DNA from: Dictyostelium discoideum
Taxonomy: Eukaryota
Assembly: GCA_000004695.1 (NCBI GenBank)
Contig: CM000153.2
Coordinates: 3,200,001-3,264,000 of the forward strand
Reading direction: 5' to 3'
DNA: 64,000 nt
The notes beneath the pieces were generated by a model. It was not told where the DNA came from and did no database searches. It saw only the letters and a list, made by a program, of their open reading frames with translations. How positions within the stretch are numbered: the first letter of the stretch is position 1; the number at the start of each line of letters is the position of its first letter. Below are positions 1 to 64,000 of the stretch, in pieces. Both the position numbers and the translations under genes were made by a program.

Positions 1-252
1 GACAGAGTATTTTGGTCTGATTATTCAAGGAAATTACATTTAGTTGATTATCATAAATACCCAAAAGATTTTTATTTTCATTCCAAACAAAGATCAAAAG
101 AATTGGATAAAATTAGGTTAAAAGGTTTGGAAGTTGCAAATAATAACAATAATAATAACAAACCAAATAATGATGAAAAAACAAATTCCGATAATATGAT
201 GGAACTTGATCAAATCATTATGGATATTGAATCATGTAATACCAAAGATTAA
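1..252 (+). CDS. 3' end of an upstream gene (partial CDS, stop TAA at 250-252), hypothetical protein
   Basis: Open frame from the window edge: ...RVFWSDYSRKLHLVDYHKYPKDFYFHSKQRSKELDKIRLKGLEVANNNNNNNKPNNDEKTNSDNMMELDQIIMDIESCNTKD*. It has coding-like composition and is followed by an AT-rich 3' region. I recognise no family. Confidence 0.4.
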   Translation, partial: DRVFWSDYSRKLHLVDYHKYPKDFYFHSKQRSKELDKIRLKGLEVANNNNNNNKPNNDEKTNSDNMMELDQIIMDIESCNTKD

Positions 253-779
253 AAAAAAAAAAAAAAAAAAATGAATATTAATTCCACCTTTATTAATTAA
301 ATAAAAAGAAAAAAAAAATTGGGCTCTTTTGTTAGAATCTCCAAAATTAATTTTCGAAATTATTTATATCTGCCCTATATTCATAGGTCTTAGATATTAT
401 ATTATTATTATTTTTTCAAACTTAAATTTTCCAGGTTTTAAAAATAAATTTTATTTTATTTTTTTTAAAAAAACCTCAACATATTCAACTGTTTTTTAAT
501 ATATTAAAATCATTTTTAATATACTAACAAAAAATAAAAATAAACAATTTATTAATATCCAAAAAAAATAATATTAATATTAATAATTCATTTTTAAAAA
601 TAAAATTTCAAATTAATAATTTTCTCATATTTTTTATTTTTTAAAAAAAGAGTGGATTAAAAATTTAAAATGGATAATTAAATTCAGTAATATATATATT
701 TTTTTGAATAGAAAATTTCAAATACTATCTCATATTATTTAATTCCATAAAATATATATTTTTTTTTTTTTTAAAATTT

Positions 780-812
<33 letters not shown>

Positions 813-902
813 GTTCGTCGCGACATTTAAAATTTTTTTATTTTTATTTTTTTTTTTTTTGCATTTGTGTGATCTTCTACAATAGATTATCATTATTATA
901 AT

Positions 903-3594
903 ATGTTTTCATTAAATCCACAATCAAATGGAAATAGTAATAATTTATTTGGGAATGTAACCCTTGGAAATTTTAGTAATAATAGTAATAATTTATTTGG
1001 TGGTAGTTCAACAACATCAACAAATACCAACAATAGTAATAATTTATTTGGTGGTAGTTCAACAACCAATAGTAATAATTTATTCGGTAGTGGTGGTAGT
1101 TCAACAACCAATAACAACAACTTCAATAGCAACTTCAACAATAACAATATAAAGAATGAAAATAAAATTAAAAATGGAAAGAAATTTTATAATTTTAGAT
1201 GGTCACCAACCGGAGAAATCCTATTATATAATACACTTAATAATTTTGATAATCATAATTTTGATCAAAAAAATGGTGGTAGTGATACCATACGTTATGA
1301 AATGAATACAACTTTATCAACAATTAAAAAAGTATGTATTAACTGTTATTATTATTATTATTATAATAATAATAATAATATTACAATAATACAATATATT
1401 ATAACATACTCACTCACCCATCCACCCACCCACCACTACAAAAACAATGATATTATTATTATTATCATTATTAAATAGTTTTACAATGATTTATATACAA
1501 ATTTTGAAACTATGCAAAGAATTGCAGGTCTTTCAAATCAAGTTATACCAGATGATAGAGTTAGAGAGATTTCACATCATAGTAGAACATATCTATCTGT
1601 GATTTTAGCAGCAATCAATCAAATGAGTAAATCTCAAAAAACAGGTTCATACATTGACGATGAAGATTCTTGTATGAATTGTGATCCTTTAGATAATGAT
1701 TTAATGTATGTATATGTTTATACAGAGAGAGATAGAGAGAGACAAATTGATTGATTGATTGATTTATCTATTTATTTATTATACTTACTTTCCATCATCA
1801 CTTATTTATTATTTGAAATAGTAAAATACAAACACCAAGAGTATTAGAATATTTTAAACAATATCCAAATAAAACATTAATTTTCTTTTGTGGTAGTATC
1901 GATTCAATTTATCCATATCTTTGTTCAAAATTATCAATGGAGACAAAATCAAAATGTATATTAATAGCAAGAGAATCAAATGTTCCAAATTCAAAACGTT
2001 TAGATTTAATTAGTATGTATATAAATTTATTTATATTATTATTATTTTTATTATTATTATTATTATTATTAACATTTATTTTTTATTTTTTTAAAAGGAA
2101 CAATTTCAAATCAAGGTGAACTTAAAATTTTAAATAAAGATGAATATTCAAATAGATATCAAATTGCAAATGAAAATTATGGTGAATTAGATGATGTTTT
2201 AACATTAGAGATTGATGATACTTATTTAGCATATGAAAGAGAGATAGATAATTTAATTTGTATGTCAACAATGTGGAGAGTTGCAAATTTATTTTATTTT
2301 AGTGTTTCAAGTTCATCAAATTCAGTATCACCAACTCAATTATTGGATTGTATAGAATTGGAGAGAAAAGAACTATTGAATAGCATCGAACAACAAGGTA
2401 CACAAGATCCAATGGATTCGGAATATTACAATCAAATTGCACGTCTATTGGTTTGTGGTTGTATAGATCAAGTCATTCAACAATTGAATATACTAAGTCG
2501 TGCACCAAGAAGTGCATCACAAATTAAATCAACCTCTAGAAAATCACCAATCAATCTATTGATTGATATTCTCTCTTCAATACCATTGAAAAAGAAATCA
2601 ATCAATGGTGGTGGTGGTGCACCACTCTATCCAAATGAACATTTAATTCAATGGAATAAATGGCATCAAGAAACTCAGAAAATACTCTCTCAATATATTG
2701 AAAGTGGTAGTTCAAGTACCAATCAAGTCGATGAGAACCTTTTACCAATAGTAAAGATCCTTTTAGGTGATCAACAAACTATAATGTCAACTTGTAATAG
2801 TTTTCTTCAATTGGTAGTTTCAAATATTCTCTTTGTTGAGTATACAACCTCAACCACTCAATTACGTCAACTTTTCACTCAATGTTATCAAACTATTCAA
2901 GCTCCAACAACTGTTGATAAAATTTTCTTATCATTTGCAACAAAGGATTTAGATATTGTTTGTATTAAAATAATAACTAATAATAACTAATTATAATTAA
3001 TAATAACAATATAAATTATATTTATATTAATTTTTTTTTTATTTTTATTTTTATTTTTTTAAAAATTTAAAGACATTAAAGAAAATTTTTAAACATTCAC
3101 CAGCATGGTTAGCAGTACATTTATCAGATTTATTATATCATCATCCATATGTTATGAGAAAATTACCAAATTCAGAATCACAATTAACAAATATTAGAGA
3201 ATATTTATTATCAGATTTTGGTCAATCATTAGCATCAGATTCATCGTTATTATCAATTGGTTGTAATTATTTAAAGTATGTAAAGAATGGTGGTTTGGAA
3301 ATGATTGATCAATTCATATCAAGACAACCAATTCATTTTGAAAAGAATGCAATTAAAATGTTGGATAAATGGGCTACCTCTGTTGAAACAAAGAATTCAA
3401 TCTATAAAATGTTATCACTTCAAGATTTCAAAAGAAAAAGATATGCTGCAAGTTTAAATTGGTTAATGTTGGCAAATGATAATTCACATATCACTTTATT
3501 ATCAAATTATTTATTAGAGAATCAATTAAATTCAGAATTTTTAAATGATCTACAATCATTATTAGAAAAAAATGATGAAATTGATTGTAATATA

Positions 3595-3628
<34 letters not shown>

Positions 3629-4038
3629 GTAATAATAGAATAAGTGGAAATAATAATAATAATATGATAATTGATGAAAATAAATTTGAAATTACAAATA
3701 ATAGTGAATTAATATTTTTAATTAGATATAGAGAATTAATTAGTTTATGGAAAGAAAGATCATTTAAAGAGTATTCAAGTTCACTTTGTTTGATGTTCAA
3801 AGATAGAGTTATCCCAAAACGTTTTTGGTTACGTTTACTCATTGATTGTGTTCCATTATTAGAAAGTTTAAAAAATCTTTATTTCACTTATCAAGATACA
3901 CTTCTTTTGCAATCTTGTTTAGAAGAAATCATTCAATCCCATTTATTCGATCAATACTCTTTTAATATTTCAAATCAAGATATTCAAATTTTACGTAGTG
4001 CTTTAGCTAGAAATTTAGCAAAGTCAATCATATCCTAA
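903..4038 (+). CDS. nup85: Nucleoporin Nup85 (Nup75/Nup85 family), 5 exons: 903-1331, 1479-1705, 1822-2012, 2098-2957, 3073-4038
   Basis: The C-terminus (...LRSALARNLAKSIIS) and internal blocks (HSPAWLAVHLSDLLYH, SRTYLSVILAAINQM, KKFYNFRWSPTGEIL) align to remembered human NUP85 (LRLALARNLARAII, LSNWWFVAHLTDLLDH, SKNYRSVIRACMEEM, QMYFDWGPGEML). Exon joins use GTATGT/GTTTGT donors and AAATAG/AAAAG/TTAAAG acceptors and keep the frame open throughout. Exon 1 carries an N-rich xLFG-repeat extension. Confidence 0.7.
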
Positions 4039-4170
4039 ATAAAATAAAAAAATAAAATAAAAAAAAAAATAAAAAATAAAAAAATAAAAAAAAATAAAAA
4101 AAAATAAATAGTAATAAAAATAATAATAATAATAACTATATATTTAGAATATTTTTTTATAACAATTTTA

Positions 4171-4931
4171 TTAATTTGAGTCTGTTGTTGTAGTTGTATC
4201 ATCATCTTGATCCATTTTTGCTACTTTTCTAAATTCTTTTGTTTTTGTTTTTGGACATTGCATTGTATTCCAACTTATTGGAATCATAGTACTACCTGCA
4301 ACACTTTGTGCAAATACAACACCCAATTCATTTTTAGCTGTTGATAAATAATATGATCTTGAATCACCTAATGAAATCTATTATTTTCAAATTTTATTAA
4401 AAGTGTTAATAATAATCAAATAATTATGTTTTTTTTTTTTTTTTTTGATATAAAATAAAATTACAAACATACAATTTGAGCTAAAACTATATCACCAGGT
4501 CTAAATGATTTATAAATTTCAACTTTATCAATTTCAGTTGCACGAACATCTTGAATTCTAATGATACCATTGAATGTTTCTTTTAATGCTTTTGTTCCAA
4601 CACAAAGGATAGCAACACTTGCTAACTTTGGATTAATACGGAGCACTTGAACTGTAACTATACTTCCAATTTCTGGTACAACACTTGGTTCTTTTTCTTT
4701 TAAAACTACTATATAATCTTTATTATTTTCTATTTCATTGCTATTATTACTATTATTTACATTATTTTCATTTGTTGTATCTATATTTCTTTTTATTACA
4801 TGTTTAAACCCTAAAACTGACGAGTAAATATATCCTTTATGTACATAAGTTCCTTCTGATGATATAAAATCTGATTCTTTACATAATCTTTGACCCGGTG
4901 TTATAATATCATTGCTTGATGATTGAGACAT
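4171..4931 (-). CDS. Exosome complex component CSL4 (EXOSC1), 2 exons: 4931-4473 and 4377-4171
   Basis: Protein ...FRPGDIVLAQI | ISLGDSRSYYLSTAKNELGVVFAQSVAGSTMIPISWNTMQCPKTKTKEFRKVAKM closely matches remembered human EXOSC1 (S1 domain plus C-terminal zinc-ribbon). Intron 4472-4378 has a GTATGT donor and AATAG acceptor. Confidence 0.85.
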
Positions 4932-5402
4932 TATCGAGAATTCTTGGTGTTATGTTAAAGTTTCGTTTAAATTTGAAACTTTTTTTTATAATTAAAAAAA
5001 AAAAAAAACTAAAAAATAAAAAAAATAAAAAAAAAATAAAAAACGAATGAAAATTTAAAAAATAAAAAAGTGAAAATAATGAAAAATATTTTAAGTCCAA
5101 TCAGACCTGAAAAAAAATGAAAATAAATAAATATAAAAAAAAAAAAAATTTTAGGTAATATATATAATATTTATATATTCCTTTTAAAATCTTAAAAGAA
5201 TATATATAAGAATATAAAATATATAAAAAAATAATAAATAAATAAATAAATAAAATTTTTAAAGCAATTAATATTATTTATTTTATACATTAAAAGATCA
5301 ATTGATCACCACCAATTTTTATTTTATTTAAATTATTTCCACACCAATTTTTTTTATATTTATATTTTAATTTATTTTTCCAATTTGATTTATTATTTAC
5401 AG

Positions 5403-5717
5403 TTATTGTTTTACAGTTTCTCTAACATTAAGATTATCACTAAATAGTTTTAAAAACAATGGTTTATTTGATTTTGGAAGTGTTGATAAAATATGTAGTA
5501 AATCATTAGATTTTTCAATTAGAGATTTTATATTCTTTTGATTAAATGAACCTTGATCTAAAAATACTTTATTTAATATAAACGCTTCTTTTGTATTTAA
5601 TCTTATCTTATATTGTACCTGTTTTGGAAATTGATATGATAATCTAATAAATTTTCTATATATATTCATTGAACTCCTTATTGTTGGTATATTTATTATT
5701 TGTGCTACTCTAGTCAT
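5403..5717 (-). CDS. Small LYR-motif (Complex1_LYR-like) protein, probably mitochondrial
   Basis: 104-aa ORF with N-terminal L-Y-R-K-F-I-R-L spacing typical of the LYRM family. Single exon flanked by AT-rich sequence. Confidence 0.4.
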   Translation of the reverse strand: MTRVAQIINIPTIRSSMNIYRKFIRLSYQFPKQVQYKIRLNTKEAFILNKVFLDQGSFNQKNIKSLIEKSNDLLHILSTLPKSNKPLFLKLFSDNLNVRETVKQ

Positions 5718-6022
5718 TTTACTTTATATATTAAATGTGTGAGTTGATATTTGATCACAAACCAATTTTTGTTGTTTAAAGAAAATTGAAAAAAATAAAA
5801 AAAATGAAAAAATTAAAAAAAAAACAAAAACAATATTGTCCTTTTTTTTTTTTTAATTTTTAAAAAAATATCCGAAAATCATTTTTCTTTAATGGTTTTT
5901 GTTTAGAAAAAAAGGAAAAATATTTTAAAACTTAATAATTACAAACTTATTTATTTTTACTTTTTTTTTTTTTTTTTTTTTAATCTTAAACAATACTATT
6001 TTCTTTTGAAAAAGAGTTTTAA

Positions 6023-6065
<43 letters not shown>

Positions 6066-6070
<5 letters not shown>

Positions 6071-9000
6071 ATTCAACATTAAATCTATTTAAAGTTTTCT
6101 TTGCTTCAATAAGATCTAATTGAACTTTAGTTCTCATATAAAAGATTGGACAATCACGATTTGAACAAAGTACAGGTTGATGTAAACTACCAGAACAACG
6201 TTGACATTGAGTCCAAGCTTCAGAGAATTTAGTTTCTAAACTTGTAACTTTTTCCAAAGAGGTTTGATAGAGAGAGGCTTCTTTATGTTGACAATTTATA
6301 CAAGTTGTAGATTCTGTATCAGTTAATTCCTTTGGACAATTCATACAGACTTTTTTCTTTTTCAAAGTACCAAAGAAACCTTTGTTATTATCACTGAGTG
6401 TTGATTGAGCAATGGTTCTAGTATGTTCACCATGGAAAATTAAATCAGGATTTGACATAATTGGTTTGAAAATACGAATCAATGGTGCTTTCAATTGTTT
6501 ATCCAAATAGTATTGACAATCCAAAAGGATATTATGTTCCAAAGCATAAAGTGGATCTTCAGCTTTCTCATAGATTGGTGCACCCTTTGAGCCTTGAATG
6601 ACCACATAAGGCACACGATCACCTAAATTTGGAGCTGTTGCCGGATCTCTAGCTCTCATTTTTCTAGCCAATTCATTATGGATTACCTTTCCTTTGTATT
6701 GAGTTTTTGAGAGAGCTTTTGTAATTACCAACATTGAAAGATCTAAACGATTCTGTAAGAGATCACTAATGACACTCTTTGTATATTCTTCGGCAGATTT
6801 TAAATCCTTTTCAATGAGAATCTTTTTAAGGATAGTACTAACGACATTTCTAACCAATAGACAAGTATCTCTACGAACCATTTCCAAACCTTTGACATCC
6901 ATTCTATCGTGAATATCTGGTTTTGTCCAATACAAACCGGCATACTTTTTCTTGGCCATTAAAAGATAAGGATAATAAACCTTTTCAAAATCTAAATTAA
7001 TTGGACGAATAAAAGTGGTAGTTACAAACTTGGCAGCATCTCTACCCATTTCCATTGCCTCTGCGACGGTCTTTACACCAAATTTAACCATTACCGAATC
7101 TGTATCACCATAGATAATTACGGCATCATGTTTATAACCATTGGCGATAGTATAACGTTCCTCTACGATCTTCTTTGTCTTATCAAGCATTTCTCTACCA
7201 AATGAAGTTACGGAACGAGAAATCTCAAGACATGGTAGCTTACCAACACGAGCACCAGTGAAACCATAAACTGAATTTGCTGAAATTTTCAATGCCAATT
7301 GTCTACCATCCAACACTGCTCTCTTGAATGGATCTTTTTCATTCTTTAATTCATCTTTTGCTTTCTTTCTTGCAGACAATAACTCCTCGAGAATTCTTGG
7401 AAGTAAACCTTTCTTTGTATCTGATTTTATAAAATGATCACCAAATGGAGTGGTTGTATAGATTTCCGGTGGTAATTTCTTTGCCTCCTCTGCTGATAAC
7501 AAAGTGGAATAACAAAGATTATGAGCCATCATAATTGATGGATAAAGTGAAGTGAAATCGAGTGTTGCAATTGGAGTATCATAGAAACCTGGTGTTGGCT
7601 CAATAACGATGGCACCTTGAAACTTTTCACCTTTACCAGTGACTTTATAAGTTGGAATGAGGAAATTCTCTACCATGGCCTTACGATAAAGTTGGGATAG
7701 CACTTTGATACCTTCACCACGACCCAACAAATAACTTAATGGAACACCAGTTACACGAGCCATCTCTGTGTAATTGATAAGAATCATCAATTTATCCAAT
7801 AATCTCATTGGTAATACGGCATCTTTTATGCAATAGACTGCCAATCTTCTACGATCATCATCTGTACCATTTTGAAGATCAGAGATAATTGAAAAATGAA
7901 CATCCTCCTTTTGCTCCTTTAAAAAATGAGCCGATACATTATTGAGTGAATAACTTGTTAGTTTGTGATCTCTTTGAATCGCTTGCATTAGATCGAATTG
8001 AGTTCTACCTGGCATTGAAATTTCTTTACTCTCTCTTGTACCTAAATTACTACTTGAGAAACGAGTGCTCTTAATCTTTGATATGGTGGTTTTAATTCTA
8101 CCTAAAAGTGCAAACTCTGGTATCTTCAATTGTCTTGCTCTACTAATTAAATAGGGAATATCGAAATTTACAATATTATAACCAATGATAACATCTGGAT
8201 CCACTTTAATTACAAACTTTCTCCATTCTCTTAACAAATCTTCCTCTCTTTTATGAGGAATTACATGTGCTCCCACAATACTTGAACAACCTTTCAATGT
8301 GAAAATATTCTTTATAAATGGTTCTGCATCACCATTATTTTTTACAATATTTGAAATTTGAATAACTGGATCCTTTTCTGGTTCTGGAAATACACCTTTT
8401 CTACCTGCGCATTCAATATCAAATGATAAAATTCTATATGGTGCTGGTGAATCATCATCACTAAGTGATATAATTGTTTCTAATCTAAAATTTATAATAT
8501 TTAATTAATAAATTTAAAACTAAAATTATAATAGTAAAAATAATATTATTAAATTTAAAACATACGATGTATCAACTTCAATTTGACATGTTGAAACAGG
8601 TGTTTCTGATAATTTATATGTATTTGCTGGTAATTCTATCCAACTACAACCTGTAATTCCCCTATTTTTTTTAAAAAGAATAAATAAATAAATTTCAATT
8701 AATATAAATATAAAATATAAATATAAAAATATATTTTAATAACTTACTTATCAATTAAGAAACGAAGTGCAAATAGAATATTAGATTCATAGGTTTGATA
8801 TTGTCTAAATGGTTGACCTGGAATTGTAAAGTGATGTCTACCACTTTCAAAAATTTCTCTACATCTTGTAACAAACTTTGGTAAAATTAAAGTAATTCTA
8901 ATGAAATCAGATAAAGGATTTGGGTTATAACCCATAATTGATTTCTTTTTCTCTATATCAATTGAAACAACAATATTTTCAATATCTTTTTCATTGCTTT

Positions 9001-9653
9001 GATTTGATGACATTTTCATTGATTCCTATTTTAAAATTATTATTATTAATTATTATTAATTATTAATTATAATTAATTATTATTAATTATTAATTATTAA
9101 TTATTAAATATTGAAAATAATAAAATCATACATTTAAATCATGTTTTAAAGATTTACAATCTGCTTCAGTGAAACCTGGAGGACAACTAATGAAAAAGTA
9201 AGGTAAGAAACCATGAACTTTACATAAAACACTATTACCTTCTTTTGTGACACCAAATAAACGAATTGCTGGTAATGGTCCAACTTTTGGACCTGGCATA
9301 CCTGGTACTGGTTCTTTAATCTCTGTATAATCTACTTCTAATTGTTGAAAGATTAATGGTTTCTTGTGGGGTACTAAATCTTGAACAGGTTTTCTTGACC
9401 ATAAAAATAATTGTTGTGATCCATCATCTTGAATATCAATATCCATTGAATCACTTGCTATTATATTTTCAACATCGATATCATCTTCATCTTCTTCCTC
9501 TCCAAATTCATCTCCTTCATCTTCGTCATCGTCCTCTTCAAATTCATCATCCTCTTCATCGTCACCACCACCTCTATAATTATTCTTTGGTGGTGGTTGT
9601 GCTTTGAATTTTTTATCATTATTTCCACCACCTGTTACTATTGATCTTTTCAT
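6066..9653 (-). CDS. polD1: DNA polymerase delta catalytic subunit (family B polymerase), 4 exons: 9653-9132, 9025-8748, 8661-8566, 8484-6066
   Basis: N-terminal block (IRLFGVTKEGNSVLCKVHGFLPYFFISCPPGF), Exo I (LSFDIECAGRKG), Pol motifs (DFTSLYPSIMMAHNLCY, YGDTDSVMV), CysA/CysB zinc modules and the C-terminus (CPIFYMRTKVQLDL) match human POLD1 nearly residue for residue. Donors GTATGA/GTAAGT/GTATGT and acceptors AAATAG/AAAATAG/TTTTAG preserve the frame. Confidence 0.92.
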
Positions 9654-10653
9654 TTTTTTTTTTTTTTTTTTTTATTTATTTATTTAAAAGTGTGTGTGAA
9701 AAATGAATAAATATAAAAAAAAAAAATTTAAAAAAAAATTAAAAAAAAAAAAAAAAAAATTGGAGGGAAAAAAATAAAATTAAAAAAAAAAATTAAAAAT
9801 TAAAATAAATTAATTATAATTTCTAAGTATTTTATTTGATTTTATTTTATTTTAAATTATTTAATTTTATTTAACCCAAAATTTTGAAATATTTTTTAGT
9901 CAACTTTAAAACAAGGATTTAATTTTGTTAAAAAAGCTTTGGAATAATTATTACCATTATTTTTATTTACAGGGTTTGTTGATATCTTTTGTTGATCTTC
10001 TTGTTTTGATGAACTTTTATTTATGTTGAAAGTAAAAAATTCTTTTAGTTTTGCAAAAAAAAAGAAAATAAAAAAAAAGTTTAGAAAAAAAAAAAGTTAG
10101 AAAAAGGTTAAAAAAAAGTTAAGAGATAAACAAAAATAGCATACTTAATAAAGGCATTCTTTTTCAGTATTAATTGTAAAAATAAAAACAAAATAAAAAA
10201 ATAAAAATTTCATTACCTTTTTCTTTCTTTTTTTTTTTTTAATTTTTTTTTTTTTTTTTTTATTATAACCAAACAAAAAAAAAATTAAAAAAAAAAATCC
10301 TTGTTTAATTATTTCCAAACAAAAAAAAAAAAAAATCAATGGTGTGTGAATTGTGGTAAAAAAATGAATCAATGAAAAAAATTTAGATTTATTTGTGATA
10401 TATTAATATATATTTAAATTTTTTTTTTTTTTTATTTTTTTTTTTTTTTTTATTTATTATTTTTTAATTTAATTTTTCTACAGTTATTATTTTAATTTTT
10501 TAATTTTTTTAATGCTTCCTAATATTAAAAAAAAAAAAGTATTAGAATAAATAATTAAATAAGTAAATAATTTAAATTAATTTGTTTTAAAATAATTACT
10601 TTTTCTTTTTTTTTTTTTTTTTTTTTTTTTTGGGAAATTTCTAAATTTTTTCT

Positions 10654-10791
10654 TTATTGTTCATCGTCTGGATGGCTTAAATGGTATAAAATCCATTGCT
10701 GTTGGGAAAATTGGTTAATTTTTTCCTGTGCTTCTCTTCTAATTCTTTTCTCGAACTCTGAAATTACCATTCTTGTTTGGATAGCGTCCAT
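10654..10791 (-). CDS. Candidate small protein (45 aa) MDAIQTRMVISEFEKRIRREAQEKINQFSQQQWILYHLSHPDDEQ, below the ORF-track length cutoff
   Basis: The only stretch in 9.7-11.6 kb that is not AT-rich, with GC-containing codons (GAC GCT ATC CAA ACA AGA). ATG sits in A-rich context (aaagATGg), with TAA stop and AT-rich flanks. No family recognised. Confidence 0.3.
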   Translation of the reverse strand: MDAIQTRMVISEFEKRIRREAQEKINQFSQQQWILYHLSHPDDEQ

Positions 10792-11114
10792 TCTTTATCA
10801 AAAATAAATAAATAAAAATAAATAAATAAATAAATAAATAAAATAATAGATAATTGGTTTGTTTATTATTAAAACAATTGTTATATTTTTTAGGATTTAA
10901 AAATAAAAAATTAAAAAAAAATTTTCAAAACATTTTTTCATTTTTTTTTTATCTTTTTCTTTCAAAAAAGGAAATTTATTTTTAATTTTTTTTTTTTAAT
11001 TTTTTTTTTAATTTTTTTTTTTTTTTAATTAGTAATGAAAACAAACAAAATAATCGCGCGAATGAATTAAATCGTTTGGATGGTGATTTTTTTTTTTTTT
11101 TTTTTTTGAAATAG

Positions 11115-11145
<31 letters not shown>

Positions 11146-11547
11146 TGGATATGGGACAAAATAAGAATCTTTATTTAATATATTTATTTTAAAAAATAAA
11201 ATAATAAAATAATAAAATCAAACAATTTTTAAAGTAATTTTTTATCTTTTTTTTTTCCCCTTTCTTCTTTTAAACTAAAATACTTTTTAAATAATTTAGT
11301 TTTTCTTATTTTTTTTATTTTTATTTTTTTATTTTTTTATTTTTTTTATGATTTAAACATTTGGATCATCTAAATCTATTGGAAAAAAATGGTTATCATT
11401 GTTATTTAAAAAAAAATTTAAAGTATTGTTACATGTTAAATAAAACTCCATTGGAGATAAAAATTTTTTTATATTACTATTTAAGGTTATTAAAATATTT
11501 TCATCCCTTCGATCTTTAATTAAAAATCTATTTAATTTTGTAAAAAG

Positions 11548-11600
<53 letters not shown>

Positions 11601-11632
11601 GAAATAATTAATATATATGGGTATAATATATA

Positions 11633-11654
<22 letters not shown>

Positions 11655-11663
<9 letters not shown>

Positions 11664-12389
11664 TATAATAATAATTACCAAAAAATTCCATATCGCAAAT
11701 AAAATAAAGATTAAATCTATACCCAAAAGTATAAATAATGATATTTTTAAATTAAAAAAATCCTCATTTAAAACTCTTTTTTTATAAATTAAAGATTGTA
11801 AAAATCCTTGGGGTACCCATAATAATAAGAAAAAAAAATAAAGAAGTTTAAATTTATAATATTCAATATTTAATTTAATTGACCTATTTTTTAACCCTTT
11901 AATTACATAGTTATTTTCTATTATTACCTATTAATAAAAAAAAAAAAAAAAAAAAAAGTTAAAATTTATATTAATTTTGGACATGATCAAAATTAAAATT
12001 AAAATTGATATAAAATACTTACCTTTTTTTTTAAAAAAAAGAGGAATGGAATTAATATAAAAGTTATTAAAATAAAAATGTCATCAAATAAAACAAATTG
12101 AATATATGAGTTTAAATTTGAGTGAATTGCCATAACTGATGGTAACATACATAAAAGTACCATCATTATAATTGATAATAAATATGTAACATGAGGATAT
12201 TTATCAGTTTTATCGTAAACATCACCAATTATATTTAATATTGAATTGTATTCATCATTTGATAAAATACCATTTAATTTTAATGGTACTGTTTCATAAT
12301 CTTGTATAAATCTCCATTCATAGAGATTTACATCATAACAATACCCAAATTCAAATTCATATTTAAATTTAAATTTATTATTATTACTA

Positions 12390-12420
<31 letters not shown>

Positions 12421-12490
12421 TATTATTTATATTATTATTATTATCATTATTGTTTTTGATATTATTAATTTTATTTATAATAAATTCCAT
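11655..12490 (-). CDS. Hypothetical multi-pass membrane protein, 2 exons: 12490-12023 and 11927-11655
   Basis: Exon 1 has an N-rich N-terminus followed by hydrophobic helices (LLSIIMMVLLCMLPSVMAI, FILITFILIPFLFF). GTAAGT donor at 12022-12017 and TTAATAG acceptor. Exon 2 continues in frame (VIIENNYVIKGLKNRS...LFILLGIDLIFILFAIWNFLVIIIIFF*), also hydrophobic. Confidence 0.45.
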
Positions 12491-12495
12491 TATAC

Positions 12496-12540
<45 letters not shown>

Positions 12541-12729
12541 AATATAATAATTATATAATAATATTTTTTACATAAATACAAGAATAAAATTAAATGAAAA
12601 AAAAAATTAAAAAAAAAAAAAATTTTTAAATTTTGTATATATTAACAAAGGGATATTAAAATGTATTTTATTTTTTTTTGTTTGGGATTTAAAAGAATTT
12701 TTTTTTTTTTTTTTTTTTTGGACAATTCT

Positions 12730-12760
<31 letters not shown>

Positions 12761-13387
12761 TTTTGCATTAACATTTTTTTGACTTAGGAACCAAAGAAAA
12801 AAAAAGTCGAAACCAATGGAAAGACTCAATTTTTAGATTTTCCCAAGCTGCCAAGAAAAATTATCTTTTTTTTTTTTTTTTTCAAAAAAAAATTTTTTAA
12901 AAAGTCATTAAAAAAAAAAAAAAAAAAAATAAAAAAAAAAAAAAATAAAAAAAAAAAAAAAATAAAAAAGATAATTTTTCAAGGAGAGATCTTTTTGATT
13001 GCGTTTTTTTAAAAAATTAGAAAGACAAAAATTGATCAAAAAAAAAAAAAAAATAAAAAAATAAAAAATAAATAAACATAAAAAAAAAAATAAAAAAGTT
13101 ATTTTTGGGGAGTTTTTTTTTTTTTTTTTTTTAATCAAAAAAATAGGAAAGTTTCACACGAATTTAAGTTTCCTGAAATTTTATTATTTTTTTTTTTTTT
13201 TTGTTTTTATTTATTTTTATTTAAACATGTTTGCAACGTTTACTAGTGAGGTGAAAATATTATTTTTATTATTATTATTATTTATTATTATTATTATTAT
13301 TATTAAAATTGAAAGTAATGATACATCTCACAGAAAAATTAATTTTTTTATTTATTTATTTATTTATTTATTTATTAATTAATTTAT

Positions 13388-13930
13388 TTATATATATCCA
13401 CTACCACCTTCACTCCTTCTTTTTCTACCAATTTTGAAATTATTACTATAATGATTAAATATGAAAACTGAAGCACCACAAAGACCCATAAAAGAGACAC
13501 AATAGAAAACAAACTTTAAAATACCAATGAAAGTTGCTCTGAGTTCCATTTTTCTAAGTTCAGTTCCATTGATAGTTCGAATACCAATTGTTGTTGCACG
13601 TGGTACATAAACACTTGATGTGAAAAATAGACCCCTTTTAATATTGATATTATTTAATGATAATACTTCTTTAAATTTTGCTACATCTTCTAATGGTACT
13701 GGTGAATTGTCATAGCATTTGCATTCTACATAGGTCTTAAAGAAAATACCATAAACTATATCAATCTCTGATCTATTATTATATTTATCCTTTAATATAA
13801 CATTTCTTTGAACATTGAAACATAATTTTCTTTCAAGCATTCTTGCAACTCTATCTTCAAAATTCATTCCTTTTTTTTTATTTTCTTTCCCTAAAGATTT
13901 TAATCTACCAATTTTACTAAATAATTTCAT
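13388..13930 (-). CDS. Mrr-like restriction-endonuclease-fold (PD-(D/E)xK) protein with C-terminal transmembrane anchor
   Basis: Motif order characteristic of Mrr_cat: NRSEIDIV (D..D), YVECKCY (ExK), VPLEDVAKFKEVL, KRGLFFTSS. C-terminal hydrophobic helix ATFIGILKFVFYCVSFMGLCGASVFIF, then a basic tail. Single exon. Confidence 0.5.
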   Translation of the reverse strand: MKLFSKIGRLKSLGKENKKKGMNFEDRVARMLERKLCFNVQRNVILKDKYNNRSEIDIVYGIFFKTYVECKCYDNSPVPLEDVAKFKEVLSLNNINIKRGLFFTSSVYVPRATTIGIRTINGTELRKMELRATFIGILKFVFYCVSFMGLCGASVFIFNHYSNNFKIGRKRRSEGGSGYI

Positions 13931-14017
13931 TTCTGTATATATTTAATAATTTAATTTTATATAAAAAAGATTTTTTTTTTTTATATTTAATTATGTGTGG
14001 TTGTGTTGTTTATTGAT

Positions 14018-14060
<43 letters not shown>

Positions 14061-14212
14061 CATATGACGTTTTAATTTATCATAAAAAGTTTTTTTTTTT
14101 TAAAATTTTTAAAAATAAAAAAAAAATAAAATTAATAAAATTCCCAAAAAATCCATTTTTTTTTTTTTTTTTTTTTTTAATTATTAGACGAAATTAAAAG
14201 AAAAAAAAGAAA

Positions 14213-16378
14213 ATGATAAAGAAAAAAGTTATAATAAATTATAATAAATATATTCAAAAAATATTTAATAATAATTATCAGATATATAGAATAAATTCAT
14301 TATATTCAAATAATAATAGGATTAACCATAACTATGGTAATATCATTAATGAAAATAATAATATAATAATAAATTATAATAACTTTAATTCATTTATTTA
14401 TAATAAAATTAATTATTGTTCAACGACAACATCTAAAATTATTGAAAAACAACAAGAAATTAATAAAAACAATAAAATTGCGTTAAAGAAATTTTTTTTA
14501 AAAGTTCACCCAGATTTATTTTTTCAATTTCCAAATATAAAGAAAACTAATGATAAATCACTCTCATTGTTACATTCATTTTTAGAAGAGATTAAAACGG
14601 AAAGATTATCAAGAAAACAATATGATTTACAATTTTATTATTTAGATAATAATATTTATGATAATGAGAATGATATACCATTCTTCAATATTAAATTCTC
14701 TGTTAATATATCATCATCATCATCATCGAATTCATTCGATAAAATTGCATATCATTTACAAGATGCACAAGAACAAATTCAACAATTTTTTAAATTATTA
14801 TCAATTAAAGAAGAATTCATACTTCATAGTATGATTGGTAATAAATCATCATTATCATCAAATAATAATGATATAAATTTAAATAATGATAGTTTATTAT
14901 ATTTTGTAAAGAATTTATCAAATTTTGCAAGAGAAACATCAAAAAATTTCATTGACCAAGAAAGAGAAATCGATTTAATGTATACCTATTTCTATATGGA
15001 ACATAAAATTAGAGTATTATTTCAAGATCATAATTTAGCATTGGATGAAAGAAAAAAACTTTTAAAAAAGTTAGAAAAACTGTTAAATAAATTATCACCA
15101 AAAAGTTTTCAAAATATTGGAATTGTGAATCAAATTTTTGAAAGAGATGAATCAATTGAAAATAAAAATAAAAATAATAATTATAATAATGGTGGTAGAG
15201 GGAGAAAAAGGAATGATAGATTGGAATCATTTGATTTAGATGATGATGAAATTGATAGACAAGGTGATAGATATCAAGGATTCGGTCAGAGATTAAGAAA
15301 CTCTGATCAAGAGACTAAACAAGAGATTATGGAACAATTTTCAATGTTTAGTGGATCAAATAAGAATCAATTCTCTGGTTGGCAACATATAAAGTCTGGT
15401 TATATTACACCAGAATCAAATCCAAAACAAGATGATTCAAAACTATCAGATCGTTTAGAAGGCGTTTCAGTGGTTTTCTCATCAAAGCTACCAAATGGCA
15501 TTGACTCTGAAGGTAGATTAATTTTAAATACAACTAAAAAGAAACAATCAACACTCTCTGAATGGACTAAAACTATTGAAACTTTTAAACCATCGACAAT
15601 AATTGAAAATATTAAAAATTGTAAAAATAGACAATCAATTGAAAAACAATTAGCAAAATACTTTAAAGTTGGTTTCATATTCACAGATTATGATAAACAA
15701 AATCAAAAACAATATCTACAATTATTAGATAGACTTATTTCAATTGGTAATTTTAAACATCAAAAATCAATCGAGAAATCTTATCAACAAGATTTAAAAG
15801 ATCAAGAAATTTTATTAAAACAACAATTACAAAATAATCATGGTATTCAAAGTTTTACAAAAGATCAATTCATAAATAATAAAGATGGTGAAAAAGAAGG
15901 AGGGGGAGAAGAGGATGAAGATTTTAATATTAAAGGTTTAGAAGAAATTAGTTTAAAAATTTTAATGAATGATCAAAAAACAACAAAACCAAATAATACC
16001 AATCAAAAAGAATTATATTGGAAATTCGATCCAACATTGGGTGTAATTAATGTACCGTTAAATGCAAATTATCAAGATATTATTAAATTTTTAAAATTAA
16101 ATCATGAATCAATTAAAATTGAATTTGAAAGACATAAAATTAATATGAGAAATATTGCTCAACTTGAATTAACTTTTAAACGTCAATTTAGATTATTAAC
16201 ATTAAAAAAAGTTGATCAAACAATCACTTTAAATGAAATGGTATCATGTTTAAGAAGATTATTATTTAACCATCAACCTTACTTACCCTATTTTTATGGT
16301 ATGAAAGTAATAATTGGTAGAGAAAATAAAATTAATCCTGATGGTTCAATAGTTATAAAATGGGATTTCGAATTATAA
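14213..16378 (+). CDS. TCAIM-like protein (DUF4460/DUF4461, mitochondrial T-cell activation inhibitor family)
   Basis: N-terminal block ALKKFFLKVHPDLFFQFPNIKKTNDKSLSLLHSFLEEIK matches the remembered DUF4460 signature (ALRPFYFAVHPDFFGQHP...NENSLKRLSVYLENL). Single 721-aa exon, N-rich as is typical. Confidence 0.55.
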   Translation: MIKKKVIINYNKYIQKIFNNNYQIYRINSLYSNNNRINHNYGNIINENNNIIINYNNFNSFIYNKINYCSTTTSKIIEKQQEINKNNKIALKKFFLKVHPDLFFQFPNIKKTNDKSLSLLHSFLEEIKTERLSRKQYDLQFYYLDNNIYDNENDIPFFNIKFSVNISSSSSSNSFDKIAYHLQDAQEQIQQFFKLLSIKEEFILHSMIGNKSSLSSNNNDINLNNDSLLYFVKNLSNFARETSKNFIDQEREIDLMYTYFYMEHKIRVLFQDHNLALDERKKLLKKLEKLLNKLSPKSFQNIGIVNQIFERDESIENKNKNNNYNNGGRGRKRNDRLESFDLDDDEIDRQGDRYQGFGQRLRNSDQETKQEIMEQFSMFSGSNKNQFSGWQHIKSGYITPESNPKQDDSKLSDRLEGVSVVFSSKLPNGIDSEGRLILNTTKKKQSTLSEWTKTIETFKPSTIIENIKNCKNRQSIEKQLAKYFKVGFIFTDYDKQNQKQYLQLLDRLISIGNFKHQKSIEKSYQQDLKDQEILLKQQLQNNHGIQSFTKDQFINNKDGEKEGGGEEDEDFNIKGLEEISLKILMNDQKTTKPNNTNQKELYWKFDPTLGVINVPLNANYQDIIKFLKLNHESIKIEFERHKINMRNIAQLELTFKRQFRLLTLKKVDQTITLNEMVSCLRRLLFNHQPYLPYFYGMKVIIGRENKINPDGSIVIKWDFEL

Positions 16379-16789
16379 AATATATATTTGTAATAATAAT
16401 AAAAAAAAAATTTCTAAAAATAAATTACAAAAAATAATTTTTTTTTTTTTTTTTTTTTTTTTTTTGGTAAGAAGGAAAAAAAAGTGATTCAAAATATCTG
16501 AATCCTTTTATTATGATTTATTAATAGTTCTATTTTTTTTTTTTTGTTTTTTTTTTTTTTATATTTTTTTTTTGTTTTTTTTTTTTTTCTGATTTTTATA
16601 ATTGTTTAAATTTGGTAAATATTTTGGTATGTTTAGTGAATGAATTTTTAATTAAAAGTTTTTAGCGCTTTAAGGGGAAGGGGAGGGATAAATAGAATTA
16701 ATTATTTCATCATCAACATAATTATGAAATAAATAAAAAACTATTTGAATATGATTTTTTGGATTTTTTTTTTTTTTTTAGTGATTTTT

Positions 16790-17723
16790 TTAGTTTAAAG
16801 GTGGATACTTTGAAACTTTAATTTTTGGAACCAAATTACTTCTAAATAAAACAAATGGCTCAACTGAAAGGAAAACTGATAATTGTTTAGAGATTTCAAT
16901 TTCTTCATCATCGTCGATTGGAGAAGAGTGATGTTGAGAGAGTGAAAGGAAATCACTTCTATCGCTTGACACTTCGAGATTATACTCTGAGAGATAGATA
17001 ACCAAATGTTTGGTAGACATTGTAACCACGATACCAGGTGTTAAGATTGGACCTTTCTCCCAAATGTAGGTTGCAAGATAGAGGAGATTTAACTTTTCAG
17101 ATATTTTTCTCTTCCAAGAGATATCGTTATATCTTTGACACAATTGAGTCAAATCATCACCAGTGGGTAATGATTTTTTAAAATCAGTAAATTCTTGACT
17201 TGATTCATCCCAATAGGGTTGAATGGTGATATCAGAACTCCAAACCACCTCTTTAGTCAATTGAAGTGAGAGAGCACGATGAATATTGACATCCATATAT
17301 CTTCTAATTGGTGCAGTGAAATGAGTGTATTGAGATCTCTCATCCAATAGATTTTCATTACCAAAGCCTTGTCTCTTTTCAACGGTTGTAATATATTTTG
17401 TTGGATCCATAAGATGCATTGCTAACCTTCTCATTGCTTTGGCTTGTTCAGGTGTACAATTTTTGAGAGCTTTTTCAACTTTGGTTTTAATGGTTCTCCA
17501 ATCATCTTCTGAAGAGACAACAATATTATTTACAAATTTCTTTATAAATACATTTAATCTCTCAAAGAATTTCTTTCTATTATCGAAATTATTATTAATA
17601 ATTGATGATGATGTTGTTGAGGTTGATATTGGAGTTGGTGTTGGAGTTGAAGATGGTGTTGGTATTGGAGTTGGTGTTGTTGATTTTGGTGTTGTTGGTG
17701 ATGGTAATGGTGATGATGTAGAG

Positions 17724-17776
<53 letters not shown>

Positions 17777-20091
17777 ACAATTATTTAAAATTGTTGAAGT
17801 AACAATAGTTTGTGGTATTGGTGTTTGAATTAAATTTGGATTTGTTTTACTATAGGATGAATAAACTATACCATAATCATAATTTGTATTTAATAAAGAG
17901 ACAGCTGCTAAATTATTTGCAAGATGCATAAACTCTTGAACCAATACATGACTCTCAAGTTTTGGTAAGAAATCAACAGAGATTGGAACACCTTCAACAC
18001 TAAGATCATATTGAATATTATTACTAATGTCAAAGATTTCTCTTCTTTCTTTTCTATAGTTATTTAAAAGACTACTAATTAGATAAAGTCCCCAAACTGA
18101 ATGATTTACCTTTGCTTCCAAGCCTAATCTTAGACCTTTAGTACCTGAACCACCACTACCAGAGCCATGACTATGTGGATTCATTTGATTTAATGGTGGT
18201 GGAGAATCATGGTCAGGATTATTTTCAATTTTCTCACGTTGTTCCTTTGCTAAACTTTCCAAAACATTTTTAAGAATTTCATTGGAACCATCGATAGTTT
18301 CTACCATTTTATTATTTGTGAAAGATTCTAATTGCTCGAAATTGGATTTATTCTTTTCAATGATTCTTTGCGCCTTTTCATAGGATAAATGACCTTTTGA
18401 ACGTAAATTTGATTTACAGAATTTATAATCAATGATTTTACCATCGGATCTAATCTTTACCAACAATGAGAAACAGAACCTCTTTTGATACAATTTCAAA
18501 CTACAAGTACTACTACTTAAATTCTTGGGTAACATTGGTATGATTGAACCAATCAAGTAGATGGTATTCAAACGGTACTCTGCTTCTTTATCCAATTTCG
18601 AACCTTTTTCAAGGAAAGCACTAACATCTGAAATGTGAATACCAATTTCGAATACGCTCATTCCTTCATCAAATTCATCGGTCAAACAACGGAAACTAAT
18701 TGCATCATCAAGATCGGTAGATGATGGTGGATCAATGGTGACTGGAACCAAATGGGTGAGATCAACTCTTCTCTCTTCTTCCCTATCGCTTGGTAACCAA
18801 TCATCGAAAACTTCATCGATTTCTTTTTGAAAGTGTTCAGTGTGAAATACTTGATGATTCAAAAGGATACAACGAGAAATTGATAACAAATCCAATGGCG
18901 TACCAAAAAAGAATTGAATGGTACCAATGGCATAAGTATTGTCTGGTGCAAACTCGGTCAATAATAAAATCGATAAACGACCACATCTCTCGGCCAAATG
19001 ACTATTACTAAGATTACTAATTAAATGAACGGTTGGTGTTGATTTCTCGTAGCAATTATAATAGAAAACACGATAATTATTATTTTCATCATCTTCATCA
19101 TCATAGAGATCATTGAAATGGTGATCATTATGATTAGCATGATGGTGGTTATGATTATGATGATGATGGTGATGATGACTATTATGACTACTATGACTAT
19201 TATGATTATTTCCATTCGAATGGAAATAATCATCTTTTTCTTTTGGTGCCGTCTTTGTGGAACCAACTGTTTTCTTTTTATCTTCACATTCTCTTAAAAA
19301 TCCTGTTAAAACTGTCGATTTAATCTCTTTATGTTGTAAATGTTGACTATGTGAAAATTTTGAAGGAATCTTATCAAATACAAATGTTGGTACTCTAGGA
19401 AGTGTACTAATTTGATTAGCTGGAAATATAATAACTTGATTCTCTTCTTTTAATTTCATTAATTCTCCAATTAATTGATGTTTTTTCGATTGAATTTTAT
19501 GATGTTGTGCTTGAGCTTGAGCTTGTTGTTGTGCTTGTTGTTGTTGTTGAGTTTGTTGTTGTTGTTGTTGTGATTGTTGTGGTTGTTGTTGTTGCTGTTG
19601 TTGTGGTTGTTGTTGTTGTTGTTGTTGTTGTGGTTGTTGTTGTTGTTGTTGTGATTGTTGTTGCTGTTGTTGAATTTGAGTGAATTGATGTATTGATTGA
19701 TGATGATGATGTTGTTGTTGTTGTTGTTGTTGTTGCTGCTGTTGTTGTTGAATTTGTTGAATTGTTTGAAATTGTGATTGTTGGAATTGATGGACAACCT
19801 TTGGACTACTTGTACCCCAATCAATTGGACTTATACCACCATCAATTAAATAATGATTATTTGATTGTGGATAAATTAAAGGTGAAGAATGACGTGGTGA
19901 AGCTGAATTTTGTGGATAATATTCAACATGATGACCAACAATACCACCACTTCCACTTAAATCAACATGTTGTTGATGTGATTGAAAGTAACCTTGAGAA
20001 TCTGATGAAAATAAATAATTTGGTTGAAATGATTGATAACCACTTAAGTGATCGCCATAAAGTGGACTACCTGTATTAATACTGTTATTTA

Positions 20092-20166
<75 letters not shown>

Positions 20167-20580
20167 TACTGTTATTATTGCTACCATTATTGCTACTATT
20201 ATTATTATTATTACCATTGTTATTATTATTGTTAATTGTTGAAAATGGTGATGATACCAATGATGATAATGGTGTATTATTACTAATACCATTACTACCA
20301 CTCATACTACTTGGTATAAACAATGATGAAGATGATGATAATTGTGAAGAAGAAGAAGATGATGGTGTTGAATTTGAATTGGAATTGGATGATGATACAT
20401 TAATACTATTACTTATACAATCACTCATTGATTGTAATGGGAATGGATCAGGATTCGTACATCTTATAACAGTTTTATATTCTCCATTAAAGTAAATCTT
20501 TATACAAGCTTGTCCACCATTCTATGATTTCAATAAATAAAAATTAAAAAAAAAAAAAGAATTAATTAATTTTGTTGAAC

Positions 20581-20629
<49 letters not shown>

Positions 20630-21046
20630 GATATATTCATTTTACATACATCAATTTTTCTAACACCTTTTAATTGAGAATAGAAACAAGATTTTGCATC
20701 TTTTGTAGTTTGAAATAAGATATAGAGTTGATTTGATTTACCTGTTGGTTTTAAAGTGAAATGATAAGGGCCAAATAAATTTTTAATATAAGTATCATTC
20801 ATACCTGGCATAATGTTATGAAGTAATAGTGTTCTAGAGGTCCATTCAATAACATCATCAATGAATACACTTTGCATCATCTCTTCGATCTCTCTATCTT
20901 TTTCACTCTTTGATGCTAATGCTATAAGATTTTCACTATCATTATCGATAATATTATTCCTATAATTCATTAAATTTTGTTGTTGTCTTTGATGAATTTG
21001 TTGTTGTAATTGTAATGATTGTAATTGATGAATTTGTTGAGCTTGC

Positions 21047-21128
<82 letters not shown>

Positions 21129-21292
21129 GCTGTTGTTGTTGTTGTTGTTGTTGTTGTTGCTGTATTTGTTGTTGAATTTGTTGTTGTTGTTGCTGTTGTT
21201 GTTGTTGTTGTTGTTGTTGTTGCTGTTGTTGCTGCTGTTGCTGCTGTTGTTGAATTTGTTGAGTTTGCTGTTGTTGAGTTTGCTGCTGTTGC

Positions 21293-21323
<31 letters not shown>

Positions 21324-21765
21324 GAGTTTGCTGTTGTTGTTGTTGTTGTGGTGGTTGAATGAATTGAGATTTGTTTAATTTTTTGTTTTTATTGGTATTA
21401 GTGTTACCATTTAAGTTGCTGTTAATATTGATACCATTGGCGTTATGAGTTGGTTTCTTTTTTTTGTAATCATTATGATTGTTTGTTAAATTTGAGTTTG
21501 AGATTTGCAGCGGTTGTTGTTGTTGTTGTTGTTTTTTTGGTATAGGTGGTTGATAAGGTGATACTTGTTGTGGTTTTATTGGTGAATGAGGTGAATAGGA
21601 TTGTTGTGGTTGAGGTGGTTGAGGTGGTGGCGTTGTTGATGATGGTGAGATTGTGTGATGTTTGGGTGAACTGTATTCATAATTTGTATTTTTTAATCTT
21701 CCACTAGACACTTGACCTCCGGTACTAGTTCCTGTTGTTGTCGATGATGTATTTGAATTATCCAC
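16790..21765 (-). CDS. DIS3L2/Ssd1-like RNB-domain 3'-5' exoribonuclease with giant polyQ/polyN tracts, 2 exons: 21765-20650 and 20521-16790
   Basis: RNB motifs (VTIDPPSSTDLDDAISF, GIHISDVSAF, HFTAPIRRYMDVNIHRAL). ORFs 20566-21765 and 16790-20428 join through a GTATGT donor (20649) and CATAG acceptor (20522) in phase 0. Exon 1 encodes about 110 consecutive Q ((CAA)n at 21015-21362) plus an RRM-like segment (IKNLFGPYHFTLKP...LYILFQTTKDAKSC). Confidence 0.8.
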
Positions 21766-22621
21766 TTTAGTGCAATTATATATTTATAATGGTTATATTT
21801 TATAATTTTAATTTAATAAAACTACAAAAAAAAACCATATAATAAATTATTATTGATATTGAAGCATGAACAATTAACTAATTAAAAAAAAAAAACAGCA
21901 AAAATGAAAACAAAACCCTATAAAAAAAAAAAAATAAAAAAAGTTTAATTTTTTAAATTTTTAAAAAAAAAAAAAGTAATAATAAAAAAAATAATAGAAA
22001 ATATTATATATATACACAAACAATTCTTTTATTGAATATGTAAAAATTTGTTTTTAAAAAAACAATAAATGGGTGAATATGTGAATATATATAAATATAT
22101 GTATAAATTTTTTTTATTTTTTTTTTTTTTGTTTATTATAATTATTATTAACACACGATATTATTTTATTATTTTTATTTTTTATTTATTTTTATTATTA
22201 TTATTATTATTATTATTTTTTTTTTTTTTTTTTTTTTTCTTTTATTTAAAAAAAGAATTTGGATTGGTCCAACTATTAAAAAAAAAAAACGAACTTTATT
22301 TCTTTCTTTTTTTTTTTTTTTAATTAAAAGAGGATTATGACAACTGTTGAAAAAAAATCGTTTTTTTCTTTTTTTTTTATTATTTTTTTTTTTTTTTAAT
22401 TTTAAAAAAAAATTTTTTTTAATTATTTTTTTATTTTTTTTAATTATTTTTTTATTTTTATTTTTATTTTTATTTTTATTTTTATTTTTATTTTTATTTT
22501 TATTTTTTTATTTTTATTTTTGTTTAAAGTTAAATATAAATTTATATATTTTAAGAAATAAAAGTATTGTTTATTTTTGATCACTTATTATTTGAAAAAA
22601 ACAAAAAAAAAAAAAAAAAAA

Positions 22622-22687
<66 letters not shown>

Positions 22688-23268
22688 AAAAATAAAAAAT
22701 TGTTTTTTCCCTGTTTTGTAATTATCTAACTGGTATAATGTATGAAAAGTTAATTTGAAATTTTTTTTTTGAAAAAAAATTCAACTGTTTTTTGATTTTT
22801 TAAATTTCGCTTAGACATATGAAATTAAATAAAAATAATATCTATTTGACATCACAATTGTTGTATTGGAAAAAAAAAATAAAAATAAAAATATAAAAAA
22901 AATAAAAGAAAAAAAAATAATTAATAAATAAAAATAAAAAACAAAAAATGTTTAAATATGTCGGGAGGTTTTATAGATTTATAAAAACATTGGTTATATT
23001 ATGAAACTCCAATTGCATTTCTTTATTTTTTTTTTTAAAAAAAGGAGATAGTTTTTTTTTTTTTTTTTTTTCCTACTTATAGACTTTAATTTTTCATTAA
23101 AAAATTAATCATAAAGATTTTAATTTTTATTTTTATTTTTTTTATTTTTATTTTTATTTTTTTTAATTTTTAATTTTTAATTTTTATTTTTTATTTTCAT
23201 TTTAATTTTTATTAATTTTTTTTTTTTTTTTTTAAAATAGAAAGAATTAGCACAAAAAAAAATAAAAA

Positions 23269-24237
23269 ATGTGTGAAAAAGAAATTAATAATAATAATAA
23301 TAATAATGAATTAACTGAAAAATCTAAAGAGGAAATTGAAAAAGATGAAATTGAATACTTGGAATATTTAAAATATAGGAAAGAAATTATTGATAGTCAT
23401 TGTCATATTCATGAAGATGTTGAACATTTACAAGAGTCATGTGATTTACCATTTAAAAAGATATTACTCATGGGTACAACAGTTGAAGATTGGGATAAAA
23501 TTAACCAATTAGCCGATAAGATCAATGATGATAATAAAATCATTAGATGTTTTGGTATACATCCTTGGTTTGTTTATAATTATTTACCACCAACTGAATT
23601 AATTGGTAAAATAAAAGAAGGTGATGGCAGTAATGATTCAATAATAATAAGTATTGACGAAACGTGGAGAATTAAAATGAAAGAATTGTTACTAAAATAT
23701 CCAAATTCAATAGTGGGTGAAATTGGTATTGACAAGGTGACAAAAGTTAGATTAAATGGATTTAATAAGAATGACCAGGAGAGCCAAATGAGGGTGTTTA
23801 GAGACCAGATTGAGATAGCCAATGAATTGGACAGATTGGTTAGTTTACATTGTGTACAACTCCAAGGTCAACTATTAACATTCTTCCAATCACTTGATAT
23901 TGATAAATTCCCACCTGCAATTGCACTACATACTTTTGGTGGTAAACCTGCTACAGTCGATCAATTTTGTAAAATGGCATCTGGAAAAGGTGATAAATTC
24001 TATTTCGGTCTATCATTTATAAATTTAACATTTTCAAAAGTTGATAAACTCATTCAAGCAATTCCTGATGACAGATTATTACTAGAAAGTGATCAAAATT
24101 CACCAACCCAAGTTGATCAATCATTATTTAAATTAATTCAAAAAATTTCAATTTCAAAAAATTGGACAATTCAAAAAACAATTGAACAAACAACTTTAAA
24201 TACTTTAAATTTTCTTTCAAAGCAAATTAAAAAATAA
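23269..24237 (+). CDS. TatD-family Mg-dependent DNase (TATDN-like)
   Basis: IDSHCHI, GIHPW, GEIGID and LESD motifs of the TatD hydrolase fold. Single exon. Confidence 0.8.
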   Translation: MCEKEINNNNNNNELTEKSKEEIEKDEIEYLEYLKYRKEIIDSHCHIHEDVEHLQESCDLPFKKILLMGTTVEDWDKINQLADKINDDNKIIRCFGIHPWFVYNYLPPTELIGKIKEGDGSNDSIIISIDETWRIKMKELLLKYPNSIVGEIGIDKVTKVRLNGFNKNDQESQMRVFRDQIEIANELDRLVSLHCVQLQGQLLTFFQSLDIDKFPPAIALHTFGGKPATVDQFCKMASGKGDKFYFGLSFINLTFSKVDKLIQAIPDDRLLLESDQNSPTQVDQSLFKLIQKISISKNWTIQKTIEQTTLNTLNFLSKQIKK

Positions 24238-24753
24238 TTAATCAATTTAGGAAATAATAATAATAAAATTTTTTTTTTTTTTTTATTTTTGTGGGGGTTG
24301 AAATACTGTTTTAATTACTTAATCTGGATTAAACGTTTGAGAAATATGTTTAATTTTTTATTTCACCCATTTTAATAAATTGGAAGAGATCAAAATAGGC
24401 TAGAAAATAAAAAAAAAAGTTTCAGATTAAGCCTTGTTGGGCCAATTTCCAGTAACCATTTATTTTTTTTTTTTTTTTCTTTAATTTTTTTTTTTTTTTT
24501 TTCTTTAATTTTTTTTTTTATTTTTTTTTTTTCAAAAAATTAATTAAATTTTTGTTTTTTTTTTTTATTTTTTTTTTTTCTTTTTTTATTTTTTATTTTT
24601 TTTTTTTTATTTTTTTTTTTTTTTTTATACAAAAAGTTATTTTATTGTTTTATTGTTTTTATTTGCAAAGATACAATTTTATTTTTTAATTTAATTTTTT
24701 TTATTTTTTTTTTATATAAAAAAAAACATTAAAAAATAAAAATATAAAAATAA

Positions 24754-26495
24754 ATGTCCACGGAAAATAATAATAATAATAACAATGGAATTATTGGTAG
24801 TCCATTAAGTGGTAATAGTGTTTTAAGTGGTAGTGGATCAGTTTTAGATAGTGATAAAATTCAAAAGATTGTAAATAACTATCAAAAAGTAAAGAATCAA
24901 AATGCTATACTAAAGAAAGCATTATTACAAGAACAACAAAAAACAAATGACTTGGAAAAAGGATTAAAGGAAAAAGAACAAGCATTAACAACATCACTAC
25001 AAGAACATGATGTATTAGATTTTAATAATCAAAGATTAACAAAAAGAATTCAATTAATGCAAGATCATATGAATGAGGTAAGTTAAAAAAAAAAAAAAAA
25101 AGTAAAAAAATATATATATCCAAAATATAAAATAATTAATTTAATTTAATTTATTTTTAATTTAATTTAATTTTTTTTTTTTTTTTTTTTAAGAAAAAAG
25201 AAAGTGGTGGACAATGGTTTGGTGGTAAGAATCAAAAATTAGAAATTCAAAAAAAAGAAGAAGAAATTAATATATTAAGAAGTGAATTACAAGAAAAGAT
25301 TGATGATAATGAAGGATTACATAGTGTAAATATTGAAAAAGAGAATGCATATAAATCATTGGAACAAGATTTGAAATCTTCAATAACAGAGAAAGAAAGA
25401 GAGATTCAAGAGAAACAAGAGAAAATCAATGTTTTATTGATTGAACAAAAAGAGAGTGAAAAGAAACTTCATGATCAAACCAAAGGTTTACGTGATGCAA
25501 TATCATTGTTGGAGATTAATTTCAAACAGGTCTATAGTTCAACCAAACAAAGAGATGATTCATTCATAAGGTTGAGTGAATTGATTCAAACTGGTTTAAA
25601 TTCAAATTTACCATTGATTTCATTCGATTATCCATTAGAGAATATTACGCCATCCAATGAAAGATTTCCAATTGAAGATATCATTGAAACAATTGAGAAA
25701 TCAAATAGCAGCAATAATAATAATACAATTATAAACATTGATTCAAATACAATTAAAACCATATCAGATCGTAATTCATGGATACCACCAATTAAATCAA
25801 TCATTGGTAGTGTTCAACAATTCCTTTCCTATCATTTGGAACAAGTTTCACAATTGATTTCATCTCATCGTTCATCAATGTCACAATTGATTGAAACTAA
25901 TCAACAGGAATTCAAAAGATTAAATCAACAACTTAACGATCTACTTTTACAAAAGGAGGAATTGGAATTTAGACTCAATACCGTTGGTGAACAATTACTA
26001 AAAAAGGAGTTTGAAATCTCTGAACATTCAGCTAGCATTAAAACTATAAATGAAACCATTTCAAAACTTCAAGATTCAAATCAACAATTGGATTCCCAAT
26101 CATTACGTGATAAAGAATCCTATAATCAAATGAAAAAACAATTTGAATCTCAAATTAAATCCATAAAATCAGATTTTGAACTAGAAATGAAACAAGCAAA
26201 AGATCAAAATCAAGCACTCTTAAAACATCAAAAAGGTTTATTAAATTCAAAAATTAATGAAAAAGATTTAATCATTTCAAATTTAGAGAAGAAATTATCT
26301 TTAATTCAAAAATCTTTATCAAATAATTCTTCACCACAAATATCAATACAACAACAACAACAACAATCACCAATACTTTTAGATTTAAATAATAATTATA
26401 ATAATGATGATAACAATACAAATACAAACACAAATACAAATTCAATTAGTAACGATTTAATAGATTTATCATTCCTTGAAAGTAATGGTTTATCA

Positions 26496-26584
<89 letters not shown>

Positions 26585-26838
26585 TAATTTTAGCGAACAA
26601 AATAGTAATAATAATAATAGTAGTAATAGTTTAATTAATCTTGACGATGATATAATATTGGATACGCAAATTGATGAAGAAAAACAAATTAAACAAGAAA
26701 ATAATAATAACAATAATAGTGGTAATAATAGTTTAGAAAATAGTGTTATCTTAACAACTCCAAGACCAGTAGTTAGTGATAGATTTAAATTATCAGTTTT
26801 AGATGAAACAGGTGATGAATCTGATGTAAGTTTAAATT

Positions 26839-26881
<43 letters not shown>

Positions 26882-27388
26882 TTTTAATTAATTACTAACC
26901 ATTTTTTATTTTTAAAAAAAAAGTCATTAAACTTTTCAATGACAGATAAAGAAAGAGAGAATGAAATGAAAGTTTATTATGAAAATAAGATTACACAATT
27001 ATTGAATAAGATATCAAATATTGATGCTAAAGCATTAAGATACTATGATCAATATCAACAATTAATGAAAAAAGGTGGTGCTAGTCAAAGTGAATTAGAT
27101 TCTACCATTTTGGAATTAAAGAATTGTAAAGTTGAATTAAAGAATACCAAAGATGAATTAGAGGTTACTCGTGTAAACTACGATCAACAAATGAGATATC
27201 TCACTGAACAATTCATTTCTTTGAATGAGAATGTAAGCTCACTCGATAGTCAACTCATTAAAATTAAACAATATAAAGTTTCTTGTGGTAAATGTAAACA
27301 TTGGAATCAATTGGAATTCATTTTCTCTCCAAATAATCAAGGTTTATATTGTTCAAAAGGTCATCCAATTTTAACAATTCAACCTTAG
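24754..27388 (+). CDS. Protein phosphatase 1 regulatory subunit 21 (PPP1R21, KLRAQ + TTKRSYEDQ domains) homologue, 3 exons: 24754-25077, 25194-26825, 26924-27388
   Basis: N-terminus YQKVKNQNAILKKALLQEQQKTNDLEKGLKEKEQALTTSLQEHDVLDFNNQRLTKRIQLMQD aligns to human PPP1R21 KLRAQ. Exon 3 (ELEVTRVNYDQQMRYLTEQFISLNENVS) aligns to the TTKRSYEDQ domain. GTAAGT donors at 25078 and 26826; T-rich ...AAG and AAAAAG acceptors. Confidence 0.65.
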
Positions 27389-27918
27389 CTCTATTTATTT
27401 ATTAATTATTAATAATTAATAATTATTAATAATACCACTATTATAAATTAATAAAAATTATTATTAACTAATAATAAAAATAGTAATAATTTATTATTAA
27501 CAAAAATAATACCTTTACATTTTATTTTACGTGGTTAAAACAATAGTTTTTTTTTTTTTTTTATTATAAATTTTTTAATTTAATATAAGGTGCATAGGTA
27601 ATTGATTAAATAATTTTACTTTCCAAGTATTTTTATTATTTATTTCAGAAAACTTTCTTTTTCTTTTTTTTTTTCTTTTTTTTTTTAAAAAAATTTTAAG
27701 GGGGGGGATAAAATCTTATTTTACAATCTATAAAAATTGTAATGGGAATTAAGATTTTAATACAAATTAATAAATCTTAATTGCTAATAAATTATTTTTT
27801 GGATGAAAAAAAAAAAAGAAAAAAAAAAAAAAAAAGGGAAAAAAAAAAAATGTATAAAAGAAAAAAATTAATGGACATTTAAAATAAAAATATATTCAAA
27901 TACAATCTTTTAAAAATC

Positions 27919-28219
27919 ATGACTCTCTTTTGTAGGTTTACTAAATTAAAAAAAAGTTTTTTTTTTTCATAATAATAATTAACAATTTGTATTTTTCTTT
28001 ATAATTATAAAAATAGCATCATTATCATCATTAAGCACTGGTTCTTTGAAATCAAGTGTTTCTTCAATTGAAACTGGTAGTTCAAGTGGTTCATTTGGTT
28101 CAAATGAAACATCGGGATGGGGTCACCATCATTGGAATAGTTGTCATCCATGTCCACCACCACGTCCAATTTGTCGTCCATGTCCACCATGTCGTCCAGT
28201 ACCAAGATGTCATCATTAA
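27919..28219 (+). CDS. HssA/2C/7E-like small Ser-rich / Cys-Pro-rich protein (paralog 1), exons 27919-27931 and 28017-28219
   Basis: 13-nt first exon ATGACTCTCTTTT, GTAGGT donor, AAATAG acceptor. Product [71 protein letters not shown]. The N-terminus resembles the Dictyostelium HssA-family start (MTLFSSISS...). Confidence 0.6.
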
Positions 28220-28499
28220 AGTTTAATTTTAAATAAAATTAATAAATAGAACTTTAAAATGTTTGGAATTTAAATAAATAATTTTTCTTTTTTTAAAAAA
28301 TATATTCAAACACATTGAATTTGATTTTGGAAAATTTACTACCAATAAAACTAATGATAATAAAATTCTTTTATTAACAAAATTTATTATTAAACAGAAA
28401 TATAGAATGTATTACTGATGCTCAAAAAACTGATGATTTAAAATATGTTAGAGAATGGGTTTATTCCTTTGTGAATCAATGTCCAATACATAATCCAAT

Positions 28500-28544
<45 letters not shown>

Positions 28545-28707
28545 CCTTGTCCTAATTTGGGATGTGCCGTTGTGACCACTAAATCCATTTTCAATTTATT
28601 TCAACAAAGTTTGCAGGGTAAATTAAAAAATATAATATTTAAAAAAATAAAATTGCACAGGAAATTTATTTTTAATGAAATTTTTTTATTTTTATCAAAA
28701 ATCTATT

Positions 28708-28993
28708 TTAATATTTATAATGGCATCTTGGTTCTGGACGGCATGGTGGGCATGGACGACAAATTGGACGTGGTGGTGGACATGGATGACAACTATTCCA
28801 ATGGTGGTTACCCCATCCAGATGTTTCATTTGAACCAAATGAACCACTTGAACTACCAGTTTCAATTGAAGAAACACTTGATTTCAAAGAACCAGTGCTT
28901 AATGATGATAATGATGCTAATTTTTATAAATTATTTATTAATAAATTAAAATTTTTTTTTTTTTTAGGAAAAAAACTTACAAAATAGGGTCAT
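28708..28993 (-). CDS. HssA/2C/7E-like small Cys-Pro-rich protein (paralog 2, inverted), exons 28993-28981 and 28916-28708
   Basis: Minus-strand ATGACCCTATTTT + GTAAGT donor + ...AATTAG acceptor, giving [73 protein letters not shown]. Coding sequence about 95% identical to paralog 1. Confidence 0.6.
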
Positions 28994-29421
28994 TTTAAAA
29001 TTTTAATAGTTTCTTGTTTAAAAATTAGAGTTTGATTTAATATTTTTTTTTTCTAATTTGGTTACAATTTATAGTTTTTTTTTTTCTAAAAAAAAGAATA
29101 AAAAAACAAATAATTTTTTAATTTTATTTTAAAATCATACTTTTTGTTTTTTCATTTCTATTTTTTTTTATATCAAAAAACTTAAACTCCCCCCCCATTA
29201 TATTTTTCTATTTGACTTGTTATATTATTTATTCATAAATGATTACTTGTTATAGTAATTATTATTAAAAATGGGGCCTTTGGATTTTGAATTATCAAGA
29301 ATTCTTAAAATAAAAAAGTCTTTAAAAAAAAAAAAAAAAAAAAATTATTCAAAAAATTAAAAAACTATAAAAACAAAAAATCAATTTTTAAAATATTAAT
29401 TATAAATCAAAAAATAAAAAT

Positions 29422-29901
29422 ATGAGTATTTTCAGTAAGTATAATTTTTTTTAGAAATATTGTAAAACTCAGTAAAATTTGTCATAAATATTTTTAAAAA
29501 TAATAATAAATTATTAATTTCAATTATTCCTACAAAATAAATGTTTTAATAATTAAACCACTTTGTTGATCCCAAACATGGTGAATTTTTTAATTTCGAA
29601 ATTTTTGCTCAAATTTTCCTGGATTTTACAATATTTAAATAAATAAAATAAACTAAATTTAAACCCTTTTTTTAAATAAATATAGGTTCATTATCATCAT
29701 TATCCACTGGTTCTTTGAAATCAAGTGTTTCATCAATTGAAAACGGTAGCTCAAGTGGTTCATTTGGTTCAAATGAAACATCTGGATGGGGTCAACACCA
29801 CTGGAATAGTTGTCGTCCATGTCCACCACCACGTCCAATTTGTCGTCCATGTCCACCACCATGTCATCCAAAACCAAGATGTCATTATTAAAAATTTAAT
29901 A
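29422..29901 (+). CDS. HssA/2C/7E-like small Cys-Pro-rich protein (paralog 3), exons 29422-29434 and 29685-29901
   Basis: ATGAGTATTTTCA + GTAAGT donor, ATAG acceptor. Product [72 protein letters not shown]. Confidence 0.6.
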
Positions 29902-30058
29902 AGGTTTTAAAAATAAATTTCATCTTTAAAAAAAAAGATATTTTTAGAAAATTGGAAAAGTAGTATTAAAAATTTTTATTGTGTTTGTTAGAGAAAAAAA
30001 AAATAGTATAAAATACTAATAACCAAACAAAAAACAAATGTTTTTAAATATATTTAAA

Positions 30059-32803
30059 CTATTTTGAATTAAAGTCATAGTAAGAAACTTCACCATCAGA
30101 AAAACCAGCTAACATTGTTTCATCATCTATTGATAAACATTCTACGGGTGATAAATTATTAATGGTAGTTAAAAGGTTTGGTTCATTACTACCCTCTAAA
30201 TTCCATAAGCAAATTGAATCTTCATCCCCTGTACACATACGTAAATTATTATAGATACTTATTGCTTTAACCTTTGAGGAATGAGATTTTATATTGTGGA
30301 TGGCAGAACTTGGATTTCTGATATCCCACATTCTAATGGTCTTATCGCTTGAACCTGTAATCAATTGATAATCATTTAAAAAGTCGAGACAATTAACTGA
30401 ACCTTTGTGACCATTGAGAACCAATTCAGTTTTATTTGAGTCTATATCCCATAGCTTAACAGTTTTATCAGTACATGCAATCATACAAAAGTTTTCAAAC
30501 CTTCCAATTTTACAATGATTAATTTTGGTGTTTTCAATTTCTATCATTTGCAATTCCTGTTCAGTTTCGCTATCATATAGCTTGACGGTATTACTTTCAT
30601 AAGAGTAAATATCTCTTTTCATGAAAATGAAACCATTAGAAACGTAGAGAAAACGTTGTTCTTTTTCAATTTCTTTTGTAGCGATATTGTAATGTTGAAT
30701 TGCACCATTTGAACAACCCAATCTAATGATACCATGCATAAATAAACAATATGGGAATATATCTGTTGAAAGTTTAGTAAAATTATCCTTTTCAAATGAA
30801 ATAACTGAACTTGCACCACATCTAGTTGTACTTTCACATTGTTTTGTTGCAATATTCCAAGATTTAAATTCTTTATCCTTTGAACCTGTGAATATTTGAT
30901 TTGGTGCCATTTGTAAACAACTAATCTTTCCTTTATGTCCTCTTAAATTACTAACTTTCCCATTACCAGCTCTCCAATGTCTATTAATTGTTTCTTTTTC
31001 TCTAAACATATTCAACCAATAATGTTCATTCTTTTGAATTTGTTCTCTATTATTATATTTATTATTATTTTCAAGTAGCATATCTGGTAATTGTGGAATT
31101 GGTGGTGGTGGTGGTGGTAGTAGTGGTGGCGATGGTGAAGAAGAAGATGAAGATGCTGATAATGGTGAAGAATTATTTGATTTTTTTTTACTATGATCAA
31201 AAGTTAAATCCAATAATTGTTTCTTTTCAGTACCTAAATTTATATCTTCAATTGAACTCCATTTAAATAAAGAATCTGAACTATTTTTTGTAAACTCTCT
31301 ATTATAAAGATCTCTCCAAATATTATCATCCAAACAAATCCTATTAAAATATTTACAAGTTCTTGACATTCTAATTAAATGAGTTGCATCCATTAATGTG
31401 AAAATATATTGAATCATTTCATATGGTAACAAATCAAATAAAGAACAAGTTTTTAAATTATGACTTTCCAAATAACGTGGTGATTTCTTTTTTGGTGGTT
31501 TTCTTAAATGTAATCCACTTGATATTAATAATAAAAATGGTTTTCTTGTTATATATGATTCCCAATTTTCTGAAAATCTAAGATATTCTTGATCATTATT
31601 ATTATTAATATCTAATTGTTGATTATTATCTATTAAAGCTGAATCATTTGAAAAAGTGGAAGAGGATGAAGAAGATGTTGGTGAAGAGAGTTGTTGAGGT
31701 GGTGAAAATGTCAAAGATGATGAAGTGCTACTACTACTACTACTACTACCACCACTACCACCACCACTTGAAAAACAAAACTGAGTTGAAGGAATTGAAA
31801 TTGAAGTTGAATTAATTCCATTATCTCTAAATTTTCTTTTTTTTTCGTTCTCATGATTATTTGAATTTGGTGGTGAATTTATAATTAAAGATGGTTTAGA
31901 ATGACGAATTTGAATATTTGAAAAAATTTCGGCCAATTCTGAGAATTTATCAATACCTTCCCAATGTGGAAACTCTTGTTGTTTTCTTTTATGTAAATAA
32001 AATGGATTAATTGAATAATATTTAATCATTTCGACAGTTGCTCTAGTTTTTTCTGATATAACATATAGAATTTGTTTCTTTGGATAAATTTTATATGTTG
32101 ATGGTGGTAAATACATTCTAAACTTTAATATATATCTTATAATACAACCCCTTTCTTGTGGAATTATGTAATAAGCTGATGGAGAATACCAAAATCCCGT
32201 CTTCACTATTGTAGATGGTTTCAACAATGACCTATACCCAAGGAATATTATACCCTTTTGAAAATAATTAACCTGTTTAACCAATACAGCCGACAAAACA
32301 TCCTTTGGTGCTAAAACCGACCGAAAACTCATTCTCTCCAATGAAGTTACCTGATCTAACTTTTTCAATGTTTTCATACCACATGTCCATTGATCGATTT
32401 TACATGAATACTCTGAAAATATATAAGAAAATATCACTTCTGCAGATGCATCTATAAATGAACTACCACTACATGCGAAATCTAATGAATTTTCATCATA
32501 ATCTCTATAATAGAATGTATAATCATTAAACTTTCTAAAACAATTCCAACCGGTTTCAACTGGATTTACCTCTAATTCACCAACAGTTTTACTAGTTTCT
32601 TTAAACATAAAAGTTGGTGTTTTATCAACATCATATAACTCTTCATCTACATCTAAAAATTCAAATTCTTCTGATAATTGTGGTAATAAAATTTTCTTTC
32701 CATCTTTTTCATTTAAATTTTCATTTGAATTTGAATTTGTAATACTATCACTATTATTATTATTATTTTCATTACTATTACTATTTTTAATATTTTGTTG
32801 TTG

Positions 32804-32901
<98 letters not shown>

Positions 32902-33762
32902 GATTTGGGTTAAATAAATCTGGTGTTTTAAATTTTTTAAAATTATTTTCAATTTCTTTTTTATAATTTTTTTTAATATATTTTATAAGATTTGGTAAAG
33001 TATGAGTAATTTGAATACCAGTATTTCTATAGATCCTTTTCAAATCTACAGAATTAATTCTGAGGTATGGTGCAATGGTTAAATCATTAATTTGTACTAC
33101 CAATGTAATTCTAGTTTTATTTGGTGAAATTTGAAGGAATTCCCATCCTGATGGTTTCATATATGTTGGACTAGGTATTGATTCATGATGAATTGATCTA
33201 ATTACTACCCATGCTGATTTATTTTCAAAATCAACTGAAAAATTTCTTAAAAAAACAAAGTCTCTTGGAGCTCCTCCAAGTGGTGATCCAAATGAATAAT
33301 AATCAACTGAATTGCAACTGTCTAATTGTTCAATCTTTTTTGACTTTTAAATATGGTGTGAAAAAAATTATTAAAAAAAAATATTAAAAAAAAAAAAAAA
33401 AAAAAAAAAGGTTATTTTTAGTTTTTAGTTTTTTGATTTTGTTTTTTTTTTTTGATTTTTTTTGATTTTTAATAATTTATAAAAAAATAATAATAAAATT
33501 ATAAGTTTACCTCAATACAAAGTTCATCCCATATTTGTTGTAAATTTGCATTGTATAAAACATTTAATGGAATTTCTGGTGAAGTATTAATTTCACCAAT
33601 ACATTTAAAAATTAAACCTTCTTCAGTTGGATTTTCTATGGATTGAACTGAACATTCTTCATATTCACCCAAATCTGTCCAAGGCATAGTGGTATAATTA
33701 ATTAAATATTTAACTTCATCGTACACACTTTTAACAATATCCATACCATTTACATATTGCAT
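30059..33762 (-). CDS. START-domain + F-box + WD40-repeat protein, 2 exons: 33762-33511 and 33343-30059
   Basis: Exon 1 plus the start of exon 2 show a START-like lipid-binding signature (...GLIFKCIGEINTSPEIPLNVLYN...WDELCIE | SKKIEQLDSCNSVDYYSFGSPLGGAPRDFVFLRNFSVDFENKSAWVVIRSIHH). F-box at LFDLLPYEMIQYIFTLMDATHLIRMSRTCKYFNRICLDDNIWRDLY. C-terminal WD40 repeats (GHKGKISCL..., WDI/WNL motifs). GTAAAC donor, TTTAAAAG acceptor, phase 0. Poly-N of about 40 residues. Confidence 0.75.
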
Positions 33763-33904
33763 TTTGTAATTTTATATTAATAATAATTATAATAATAATG
33801 TTTATGTTTATGTTTATGTTTATGTGAATGTGTATGTGAATGTGTTTGTGTTTGTGAGTGTTAAATTTAATTTTATATCTCTATTTTATTTATATGTATT
33901 TAAT

Positions 33905-34030
33905 TCATATATATTTTATTTTATTTTATTTTATTTTATTTTATTTTATTTTATTTTATTTTATTTTATTTTATTTTATTTTCTTTTCTTTTCTTTTCTT
34001 TTCTTTTCTTTTCTTTTCTTTTCTTTTCTT
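33905..34030. repeat. Compound microsatellite (TTTTA)n followed by (TTTTC)n
   Basis: Directly visible: ttttattttattttatt... about 14 copies, then ttttcttttcttttc... about 10 copies. Intergenic. Confidence 0.9.
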
Positions 34031-34700
34031 TAACAATATTAATATTTATTTATATTTAATTTATTTATATATAATATTTATATTTATATTTATATATAGA
34101 TTTATTTTTCTATTTGTTTTTATATATATTAATTTATTTTATTTTATTATTACAATTTAATTTTGGTTTTTTTTTTTTTTTTTGGTTTTTTTTTTTTTAT
34201 ATAATAGTTTTTTGAATGGTATTTTTCCGGAAAAAAAAAAAAGATCTTTAAAAAAAAAAAATTTAACTTTATTTAATTAAATTTAAATTTAAATTTTCAT
34301 GGATGAATAGGAATTAAAATTGTTTTTTTTAATTTATCTTTTTTTTTATTTTTATTTTTTTTTTTTTTTTTTTTTTTTTATTTTTTTTTTTTTATAAAAT
34401 TTAAAATTATTTCTTTTTGTTTACAAGAGGGTAAATTTGGTGAATTTAGTTAACTTTAATATTTATAAAGGTTAAAAAATAAAAAATTAAAAAATAAAAG
34501 AATTGTTGTCAAATGAAAATGAAAACCATAAAAAAAAAAAAAAAATTTAAAAAAAAAATAAAAAAGAAGGAAAAAACAAATATATCTATTTGGGGGTATT
34601 TTATCCTGTGTTTTTTTTTTTTTTTTTTTTTTGATAGTTTTTTTCTTTAAATTTTTGTCGAGTTGATCGTGATTTTTTTTAAATGAAAGGACACAACACG

Positions 34701-34743
<43 letters not shown>

Positions 34744-35650
34744 GGCAAAAGTGAAAGGTGTGAAAAGATGAGGGATTTTTTTTTTATTTTTGGAATTTAT
34801 GATAACTATTGCCGAGTGATAATTTTATGAAAAAAATAAAATAATAAAAAAAAATACATATATATACATATAAATATGTATATATATAATTAAAATAAAT
34901 TTTAAATAAAAAAATATAAAAATTAAATAAAAAATTTTTTAAAAAAAAAATAAAAGATAAAAAAGATAAAAGTTCAGCGTCATTTTTACACATTTTTACA
35001 GCGGGCTAAAACCCAATTTAGTTTGAAAAATGGTTTTTAATTTCATAAAGGCTATTTCTCACCAGCACGCATATGTCATTGTTTTAAAATTTTATTGAAT
35101 AAAATATTTTCACATTTAGTGTTTTTTCAATTTCCAAAAATTCAAATAAAAATCTTTTTTCACAATTCCCAAATTTTCCAAAAAAAAAAAGGTACCAATT
35201 GTGAGGTGTTGGACTATGAAATTTTTAAAAAACTTTATTTCATTTTTGATTTGAAAAAAAAAAAAAGTGAATTGGTTCCTGATTGGTCATTATTAATTTT
35301 ATTTTATTTTTTATTTTTTTTTTTAAAAAAAAATTTGCAACGACTAATAATAAAAAATAATCATTTGGTTGGTTAAAAATAAAAAAAAAGAAAAAAAACA
35401 TCATATGTTGATTTTATTTGAATAAAAATAAACACTTTTTTTCAGTTTATTTTTTACCTTAACTTTGGTGTATGTGGCTATTGAAAAAAAAAAAAAAAAA
35501 AAAAATATCTTTTGTGGGATTTGCTCAAAACAATTTTCGCAATATTATAAAAGATCCATTTTTTTTTTTTTTTTTTTTTCTTATTTTTTTTTCTTTTTTT
35601 TATTTTTTTTTTTTTTTTAATTTTTACACACCAAAACCACATCGTATCTC

Positions 35651-35697
<47 letters not shown>

Positions 35698-36290
35698 CCA
35701 AACTTTTTCAATGAAACCAAAACTCAACGTTTGGAATCTGCGTAAACATTGTGAAACAGGTTTGATTGGATTATCGCACAAAATTTTTTAAAAAAAAATA
35801 AATAAATAAATAAAAATCTTTTTTTAAATTTTTAAAAATAAAACCAGGTCGATTTTAAATAAAATACTTTTGTCGTCATTCGGCTTTGGTTATTTTTTTT
35901 TTTTTTTTTTTTTTATCCTCCAACTTAAAAAAATAATAATAATAATAATAATTTTTTTATCATCCAACTTTAAAAAAAAAAAAAAAAAAAATGAAAATAA
36001 AAAATAATAAAAAATTAAATTAAATAAAATAAAATTATTTAAAACAATATATTACACAATTAATTTTAAAAAATTCACAAAATAAATTATAAATTTAATG
36101 ATTTTCAATCAGTTTTATTAGATTGATTAAATTTTTTAGTTTTTTTTTTTTTTTTTTTAAAATTAAATTAAATTTTCTAAACAAAAATTGAATAAATAAT
36201 AATAAAATTATAATTTATTATTTATTTAATTTTATTTAATTTTTTTTTTTTTATTTTTTTTTATAATTACAAGTTATTTTATTAAATTAA

Positions 36291-37462
<1,172 letters not shown>

Positions 37463-37735
37463 TTTATAAAATAAATATTTTTAGTATTAAAAAAAAAAAA
37501 AAAAACAAAAAAAACACTAAACACTTTTTTTTTTTTTTTTTTGTAGTTAATTTATGAAAATGAAAAAAAAAAAAATAAAAAAATAAAAAAAAAAAATAAA
37601 AAATAAAAAATAAAAATAAAAAATTAAAAAAAAAATCTAAAAAAATCGTCATTAGATTACTTTTTGGGAAATTTAAAACGAAAGTAATTTTAATTATTGT
37701 GGTGAAATAAAAAACACAACCCAAAATGGGAAAAT

Positions 37736-37771
<36 letters not shown>

Positions 37772-37794
37772 CCATTTCTTCAATTTAAATCTTA

Positions 37795-37830
<36 letters not shown>

Positions 37831-37972
37831 TTGTGACTACCATATATAAAATATTTTCAGTTTTAACATTTTAATTTGTTTTAAAGATTTAATATTTTAA
37901 ACATTTGGATTTGTTGTGTTTTTTTTTTTTATTATTTTTTTTTTATATTTATTTATTATTATTTTTTTTTTT

Positions 37973-39086
37973 TTATCTTGAAGATGATAAAGCTCTTCTA
38001 TTACGAGTACCTAAAAGATTAAATGAATTATAACCATATAAAGATTTTTCATATTCCATTAATTGGAATTGAAAACCTGTATTAATATTTATACGTGGTG
38101 CAGAGTTTTTGACATATTCATAAGAATCCTTTAAAGATAATTTCAAAGCTTTCATTCCAAAAGCTACAGCCAATGTAGTTGATCTTGATCTACCTTCCTT
38201 ACAATGAATTAATATTGAAGATGATGGTGAATTTGTCAATGATTGTTGAATGAATTCAATTGCATCGTTAAAGTAACGATTAATTGGTTGATCGATTGAA
38301 TCTGAAACAGAGACACGAAAGAACTTTAAATGCTCCAATGATTTTGGTAAAGAGACTTCAATGGTTGCATTTAAGATTGAATTGATATTCTCCTTTTCCA
38401 ACCATTCCAAATTGTTTAAACAATTCTTACCACCTACAAATATATTGATATTTGGATCCAATTTTTCAAATACTTTAAATCCTTCATTTTTTGCGCTGTC
38501 AAAGTAATGTTGATGATTTCCAAAATCATCACTTTTAATACCAACAAGCGATCTAGTTCTATTTAAAATTCTTCCACCATTTTCATCATATTCCACTTCT
38601 TCCTCTTCTTTCTCTTCATTACTTTGTGTTGATGGCAATTCATCACCATTATTATCATCATTTTCTCCTTCCTCTTTAATGTTAAAGTTTAGTTTTGGTA
38701 ATTTCTCTTTTAATAATATAAATTCATATCTAATTTCTTTATCTTGTTTAGATGGTGATAAAACAAATGATACCTTAATTCGTTGATTATTGTCTGTGGT
38801 TGTTTCATTTGTTGATGTTGCTGCAGCAGTTGTTGTAGTAGTAGTAGTAGTAGTTGTTGTTGTTGTTGTTGGTGTTGGAATTGTAGATGATGATGAAGCT
38901 AATGGATTTTTAGCCGTTATTTTAGATGTTTTTTTCTTTTCAAACTTTCCACTAATATTTTTTTTAATTGTTTCAAATAATGATGGTTTCTTTTCATCTT
39001 TATTCTCTTTTTTAACCTTTATTTCTTTGGGTTTTATTTCTTTTATTGTTTCTTTTTTCTCCTTTTTAATTTCATTGTAATTATTA

Positions 39087-39174
<88 letters not shown>

Positions 39175-39665
39175 TTGTAGTGGTGGTGGTGGTGGTAGTA
39201 GTGGCAGTGGTATTAGTGGTAGTAGTGGTAGTAGTTGGTTTATTTAATTTTTGTTCTTGTGGTTGTTCGATTTTAATTGAAGGTTGTCTAGTTCTTGGTT
39301 TATTTGGATCGAAATACCAATAAATTCCATCCAATGTTGATTCTAATCTTGATTTTTTCTTTTGTGGTTTTTTTGAATTGAATTGTACTAACTCATTACC
39401 AATTGATTGATTAATAATAATACTACTTTTATTTTCTTGATTTGAATTTTGATGTGGATGTGATTGTAATGGTTGTAGTGGTTGACGAACATTTTGTAAA
39501 TCACTTTTATTATTATCATGGTTTTTGGTGATTTTTACCAATGGTTGTACTGGTTGTACTGTTTGTAATGGTTGACGAGTATTTTGTAAATTATTTAAAA
39601 TATTTGTATCAATATTTTTATTTTCTTTATCTTTATCATCAAATTTTTTACTTTTTAAAAAATTT

Positions 39666-39736
<71 letters not shown>

Positions 39737-40213
39737 GTTGTTGTTGTTATTGTTATTGTTATTATTGTTATTGTTATTATTATTGATACTATTGCTATTG
39801 TTATTATTGCCGATATTTGTATCATTATTGTAACTTGATGGAGTTGCTATGTTAGCTTCCATTGGTTCAATTTTAATTTCTGCCCCAATGATATTATTAT
39901 TATTAGTGACTATTTTATTTAAATTACTATCAATAGTATTGTCGATTGATGATGTTGATGAAAAAGAAACAGATGTTGGAATTGAAGTTTCATTATTATT
40001 AATATTATTTGTATTGTTTATATTATTATTTATATTATTATCATCTGTTTCATTTTTTACAGTTATTTCTTTTATTTTTGTTGAGGGTTTCGAAGAATCA
40101 TTATTTTTTTGTACTTTTTCATGGACAATAAGGTCAGAAAGAAATTTGCTGGTGTTAACTCGAGGCCTTTTGTCATTTGTGATCTTCCAATAATCGCCAT
40201 TAAAATTATCCAT
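37973..40213 (-). CDS. Dual-specificity protein phosphatase with a long low-complexity N-terminal region
   Basis: C-terminal catalytic domain with ILIHCKEGRSRSTTLAVAFGMK (HCxxGxxRS P-loop). About 500 aa of N/T/Q-rich sequence upstream. Single exon. Confidence 0.8.
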
Positions 40214-40791
40214 TCTTTTATTCCTAATTCTAAATTAAAAAAATAAATAAATAAATAAATAAATAATTAATTAATTATTTGTTATTGTACAAATAAACAA
40301 GTAAAAAAAAAATAAAAAATAAAAAAAAAAAAGAAAAAAATAAATAAAAAATAAAAAAAAAATAAAAATTAAAACAATTTAATTTAAAAAAATTTAAATT
40401 TTGAGAGGCAAATTGCCTAATTTACCTTCCAAAAAAAATTTTTTTTTGAATTAAATTTTTTTATTTTAATTGTTTTTTTTTTTTTTTTATAATTTAAATT
40501 ATTTATGGAAATTATTCATTATTTGTTTTCACCATATTATCTTTTTTAATTATATAAGTTAATACAATTTTTTTTTTTAAATTTTATAATATTTTAAGAA
40601 AAAAAGTGGAAGTTCTTTTTTTTTTTTTAATTTTTTTTTTTTAATTTTTTTTTATTTTTTATTTTTTATTTTTTTTTTGAAAAATAGCGGAACGATGACT
40701 TTTTTTAAATTTTTTTTTTTTTTTTTTATAAATAATTATTTTTATTTTATTTTATTCATTAAAAATTAATATAAATAAAATATAAAATAAA

Positions 40792-43700
40792 ATGGTAAAA
40801 TATCAAATTTATATATTTATTAATTTATTTATATTTATTATAAGAAATTATATAGAAATATAAAAAAATTAAAAAAAAAAATAAAAAAAATAAAAAAAAT
40901 AAAAACACACACATATCCCCATTCCGACTTTTACTAATACTAAAATTAATTTTTTATTTTATTTTAGTCTACAGCAAAATTAGATTTTGTTAGAGCATAT
41001 GAAAAAGAAGTTCAAAATAAATGGGAAAGTGATAAACAATTTGAAATTGATGCATTAGATGCACCAGATGCTGAACATCCAAAATATTTAGCAACATTCC
41101 CATACCCATATATGAATGGAAGATTACATGTTGGTCATGTTTTCACAATCACCAAAGCAGAATTTATGTGTCAATTCCAAAGATTAATGGGTAAAAGAGT
41201 TTTATTCCCATTTGCATTCCATTGTACTGGTATGCCAATTAAAGCATGTGCTGATAAATTAAAGAAAGAAATTGAACAATTTGGTTGTCCACCAGTTTTC
41301 CCAGTTATTGAAGGTAATTAATTAATATATATTATTATTATATATAAAATATTTAGGTTGAATATACTAATTATTATATGTTTATGTATATTTTTCAATG
41401 TAAAATTATGATGATAATAATGACGATGATAACAATAATAATAATGAAAAAAAAAAAAGAAAAACCAATTCAAGAAGTAACAACAGCAGTAAAAGAAGAT
41501 CCACTTTCATTTAAATCAAAGAAAACAAAAGCAGTAGCAAAATCAGGAGGAGCAGTATATCAATGGAAGATTATGCAAAGTTTAGGTATTTCAGATGAAG
41601 AGATTCCAATGTTTGCAGATTCAGCCTATTGGTTAAATTATTTCCCACCACATTGTGAAAGTGATCTTAAATTATTAGGTGTTGGTGTTGATTGGCGTCG
41701 TTCATTCATTACCACTGATGTCAATGGTTATTATGATTCATTTGTTCGTTGGCAATTTGAATCACTCAAAGCATTAGGTAAAGTAAAATATGGTAAACGT
41801 TATTCAATTTGGTCAACAATTGATGATCAACAATGTGCCGATCATGAAAGAGCACAAGGTGAAGGTGTTGGACCACAAAATTATACTCTCATTAAATTAG
41901 AGGTTGTTGAACCAATTCCAGAATGTCTCAAAGAGATTCATTCACAAGGTAAAAAGATTTATTTAGTACCAGGTACATTACGTCCAGAGACAATGTATGG
42001 TCAAACCAATTGTTGGATTCTTCCAACCGGTAAATATGGTGCCTTTGAAATGGCCAATGGTGATATATTTGTTTGCACAGAAAGATCCGCTCGTAATATG
42101 TCATACCAACAAATGACCACCGGTAAGGGTGAATATAAATGTCTCGCCAAATTTGAAGGTTCCGATATTTTAGGTGCCGCTTTAAAAGCCCCATTAGCAA
42201 TCAACCCAATCGTTTACGTCTTACCAATGTTAACCATCGATGAAAATAAAGGTACTGGTGTCGTTACCTCTGTTCCATCAGATTCACCAGACGATTATGC
42301 TTCACTCCAAGATTTAAAAGCAAAAGCACCACTTCGTGCCAAATTCTCAATCAAAGATGAATGGGTTTTACCATTTGAAGTAGTACCAATCATTGATATT
42401 CCAGGCTATTCCAATGAGAGTGCCGTTCGTGCTTACAAGGATTTAGGTATCAAATCACAAAACGATAGAGCTTTACTCGACCAAGCCAAAGATCTTTGCT
42501 ATCAAAAAGGTTTCAATGATGGTGTTATGAGTGTTGGTCCATATGCTGGTCGTAAAGTTTCCGAGGTTAAGAAAATTATCAAGGATGAAATGGTTGCTTC
42601 CGGTCAAGCCGTTGATTACAGTGAACCAACTTCAAAGGTAGTATCACGTTCTGGTGATGAATGTGTCGTTGCTCTCTCTGATCAATGGTATATAAACTAT
42701 GGTGATGATGATATCGAATGGAAGAATCAAACCATTAAACAATTGGAATCAATGGAATTCTATTCAGCTGAAACTAAAAAGAAATTTGAAATCGCTTTAG
42801 GTTGGATGAATCAATGGGCATGTAGTCGTAGTTTTGGTCTTGGTACTCATTTACCATGGGATGAGAAATTCTTAATTGAATCTCTCTCTGACTCTACCAT
42901 CTATATGGCTTTCTATACAGTTGCTCATTTATTACAAGGTGATGTCAATGGTTCAAAACCAGGTAGCGCTGGTATCACTCCAAAACAAATGACCTCTGCC
43001 TGTTGGGATTACGTTTTAATGGGTAAACCATATCCAGAGGGTTGTGAAGTTTCAGAGGAAAAACTTAAAGAACTCAAGAAGGAATTCACCTATTGGTATC
43101 CAGTAGATATTAGAGTATCAGGTGCTGATCTCATTCAAAACCATCTCACCTTTTTCCTCTACACTCACGCTGCAATCTTTGAAAAGAAATTCCAACCAAA
43201 GAGTATTCGTGCCAATGGTTTCGTCAATTTAAATGGTGAAAAAATGTCAAAATCAACTGGTAACTTTTTAACACTCGTTGATTCAGTCGCCAAATTCTCT
43301 GCTGATGGTACTCGTGTCGCTTTAGCCGATGCTGGTGATTCCATTGAAGATGCCAATTTTGTAGATCAAACCGCTGTCACTTCATTATTAAAACTCCACA
43401 CTCAAATTCAATGGGTTCAAGAAACTTTAGACTCTATTGATAAATTCCGTTCTGGTCCATTAGATCGTATTCAAGATACCATCTTTGAGAGTGAAATCAA
43501 CAATATCATTGTAGAATCTGAAAAAGCTTATCAAAAAACCAATTTCCGTGATGCTCTTCATTTAGTATTCTTTGATCTCCAAAATGCTCGTGATCACTAC
43601 AAAGTAACCACCTTAGATCAAATGCACAAGGATCTCGTTTTAAGATTCATTGAAGTTCAAGCTTTATTAATTTATCCAATCGCTCCACATTTTGCTCAAA

Positions 43701-44287
43701 AACTTTTCAATATGCTTGGAAAAGGTAATATCTTAAGTGCCGGTTGGCCAAAAGCTGGTGCAATCGATTATGAAGCTTTGAAAAAGAATAACTATGTTCA
43801 ACAAACCATTTACAATTTCAGAATGAAATTACAAGTTTATCAAAAGGCAAAATTAAAAGGTAAACCAGCTGGTACTAAAGCAATTCCAGATCAATCAACC
43901 ATCATTGTAAGTAAGAGTTATCCAAAATGGCAACAAGATGTCTTGGAATACCTTGCCACCATCTACAATGAAGATTCAAAATCTTTCACAAAAGATAACA
44001 ATGCCATCGCTGAAGAATTATTATCTCGTGAAGAAATGAAACCACATAAAAAAAATCTTATGGGTTTTGTCGCTTCTGCAATTCAAAATGTTAAAGAATC
44101 TGGTAAAGATGCTTTACAAACTTCTCTCTCATTTGATGAAACTTCAACTCTCACTGATAATATTGATTATATTTGTAAAACTTTAGAATTAACTAGTTTC
44201 GATGTTAAAGATTTCAATGAAATCCCTCAAGCTTCTCAATCAAAAATACAACCAATTCCAGGTAAACCACAATTCCAATTTGTTTAA
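40792..44287 (+). CDS. leuS: Cytoplasmic leucyl-tRNA synthetase (class I LeuRS), 3 exons: 40792-40794 (ATG only), 40968-41313, about 41460-44287
   Basis: [23 protein letters not shown] (HIGH region), [26 protein letters not shown] and KMSKS ([11 protein letters not shown]) align to remembered human LARS1. Start codon is immediately followed by GTAAAAT, an ATG|intron arrangement. Exon 2 begins after ATTTTAG with [21 protein letters not shown]. The exon 2/3 junction is ambiguous: acceptor AG at 41458-59 or 41473-74, both in frame. Confidence 0.85.
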
Positions 44288-44798
44288 AAAAAAAAAAATA
44301 ATAAAATAAAAATAAATAAAATTTTAAAATAAAAAAAATAAAAAAAATAAACATATAAATATAAATAATTATAATAAATAAATTTAATGATTAAATTATA
44401 ATTTTTATTTTTTTATTTAATTTTATAGTTTTTAATTGTAATAATAATAAAAATAAAAATAATAAAAATAAAAATTTTATTATTATTATTATTTATTTAA
44501 TTTTAGAGTTTTAAATTTCAAGGAAATAATAAATCTTTTTTTTTTTCAAAATTTTTTTTTTTTTTTTTAATCACTTTACCATAAATATTTTATTTTTTTA
44601 ACATTTTAGTGGTAATGGCAATATTATTTTTATTTTCATTCTTATTTTTTTTTAATTTTTTTTAAAATCAATGATAGATTGATTAAATAAAAGTAAAATT
44701 TTCTAAAATAAAAATAGTCAATCATTTTGGTCAGGGAAAAAAAATTAAAATTTCTAATCCTTTATAATAATCAAAACCCAACTTTGGCTTTTTTTTTT

Positions 44799-44833
<35 letters not shown>

Positions 44834-44856
44834 TTTTTTTTAAATTTTTTTTTTTT

Positions 44857-44896
<40 letters not shown>

Positions 44897-45584
44897 CTTT
44901 TTTCATATCTATTTTTAAGCATTATAATTAATACACATTTTGTTTTTTTTCCTCTTTTTTATTCTTTTATTTTCATTTTATTTTCCATTGTAAATATATT
45001 TAGTAAAAAATAAAATAAAATAAAATAGAATAATAAATAAAATAAAAAAGAATGTCATCTCCACCAACAACAACAACAACAACCACCACTTCAACAGGCG
45101 GCAACCAAGAAACACCAAAAGCAATACCTCCAGCACCAATTGAAGATAAATCAGCTGAAAGAATAAAGAAAAGAGATCCAGGTAAATAATAATTAAAAAA
45201 AAAAAAAAAACTTTACACATATATAAATATTAGTATAAAAAATAGACACACACTCACTCACTCACTCACACACACGCTCAATAACAATAATAATAACAAT
45301 AATAATAATATATACACACTTTTCTCCCCCTCTATCTCAAAAAATATTAGTTCGGTGCATATATATACTTATATATATTTATTTTAAAAATATAATAATG
45401 TTAAAATAATAATAATAATTAACAATATAAACTTTTTTTATTATTTTCCTTAAATTTATTTTCTCTTTTTAATAATAAAAAAAAAAAAAAAAAAAAAAAA
45501 CCAAAAAAAACAAAAACACAAAAACAATTATAATAATAATAACAAACAAACAAACAAACTATTAACACAATAATATTAAAAATA

Positions 45585-46717
45585 ATGAAAAATAAATTAG
45601 GTAATATTACAAAGGTTATTAAATGTGGTGTTGTAGGTGATGGTACTGTTGGAAAAACAACACTCTTATTATCTTATATCACTCAAGCATTCATTACAGA
45701 GTATACACCAACTGTATTTGATAACTTTTCAGCAATTGAAGAGGTTGATGATGGTAAGTTAGTAAATGTTATATTGTGGGATACTGCTGGTCAAGATGAC
45801 TATGCACAAATCAGAACAACTTGTTATACAAATTGTAGATATGATGTATTTTTACTTTGTTTCTCTGTTGTAAATCGTGATTCATTTGACAATGTTAAAT
45901 ATAAGGTAAATATTATAATATAATATATGCATGCATGCATATAAACATATATTAATAATTTTTTATTTTTTTTAATTTTTTTTATTTTTTTTTAATTAAT
46001 AATAATAATAATAATAAATAGTGGTTACCAGAATTAAAAGCAAATTCACCAGGAACACCATTTATTTTAGTTGGTACAAAAACTGATATGAGAGATCAAC
46101 AAACAGGAGGTTCACCAACCAATACTACATCATCACCACCAATTGCAGGTAATAATCAAACATTAAATAATATCATTACATTTAAAGAGGGTCAAAAGAG
46201 AGCCAAAGAGATTAAAGCATTCAACTATATGGAATGTACATCTCGTGACTCTTCAAGTGTTGCCAAGGTAGTTTTGGAGGCAATCAATATCATCATTGAA
46301 AAGGAAAAATTAAAAAGAGTAAACAATGAAAAACTATGGAAGAGTCAAGTGAAAAAAGAAGAGAAAGAATCTAAAAAAGAGGAAAAAGAAAGAGCAAAAT
46401 ATATTGAAAAACAAAAATTAAAAGAAGAAAAATCGAATGGTTCAGTAAATAATAGTAATAATAATAGTAATAGTAACAATAATAATAGTAATAATAATAA
46501 TAATAATAGTAATAGTAGTAGTAATAATAATATAAGTGGAAATAAAGACAATAATAATTCAACACCAAATAAATCATTATCTTCCTCCTCATCTTCTGAT
46601 AAAAAACAACAACCTTCATCACCTTCCTCTGCTGCCTCTCCTTCGACACCTTCTTCACCTTCTCCCTTAGAAGGCACTTCTCCAAAACAAGATAAAAAAA
46701 TTAACGCTGATAATTAA
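45585..46717 (+). CDS. Rho-family (Rac-like) small GTPase with long low-complexity C-terminal extension, exons 45585-45905 and 46022-46717
   Basis: [16 protein letters not shown] (P-loop), WDTAGQDDY, then [25 protein letters not shown] after a GTAAAT...AAATAG intron. Roughly 200 aa of K/E-rich then N/S-rich tail. Confidence 0.8.
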
Positions 46718-46901
46718 ATAGTAAAATTAATTTAATTCAAAAAAAAAAAAAATGAAAAAAAAAAAAAAAATAATAATTAACAATGTACCCATAATTTTAA
46801 AAATAAATAAATAAAAAAAAAAACAAATAAATTATAAAATAAATTACACACAAAAACTATTTTATTTAAATATTATTAAAATTTATTTTTAAAAAATCAT
46901 T

Positions 46902-48617
46902 TTAAAAACAATATAAAATAATTGAAATTAATAAAATGATAAGTTTAGATACAGATAAAATACTTGAAGAAGATGGATTTCCCAAGTCATCATCAGATGA
47001 TGATGATTCAGATGATGTATGATTTGATTTTGAATTAGATGATGATTCAACTGATGATGACGATGGTGATGATGATTCGGATGATACAGAATTACTATTT
47101 GAACCATTTGATGATTCTGAAGATTCTGATGATGTTGATGATGTTGATGATGTTGATGAAGATGTAGAATTACTACTTGAACCTGACGATGATGATGATG
47201 ATGACGATGATGAACTTGAACCAATTTCAGGTTCTTGGTAATCACTTGGACACATTAAAAATAAATCATTAAAACATGTTGAAACTTTAGCTTTTGGATC
47301 AATACAATCTCTTGAATAATTACAAAGTTGAGATTGACAATTAATTTGAGTTACATAATCTTTATAGGATGGAATAGAATTTTTTGATTTTGCACACAAT
47401 ACTAATTTATTTGAACTATCTTTACATTCTTGTGTTAATTTATAATAGGATTGACAAGAACCTTTTCCCTTAGAATTACATTTACATGATTGATAATCTG
47501 AATTACAAACTGGGTATTCATCTGATGGATCGCATGATTGATTTTCAACATAACTTTTACAACTATAACCATTTGCTCCATTTAAACACTAGTGATAAAT
47601 AAATTAATTTATTTGTAAAAAAAAAAATAAAAAAAAAAAATTAGTAAATTTTTATTAGTGTTTAGAAGGAAGAAAAATATAAAAAAAAAAAAAAAGTACT
47701 TACAGATAATCCTACATCACATGCTGCTTTGGTTGGTTCTATTGCTCCAGGGAAGCATGTTGCGTTTTCAGCACCAGAGAAAATTGGTGAACAAACTGAA
47801 TTAATACATGCTAAACCGGTTTGACATGAATCAGATGTAGAACATTGACTGTTTAATTGTAATCTATTGGTGCATACAGATGAAGATCCCATTGTCATTG
47901 TTATTGGTAATGTCATCGTCATTGGTAATGTCATTGTCATTGGTAATGTCATTGTTGATGGGCTAGTAGAGGTTGTACCAATAAAGGTTGTACTACAAAA
48001 TTGGTCTGGAGAACATTGAGAATTTGCTTTTGAGAAAAAAAAAAAAAAAAATTAGTATTATTAATCTCTAGAAATTTAATAATAAAAAAATAAAACAAAA
48101 AAAAAAAAAGGATAAACCATACTTTGGCATTGAGAACCTGGCATAACCATGCAAATATTTCCCGCACATAATGACATTAAACAATTTGAGTTCTGTTTAC
48201 ATTGTGACGAAGGATATTGGGTTCCAATAAATGGAAGACAAACATTTGATACACAAATATATCCATCTTGAGAACATGTATCTTCAGCCAAGGGAAGTGA
48301 TGAGTCACACTTTTCATATTCTTGGCAAGAACTTAAAGTTTGATTACAAACTAAACCAGCTGAACACTGCCCTGTACTTTTTATAATTATATTTATTTTT
48401 TTTATTTTTTTTTATTTTTAAAAATTTAAGATTAAAATACTTAGTTTTTTATTTTTATTTTTTATTTTTTTATTTTTATTTTTTTTTTATTTTTTTTTTT
48501 AAAGAATTCCTACCATGTTTGATTTAAAGTTGGGCATGAGAAAGTATTTTCACATGATTGTGATAGATATGGTAATAAAAATACAAAGAATACTAAAAGA
48601 AATAATTTAAATTTCAT
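46902..48617 (-). CDS. Secreted cysteine-rich, probably GPI-anchored protein (at least 4 exons; first exon 48617-48514, last exon about 47588-46902)
   Basis: Exon 1 signal peptide MKFKLFLLVFFVFLLPYLSQS. Internal exons are Cys-rich modules (CSQDGYICVSNVCLPFIG..., CTNRLQLNSQCSTSDSCQTGLACINSVC...). There is a (TMTLP)4 repeat, a long Ser tract, and a hydrophobic C-terminus KLIILLISIILYCF typical of a GPI signal. GTAGGA/GTATGG/GTAAGT donors. Confidence 0.6.
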
Positions 48618-49270
48618 TATTTATATGTTTTGAGTGATTTCTTCTTTGTTTTTTATTTTTTTTTGAGCTAAAAATAAAAAAAAAAAAAAAAAAAAAACTT
48701 TGAAAAAAAAAAAAAAAAATCAAGGAGATCGAGCTGATCAGTTTGCTTTTTTTTTTATCAATAATTTTATTTGAAAAATTGTAAATTTACAATTGTAGGG
48801 GATCGAGCTAATCAGTTTATTTTTTTTATTAATATTTTTTTTTTTAAAATTATTTTATTGTGAATTTTTTTTTTTTTTTTAAATTAAAATAATAATAATT
48901 TCAATAAATTAGAAAGAATAATAATAATTAATATTGAAAATTTAATTAGTAATTTTAGTTTACTTCAATCAATTAGAACTTCAAAAAAATTTATATAAAA
49001 AAAAAAAAGAAAATAAAAAAAAGAGTTTATCAAAAATAAAATAAATAAACAAAAAAAAAAAGTTTATCAAAATTAAAATAAATAAAAAAAAAATTTGTTT
49101 AGAAAAAAAAAAAAAAAAAAAGTCAGTCAAAAAAAAAAAAAAGTGACTCATGCTTAGGGCCAAAAAAAAAAAAGAAAAAATTCAAAAAATTCAAAAAAAA
49201 AAAAATCAAAAAAGATGAACTTTTTGAATTTTTTTTATTATTATTATTGTAAATAGTAACAACAATCACA

Positions 49271-49957
49271 ATGAATAAATTTTTAATTGCATTATTGGTA
49301 TTAGCCACATTAGCAGTTTCATTTTCACAAGAAATTGGTGTTTCAATTTTAAAAACTGATACACCAAAAGGTGAATGTAAAGGTAAAACTGCCTCAATTG
49401 GTGATTATATCAGTTTAAAATATGTTGGTAAATTCGAAGACGGAACTGTCTTTGACTCCTCTGAGATTCACGGAGGTTTCAGCTTTAACTTCACCATTGG
49501 AGAACGTAAGTTAGTTGTACAAAAAAGTAAAATATAAAAAATAAAAAAAAAAAGATATTGACACCAAAAATAAATAAATGAATAAATAAAAATTATAAAA
49601 TATATAGGTAAAGTTATTCCAGGTTTAGAGATTGGTACAATTAATATTTGTGAAGGTGAAAAACGTTCAATCAAGATTCCATATCAATTAGCATACGGTG
49701 AAAATGGTATTGAAAATGCAATTCCACCACGTACAGATATTTATTTTGATTTGGAGGTTGTTTCAATCGAAGGAGCACCAGCTCAACCATTTTATTATCA
49801 ATTAATTCCATCAGTTGGTACCATCATTGCTTTTTCAATGTTAGCTGGTTTCATAGTTTTAGTTAAATTCATCATTAAACGTTATCCAGATGAATCAAAT
49901 TCTAAAAAACCAGCCCCAGGTAAACCAAAGAAAACAAAAGCAGCAAAACAAAACTAA
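49271..49957 (+). CDS. FKBP-type peptidyl-prolyl cis-trans isomerase with signal peptide and C-terminal TM anchor, exons 49271-49505 and 49608-49957
   Basis: MNKFLIALLVLATLAVSFS signal peptide. GDYISLKYVGKFEDGTVFDSS...IPPRTDIYFDLEVVSIE FKBP fold. C-terminal TM helix IIAFSMLAGFIVLV and a basic tail. GTAAGT donor, TATATAG acceptor (phase 1). Confidence 0.8.
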
Positions 49958-50587
49958 AATAAATAAATAAATAAATAAAAAATACAACTATCAAGATAAT
50001 AAAATCAAATAATTTTTTCATTAATTTATTTATGAATATTTTTAAAAAGTTTAATTCTATAAATTATTGATTAATAAATTCTTTGCATTAATGCATTGAT
50101 CCTAATCTATCTGAATTATTATTATTATTATTATTATTATTTCCTACTCTCAAAATAAAAAAATAATTAGAAAAAAGAATGATAAATAATTAAATTCTAA
50201 AGAAAAAAAAAAAAAATTATGATGAAGTAAGTTAAAAAAATAAAAATATAAAATAAAATATAATAAAAAATAATAATTAATTAAATTTAAAAATAGATTA
50301 ATCAATAAATAAATAAATAAATGAACAAATAAATGAAAAACTTTGTTTTTTACACTGCCAACGCGCAAAATGACAACGTAACCCCTGTAAGCGGCTAATA
50401 GCCCTGTAAGACGAACAGACGGATTTTTGGGATATTTTGGAACACTGTTGTAAGGTTTACAGGGGTTATGTAGTCATTTAAATTGATCCACTAAGTTGGT
50501 GCAGTGAAATTAAATGATAAGTGAGGAAATCAATTAATTCTGTTTGATAATAATAATAATAAAAATAATAATAATGAGTAAATAAAT

Positions 50588-50916
50588 AAATGAATAAATA
50601 AATAAATAAAAATTATAAAATATATAGGTAAATTAGAAGATGTAATTATCTTTGATTCGTCAGATTTACATGGCGCGGCTTTAATTTCACACGTACAGAT
50701 ATTTACTTTGATTTGGAAGTTGTTTCAATCGAAGGAGCACCAGCTCAATCATTTTATTTTCAATTAATTCCATCAGTTGGTACCATCATTGCTTTTTCAA
50801 TGTTAGCTGGTTTCATAGTTTTAGTTAAATTCATCATTAAACGTTATCCAGATGAATCAAATTCTAAAAAACCAGCCCCAGGTAAACCAAAGAAAACAAA
50901 ACTAAAACTAAAATAA
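50588..50916 (+). pseudogene. Internally deleted, frame-disrupted duplicate of the FKBP gene 3' part (pseudogene)
   Basis: 50575-50627 repeats the FKBP intron tail (...ataaatgaataaataaa...aattataaaatatatag). It then carries an exon-1-like segment (GKLEDVIIFDSSDLHGAAL, compare GKFEDGTVFDSSEIHGG) fused out of frame to the last about 210 nt of the FKBP CDS, which is about 95% identical. Confidence 0.55.
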
Positions 50917-51051
50917 AACTAAAATAAATAAATAAATAAAAACACAATTATCGAGATAATAAAATCAAGTAATAATTTTTTCATTTATTTATGAATATTT
51001 TTAAAAAAGGTTAATTCTATAAATTATTGGTTATTTAATAAATTCTTTACA

Positions 51052-52050
51052 TTAATCCATTGATTCTAATCTATCTGAATTATTATTATTATTATTATTA
51101 TTATTATTTCCCAAGATCGGCCTAAATAAATTATCATTTTCATTATCATTATTGCTAATATTTATTGATTCACTTAAGTCATCAATTGAATTACTATTTA
51201 CAATACTATTTCCTCCATCGCTACTATTTATACTATTATTTATATTATTTATATTATTATTATTATTATCAATACTAATATTATCAATTATATTATTATT
51301 TATATTTTTATTTATTGGACTATTATCATTTATTCCAATACTAGTTGAACCACTACTGCCACCACTACCACTACCACTTGCAATATTATTATTATTATTA
51401 TTATTATTATTGGTATTGTTATTATTATTATTACCACTTGATAAAATTTGATAAGAATTTGAATTTTGAAATAAATTATGAACTATTGGTAATAATCTTG
51501 TACCACTAATTGAAATTGATAATAGGGAGAAGAAAACAAAGATTATCCAAAATACGCTTAACCAATTTGGTAAATAACTTAGATGATGTAAATTTAAGAG
51601 GAATCCAACTGTTGATTTCTCCATACCAATTGCATTTCTACAGAATCTATAGATTCCACCTGTCAATGCCATGAACAATAATAAGAAGAAAATAACCGAT
51701 CCATAACGATGATGATATTCACGCATTGATTGTGGTATCCATCTACTACGACTTGTTAATTTACCAGTTCTACTACCAAATAGTGGATTGTAAATCATTG
51801 AATATCCAAATACAACCAATGCTACACATAGAATCATCAATAGAAATGTATATACAACTTCACTATTTTCAAATAACCATGACATTTGATGAATCTTCAT
51901 TAAAAATGATACCTTTTCTTTTGGAATTCCAAATCCATCTCTTAATATTTTATATAGTAATCCTGTTATCATTGTTGTCATCAATGGTAATATTATTGTA
52001 TACGCTATATACCTATGAAGTATCCTTTTATTCCAATACATTCTACCCAT
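51052..52050 (-). CDS. Multi-pass membrane protein with four PepSY-TM-like 'R/K-x-hxH-[RHQ] + helix' repeats and a poly-N/S C-terminal tail
   Basis: KRILHRYIAYTIILPLMTTMITGLLY, MKIHQMSWLF...LLMILCVALVVFGY, MREYHHRYGSVIFFLLLFMALTGGIY and LLNLHHLSYLPNWLSVFWIIFVFF. Each has a conserved His just before a TM helix. Single exon. Confidence 0.5.
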   Translation of the reverse strand: MGRMYWNKRILHRYIAYTIILPLMTTMITGLLYKILRDGFGIPKEKVSFLMKIHQMSWLFENSEVVYTFLLMILCVALVVFGYSMIYNPLFGSRTGKLTSRSRWIPQSMREYHHRYGSVIFFLLLFMALTGGIYRFCRNAIGMEKSTVGFLLNLHHLSYLPNWLSVFWIIFVFFSLLSISISGTRLLPIVHNLFQNSNSYQILSSGNNNNNNTNNNNNNNNNIASGSGSGGSSGSTSIGINDNSPINKNINNNIIDNISIDNNNNNINNINNSINSSDGGNSIVNSNSIDDLSESINISNNDNENDNLFRPILGNNNNNNNNNNSDRLESMD

Positions 52051-52893
52051 TTCTCTTTTATCTATTTACAATTATTTATTATTTATTATTATTTATTATT
52101 ATTATTATTATTATTTTTTTTTTTTTTTGTTTTTCTAAAAAAAAAAAAAAAAAAAATTTATTATTTAATTTTTATTTTTGTTTTATAATAGTAATTATTA
52201 TATGTTTAATAATTATTATTATTTATGTGTAATTTTTTTTTTTTTTTGATTTAATATGAAAATAATTTTAACTTTTATTTGAAAAATTAAGATCAAATGC
52301 AAATAAACAAAAAAACAAAAAAACAAAAAAAAAAAAAAAAAAAAAATTTGAGAAAAAAAAAAATATGAAAATAAAAAAAAATTAAAAATAAAAATAAATT
52401 AAAATATGAAAATTAAAAAAAATTAAAATTAAAATTTAAATTGGTAATGGTATAAAAAACCCAAATATTTAAAAAAAAATAAAAAAAAAAATAAAAAAAA
52501 TAAAAAAAAAAAAAAAAAAGTTATTATTAGGGGGATTGGATAATATTAAATCTGAATTCTAGATTCTGTTATTATTACAATTAAATTTCTTGAAAATTAA
52601 AAGATTTAATTTCATTAAAATATAATATTATTTAGTTATATTAAATTTATTTGATAAAAAAAATAATTTGTTTAATTCTTTATTTTTATATTTTTAAAAA
52701 ATTAAATTATTTTTTTTTTTTTTTTTTAATCCAAATGTTTTTCAAAATCCAACCCAAATTAAGGATTTTGAATTTTTTTTTTTTCATGAATCCACCACTT
52801 ACTTTCATTGAATCTATTGTTTTTTATTTTTATTTTTTTTTATTTTTTTTTTAAATTTTTTTTCAAGTTTTTTCATTTTTTTTTTAAAAATAA

Positions 52894-52939
<46 letters not shown>

Positions 52940-53004
52940 CATACATTTCACAAAGAGTTATCAAACTAAATTAGATAATTCTAATTGATAAAACAAAAAA
53001 AAAA

Positions 53005-53813
53005 ATGGGTTTAGGTAAAACAGAATGGGAGGATATTCAAATTAAATATGGTAATATGGAAGCGCCACCAAAACAATTAACAGAGGATGAATTATTTGAT
53101 TTAATTAAAGAGGCTGCAGAAATGGCTACAGAAGCAGAAAAGAATGAAAAATTAGAGAATGCATCATTAAAAGATCTTAAGGATATGGAAGATGATGAGG
53201 ATGAAGATGTACTTGAACAATTAAGAAAGAAGAGAATTCAACAAATGAAAGTTGAAGCAGAATTAAATAAATTTGGTGAATTAAAAGAAATCTCTGAACC
53301 ATCTTATAAATCTGAAGTAACTGAATGTAAAGGTGTAATGGTTGTAGTTCATCTTTTTAAAAATGGGTATGATTTAATCATATTATATATATTTAAAACG
53401 TATTTAAAATATATGTATATATCTAACTATAACTATTTTTATAATTATAATATTATTAAGTATTCCTCAATGTCAATTAGTAAATCAACATTTAACAATA
53501 TTAGCAAAGAAATTTAAAGCAACTAAATTTGTAAAGATTAGATCAGAGGAAGCAATTCATAATTATCCAGATAAGAATTTACCAACAATTTTAGTTTATT
53601 TCAATGGTGATATCGTTGGTCAAATCATTACATTAAGAGCAACAGGTGGTGATGCTACAACTGTAAATGATATTGAATGGCAACTTAAACAAGCTCATGC
53701 AATTAAAAGTGATCTTCAAGAAGATCCAAGAATTACTCTTGCAAGAAAGAAATCTCAAAAATCACGTTATTCAAAAGCAGATTCCGATGAATCTGATAAT
53801 TCTGATTCTGATG

Positions 53814-53818
<5 letters not shown>
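53005..53818 (+). CDS. phlp2: Phosducin-like protein, PDCL3/PhLP2 type (thioredoxin-fold), exons 53005-53366 and 53461-53818
   Basis: TEWEDIQIKYG, KFGELKEISEPSYKSEVTECKGVMVVVHLFKNG | IPQCQLVNQHLTILAKKFKATKFVKI...NLPTILVYFNGD align block for block to remembered human PDCL3. GTATGA donor, TATTAAG acceptor. Acidic Ser-rich tail. Confidence 0.75.
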
Positions 53819-53845
<27 letters not shown>

Positions 53846-54593
53846 AATAATAATAATAATAATATTTTTATGCAAAGATATCTATGTATAAATAATAAAA
53901 GTCTCAATTGTAAATAAAATAATAAAATAATAAATAATTTATAGACGCAAATAAACATACCAATTTGGTTGTAAAACTAATTTACAAAATTCATAAAAAT
54001 TTTTATTTTTATTTTTCTATTTTATTTATATTTTTTTAAATTTGACCACAAATATAATTATTAAAGTAATAATTATAATAATAAAAAAAAATCTGTAAAA
54101 AATGATTTGAAAAAAAAAAAAAAAAAAAAAAAAAAATATTGGTTAGTAATTAATAATAATCTACTAGAATAATTCAAATAAATATAAAAAAAAAAAAAAA
54201 AATACTTACCAATATTATTTTTTATTTTTAAAAAATAAAAAATGGAACAAATGAAATTATTTGGCAAAAACTAGTTAACATAAGTAGACTCATTGCTACA
54301 ATTGTTAAAATTAAAAAGGTAAACATTCTTTTATTTATTTTGAAACTTTTTTTTTTTTTTTTTATAATTGGTTTGAATGAAAAATTAAATTATCATTTTC
54401 TTTTAAATAATAGTGAAGTGTAAATAATAGCTAAAATTAAATTATTAACAAAAAAAAAAAAAATTTAAAATAACTTTTTCTTATTTACTTTAAAAGGAAA
54501 TAAAATAGACCAATTACCAATTTAAATTTTAAATTTCAAACTATTAATTATATTGTTTAAACTGTTATTTTCTTTATTTTTTATTTTTTATTA

Positions 54594-54630
<37 letters not shown>

Positions 54631-55041
54631 TAATTAAACAATTGCATAATAAAATATAAGAATTGTTTTTTTAAAAAAACTTTGGAAAATATATCTGTTA
54701 ATATTTATCTTATATTTTAATTTTTTTTATTATTTTTTTTTTTTTTCTTTTTTTTTTTTTTTCTTTTTTTTTTTTTATTTTATAATAAAAAAATAATAAT
54801 ATTCCAAATAGAACTAGTGAATAATATTCCACACTTAAGAATATCTGAAAATTAAAATTTACCATTCAAGTGTGGAATGTGAACCCCACTAGTTACATTT
54901 TACTTTTTAAATTTTTTTTTTTTTTTTTATTTTTTTTTAATTTTTTTATTTTTTTTTTTTTTTTTCATTTTGATCTTTCATTTTTTTTTTTTTTTTTTTT
55001 TAAATTAATTAAAAAATTTTTTTGGTAATAAAATATAGAAA

Positions 55042-55529
55042 ATGTCAGGTATGTAATTGAAATTGTATTACTATTTTAGAATTTTTAAATAAACAGATAA
55101 AAAAATAAAAAATAAAAAATAAAAAAATAAAAAATAAAAAATAAATAAATAAAAATAAAATAAATAAATAATTATAATAATTTTTATAAGATGAAAAAAA
55201 AAAAAAAAAAATTATAATTGTTTCTGAAAGTAATAAAATTCAACAAATATATGGTCACCTTATTAATAATAAAAAAAAAAAAAAAAAAAAAATAAACATA
55301 TAATATATAATGTATCATTGCACTAATCATTTTTCAGGTGCTTTAAAAAATTTAGTTAAATCAGTTATTAAAGTTGGTGAAAAAGTTCCAATGGATGTTA
55401 CTTTAGGTAAAGCACTCCCACCAGTCGATGGTGTTTGTGCAATGGCACCAAAAGTTTTATCAGGTGAACTTTTCAAAGACCGTAAAGTTGTTTTATTCGC
55501 TGTTCCAGGTGCTTTTGTAAGTATTTTTT

Positions 55530-55600
<71 letters not shown>

Positions 55601-56116
55601 TTTTTCCAACTAATAATTTATTCCTTTTTCCATATATTATCGATTCTAATATTATTAGACTCCAACTTGTTCAGCCAAACATTTACCAGGTTTTATTGAA
55701 AAATCAGAAGAAATTAAAAAAAAAGGTATCTCTGAAATCTTTTGTATTGCCACCAGTATGTATTTCATTTTTTTTTTAATAAGAAAATTAATAATATTAA
55801 AAAAAAAAAAAAACCTTTACTAATAATAATAATTATAAAAAAAAAAAAAAAAAAAAAAATAGATGACCCATTTGTTATGAGTGCTTGGGGTAAAGACGTT
55901 AATGCAGGTACTGCAGTTACTTTACTTTCAGATGGTAACTCTGAATTCACTAAAAAGATTGGACTTGAAATGGATGGTAAGGCTTTCTTACTTGGTGAAG
56001 ACAGATCTCAAAGATATGCTATGATCCTTGACTCTGGTGTTGTCAAACATCTTGCAGTTGAAGAAGGTGGTAAATTTGATGTATCATCTGCTGAAGCAAT
56101 CTTAAAACAATTATAA
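55042..56116 (+). CDS. Peroxiredoxin-5-like (Prx5/AhpC-TSA family) thiol peroxidase, 4 exons: 55042-55048, 55338-55516, 55659-55755, 55863-56116
   Basis: VLFAVPGAF | TPTCSAKHLPGFIEKSEEIKKKGISEIFCIAT | NDPFVMSAWGKD...GKAFLLGEDRSQRYAMILDSGVVKHLAVEE matches PRDX5 (peroxidatic Cys in TPTCS). The proposed 7-nt first exon ATGTCAG + GTATGT makes the start MSGALKNLVK. The alternative is the in-frame ATG at 55310 (MYHCTNHFSGAL...). Confidence 0.7.
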
Positions 56117-56331
56117 ACATAAAATCAATCTATAAATAATCAAAAAAGAAAAAAAATAAAAAAATAAAAAATATAAAATTTTAGAAAAAAGTAAATGACT
56201 AACCGCAAATGAAAATTGGATATTTTTTAATGTGAAAAAAAAAAAAGTTTTAATGTTTTTATTTTTTTTTTTTTTATTTTTTCTTTTTTTTTCTTTTTTT
56301 TAATTACTCAACTAAATACATATAAAAAGAA

Positions 56332-57228
56332 ATGAATAATAAAAATTTATTATTAATTATTGTTTTAATAACATTATTAAATTTTGTTAAATCAAGTGAT
56401 TTATCATATAAAAAAGTTCATTTAGTTGATTCAATTGAATTGGCCAATGGTAATACTAATTACTTTTTTAGAGGTAATCAACCAACACAAACATTATCAA
56501 ATGGAACTAAGATTTTCCCATATGATGAATTGGTAGAATTTTTAAGAAATAGTTCATTATCAGAGTTTGGTGTTAAATTACCAGAACAATTTTATATTAT
56601 CGATATTAAATTAATCAGTGGTCCATTACCAAGTGAATTACCAGATTTAGAATTGGAACAAAACTTTTTTGCAGCAAATCCAACACTTGGTGAATCTCGT
56701 ACAAATCAAACTTGGGGTGATATAATTGATCCACAGTTAGTTCCTCAAGATAAATTGGAAGAATATGCATCAACCATTTCAAGTTGGTCTGCTGATAAAT
56801 TACCACAAAGAATGAGAGATTATCATAATATTCTTTTAACTGAACGTGAACTTCCAACTGTTTTATATGTTCATTGGTAAAATATATTTTAATTTTATTA
56901 CTTTTTTCAATATTACTTTTAGTAAATATGTATATTTGTATATATAAAAACTAAACTAATATTTATGTTTAATAATAATAATAATAGTGAATGTGGATGT
57001 GATAGAACAGGTGAAGTTATGGCTTCATATGTTATGAAATTTAAAGGATGGGATTTACCAAAAGCATTAGAATGGGATTTTGCAATTGCTGGTAGAGATA
57101 TTAATTTTTCAAATCGTTGGAGTGCCCAATGGTATTGTTTATACCTTAATTATGTTGAAAACTATAAACTTGATTGTAACCAACCAACTCCACCACCAAA
57201 ATCTTTGATTTCAATTAATAACTATTAA
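56332..57228 (+). CDS. Putative secreted protein-tyrosine/dual-specificity phosphatase-like protein (CX5R active site), exons 56332-56876 and 56988-57228
   Basis: N-terminal signal peptide MNNKNLLLIIVLITLLNFVKSS. The splice GTAAAA...AATAATAG joins ...VLYVH-C-ECGCDRTGEV, giving H-C-x-x-G-x-x-R-T-G, the PTP P-loop. Both parts are in frame. Confidence 0.6.
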
Positions 57229-57354
57229 TTATAATAAATCTTTTTTTTAAAAAAAAAAAAACTAGTATTATGTATAAAAAGAAAAAAAAAAAAAGAAAAA
57301 AAATACTAGTATTATTGTTATAATTTATTTATTATTTATTTATTTATATATTAC

Positions 57355-58532
57355 TTAAATTTGCTTTGATTTTGATTTCAGATCTTTTAAATCATTTGTA
57401 TTTAAAATAAGATTTGATTTTACAAAATCAGAAGACCAAGAAAGTAATCCAAATACTACTAAAAATATTAAAGCTGAAGTAATAAATTTTGAATTGAAAA
57501 GATTTAATTCACTATCTTTGTTATTTTGTACTTGGATTGATGTTGGTTTCTCTGTAATTCTATATGAAATTTGTTTAGTTTTTGGTGTTTGTTTTTTTAC
57601 ATTATCGTTGTTATTATTATTATTATTATTATTTACAGTAGTTTCATCTTTTTCTACTTTTTCATCTTTTTGTTTTTCATTTACAATTGTTGAAGGAGTT
57701 AAATCAGCTCTCATTACAGAACCAAAAAAGTCTGTAACAGGAACTTGATCTAATGGTCTATTGAATAAATCTGTCCTATATTCACTATGTGATTGTAATT
57801 TTTGTGGACTATATGTATTGAACAATTGATATAATGTTACATTATGTGGGTCAACACTTTCAAAGAATTCCAATGTATAATATGTAAATCTATCAATAAC
57901 TGCAACCCCTAATTCTGGATCTGAATGATGCTATTTATAAATAAATATATATTAAATATCAACAATTAGTATTTTTTTATTTTATATAGATTTGATTTGA
58001 TTTGAAAAAAAAAAAAAAAAAAAAAAAACCAAATTAAATTTAACAAACTTACAGAATAACTATTTTCACCAAATTTACTTGAACCAATTGCTAAAATATT
58101 TGGAGAATTAAAACGAGTATATAATGTATTAGCTTGACAAGTATCAACCATGAATAAAATTTCATGATATCTTTTCTTTTCCCACATTTGTTTGAAAGCA
58201 TCAGCTAAATCATGACTTGAAATCTCTTCATTATCTTGAAATTTTAAAAATTCATCACCACCATGACCAGTTAAGAAAATTAAAATATTACTTTTATCAT
58301 CTGTCAATAATCTCTTTGAACGTGCTACCTCTGGTTCATGTCTACCAGTTAACACTCTAATGAAATTTTCAACATTAACTTCATATCCTCTATAGTCAAC
58401 TTCAATATTATCACCATATAAATTCAATTTATGATTTTCATTATTGAATATACTACCAGCATATGAATTTCTAGGATTACATGCCATATCATCTGCTAAC
58501 ATTAATATAACTATATATAAAATAAAATAAAA

Positions 58533-58564
<32 letters not shown>

Positions 58565-58935
58565 AATAAATTGTTATATATTTATTAATATGTGAATATA
58601 TTTGTTTATGTATTGTTGTTATACATACTTTGTGAATCAGGTATACCTAATTTCTTAACAGTTCTATAAAAACCTAATACATTTGCTATATGTCTATAGT
58701 TAAACCAAAATCTTGATGTGCAAACTAAAAGTGCCCAATTATTTGTATGTTCACCTCTGAAAAAATGTTCAACATTATAATCCGCTTTACCATTACCACC
58801 ATTATAAAAGTTTGTTTTTGGTTGTTCATATCCCATCGCCCCACCATTTGAAATTGCATCTTCAATACCACCTATATATAAAACTAATATTGCATATAAA
58901 AATACAAGATAAAATCTAAATGTCGTTTTTTTCAT
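57355..58935 (-). CDS. GPI-anchor transamidase catalytic subunit GPI8/PIG-K (C13 peptidase), 3 exons: 58935-58629, 58510-58053, 57930-57355
   Basis: [37 protein letters not shown] | [15 protein letters not shown]...[28 protein letters not shown]...[18 protein letters not shown]...[11 protein letters not shown] | [24 protein letters not shown] align throughout to remembered human PIGK. C-terminal TM segment [28 protein letters not shown] donors, TATATAG/AAATAG acceptors. Confidence 0.88.
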
Positions 58936-59250
58936 CTTTTATTTCTTTATTGTTGTGTGTATATATATAAATAAAAATAAATTAAAATTAAATTAAAAAA
59001 TGAAAAAATAAAAAAAATAAAAAAATTCATTTTTTCAATATTTTTTTTTTTTTTATTTTCAAAAAAAAAGAATTAAAATTAAAAAAAAAAAAAAAAAAAA
59101 AGAAAAAAAGGAAACATATAGTCCTTGGAAAATAAAAATAAAAACTAAAAAAAGAAAAAAATTAAAATTTTATATCTTTTTTAAATAAAAGAAGTTTTTT
59201 ATTTATTTATTACATATTAATGTTACCATATTTTCTTGGTGTTGGCAAAA

Positions 59251-59286
<36 letters not shown>

Positions 59287-59647
59287 GAAAACTTTTTTGT
59301 TTTTTTTTTGTAATAAAAAAAGAAGATGGAAGGAGTTGGAAAACATTATATTGATATAATAAAATAAAAAAAAATAATAAACCATTATAACTAAAATTTT
59401 TTGTTACAATGAGCAATAGTGTAATTTAATACAATATCGCTATTATTTGTGATAAGTAACTAATCACTAAATTATAATATCAGTGTAATATTATTGATCT
59501 TTTTTTTTTTTTTTCAATATCTTTTAAATACACTTGAAATTTTTGTTTGTTTTTTTTTTTTTTCCTTTTTTTCCTATTTTTTTTTTTTTTTTTTTTGTTT
59601 TTTGCTTTTTTTTGATAAATATTTACACGAATTTTAAAATACAAATT

Positions 59648-61800
59648 TTAACCATCAATATAATGAAATTCTTCAGCCCCACCACCTTGTTTTTGTAAAT
59701 TTAAAGTTGAAAATGATAAAGTTAATAAACCTAAATTATTTGTACTTCCATTATTAAGAGTATTATTATTATTATTAAAATTATTTGAAACACTATTATC
59801 ACTAATACATTTTAAAGGAGGTACATATGTATTTGAAATTGGAACATTTGCTTCTAAGAAATCTAAAATAAAACTAAAGGAAGGTCTTTCTTCAGGTGAT
59901 TTTTTCCAACACATTTCAATTAATTTTCCAAGATTTTCCCACATTGGATCCATTGGTTGAGGCATTGGTGGTCTATAATTTTCATAAGCTGCCAAATGAG
60001 CCATTTTCAAAGGTTGTAAATTTTGATTTGGTTGTTCACCAGTTATAATACACCAAACCAATAAACCAAATGAATAGACATCAGCCTTTGGTGTATAAAG
60101 TTCACCAATGAATACTTCTGGTGCTTGATAGCAAAGATGACCAACGGTTGAAGTCATTTCAAAGCCTTGCTCCTTACTCAAGCCAAAATCAGCCACTTTT
60201 GCAATGGTTAAACTTTCATCCAATAAGATATTCTTTGTTGATAAATCTCTATGAAGTATTGGATTTGGTTTCCAATCATGTAGATAAAACATGCCACGTG
60301 CTATTGAGATTGCCATATTCCAAGCCAATATTGGATTTTGTTTAATTAAAAAGTAACGATCAGTCAATAACCTATCCAAACTACCACCACCCATATACTC
60401 TGTAACTATACCATTCAAATTGGTTTCACTACAAACACCCAAGAATTGAAGTACATTTGGGTGTCTTAGAATACTTAGAATTGCGACTTCCTTTAGGAAC
60501 ACATTCTCCTCTTTATTTCCATCAGTATTTCTAAATGAATTTCTATGTAAAATTTTCACTGCAACCACAGCACCCTTCCAAACAGCCTTTCTAACCTCTC
60601 CAAAATAACCCTCACCTATGACTTGACCAAATTTAAACTCGTTGAATCTAATGTAAAATGCTGACAATTGCAATGCTGTAGTTGCACCCTCACCACTTGT
60701 ACTAATTGATTCTCTACCAAATAAACTTGTATACTCTTGGAAATTAGTTAACAATGGTAAAAACTCACCTCTTGCTCTTAACAAATTTGTATCGTTACCA
60801 CAAGTTCTAAATAACAATGGTCCATATGAGAATGAATAAATAATTGCAGCAATACCTAAAAAACAATAACCAGCATCAACATCCAATATATTCAATAATG
60901 CACCAACTGATGAAATACAATTATATCCCATCAAAAACAATAACCATATTCTACCTGTTGGTCTTAAAAATGATCTCTTTATTGTCATACCTAAAACTAT
61001 CGTATAAACTACCAATGATGCAACTGTAATCGCTAATGATGTATATTCATCTTGAAACATAAATGTTTGACAATCATTTTTTTTACACATTGTTTGATCA
61101 TCAAAAAATGATGCCAACTAAAATAATAAATTTATATTAATATTTATTTTATAATTAATAAATATATTATAATATATGTATATATACAACTTACAGTAGT
61201 ACAACAAATAATTAAATATAATAAAGTACAAGAATAAAATGAACGTCTTGCAGAGAATCTATCATCTTCTTTACCATATAGGAAAACTAATACCCAATTA
61301 TCAGTGACAATATGACCTGTACCAACGATAATTACGAATGCTGGATATGCTAAAGAATTTGGTGGTAAAAATAATAGTAATAAACCTTCGAATGCTAACC
61401 ATAAACTAACGAATAATGTATACTTGAAATAAGTTGAATTTATAATTCTTGGATGATCAATTGATATACCGAAATTCTTATCCCATAGTGTATCTTGTGA
61501 TATTTTTACACCACTTCTATTTAACCCATTTGAACTATTAATTGATATAATGTCATTATTCGATGAACCATTCCCATTTCCATTACCATTATTATTATTG
61601 CTACTCTTTTGTAAATATGTATAACTACGTTGAAGTCGGAATAAAAGATAAAGTGCTGAAAATATATATCCTAATGCCATAGAATCAACCATTGTGTTAA
61701 ACATAATTGCACCATCTCCTTCACCTGCTAATGGTATTGATCGATTGAATAAATATGTACAAAACCCACATTGATTAATTGAAACACATGATGTGTCCAT
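59648..61800 (-). CDS. Seven-transmembrane-domain + TKL-group protein kinase fusion, exons 61800-61195 and 61117-59648
   Basis: Exon 1 and the first part of exon 2 contain seven hydrophobic helices: ALGYIFSALYLLF, YTLFVSLWLAFEGLLLLFL, AYPAFVIIVGTGHIV, TLLYLIICCTT, LAITVASLVVYTIVLGMTI, IWLLFLMGYNCISSVGALLNI and YCFLGIAAIIYSFSYGPLLF. A complete kinase domain follows (GEGYFGEVRKAVWKG...VAVK, HRDLSTKNILLD, DFGLS, APEV). GTAAGT donor at 61194, TTATTTTAG acceptor, phase 0. The ORF track's 'M' at 61117 is a TTG inside the exon. Confidence 0.75.
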
Positions 61801-62045
61801 CTTTGTTTGATTTTGTTTTTGTTTTCGTTTTTTTTTTTTTTGTTTTTCTTTTTTTCTTTTTTCTGTTTTGTATTTGTTTAATTTTTTTTTTTTTTTTTTT
61901 TTTTATACTGGGGGTTTTTAAAAAAAAAAATAAAGAAAAAGTGGGGAATAAAAAAAAAAAAAAATAAATAAAATAAAAAAAAACTTAAAATAAAAAAGGT
62001 GTTTTAATTTATTTTATTTTATTTTGATTATCTATTTTTTTATTA

Positions 62046-62081
<36 letters not shown>

Positions 62082-62128
62082 TATTATTGTTAATTATAAA
62101 TTTAATTTGATTATTTTTGTTATTATAA

Positions 62129-62129
<1 letters not shown>

Positions 62130-62203
<74 letters not shown>

Positions 62204-62215
62204 GTTATTATTAAT
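62130..62215. repeat. (ATT)n trinucleotide microsatellite in intergenic DNA
   Basis: attattattatt... for about 85 nt with one interruption. Confidence 0.9.
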
Positions 62216-62922
62216 TTGGTTTTACAATTATTGTTAATATATTATTATTATTATAATTATTAATTAAGTTACTTGTCACTCAAACCGCTTTGAGGTTTTT
62301 TTTTTTTATTATTTTTTTTTTTTTTTTTTTTTTTTTTTGAATTTTTGGTTTTGAATTTTGAGTTGAAAAGGGTTCCAACTTATTTTTTTTTTTTTTTTTT
62401 TTTTTTTTTTATTTTTATTTTTTTTTTTTTTTTTATTTATTTATTTTTGTTTTGTTTTTCTTTTTTTTTTTTTTTTTTTTTTCAAACATTAAATGAGTTT
62501 GGATTTAAATTATTTGTTTATTTTTTTAATTTAAATTTTATTTTTTTTAAAAAAAAAAAATTTCTAATAACCAGAGAAATTATAATTTAGTTTTGAAGAT
62601 TTAATCAAAAGGAAAAAAAAAAAAATAAAAAATAAAAAAACAGGTGAACGAAACTGGTGCCAAAAAAAAAAAATTTTTTTTAATTTTTATTTTTTTAATT
62701 GTTTATTTTTTTTGCCCATCTGGCATTACCCACTATTTTTACAAATAATTTAATATTGACTCAAAATGGAAATGATCTTTTTTTTTTTTTTTTTTTTTTT
62801 TAAAATTATTCTATTTTTATTTTTTATTTTTTTTTTTTTAAAATTATTCTATTTTTATTTTTTTATTTTTTTTTTTTGGATTTTTTATTTTTAAGTTTTT
62901 TTTTTTTTTTTTTTTTTTTTGG

Positions 62923-62961
<39 letters not shown>

Positions 62962-63031
62962 TTATTATTGTTATTATTAATTGAATTGAATTGAATTGAA
63001 TTAAATTAAATTAAATAAATATTTAAATATT

Positions 63032-64000
63032 TTATCTGAAATCATTTGTACCACCACTACGTTTACCAGAGAATAAATGTTTTGGCATGAGATTGTAAAC
63101 GTGACGATCGGATTCACCTTTTCTACCATCTTGATTTCTCTTCTTACGAGAACGTTTATCGAGTTTATCAGCTTTTTCTTTTTGAGCCAAATCATGGAAA
63201 CCTTCACCTGGAGCAGGAGAAGCGATTCTGGTGGTAGAACGTTGACGTGATTTTGAACGATTGAGAGAGAGACCTCTTTCTTCAGAGGTTGGAGCTTGAG
63301 AGTCTGAACGTGAGGCTGAACGAGAACGTTTCTTACCAGAGATACGAGACTTGGAATGATCACGTACACTTTGGATGATATCACCGATTTCATCATCTTC
63401 ATGATGCATAGATTTCAAATGAGAAGCCATCTCTTTAGTATCGATACCTCTACGACCTTTGGATAATTGTGGTTTTGAAGAGTCTTTAATTTGATGATTG
63501 ATACGAAGTTCGTGTTTCTTCTCTTGGATTTCGTCATAGAGTGCTTCGTTCTCTTCATCGAGATCAGATTCTTCATCGTCTTCGGCATTCTTTAACTCTT
63601 CGAGGAAAGCTTCTTCTTCCATCTCCAATTCCTCCAAACGTTTGAGGATATCAGGATCGACGAAATCAGCAATGTTTTGACCATTGATAATCTCTGGTAC
63701 GATATCGAATTTCCATTCATCATTCTTGAGGAGATATTTCTTCTTCCAAGCGTTGACATCATAGATTGGAATGATACCTTGGGCGTATTTCTCGTCGTTT
63801 TCATGTTCTTCAATCATTTCCATCATTGCAGCTGTGAGTGTTGGTTTCTTGTAATCGGATTCCTCGTCCATATCAGCTTGACGAGCTGCAGCAATTACAG
63901 ATTCTGGAATACATGGTGCACGTACTTTCTTATCTCTTGCTTGTGGTTGAGCTAAATGAAGTCTATGAATCTCCTTTTCAATACGAGTTGATTTCAATTT
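63032..64000 (-). CDS. nog1: Nucleolar GTP-binding protein 1 (NOG1/GTPBP4), C-terminal part only; CDS continues beyond the window end
   Basis: IHRLHLAQPQARDKKVRAPCIPESVIAAAR, NDEWKFDIVPEIINGQNIADFVDPDILKRLEELEMEEE and the C-terminus GRKGESDRHVYNLMPKHLFSGKRSGG match remembered human GTPBP4 ([54 protein letters not shown]). The reading frame is open to position 64000. Confidence 0.85.
   Translation of the reverse strand, partial: KLKSTRIEKEIHRLHLAQPQARDKKVRAPCIPESVIAAARQADMDEESDYKKPTLTAAMMEMIEEHENDEKYAQGIIPIYDVNAWKKKYLLKNDEWKFDIVPEIINGQNIADFVDPDILKRLEELEMEEEAFLEELKNAEDDEESDLDEENEALYDEIQEKKHELRINHQIKDSSKPQLSKGRRGIDTKEMASHLKSMHHEDDEIGDIIQSVRDHSKSRISGKKRSRSASRSDSQAPTSEERGLSLNRSKSRQRSTTRIASPAPGEGFHDLAQKEKADKLDKRSRKKRNQDGRKGESDRHVYNLMPKHLFSGKRSGGTNDFR

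Follow-up and report, generated by a model that had tools for sequence, protein, structure and literature searches.

A stand-alone Mrr-type nuclease domain joined to a predicted membrane helix is conserved in dictyostelids and some other protists

Nucleases of the Mrr restriction type are seen as defence enzymes of prokaryotes, and so one may ask what a domain of this type, followed by a membrane helix, is doing in the genome of Dictyostelium discoideum. The question is raised by one gene in a 64,000-nucleotide stretch of D. discoideum DNA (the window), for which an earlier note, made from the sequence alone, had proposed a PD-(D/E)xK nuclease of the Mrr type with a C-terminal membrane anchor, possibly an old horizontal acquisition. 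The overall reading of that note is supported by the analysis reported here, with three caveats: the tail-anchor geometry is found in the dictyostelids only, horizontal acquisition is no more than a possibility, and the protein is not a complete Type IV enzyme.

The gene is a complete, single-exon coding sequence on the minus strand (13388..13930), as are all of the protein features described below. An ATG-to-stop reading frame fills this interval exactly and encodes 180 amino acids, with the stop codon at 13388-13390. The annotated D. discoideum protein P0001 has the same length, which indicates that there is no intron, and it is 99% identical to the reading frame over the full length. The two substitutions, Y50H and S174N (codons at 13781..13783 and 13409..13411), are at positions that are not conserved in the family and presumably represent strain polymorphism. 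The codon usage and the AT-rich flanks had been described as native, and this holds: the GC3 of the gene is 0.149 versus 0.118 in the neighboring gene, and the GC content of the flanks is 0.10-0.14. Both sides of the gene have very long homopolymer runs of A and T (12860..13140 and 14020..14180), including one of about 35 A residues at 14024..14058; these are typical of Dictyostelium intergenic DNA and are not a feature of the nuclease gene. A scan of the locus for bacterial promoters and terminators gave results below chance and is irrelevant to this gene.

The assignment to the Mrr nucleases was originally made from four motifs, and all of them are present in the order given: EIDIV (aa 55-59), YVECKCY (aa 67-73), VPLEDVAKF (aa 78-86) and KRGLFFTSS (aa 98-106). 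The Pfam Mrr_cat model (PF04471) matches aa 21-116 with 28.0 bits (E 2.6e-6), which is above the curated gathering cutoff of 21, and three other PD-(D/E)xK families, PDDEXK_15, NERD and UPF0102, are below their thresholds. Mrr_cat is also matched by 51 of 54 diverse relatives, the best of them with an E value of 2.8e-11. A search of NCBIfam with the window protein gave no match.

The nuclease core occupies aa 21-121 (13568..13870) and has the order alpha-beta-beta-beta-alpha-beta. When a profile of 25 family members was compared by hhalign with E. coli K-12 Mrr (sequence and numbering translated from NC_000913.3), the two aligned with a probability of 91.5% (E 8.8e-7) over Mrr residues 171-280. 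In this register, E25 (13856..13858), a conserved glutamate of helix 1, is placed on Mrr E172; D57 (13760..13762), the catalytic Asp of the 'ID' motif in strand beta-2, on D203; E69-C70-K71 (13718..13726), the (E/Q)xK catalytic motif in strand beta-3, on Q219-A-K221; and RGLFFTSS in strand beta-4 (13613..13636) on the E. coli sequence RGVFITTS. An independent MAFFT alignment gave the same register, and thus both methods bring the catalytic residues into line with the Mrr core, a point on which the earlier note had made its proposal depend. Helix alpha-2 carries VAKFKEVL (aa 83-90; 13661..13684), which is invariant in the family alignment and serves as the family signature.

The predicted structure agrees with this assignment. 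AlphaFold2, supplied with the family alignment, gave a model (pLDDT 96.5) in which the alpha-beta-beta-beta-alpha-beta core is followed by a long helix, residues 122-178. The top PDB match is AF1548 (1y88) from Archaeoglobus fulgidus, the archetype of Mrr_cat, and the predicted model can be superposed on this solved structure. Further matches include the nuclease domains of Can2/Card1, VC1899, LlaBIII, NucS, FokI, AspBHI and MspJI; Shedu SduA is also among the structural neighbors, and mitoribosomal RAP-domain proteins are matched at lower Z. These PDB relatives surfaced through fold comparison only, as a search of PDB sequences with the single protein returned nothing meaningful (PrgX and FliM at E of about 0.3) and a PDB search with the family profile gave no match. 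A weak partial match to PHROG 244 ('RusA-like Holliday junction resolvase'; E 1e-4, aa 14-80, 13691..13891) recurs in the relative P0033; this is possibly a hint of junction-resolving relatives, and it is too weak to interpret.

The residues expected to be catalytic hardly vary among about 200 aligned sequences: E25 is present in 168 of 168, D57 in 191 of 193, E69 in 198 of 199 and K71 in all 199, and two other residues, K85 (201 of 202) and R111 (186 of 186), are as well preserved. Such invariance implies constraint, whereas synonymous sites would be expected to have reached saturation over distances of this size. The predicted active site is apparently intact, and the pattern resembles that of an active enzyme rather than that of a decayed domain.

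Some other positions in or near the active site are unusual. C70 (13721..13723), in the middle of the ExK motif, is a cysteine in 199 of 199 family sequences. A cysteine at this position is unusual for PD-(D/E)xK enzymes, and its side chain could be sensitive to redox state or close to the metal. N52 (13775..13777) is a near-invariant asparagine (165 of 189 members) that replaces the first Asp of Mrr motif II (D199 in the E. coli sequence GDGGID). An invariant Asp, D48 (13787..13789), is located at the end of strand beta-1, four residues before N52 and nine before D57, and the hairpin between strands beta-1 and beta-2 is one residue longer here than in E. coli Mrr. The arrangement of N52 and D48 may represent a rearranged metal-binding site.

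The family to which this protein belongs is compact. Among 1.84 billion representatives, all of which were searched with phmmer, 267 proteins matched at E<=1e-3 and 186 at E<=1e-10, and at 50% identity the family has about 190 representatives. All of the members that have an organism name are eukaryotic. They include proteins from five Dictyostelium species, Polysphondylium violaceum, Cavenderia fasciculata, Acytostelium subglobosum and Synstelium, and so the orthologues in other dictyostelids, which the earlier note had suggested looking for, are present in at least eight species. Other members of the Amoebozoa are Planoprotostelium, Clastostelium and Phalansterium, and one stramenopile, Blastocystis, is also included; animal, fungal and plant names are absent from the named members. 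Three metagenomic members on long contigs were checked, and their neighbors are either without a Pfam match or eukaryotic (e.g., GINS, PI-PLC and MIF4G). Several members come from transcript assemblies and are therefore expressed. The family is old within the eukaryotes.

Where the domain came from is more difficult to explain. The Mrr_cat domain is predominantly prokaryotic, as is also evident from a 2012 census of PD-(D/E)xK proteins; the census noted its presence in eukaryotes as well, reported no horizontal transfer for the Mrr_cat/DUF2034 group and left the phylogeny unresolved (PMC3424549). When 185,579 species genomes of prokaryotes were scanned for VAKFKEVL, 66 pattern matches were obtained, none of which is a relative. 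A looser pattern led to a single locus among prokaryotic genomes, in a Methanosarcinales metagenome-assembled genome (CAYQKJ010000010.1), where a gene (L006 1552..2034, plus strand) encodes a 160-aa stand-alone Mrr_cat protein. It has about 32% identity across the core, and hhalign gives 98.4% (E 4.7e-15). When this archaeal protein was itself used as the query, it found only itself and one other protein among 5.8 billion proteins, and therefore no bridge family or donor was identified. Neither a scan of IMG/VR nor a tblastn search of phage collections found a relative, and a viral origin is not supported. No donor appeared in the prokaryotic, phage and viral searches, and an old horizontal acquisition is thus no more than a possibility.

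The C-terminal part of the protein is what sets it apart. A single transmembrane helix is predicted at aa 133-158 (13457..13534) from the Kyte-Doolittle profile and from its family-wide offset. The stretch, TFIGILKFVFYCVSFMGLCGASVFIF, has 26 residues with one internal Lys; its best 19-residue Kyte-Doolittle mean is 2.1, and in the AlphaFold2 model it sits inside the long helix 122-178. A hydrophobic 19-mer (KD>=1.4) occurs at a nearly fixed offset after the ExK glutamate in 130 of the 158 members that are sufficiently long for the count, versus 18% of shuffled tails; the distance has a median of 73 residues (IQR 70-77). Judged by these offsets, the predicted helix is a conserved part of the family architecture.

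The short tail that follows it, NHYSNNFKIGRKRRSEGGSGYI, is basic (aa 159-180; 13391..13456; 22 residues, +5/-1). The D. discoideum protein thus has one predicted helix, no more than about 30 residues from the C-terminus, and is without a signal peptide, as in tail-anchored proteins, and in the dictyostelids generally the helix ends 5-22 residues from the C-terminus (22 in D. discoideum, 9 in Cavenderia and 5 in Acytostelium). Across the family, however, the helix is followed by a median of 58 residues, with a range from 4 to 333, and by 30 or fewer in only 24 of 130 members. Therefore, the helix and the basic tail described in the earlier note are present, but the tail-anchored topology that it proposed is not family-defining and holds for the dictyostelids only; it is a dictyostelid shortening rather than the family plan. 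In non-dictyostelid members (e.g., P0010 aa 145-195, P0011, P0013 and P0016) this segment is long and rich in charged residues, and in two family alignments it contains a semi-conserved Trp some 20-30 residues beyond the helix. The Trp-bearing segment has been lost in dictyostelids.

The other end of the protein gives some indication of how it might reach a membrane. The first 20 residues of the D. discoideum protein, MKLFSKIGRLKSLGKENKKK (13871..13930), have a charge of +8/-1 and, from the family pattern, may be a short presequence for mitochondrial import or else belong to a lengthened helix alpha-1. They are modelled as a helix continuous with alpha-1, and they may do nothing other than extend it. 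The hydrophobic moment of this short segment is not above that of shuffles, and so the presequence assignment comes from the family pattern only. In that pattern, the 92 members that have at least 20 residues ahead of the core average 0.47 acidic versus 3.65 basic residues in their first 20, and 58 of the 92 have no acidic residue; Ser, Thr and Ala are enriched in the pre-core segment relative to the remainder of the protein. By composition and visual inspection, many of these N-termini resemble typical mitochondrial presequences, among them Blastocystis MFSRSILSLSNKASSSLMKKCSTLNSKLFRSFA, MLSSSRSLSMIRRLFTTA, MFAPRALARPPVTLHRLLHTA and MLRPSSLRRAARAPASS. In about one third of the gene models, among them the transcript-derived P0015 of Phalansterium, the protein begins only 2-12 residues ahead of the core, and hence a presequence would not be universal, unless those models are truncated at the 5' end. 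Taken as they stand, the presequence-like N-termini that many members have would favor import over insertion by a tail anchor.

Charge also bears on orientation. The mean net charge is +3.2 for the 15 residues that precede the helix and -0.3 for the 15 that follow it, and the N side is the more positive one in 110 of 130 members. By the positive-inside rule, a positively charged flank of a helix is located on the cytosolic or matrix side, and so the nuclease domain would be expected to face the cytosol or the mitochondrial matrix.

The neighboring genes provide some further observations. A 282-bp AT-rich spacer (13931..14212), which is a probable bidirectional promoter region, separates the nuclease gene from a head-to-head gene on the plus strand (14213..16378) that encodes 721 amino acids and has DUF4460 and DUF4461, a combination that is also that of TCAIM, a human mitochondrial protein. 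The same head-to-head arrangement is present in D. purpureum (L007, 2745..4712 versus 5001..5537) and was not found in Cavenderia. A functional link with the TCAIM-like gene was considered and rejected; the arrangement is conserved only within Dictyostelium and would be ordinary local synteny, and for the same reason it is weak support for a mitochondrial location. A 163-aa reading frame at 11999..12490 (minus strand) is rich in Asn over a long N-terminal tract and hydrophobic in its C-terminal half; its match to DUF237 is sub-threshold (E 0.009, 16.5 bits versus a cutoff of 25).

What, then, might the protein do? We infer the identity of the membrane, the orientation, DNA as the substrate and the biological role, and the explanation that we tentatively prefer is that of an endonuclease anchored in the mitochondrial inner membrane, facing the matrix, imported by a presequence and acting in mtDNA maintenance. 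The bare Mrr_cat domain would be a catalytically competent, metal-dependent PD-(D/E)xK endonuclease that lacks a sensor for DNA modification, and the single helix just past the core would tether it to a membrane. The basic N-terminal presequence would direct the protein into mitochondria, where the helix would be arrested in the inner membrane with the positive N-flank and the nuclease domain on the matrix side. This would place the nuclease beside the membrane-attached mtDNA nucleoids, where it could cut mtDNA in the course of maintenance, e.g., by acting on recombination or replication intermediates, which it would process or resolve, or by degrading mtDNA that is damaged or unwanted. A more specialized version of this idea, which we offer as a speculative long shot, is that the family eliminates or polices mtDNA in amoebozoans and other protists, an example being the nucleoid DNase of Physarum, in which a molecularly unidentified Mg2+-dependent DNase digests mitochondrial nucleoids during uniparental inheritance (PMC8864008). 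An inner-membrane-tethered, restriction-derived nuclease could be released or activated on cue; the endonuclease of metal-dependent type, the presence of the family in Amoebozoa, the presequence-like N-termini and the predicted matrix-side domain make it compatible with such a role.

The dictyostelid geometry also agrees with a protein that is inserted by its tail anchor into the outer membrane of mitochondria or the membrane of peroxisomes or the ER and whose nuclease domain faces the cytosol. This leads to another explanation, which we consider rather unlikely, namely a tail-anchored or type II nuclease of the ER/nuclear envelope, mitochondrial outer membrane or peroxisome that faces the cytosol or nucleoplasm and degrades foreign or misplaced DNA, e.g., that of bacterial prey, endosymbionts or viruses, as innate defence or housekeeping in phagotrophic protists. 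The dictyostelid helix near the C-terminus, the basic tail and the lack of a signal peptide are what such a protein would have, many members are essentially without an N-terminal extension, and a positive N-flank would equally predict a cytosolic N-terminal domain upon ER insertion. The hosts, bacterivorous amoebae and the gut protist Blastocystis, are suitable, the structural neighbors include the defence nucleases Can2/Card1, Shedu SduA, MspJI, AspBHI and LlaBIII, and the closest archaeal relative matches a 'Mrr-like nuclease' model, ZorD of Zorya (E 4.8e-7). However, the window protein matches none of the PADLOC defence models at E<=0.01, and it has no sensor or recognition domain by which foreign DNA could be separated from self. 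Most family members, with tails of up to 333 residues, would not be tail-anchored, and most of those that have an N-terminal extension have an acid-depleted, presequence-like one.

The substrate could also be other than DNA. The PD-(D/E)xK fold has RNA-acting members, Can2/Card1 cut RNA as well as DNA, and together with the lower-Z matches to mitoribosomal RAP-domain proteins this could suggest an RNA-acting protein or a nucleic-acid-binding scaffold at an organellar membrane, e.g., in mitochondrial transcript processing. We regard this as quite improbable, because the closest relatives in both sequence and structure (E. coli Mrr, AF1548 and LlaBIII) are Mrr_cat proteins of the DNA-restriction type and because a metal-binding and catalytic set that is invariant in about 200 sequences argues against a purely structural role. 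Finally, the mainly prokaryotic occurrence of Mrr_cat might lead one to think of a gene recently transferred from bacteria, a contaminant of the assembly or the decaying remnant of a restriction system with no host function. To this we assign a negligible probability. The codon usage and flanks are native, there are orthologues in at least eight dictyostelids and synteny with D. purpureum, and the family is also present in other Amoebozoa and in Blastocystis, its catalytic residues being invariant, whereas the prokaryotic scans yielded one archaeal protein and the IMG/VR and phage searches none; these conservation data effectively refute it.

The call of an Mrr domain is by itself not new. UniRef already labels the orthologues of D. 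purpureum, D. firmibasis and Planoprotostelium as 'Restriction endonuclease type IV Mrr domain-containing protein', and the 2012 census had recorded the domain in eukaryotes. A literature search found no described eukaryotic Mrr protein with a transmembrane helix and no mitochondrial one. What would be considered new are the architecture of a nuclease plus a helix, the strict conservation of the active site throughout the family, and the presequence-like N-termini together with the charge asymmetry. Several protist lineages have thus kept, for a very long time, a stripped-down Mrr_cat domain with an apparently intact active site, welded to a membrane helix. If the mitochondrial explanation is true, a restriction-enzyme module would have been recruited to the control of an organelle genome, and if the protein is both mitochondrial and nucleoid-facing, it would add a new participant to the maintenance or elimination of mtDNA in organisms whose nucleases for these processes are largely unknown. 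D. discoideum is genetically tractable, which makes it an attractive organism in which to pursue the question.

Comparison with known systems helps to place the family. The window protein is best described as a member of the Mrr_cat domain family and not as a complete Mrr-type Type IV enzyme, because Mrr_N, the winged-helix sensor domain of EcoKMrr-like enzymes, is missing; there is no Pfam match to it, and only 20 residues precede the catalytic core. E. coli Mrr has a QxK motif, whereas the window protein has the canonical ExK, and the position of Mrr D199 is Asn52 here, with D48 invariant in the family. As Smith et al. (2009) are cited in PMC12292046, the two Asp residues of Mrr motif II are reported to be essential in the Mrr family; of the two named there, the window protein has the second (D57) and Asn52 in place of the first. 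Given this replacement and the absence of Mrr_N, methyl-dependence should not be assumed. Relative to Mrr_cat proteins in general, this family has added a conserved transmembrane helix, and its named members are all eukaryotic. The archaeal stand-alone protein shares YVECK and (L)EEVAKF with the window protein, but it has neither a hydrophobic helix after the core nor an N-terminal basic extension, and it matches the ZorD model, which the window protein does not.

Tail-anchored membrane proteins resemble the dictyostelid members in having one helix near the C-terminus, in the basic tail and in the lack of a signal peptide; they differ from the family in that only the 24 members counted above have so short a tail, and the presequence-like N-termini would point to another route of insertion. 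NERD (PF08378) was rejected as the family, with 13.1 bits versus a cutoff of 22.1 for the window protein, and the weak NERD matches in 28 of the 54 relatives reflect clan-level similarity. Human MGME1, a soluble exonuclease of the RecB type that is not an Mrr_cat protein and has no membrane anchor, was matched weakly by Foldseek (E 0.047). It acts on mtDNA and has the superfamily fold in common with the window protein, a remote similarity at the level of the fold only.

A further comparison is with RRG7 (formerly DUF2034; yeast YOR305W), which is eukaryotic and mitochondrial (PMC2768984) and was grouped with Mrr_cat in the census (PMC3424549). Membership in RRG7 (PF10356) was ruled out, and the two are separate families: Pfam gave no RRG7 match for the window protein at E<=10, RRG7 is absent from the 25 most-matched families listed, of 35, for the 54 relatives (E<=1), and hhalign of the family profile with an RRG7 sequence, one validated by Pfam as RRG7 at 3e-72, gave a probability of 1.1%. 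The overall homology is thus not significant, and yet at a locally aligned position RRG7 has a QCK motif that is reminiscent of the ECK of this family. RRG7 provides a precedent for a Mrr_cat-like protein in mitochondria (PMC2768984), the compartment in which we tentatively place the Dictyostelium protein and its relatives.

What the first reader, a model, noticed from the sequence alone, without database searches (positions are those of the whole stretch)
27919..29901. Cluster of three near-identical small Cys/Pro/His-rich genes (HssA/2C/7E-like) in direct-inverted-direct arrangement
Three about 70-aa genes sit in less than 2 kb, oriented +, - and +. Each has a 13-nt first exon (ATGACTCTCTTTT / ATGACCCTATTTT / ATGAGTATTTTCA) and an SS(L)SS...[16 protein letters not shown] middle. 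The C-terminus is an unusual tandem C-[RH]-P-C-P-P-(P)-R/C motif ending in CHH/CHY. Paralogs 1 and 2 are convergent and about 95% identical, which implies recent duplication/inversion or gene conversion. The ORF track only shows them as mis-framed fragments. The His- and Cys-rich tail ([25 protein letters not shown]) looks metal-binding or antimicrobial-peptide-like rather than the G/C-rich tail of canonical HssA proteins.
Basis: partly seen in the sequence, partly recalled or inferred. Interest (0 to 1): 0.55.

Follow-up and report, generated by a model that had tools for sequence, protein, structure and literature searches.

The report
Known cup-cell small-peptide gene trio
These are three already annotated Dictyostelium discoideum genes from the "beiE" branch of the hssA/2C/7E small-protein family, switched on at huge levels only in the cup cells of the finished fruiting body, and what their Cys/Pro/His-rich peptides do is still unknown.

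Summary
Three spliced genes lie at 27919-28219 (+), 28708-28993 (-) and 29422-29891 (+). Each has a 13-nt exon-1 reading frame, a GT-AG intron and an exon 2 of about 205 nt. They encode peptides of 71, 73 and 72 aa.

They are not new. The products match D. discoideum AX4 proteins exactly: DDB_G0285441/DDB_G0288841, DDB_G0285737/DDB_G0293890 and DDB_G0285443. One 97%-identical paralogue, DDB_G0276687, is the published cup-cell marker beiE, described as "hssA/7E/2C related".

Published RNA-seq gives these three gene IDs 20,748, 23,317 and 34,338 TPM in cup cells. They are near zero before 24 h. The clade sums to about 31% of cup TPM.

Only the N-terminal 36 residues resemble Pfam PF05710, and the score is just under threshold. 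The Cys/Pro/His tail is specific to the clade, and I found no homologue outside D. discoideum.

New here:
- Genes 1 and 2 form an old 1.8-kb convergent-pair unit that is also present at another locus.
- The window's only two G/C runs of 6 or more lie about 200-230 nt upstream of the three start codons.
- Synonymous changes outnumber nonsynonymous ones, so the protein is under selection.

Function is unknown. My best guess is a bulk thiol cross-linking peptide.

The parts
27919..27931 (+). Gene 1 exon 1: 13-nt reading frame ATGACTCTCTTTT (M T L F + 1 nt). Product = DDB_G0285441 (identical to DDB_G0288841).
   Evidence: exact protein match.
27932..28016 (+). Gene 1 intron, 85 nt, GTAGGT...ATAG, phase 1.
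   Evidence: The L001 paralogue has the same 85-nt intron.
28017..28219 (+). Gene 1 exon 2 including the TAA stop. The full product is 71 aa.
28708..28916 (-). Gene 2 exon 2 including the stop. The full product is 73 aa and is identical to DDB_G0285737/DDB_G0293890.
28917..28980 (-). Gene 2 intron, 64 nt, GTAAGT...TTAG.
28981..28993 (-). Gene 2 exon 1: ATGACCCTATTTT on the minus strand.
29422..29434 (+). Gene 3 exon 1: ATGAGTATTTTCA (M S I F + 1 nt). Product = DDB_G0285443.
29435..29685 (+). Gene 3 intron, 251 nt, GTAAGT...ATAG. It is three to four times longer than in the six other copies examined (64-90 nt).
   Evidence: No Rfam match in it.
29686..29891 (+). Gene 3 exon 2 including the stop. 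The full product is 72 aa.
27700..27707 (+). G8 box, 219 nt upstream of the gene 1 ATG. Candidate promoter element.
   Evidence: It is one of only two runs of 6 or more G or C in the 64-kb window. A G6-G7 run sits at -192 to -202 in all four paralogue promoters in L001-L003.
29189..29196 (-). G8 box (C8 on the + strand) in the middle of the 428-nt divergent gene 2/gene 3 intergenic region. It lies 203 nt upstream of the gene 2 ATG and 233 nt upstream of the gene 3 ATG.
27547..29322 (.). Ancestral 'convergent pair' duplication unit: gene 1 promoter, gene 1, spacer, gene 2 and gene 2 promoter.
   Evidence: Collinear blastn match, 84.7% over 1848 nt, to a second convergent pair at L003 5654-7418.
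26011..28419 (.). Younger segmental duplication (about 96% identity) shared with the DDB_G0288841 locus (L001, next to prfB). It covers the 3' part of the upstream gene, gene 1 and 200 nt downstream of gene 1.
   Evidence: Neighbour identity.
28563..29344 (.). Younger duplication (93.7% over 796 nt, inverted) shared with locus L002. It covers gene 2 with its promoter, G box and 3' flank.

Best explanation
SHOWN. The region holds three functional, already annotated members of the D. discoideum-specific 'beiE' clade of the hssA/2C/7E (sigN) small-protein family: DDB_G0285441, a copy encoding the DDB_G0285737/DDB_G0293890 protein, and DDB_G0285443.

Each gene has a 13-nt exon-1 reading frame, one phase-1 GT-AG intron and an exon 2 of about 205 nt. 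Genes 1 and 2 form an old 1.8-kb convergent-pair unit. Gene 3 is transcribed divergently from gene 2.

Published RNA-seq shows that these gene IDs are silent until the very end of culmination. They are then among the most abundant transcripts of cup cells, the wall-less amoeboid cells above and below the spore mass.

The products are basic peptides of about 7.6-7.9 kDa, predicted to be disordered, with no signal-peptide-like hydrophobic core. They have two parts:
- A 40-aa Ser/Gly-rich N-terminal module shared with the hssA family and nearly invariant among paralogues.
- A clade-specific tail, WG[22 protein letters not shown](P)-C-x-P-x-PR-C-H-[HY], with six invariant Cys (two C-x-P-C motifs), about 10 Pro and 4-6 His.

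Codon substitution patterns show selection on the amino-acid sequence.

INFERRED: regulation. A G6-8 box about 200 nt upstream of each ATG is a cis element for the common late cup expression. The paralogue beiE responds to high c-di-GMP.

INFERRED: function (my best guess, about 0.3). These are bulk, stoichiometric thiol peptides, analogous to the animal cornified-envelope precursors SPRR and LCE. They would accumulate in the cytosol of terminally differentiated cup cells. As those cells age and dry, the rigid Pro-spaced cysteines would form intermolecular disulfide bridges, possibly His/Cys-metal bridges too. That would toughen or seal the cups that hold and cover the spore mass.

The confidence given below refers to the identity, gene structure and expression parts, not to the biochemical mechanism.
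For: Gene models and exact matches to deposited proteins.

Family hallmark (13-nt exon 1 in 89 of 96 sigN-family genes). Kin et al. describe the cup-specific hssA-like genes as 'around 213 bp, 13 bp first exon, about 200 bp second exon' forming 'a separate tight clade'. Pfam PF05710 hit on residues 1-37.

beiE = DDB_G0276687, 'hssA/7E/2C related'. [quoted passage not shown]

Expression of the exact gene IDs (cup/stalk/spore/vegetative TPM):
- DDB_G0285441: 20748/368/115/2.
- DDB_G0285443: 34338/546/191/4.
- DDB_G0285737: 23317/536/92/3.
- Time course about 0 until 24 h; prestalk and prespore about 0.
- Ten paralogues sum to about 311,700 TPM.

Purifying selection:
- dN/dS 0.05-0.55.
- At least 16 synonymous versus 7 nonsynonymous codon changes in codons 1-60 across 7 copies, binomial p = 3.7e-6.
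- Ser codons switch between AGY and TCN at codons 5 and 11.
- All length differences are in frame.

Protein properties: disorder from AlphaFold2 (pLDDT 58.7, pTM 0.16, no secondary structure). No hydrophobic h-region, pI 8.7-8.9, Cys at 47, 50, 57, 60, 63 and 69.

G box. Duplication units. Regulation of beiE and cup genes by c-di-GMP, 8Br-cAMP and DIF-1.
Against: Family membership is formally borderline. The Pfam score is under the gathering cut-off and covers only the N-terminal part of the model. The genes are labelled 'unknown', not 'hssA/2C/7E family protein', in the Kin et al. tables. None of the three is in the 96-gene sigN list.

I could not see read-level splice evidence for these three genes.

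TPM is inflated for very short transcripts, and reads cannot be assigned cleanly among near-identical paralogues. Per-gene values and the '31%' figure are therefore rough.

No protein-level detection was found.

For the cross-linking mechanism there is no direct evidence at all. It rests on composition, abundance, timing and analogy. Two paralogues carry the GO term 'extracellular region' of unknown provenance, which sits awkwardly with a cytosolic model.

Deleting other subsets of the wider family gave no phenotype. Function may therefore be subtle or redundant.
Confidence: 0.85

Rival explanations
1. Metallothionein-like cytosolic metal (Zn/Cu) buffer or store. The six Cys and 4-6 His of the tail chelate metal ions in cup cells, either to protect the adjacent spores from metal or to supply them with it.
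For: The tail has 10-12 potential ligands in 31-33 residues, including two C-x-x-C motifs, an HHHW or xHHW block and a C-terminal CH[HY]. The peptide is small, lacks a signal peptide and is predicted disordered, like apo-metallothioneins. The genes are multi-copy and very highly expressed.
Against: Cys makes up only about 8% of the protein and about 19% of the tail, well below classical metallothioneins. The Pro-rich spacers are stiff. Expression is tied to cell type and stage, and no metal induction is known. No similarity to any solved metal-binding protein was found. The N-terminal Ser-rich half, which has no ligands, is the most strongly conserved part.
Confidence: 0.25
2. Antimicrobial or defence peptide. 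A cationic Pro/Arg/Cys-rich peptide is released from cup cells, by an unconventional route or by lysis, into the sorus to protect the spores from bacteria or fungi.
For: The tail contains PRP and RPxP motifs and carries net positive charge (pI 8.7-8.9). Expression is massive, occurs exactly when and where the spore mass matures, and is species-specific with fast turnover by duplication. Two paralogues are listed under GO 'extracellular region'.
Against: There is no signal peptide or hydrophobic core, and Forbes et al. list 'none' under domains for beiE. The charge is modest. The tail varies more than the N-terminal module, but dN/dS is still below 1, so there is no sign of the positive selection typical of many defence peptides.
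Confidence: 0.15
3. The transcripts act as RNA rather than through the peptide. This was reported for hssA itself, where a frame-shifted construct still suppressed the mutant phenotype.
For: [quoted passage not shown] Transcript levels are extreme.
Against: Variable sites are concentrated at third codon positions (15, versus 4 and 6 at positions 1 and 2). Synonymous changes exceed nonsynonymous ones at p = 3.7e-6. Ser is kept through AGY/TCN switches that need two nucleotide changes. Every indel keeps the reading frame. No Rfam family matches.
Confidence: 0.05
4. They are mis-annotated ORFs or decaying pseudogene copies of no function.
For: The proteins are labelled 'hypothetical' or 'putative uncharacterized'. 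One paralogue, DDB_G0276685, has only 82 TPM in cup cells.
Against: All seven copies examined have intact frames, conserved splice sites, purifying selection and very high cell-type-specific expression.
Confidence: 0.02

Closest known systems
beiE (DDB_G0276687) and the late cup-specific 'hssA-like' clade of D. discoideum (Kin et al. 2018, PMC6198379; Forbes et al. 2022, PMC9117722)
   Same: Protein identity is 89-100% within one 90% cluster of ten sequences. The 13-nt exon 1 and about 200-nt exon 2 are the same. The three window gene IDs appear in the same supplementary table with the same 24-h, cup-only, more than 20,000 TPM profile. They are members of this clade.
   Different: Nothing essential. 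Only beiE has been tested with a promoter-lacZ reporter. Gene 3 and DDB_G0285569 form a subtype (MSIF start, N24, Q41), and gene 3 has a 251-nt intron.
hssA/2C/7E (sigN) family, Pfam PF05710 'Coiled' / HssA/B-related (Vicente et al. 2008, PMC2257962)
   Same: [quoted passage not shown] The N-terminal half is Ser-rich. The genes are developmentally regulated and sit in clusters built from oppositely oriented gene pairs.
   Different: The Pfam match is below the gathering score and limited to model positions 1-36 of 90. The C-terminal half is Pro/Cys/His/Arg-rich rather than Gly/Ser/Cys-rich. Expression is in cup cells at 24 h, not in prestalk cells from 10-12 h. The three genes are absent from the 96-gene list. 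Only sigN180 (chr 5, 72 aa, 12% identity to SigN1) may belong to this clade.
Animal cornified-envelope precursors (SPRR, LCE) and the IgG hinge (CPPCP / CPRCP). This is an analogy drawn from my own knowledge, not homology.
   Same: Both are small Pro/Cys-rich proteins without signal peptides. Both are encoded by clustered, recently duplicated genes with a tiny first exon. Both are expressed massively at terminal differentiation of a protective cell layer. In both, Cys flanked by Pro sits in stiff polyproline stretches suited to intermolecular disulfides.
   Different: There is no sequence homology: PDB and 1.84 billion representative proteins gave nothing. The peptides have almost no Gln or Lys for transglutaminase cross-linking. 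No experimental evidence of cross-linking exists.
Metallothioneins and C-x-x-C metal or redox motifs (analogy)
   Same: The size is about 7 kDa. Both are Cys-rich with C-x-x-C motifs, disordered in the apo form, cytosolic and multi-copy.
   Different: Cys density is lower. His, Trp and Pro are abundant. A 40-aa Ser-rich module is attached. No metal data exist.

Membership tests
hssA/2C/7E (sigN) family | [quoted passage not shown] | tested here: met
   All three genes have 13-nt exon-1 frames and GT-AG introns of 85, 64 and 251 nt. The spliced frames give exact database proteins.
hssA/2C/7E (sigN) family | Small protein (under 120 aa) found only in Dictyostelia. | tested here: met
   The products are 71-73 aa. 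The only hits among 5.8 billion and 1.84 billion proteins are D. discoideum paralogues.
hssA/2C/7E (sigN) family | Sequence match to Pfam PF05710 at or above the gathering score (21.4 bits). | tested here: not met
   Scores are 20.8, 19.9 and 19.6 bits (E 7e-4 to 1.7e-3). Only residues 1-37 align, to model positions 1-36 of 90. This is a near miss confined to the N-terminus.
hssA/2C/7E (sigN) family | Ser/Gly/Cys-rich composition with a Gly/Cys-rich C-terminal half. | tested here: not met
   The N-terminal 40 aa are Ser/Gly-rich (16-17 Ser, 6 Gly). The tail has 10-11 Pro, 6 Cys, 4-6 His and 4 Arg, with no Gly after G40.
hssA/2C/7E (sigN) family | Developmentally regulated expression during multicellular development. 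| tested here: met
   From the literature, for the exact gene IDs: expression only at 24 h and in cup cells. The cell type and timing differ from the prestalk sigN groups.
beiE clade (late cup-specific hssA-like genes) | Close sequence relationship to DDB_G0276687 (beiE). | tested here: met
   The three products fall in the same 90%-identity cluster as beiE. Within it, pairwise identity to gene 1 is 89-100%, and 62 columns are invariant.
beiE clade (late cup-specific hssA-like genes) | Very high expression restricted to cup cells of the finished fruiting body. | tested here: met
   Kin et al. Additional file 5 gives cup TPM of 20,748, 34,338 and 23,317, against stalk 368-546, spore 92-191 and vegetative 2-4. 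These are published data that I did not re-analyse. Reads cannot be assigned cleanly among the near-identical paralogues.
Classical secreted peptide (signal-peptide dependent) | N-terminal signal peptide with a hydrophobic core of about 7-15 residues. | tested here: not met
   The longest hydrophobic run in the first 30 residues is 2. The maximum 9-residue Kyte-Doolittle mean is 1.1-1.2. This was a simple calculation, not SignalP. Forbes et al. list 'none' for beiE.
Metallothionein-like metal-binding peptide | Stoichiometric binding of Zn, Cu or Cd by clustered Cys. | not testable with these tools
   Only the motif content could be described (six Cys, two C-x-x-C motifs, 4-6 His). The tail has no match in the PDB.

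The most novel reading that the evidence does not exclude
The clade-specific Cys/Pro/His tail turns a family-typical Ser-rich module into a species-specific bulk 'thiol peptide'. This peptide dominates the cup-cell transcriptome. It would give D. discoideum cups a cornification-like, disulfide- or metal-bridged or bactericidal protective layer around the spore mass. That would be a convergent counterpart of animal SPRR/LCE proteins, and a concrete late function for the recently evolved cup cell type.
Probability: 0.25. Interest if true: 0.6.

Novelty: already known. Interest (0 to 1): 0.3.

Why it matters
The genes themselves are not a discovery. They are annotated, their clade has been described as the most highly expressed cup-specific gene set, and one member (beiE) is in use as a cup marker.

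What remains open is why a cell type that arose only in group 4 Dictyostelia devotes so much of its late transcriptome to about ten near-identical 7-kDa peptides found only in D. discoideum. Published data put the share at around 30% of TPM.

Three results from this analysis give concrete handles for experiments on cup-cell function:
- The tail has six invariant Cys in Pro-spaced C-x-P-C motifs plus a His cluster.
- Selection acts at the protein level.
- A G box sits about 200 nt upstream of every copy examined.

If no phenotype or activity is found, the region is simply one more cluster of a large, redundant small-protein family.

Tried and rejected
**Homologues outside the clade.**
- A word-indexed search of 5.8 billion proteins found only the clade's own cluster.
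- An exhaustive HMMER profile search of 1.84 billion representatives found only the clade itself and one spurious repeat protein, P0011.
- A search with the N-terminal 40 aa alone returned no candidates.
No authentic HssA or SigN sequence could be fetched for a direct pairwise alignment.

**Other paralogue loci.** The AX4 paralogues DDB_G0285567, DDB_G0276685 and DDB_G0288167 are not in the positional index. Only three loci from other D. discoideum assemblies were available. I therefore could not test two ideas: that sigN180 is DDB_G0288167, and that DDB_G0285567/DDB_G0285569 form a gene 2/gene 3-type divergent pair.

**Frameshift origin of the tail.** The +2 frame of the tail reads as a Ser/Thr/Met-rich peptide ([15 protein letters not shown]...), so I asked whether the tail arose from hssA-like sequence by frameshift. 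Alternative-frame peptides gave no Pfam hit. The idea has no support but is not strictly excluded.

**Structure.** AlphaFold2 gave a low-confidence, structure-less model, so I ran no fold search. The tail has no PDB sequence match.

**RNA elements.** The region and the long gene 3 intron gave no Rfam match, and the window has no tRNA.

**More family members in the window.** Weak tblastn hits at about 9.4, 17.7, 20.2 and 21.7 kb lie within long Ser-rich ORFs. A structure-based scan for 13-nt first exons found only the known genes.

**Flank comparison.** My first global comparison of flanks against shuffled sequence suggested no similarity outside exon 2. The more sensitive blastn showed this was too pessimistic. 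Similarity between genes 1 and 2 extends about 55 nt into the intron and about 27 nt into the 3' UTR, and the whole pair is conserved as a unit elsewhere.

**Protein-level evidence.** A 2026 life-cycle proteome paper held only STRING text-mining links to beiE, and its files were truncated. The secretome paper that may underlie the GO 'extracellular region' term (PMC2926150) is not held.

**Metallothionein in Dictyostelium.** The papers I checked do not say whether D. discoideum has any.

**cdl1a paper.** It does not mention beiE, hssA or a binding motif.
Full report
**What is in the sequence.** The window has 22.9% G+C, and its genes match Dictyostelium discoideum AX4 proteins. At the reported coordinates there are three small two-exon genes.
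- Gene 1 (+): exon 1 27919-27931 (ATGACTCTCTTTT), an 85-nt GT-AG intron, exon 2 28017-28219, 71 aa.
- Gene 2 (-): exon 1 28993-28981 (ATGACCCTATTTT), a 64-nt intron, exon 2 28916-28708, 73 aa.
- Gene 3 (+): exon 1 29422-29434 (ATGAGTATTTTCA), a 251-nt intron, exon 2 29686-29891, 72 aa.

The products are:
- [71 protein letters not shown]
- the same with N41, E66 and a ...CHYKY end
- [72 protein letters not shown]

Gene 2 ends CHYKY. The mechanical ORF list shows exon 2 in frame but truncated, not mis-framed.

**They are annotated genes.** All three spliced translations are exact, full-length matches to deposited proteins.
- Gene 1 = DDB_G0285441, identical to DDB_G0288841.
- Gene 2 = DDB_G0285737, identical to DDB_G0293890.
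- Gene 3 = DDB_G0285443 (Swiss-Prot Q54N87).

All are named 'hypothetical' or 'putative uncharacterized'. They belong to a single 90%-identity cluster of ten distinct sequences, all from D. discoideum. The other AX4 members are DDB_G0285567, DDB_G0285569, DDB_G0276685, DDB_G0276687, DDB_G0288167 and DDB_G0286675; the tenth sequence (KAM9957282.1) comes from a different D. discoideum assembly.

The alignment has 62 invariant columns, including all six Cys, W39, W44, H42 and H43. An exhaustive HMMER profile search of 1.84 billion representative proteins found nothing else except one spurious repeat protein. A 2022 table lists the conservation of the paralogue beiE as 'Ddis' only.

**Relation to the hssA/2C/7E (sigN) family.** Vicente et al. 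2008 defined this family of at least 96 small-protein genes. [quoted passage not shown] The three genes have exactly this structure.

Pfam PF05710, the HssA/B-related model, matches residues 1-37 at 19.6-20.8 bits (E about 1e-3). That is just under the gathering score of 21.4, and it covers only model positions 1-36 of 90. So the N-terminal Ser-rich module and the gene architecture are shared with the family. The usual Gly/Ser/Cys-rich C-terminal half is replaced by a Pro/Cys/His/Arg-rich tail.

None of the chromosome 4 entries in the 96-gene list has the right size. Only sigN180 (chr 5, 72 aa, 12% identity to SigN1) could be a clade member, possibly DDB_G0288167, and I could not verify that.

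**Published expression.** Kin et al. [quoted passage not shown] They describe them as about 213 bp with a 13-bp first exon and an approximately 200-bp second exon, forming a separate tight clade.

Their promoter-lacZ fusion of DDB_G0276687, 'an hssA/7E/2C related gene' later named beiE, stains the upper and lower cup very late. beiE is 97% identical to gene 1.

Their Additional file 5 lists the window's own gene IDs. The columns are explained.

| Gene | Cup TPM | Stalk | Spore | Vegetative |
|---|---|---|---|---|
| DDB_G0285441 | 20,748 | 368 | 115 | 2 |
| DDB_G0285443 | 34,338 | 546 | 191 | 4 |
| DDB_G0285737 | 23,317 | 536 | 92 | 3 |

All three have essentially no signal at 0-20 h, signal at 24 h, and none in slug prestalk or prespore cells. 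Seven further paralogues have 8,757-50,520 cup TPM, and DDB_G0276685 has only 82.

The clade sums to about 311,700 TPM, and the three window genes to about 78,400. Two caveats apply. TPM inflates very short transcripts, and reads cannot be apportioned reliably among near-identical paralogues.

Cup genes, including beiE, are induced by high c-di-GMP and 8Br-cAMP and are antagonised by DIF-1 or cAMP.

**Duplication anatomy.** Within the window, similarity among the three genes is confined to exon 2 plus a few tens of bases either side.

Comparison with three paralogous loci from other D. discoideum assemblies shows larger units.
- Window 27547-29322 is the whole convergent gene 1/gene 2 pair with both promoters. 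It is collinear with a second convergent pair (L003 5654-7418) at 84.7% over 1848 nt. The convergent pair is therefore an old unit, not a recent local inversion. [quoted passage not shown]
- Window 26011-28419 covers the 3' part of the upstream gene plus gene 1. It is about 96% identical to the DDB_G0288841 locus (L001, next to prfB).
- Window 28563-29344 covers gene 2 with its promoter. It is 93.7% identical, in inverted orientation, to L002.
- The last two homologies end either side of a 43-nt T tract at 28501-28543.
- Gene 3 shares only 29669-29936 with the others. It is transcribed divergently from gene 2 across a 428-nt intergenic region.

**A shared promoter mark.** The 64-kb window contains only two runs of six or more G or C. 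From base composition I would expect about 0.26 by my own hand calculation.
- G8 at 27700-27707 lies 219 nt upstream of the gene 1 ATG.
- C8 at 29189-29196 lies 203 nt upstream of the gene 2 ATG and 233 nt upstream of the gene 3 ATG.

All four paralogue promoters in L001-L003 carry a G6-G7 run at -192 to -202. G-rich boxes are known Dictyostelium developmental promoter elements, and Vicente et al. note GBF-like G/C motifs in sigN promoters. I infer that this box is a cis element for the common late cup expression. That is untested.

**Protein or RNA?** Kin et al. recall that frame-shifted hssA still suppresses its target mutant, which points to an RNA effect for hssA itself. For this clade the substitution pattern argues for a translated, constrained product.
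- Pairwise dN/dS is 0.05-0.55.
- In codons 1-60 across seven gene copies there are at least 16 synonymous versus 7 nonsynonymous codon changes (binomial p = 3.7e-6).
- Variable sites by codon position number 4, 6 and 15.
- Ser is maintained through AGY/TCN switches at codons 5 and 11.
- All length variants (PP/PPP/PPPP, the VP deletion, the KY extension) are in frame.
- The N-terminal 40 aa are the most conserved part, with no nonsynonymous change among five of the seven copies.

**What the peptide looks like.**
- Mass is 7.6-7.9 kDa and pI is 8.7-8.9.
- There is no hydrophobic stretch that could serve as a signal-peptide core.
- AlphaFold2 with the family alignment gives pLDDT 58.7 and pTM 0.16, with no secondary structure. 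The peptide is probably disordered or extended.
- The tail has six Cys at 47, 50, 57, 60, 63 and 69, spaced C-x2-C-x6-C-x2-C-x2-C-x5-C. It contains two C-x-P-C motifs, about 10 Pro, 4 Arg and 4-6 His.
- The tail has no relative in the PDB.

**Most likely function and rivals.** Function has not been shown for any clade member. Knockouts of other subsets of the wider family gave no phenotype.

The extreme abundance, the terminal timing, the lack of a signal peptide and the stiff Pro-spaced cysteines suggest a bulk, stoichiometric role. My preferred reading, at about 0.3, is an SPRR/LCE-like thiol cross-linking peptide. It would harden or seal the wall-less cup cells that hold the spore mass as they age and dry. 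The analogy comes from my own knowledge and is not a homology claim.

Rivals:
- A metallothionein-like Zn/Cu buffer (about 0.25).
- A released Pro/Arg/Cys-rich antimicrobial peptide (about 0.15). Two paralogues carry a GO 'extracellular region' term of unknown provenance.
- An RNA-level function (about 0.05).
- Non-functional copies (about 0.02).

None of the first three can be separated computationally. The decisive experiments are listed separately.

**Verdict.** The feature is already known as annotated genes of a published, cup-specific hssA-related clade. The additions from this analysis are the clade-specific tail anatomy, evidence of selection at the protein level, the 1.8-kb convergent-pair duplication unit, and the conserved G box. 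Interest is modest: it is an unexplained, hugely expressed, species-specific peptide family, but not a new kind of thing.

Noticed in passing
window 26011-28419 versus L001 3514-5501: This is a segmental duplication at about 96% identity. It includes not only gene 1 but also the 3' part of the upstream gene. That gene comprises ORFs 25359-26891 and 26939-27388, and the second has a PPP1R21_C domain. The homology stops exactly where the next gene of L001 starts. The window carries about 424 extra low-complexity bases (26628-27052) relative to L001.
   Followed up: partly
window 28501-28543: A 43-nt uninterrupted T tract lies in the gene 1/gene 2 spacer. The homologies to L001 (ending at 28419) and to L002 (starting at 28563) break on either side of it. 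It may be a recombination or breakpoint hotspot.
   Followed up: no
window 29435-29685: The gene 3 intron is 251 nt, against 64-90 nt in the six other copies examined. Its middle part (about 29540-29640) has a higher G+C content than typical intron sequence. It has no Rfam match and no similarity to the other loci.
   Followed up: partly
window 28557-28949 (+): A 130-aa ORF in the mechanical ORF list lies antisense to gene 2 exon 2. It is an artefact of the Pro/Cys codon composition (a W/T/V/D-rich reading), not a gene.
   Followed up: yes
window 30059-33160 (-): The downstream neighbour is a single 1033-aa ORF. It has an F-box (residues 576-620), C-terminal WD40 repeats and a run of Asn about 40 residues long. 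It is unrelated to the trio.
   Followed up: partly
window 28141-28236 (+), 28715-28792 (-) and 29810-29899 (+): The +2 frame of each Cys/Pro tail is open and reads as a Ser/Thr/Met-rich peptide ([15 protein letters not shown]...). This resembles the family's Ser-rich style. I tested it as a possible frameshift origin of the tail, but it gave no Pfam hit.
   Followed up: yes
L003 6001-6312 (+) and 7103-6805 (-): This convergent pair comes from another D. discoideum assembly. Its tails differ from the AX4 paralogues: [13 protein letters not shown] in one gene, and PPPPCRPRCHH with N24 and N46 in the other. Copy-to-copy and strain-to-strain variation is concentrated in the number of Pro residues and in the last 8 residues.
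   Followed up: partly

Follow-up and report, generated by a model that had tools for sequence, protein, structure and literature searches.

The junction between the convergent genes fkbp3 and DDB_G0285739 of Dictyostelium discoideum carries two direct copies of a segment that includes 3' parts of both genes, and the spacer between the copies contains a GC-rich palindrome (here called the island). We put at about even the chance that these features record an old, multi-step duplication at an unstable junction, together with a non-conserved foldback island that arose in the course of the rearrangements. The window that we analyzed is a 64 kb stretch of chromosome 4 of strain AX4, and all coordinates are positions within it. 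An earlier note on this DNA had described a single 0.55 kb duplication; the comparisons below point instead to an older, multi-step rearrangement that is polymorphic among strains.

The Two Copies Form a Mosaic

The functional fkbp3 gene (FKBP3_DICDI, Q54N80) occupies 49271–49957 on the + strand, with exon 1 at 49271–49505, an intron at 49506–49607, and exon 2 at 49608–49957, and splicing gives a translation that is 100% identical to the FKBP protein of AX4 at NCBI. The convergent neighbor DDB_G0285739 (51052–52050, - strand) encodes a protein of 332 aa with no Pfam domain. The repeat that had been proposed, of about 49565–50150 at about 50585–51112, is real: with gaps allowed, the two segments align from about 49567/50580 to 50148/51113, over about 530–580 nt, and their direct-repeat similarity is well above chance. 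Within it, 49728–49939 and 50690–50901 are 98% identical over 212 nt, and 50071–50141 and 51035–51105 are 96% identical (71 nt).

Copy A (49567–50148, + strand) consists of the fkbp3 intron tail, exon 2, the 3'UTR, and a decayed 3' end of the neighbor at 50088–50148, whose coding sense is on the - strand. The decay had been noted earlier from sequences that we found to be quoted correctly: TTAATGCATTGATCC at 50088 in copy A, versus TTAATCCATTGATTC at 51052 in copy B. Copy B is made up of three + strand parts. The first is a copy of the fkbp3 intron tail (50580–50628, about 96% identical to 49568–49612); the second is a 65 nt piece derived from fkbp3 exon 1 (50627–50691, GKLEDVIIFDSSDLHGAALIS); and the third (50690–51113) comprises the 3' part of exon 2 (to 50916), a copy of the 3'UTR, and the true 3' end of the neighbor (from 51052). 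The exon 1-derived piece is 74% identical to AX4 exon 1 (49427–49494) and 81% identical to D. citrinum exon 1, and the identity between the copies is therefore a mosaic: about 96% in the intron tail, 74% in the exon 1 piece, 98% in exon 2, and 90%–96% in the UTR.

Copy B had been described as an internally deleted and frame-shifted pseudogene. It is indeed frame-shifted relative to fkbp3, with its exon 1 and exon 2 pieces in different frames, but it is not the product of a simple deletion, as the first ~125 nt of exon 2 have been swapped for the 65 nt exon 1-derived piece. Most of the FKBP domain is missing, and yet the AX4 annotation still places an 86 aa open reading frame here, as the hypothetical gene DDB_G0285457 (Q54N79). 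Mapped onto the window, this gene model occupies 50219–50916 on the + strand, with an exon 1 of ATGATGAA (50219–50226), a predicted intron of 437 nt (50227–50663, GTAAGT...CAG) in which the island lies, and an exon 2 at 50664–50916. DDB_G0285457 is probably a pseudogene derived from fkbp3.

The locus resembles lineage-specific tandem duplications with a truncated pseudogene in having two direct copies, mosaic identities, and redundant halves that decay in a complementary manner; in addition, its deletions lie at microhomologies (GGTAAA; TTCAC/TCCAC) and its structure is polymorphic between strains. It differs from such duplications in that the copies are ~430 bp apart, separated by an unrelated spacer with a palindrome. 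The exon 1 piece of copy B also lies 3' of the intron-tail copy, an order that is not obtainable by simple tandem duplication.

The Duplication Is Old and Differs Between Strains

The part of the duplication that contains the UTR and the neighbor tail is common to AX4 and two other D. discoideum assemblies (L005 and L006), and the derived bases of copy A (GCATTGATCC, a 5 nt deletion) are also found in both of these. The A copies and the B copies of the UTR and neighbor tail are each orthologous between AX4 and L005/L006, which indicates that this part predates the split of the strains. The exon 1 piece keeps the TCAGA.TTACA states of D. citrinum, D. dimigraforme, and D. purpureum, which have been lost from fkbp3 in AX4 and L005. 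Its ancestral states suggest that copy B is old and formerly contained exon 1. At two exon 2 sites that have changed in copy A (49744 and 49756), copy B is ancestral, and it has two changes of its own in this exon.

The duplication is absent from D. cf. discoideum (two assemblies), D. citrinum, D. dimigraforme, D. firmibasis, D. purpureum, and P. violaceum. All seven of these related assemblies show the single-copy state, with a gap of ~140–340 bp between the two genes. In the two other D. discoideum strains, the fkbp3 part of copy B is missing. The island was seen in AX4 only, being absent from all nine orthologous loci (the seven relatives plus L005 and L006).

The spacer between the copies (50149–50579) is AT-rich except for the island. 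Its first part (50147–50260) is inverted relative to strain L005 (alignment score of 81, versus 53.9 ± 7.5 for shuffled sequences). A 32 nt stretch of L005 (5024–5055 in that sequence) aligns to the center of the island with p ~0.014, a marginal value that is uncorrected for multiple tests; judged from this alignment, the stretch is possibly a seed from which the island could have grown. We also considered other sources for the spacer. Comparison with the upstream region or exon 1 of fkbp3, of which it might have been a diverged copy, gave low-complexity matches only, and comparison with an inverted copy of the UTR and neighbor tail gave unconvincing z-scores of ~1.8–2.5; both candidates were rejected.

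The Island Is an Imperfect Palindrome

The island is a 154 bp imperfect palindrome (50353–50506, described on the + strand) with a GC content of 43.5%. Its outer stem pairs 50353–50362 with 50495–50506, and a 24 bp stem pairs 50368–50392 with 50455–50479, with one A-A mismatch and, on the + strand, two G-U pairs. Within the latter lies a perfect 12 bp core (TAACCCCTGTAA, 50379–50390 with 50457–50468), which is the longest in the 64 kb among inverted repeats whose GC content is 40% or more and whose loop does not exceed 200 nt. The earlier note had seen this repeat but put it at 11 bp with arms ~95 bp apart; the arms are 12 bp long and 66 nt apart, and they form the core of the larger palindrome. 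The 62 nt center contains direct repeats (CCCTGTAAG twice and GGATNTTTTGG twice); the reiterated motif that had been reported, CCCTGTAAG, occurs in two exact copies, plus two variants.

A GC-rich block of ~180 bp had also been reported. The enrichment is genuine, but the figure of ~45% GC given for it is not, as 50341–50520 has 38.9%; this value and the 43.5% of the palindrome are in the top ~1% of 150 nt windows, and the GC content of the island is equaled by coding DNA elsewhere in the window. As had been claimed, the island has no open reading frame: there are stops in all six frames, and no ATG-started frame crosses it. Shuffling gave z-scores of -3.8 (+ strand) and -4.7 (- strand) for the 200 nt stretch 50341–50540. 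For the 154 nt palindrome at 37°C, the + strand folds better than the - strand (-52.3 versus -44.7 kcal/mol).

Comparison of the Island with Mobile Elements

The earlier note had raised the possibility that the island is the footprint of a mobile element. In its most specific form, this would make the island a small non-autonomous DNA transposon (MITE-like or foldback) with terminal inverted repeats of ~40–50 nt and internal repeated binding motifs, inserted into the spacer in the AX4 lineage. We regard this as unlikely, although several features are shared with MITEs and foldback transposons: the island is short (a compact 154 bp), its presence or absence is polymorphic among D. discoideum assemblies, and its GC content is well over that of the surrounding noncoding DNA. 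It has inverted-repeat arms (CACTGC(A)CCAAC...AAATGAC...TAACCCCTGTAA, aligned with indels), and reiterated short motifs are found within it in direct and inverted orientation (three copies of CCTGTAA plus an inverted copy, in addition to the paired GGATNTTTTGG).

The differences lie at the ends and in copy number. By inspection, there is no target-site duplication of 2–9 bp at the ends of the palindrome (TTTTTTA/CACTGCC...GCAGTG/AAATTAA), and the arms differ by an indel of 4 against 15 nt. The termini are unlike those of known Dictyostelium DNA transposons: CACTG does not match Tc1 (CAGTG with TA), and CACTA and Tdd-type termini do not fit either. Tdd-4/5 (Ginger2) transposons have TGTNR ends and a 5 bp target-site duplication (PMC2836005), and the island lacks both. 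We found no other copy of the island in the 64 kb window or in ~110 kb of nine related dictyostelid loci, a six-frame comparison of the island with the same sequences detected no resemblance at the peptide level, and a peptide search with its longest open frame yielded nothing useful. The mobile-element proposal thus gained no positive support.

Comparison of the Island with Small RNA Genes

The other suggestion that had been made, a structured noncoding RNA, can take several forms. One is that the island might be a young locus for a miRNA-like hairpin RNA, transcribed from the + strand (as part of the DDB_G0285457 intron or by read-through from fkbp3) and diced by DrnB; we consider this improbable. 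The + strand would form the 24 bp stem with its single mismatch at -0.51 kcal/mol/nt at 22°C, which is near the values published for miRNA hairpins of D. discoideum (-0.53 to -0.60); the strand thus has, as expected of a Dictyostelium miRNA locus, a folding energy below -0.2 kcal/mol/nt and at least 60% of its duplex paired. At both transition differences between the arms, the + strand has G-U where the - strand has A-C, but the chance that two of two would fall in this way on one strand is one quarter. Nearly all dictyostelid miRNAs are species-specific and intergenic or intronic, and some are repeat-derived (PMC6161686, PMC11014262). The island is likewise species-specific and intergenic or intronic, and as a long stable hairpin with a similar energy per nucleotide it resembles the ddi-mir precursors of these reports. 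It differs from them in its large, branched terminal loop of 62 nt, which is unusual for a miRNA hairpin, in the absence of a T-tract (poly-T) start-site motif upstream, and in lying outside the published loci: it does not appear in the legible text of the miRNA tables and hairpin lists of PMC6161686, PMC4894637, and PMC11014262, nor do its 9–11-mers occur in the legible text of their supplements. More broadly, island k-mers were not found in the text or supplements of the literature that we examined on miRNAs, snoRNAs, class I RNAs, and small RNAs.

A more elaborate version, which we think would be a long shot, holds that the island is a newborn miRNA-like hairpin locus made by local inverted duplication in place, within the intron of DDB_G0285457, which would be a chimeric gene newly assembled from fkbp3 debris, with L005 and L006 retaining the pre-hairpin seed.

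It is very improbable that the island is a conventional small structured RNA gene on either strand (an snRNA, snoRNA, class I RNA, or Pol III transcript). A GC-rich island amid AT-rich noncoding DNA is the usual sign of a noncoding RNA gene in the D. discoideum genome, and motifs of the expected kinds can be picked out by eye: on the - strand, weak A-box-like (CTTAGTGG) and B-box-like (GTTCG) motifs with a T4 run past the stem, and CCTTACAACAG, which agrees with the class I motif at 9 of 11 positions; on the + strand, an Sm-like GAUUUUUGG. The whole 64 kb contains no Rfam 15 match at the gathering threshold, and the best match to the island at E up to 10 was GlsR6, which scored 13.5 bits (E = 1.3), where the threshold is 75. 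ARAGORN found no tRNA or tmRNA in the window. We built a covariance model from 27 curated D. discoideum class I (DdR) RNAs and applied it with Infernal at a cut-off of 15 bits; the island (50416–50460, - strand) scored 7.1 bits (E = 9.8), ranking 57th of 58 noise-level matches. The DUSE ([AT]CCCA[CT]AA, ~60 nt upstream of its genes) is not present near the island. The nearest is at 46787, 3.5 kb away, and the window contains eight DUSE matches, versus ~10 expected by chance. Compared with class I RNAs (the DdR-21 family; PMC7919456), the island has a similar GC content and, on the - strand, a CCTTACA-type motif beside a stem, but its score falls below the published minimum of 15 bits, it has no DUSE and no GTTGAC...GTCAACTG stem, and it is the wrong size. 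Box C/D snoRNAs have RUGAUGA and CUGA boxes by a terminal stem; the island has just AUGACAA and lacks a D box, and the D. discoideum snoRNAs in the supplement of PMC8817022 do not include it. The island is also missing from the syntenic locus in nine of nine relatives, which speaks against conservation of an RNA at this site. The structured-RNA suggestion, like that of a mobile element, therefore found no positive support.

Two further candidates were set aside. A TTACAGGG-like motif led us to consider telomerase RNA, which was dropped, since the telomeres of Dictyostelium are A-G(1-8) and sister strains would not lack an essential RNA. A resemblance of the island to U4, U6, U1, and U2, seen by eye, received no support from Rfam.

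An origin of the island in misassembly, or in foreign DNA from bacteria or a vector, is scarcely credible: its GC content differs from that of the surrounding sequence, but its flanks are continuous with the annotated reference chromosome, AX4 gene models cross the region, a blastn search of 20,395 genome records of E. coli and 72,556 plasmids found no match, an exact-pattern scan found none in prokaryote genome contigs or viral contigs, and the only exact-pattern matches in metagenomes were two unrelated GC-rich palindromes of bacterial type (L009 and L010).

Discussion

We infer the following order of events for the duplication and its island. The setting would be the unstable, AT-rich junction of fkbp3 and DDB_G0285739, at which a tandem duplication within the lineage of D. 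discoideum may have copied fkbp3 from at least the middle of exon 1 onward, together with its 3'UTR and the 3' end of the neighbor. Decay of the redundant halves would have followed, affecting the neighbor tail of copy A and the fkbp3 part of copy B. The present mosaic could have come about through deletions at microhomologies, an inversion, and later gene conversion, by which the intron tail and exon 2 were re-homogenized, and the two other strains would have lost the fkbp3 remnant of copy B. In the AX4 annotation, a start codon and the 437 nt intron would span the resulting wreck, giving the 86 aa hypothetical gene.

The island itself would be a young 154 bp foldback, either captured or grown in place as the rearrangements proceeded, through local duplications in direct and inverted orientation. 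We think it most likely that the island is a structural by-product and neither a dedicated gene nor an active transposon. If transcribed, its + strand would be expected to fold into the hairpin with the 24 bp stem.

Some observations count against this history. In foldback repair, nearby sequence is usually the template, and neither the 64 kb nor the related loci contain anything that resembles the island, as DNA or as peptide. A GC content of 43.5% is odd for Dictyostelium noncoding DNA. The near-perfect 24 bp stem, which is stabler on the + strand, is also what would be expected of a selected hairpin RNA. Finally, the position of the intron tail 5' of the exon 1 piece requires an ad hoc step of conversion or template switching.

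At present, the finding mainly concerns annotation, in that DDB_G0285457 is best taken as an fkbp3-derived pseudogene with a gene model that steps over junk DNA. Among isolates of D. discoideum, the fkbp3/DDB_G0285739 junction is also a hotspot for structural variation. Should the island prove to be multicopy, a small foldback element would join the short list of Dictyostelium DNA transposons. If it is expressed and diced, a datable hairpin and a sister strain without it would allow the origin of a miRNA to be studied directly, and if the hairpin and the chimeric DDB_G0285457 are both newborn, the locus would be a snapshot of the de novo birth of a small RNA and a gene in Amoebozoa.

The fkbp3 Duplication and the Structure of Its Second Copy

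The spliced ORF of fkbp3 (49271-49505 joined to 49608-49957) is 100% identical to AX4 FKBP3 (Q54N80, chromosome 4), and its convergent neighbour, DDB_G0285739, occupies 51052-52050 on the - strand as an ORF of 332 aa. The direct repeat described in the earlier note was borne out: 49728-49939 and 50690-50901 are 98% identical over 212 nt, a second block (50071-50141 and 51035-51105) shows 96% identity, and gapped alignment links copy A (~49567-50148) to copy B (~50580-51113). Decayed versions of the neighbour's last codons close copy A and the genuine ones close copy B, also as described. The duplication of about 0.55 kb and the FKBP pseudogene proposed in that note are real and ordinary in kind, but the duplication is older and more complex than had been supposed.

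Copy B had been taken to be simply deleted internally. We found instead that it is a mosaic, in which ~45 nt with ~96% identity to the fkbp3 intron tail is followed by a 65 nt piece (50627-50691) that matches fkbp3 exon 1 (49427-49494, encoding GKLEDVIIFDSS...) with an alignment score ~7 SD over shuffles. No match was found between 50627-50691 and the beginning of fkbp3 exon 2. The exon-1 piece is 74% identical to AX4 exon 1 and 81% identical to D. citrinum exon 1, and it retains the TCAGA.TTACA bases that are present in D. citrinum, D. dimigraforme, and D. purpureum and are gone from the fkbp3 of AX4 and its sister strains. Junction microhomologies (GGTAAA; TTCAC/TCCAC) flank it on both sides. 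The adjoining exon-2 portion is 98% identical to copy A; it has the ancestral base at 2 sites that are changed in copy A, and 2 changes are private to copy B.

In the AX4 annotation, copy B is the 86 aa hypothetical protein DDB_G0285457. Mapping the protein back onto the window placed exon 1 at 50219-50226 (ATGATGAA), the intron at 50227-50663, and exon 2, which is preceded by an atypical acceptor (GATTCGTCAG), at 50664-50916 on the + strand. The predicted intron (GTAAGT...CAG) is 437 nt long, about three times the typical length of a Dictyostelium intron, and a GC-rich palindromic island lies in its middle. The model bypasses the copied fkbp3 acceptor (50626-50627), use of which would lead to an immediate stop codon. 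We infer that DDB_G0285457 is probably an artefact of annotation, in which computational gene prediction rescued a pseudogene.

Comparison with Relatives and Strains

We compared the orthologous fkbp3 locus across nine assemblies. Neither the duplication nor the island was found in D. cf. discoideum (L002 and L008), D. citrinum (L001), D. dimigraforme (L007), D. firmibasis (L011), D. purpureum (L003), or P. violaceum (L004), all of which have one fkbp3 followed by the neighbour after ~140-340 bp. The remaining two loci, L005 and L006, both labelled D. discoideum, are intermediate: only the 3'UTR and the neighbour tail are duplicated, the spacer of ~190 bp differs from that of AX4, and the fkbp3-derived pieces of copy B are absent, as is the island. 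Derived characters unite the A copies across AX4, L005, and L006, and the B copies fall with the outgroups; the duplication of the 3'UTR and neighbour tail is therefore older than the strain split. The A copy of the neighbour in L005, which contains an internal deletion, reaches deeper into the gene (to ~51247 in AX4 coordinates), and the original duplicated unit was therefore larger than the part that survives. AX4 50147-50260 aligns in reverse-complement orientation to L005 5041-4946 (score 81 versus 53.9 +/- 7.5 for shuffles), indicating that the spacer is inverted in part between the strains.

Taken together, the comparisons suggest that an ancient tandem duplication took in exon 1. Complementary decay, deletions, and an inversion would have come after it, as would a gene conversion that affected the intron tail and exon 2 in AX4 and was recent; the order of the steps is our inference.

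Two other features of fkbp3 were observed. At ~49472-49489 in exon 1, AX4 (GGAGGTTTCAGCTTTAAC, GGFS) differs from L005 and L006 (GGGGGCGCACCATTTAAT, GGAP) by 8 changes in 18 nt, compared with 98-99% identity in exon 2, which looks like a multinucleotide change or micro-conversion. Upstream of the gene, in otherwise AT-rich surroundings, a GC-containing 24-mer, AGG(A/G)GATCGAGCT(G/A)ATCAGTTT, occurs twice (48723-48746 and 48797-48820, 74 bp apart); the pair could serve as a promoter or as a regulatory element.

A GC-Rich Palindrome in the Spacer

An island is indeed present between the copies, but its GC content is 38.9% over 50341-50520, where ~45% had been claimed, and 43.5% over the palindrome itself (50353-50506). 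This places it in the top ~1% of 150 nt windows, a level that coding DNA elsewhere in the window equals. Its perfect inverted repeat, previously given as 11 bp with about 95 bp between arms, proved to be 12 bp with 66 nt between arms (50379-50390 and 50457-50468). Among short-loop inverted repeats with a GC content of 40% or more it is the longest in the 64 kb, and it forms the core of an imperfect palindrome that extends further, its arms reading CACTGC(A)CCAAC...AAATGAC...TAACCCCTGTAA. The 200 nt stretch 50341-50540 folds better than shuffles by 3.8 SD on the + strand and 4.7 SD on the - strand. The earlier note reported no ORF in the island; none that starts with ATG is present, searches at the protein level gave no relatives, and no similarity was detected elsewhere in the window or in the fetched loci.

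The inverted-repeat arms and reiterated internal motifs would fit a MITE-like element, in line with the suggestion of a transposon footprint. Such an origin is unlikely: no target-site duplication of any usual length flanks the island, the window and fetched loci contain no second copy, and the termini are unlike those of Tc1, CACTA, and Tdd-4/5.

Still less probable is a newborn hairpin-RNA locus. On the + strand, in the orientation of fkbp3 and DDB_G0285457, 50368-50392 pairs with 50455-50479 in a 24 bp helix with a single A-A mismatch and two G-U pairs. At 22 C, the 117 nt hairpin folds with -0.51 kcal/mol/nt on this strand and -0.39 on the - strand, an asymmetry that depends on two sites and would arise by chance one time in four. 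Published D. discoideum miRNA hairpins have values of -0.53 to -0.60 kcal/mol/nt, and dictyostelid miRNAs are young and species-specific (PMC6161686, PMC11014262). If transcribed, the + strand hairpin would be a plausible Dicer substrate.

The earlier proposal of a small structured ncRNA gained no match to a known RNA family. The whole window contained no Rfam family at threshold (the best match of the island, to a Giardia C/D snoRNA model, scored 13.5 bits where 75 is the threshold), and no tRNA was found in the 64 kb. Because CCTTACA-type motifs on the island's - strand recall the class I RNA motif CCTTACAGCAA (PMC7919456), we used 27 curated D. discoideum class I RNAs to make a covariance model. 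The island scored 7.1 bits (E ~10), within noise and under the published floor of 15 bits, and no class I gene was found in the whole 64 kb (top match 13.5 bits). The island has no DUSE promoter element closer than 3.5 kb, and the eight DUSE-like octamers in the 64 kb are not above chance expectation. Island k-mers were not found in the legible supplementary text of three studies of Dictyostelium miRNAs, in the supplement of a box C/D snoRNA study, in the class I set, or in any full text searched.

An origin in E. coli or plasmid DNA was ruled out by searches of both, and prokaryote-genome and viral collections held no exact match. The only metagenome matches were two unrelated GC-rich palindromes in GC-rich, bacterial-type contigs (L009 1782-1872 and L010 2281-2361) that have the island's GTAACCCCTGTAAC arms; since their remaining sequence is unrelated, this likeness is probably coincidence.

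We conclude that the island is a real orphan palindrome restricted to one lineage. The best reading, with about an even chance of being right, is that it is non-conserved foldback DNA gained while the unstable spacer rearranged. A 32 nt GC-containing piece of the L005 spacer (5024-5055) aligns to the island centre (50403-50443; p ~0.014, uncorrected). AX4 and L005 also share the 10-mer TTGTTTTTTA upstream of it, a hint that the palindrome could have arisen in situ by growth from a seed already present.
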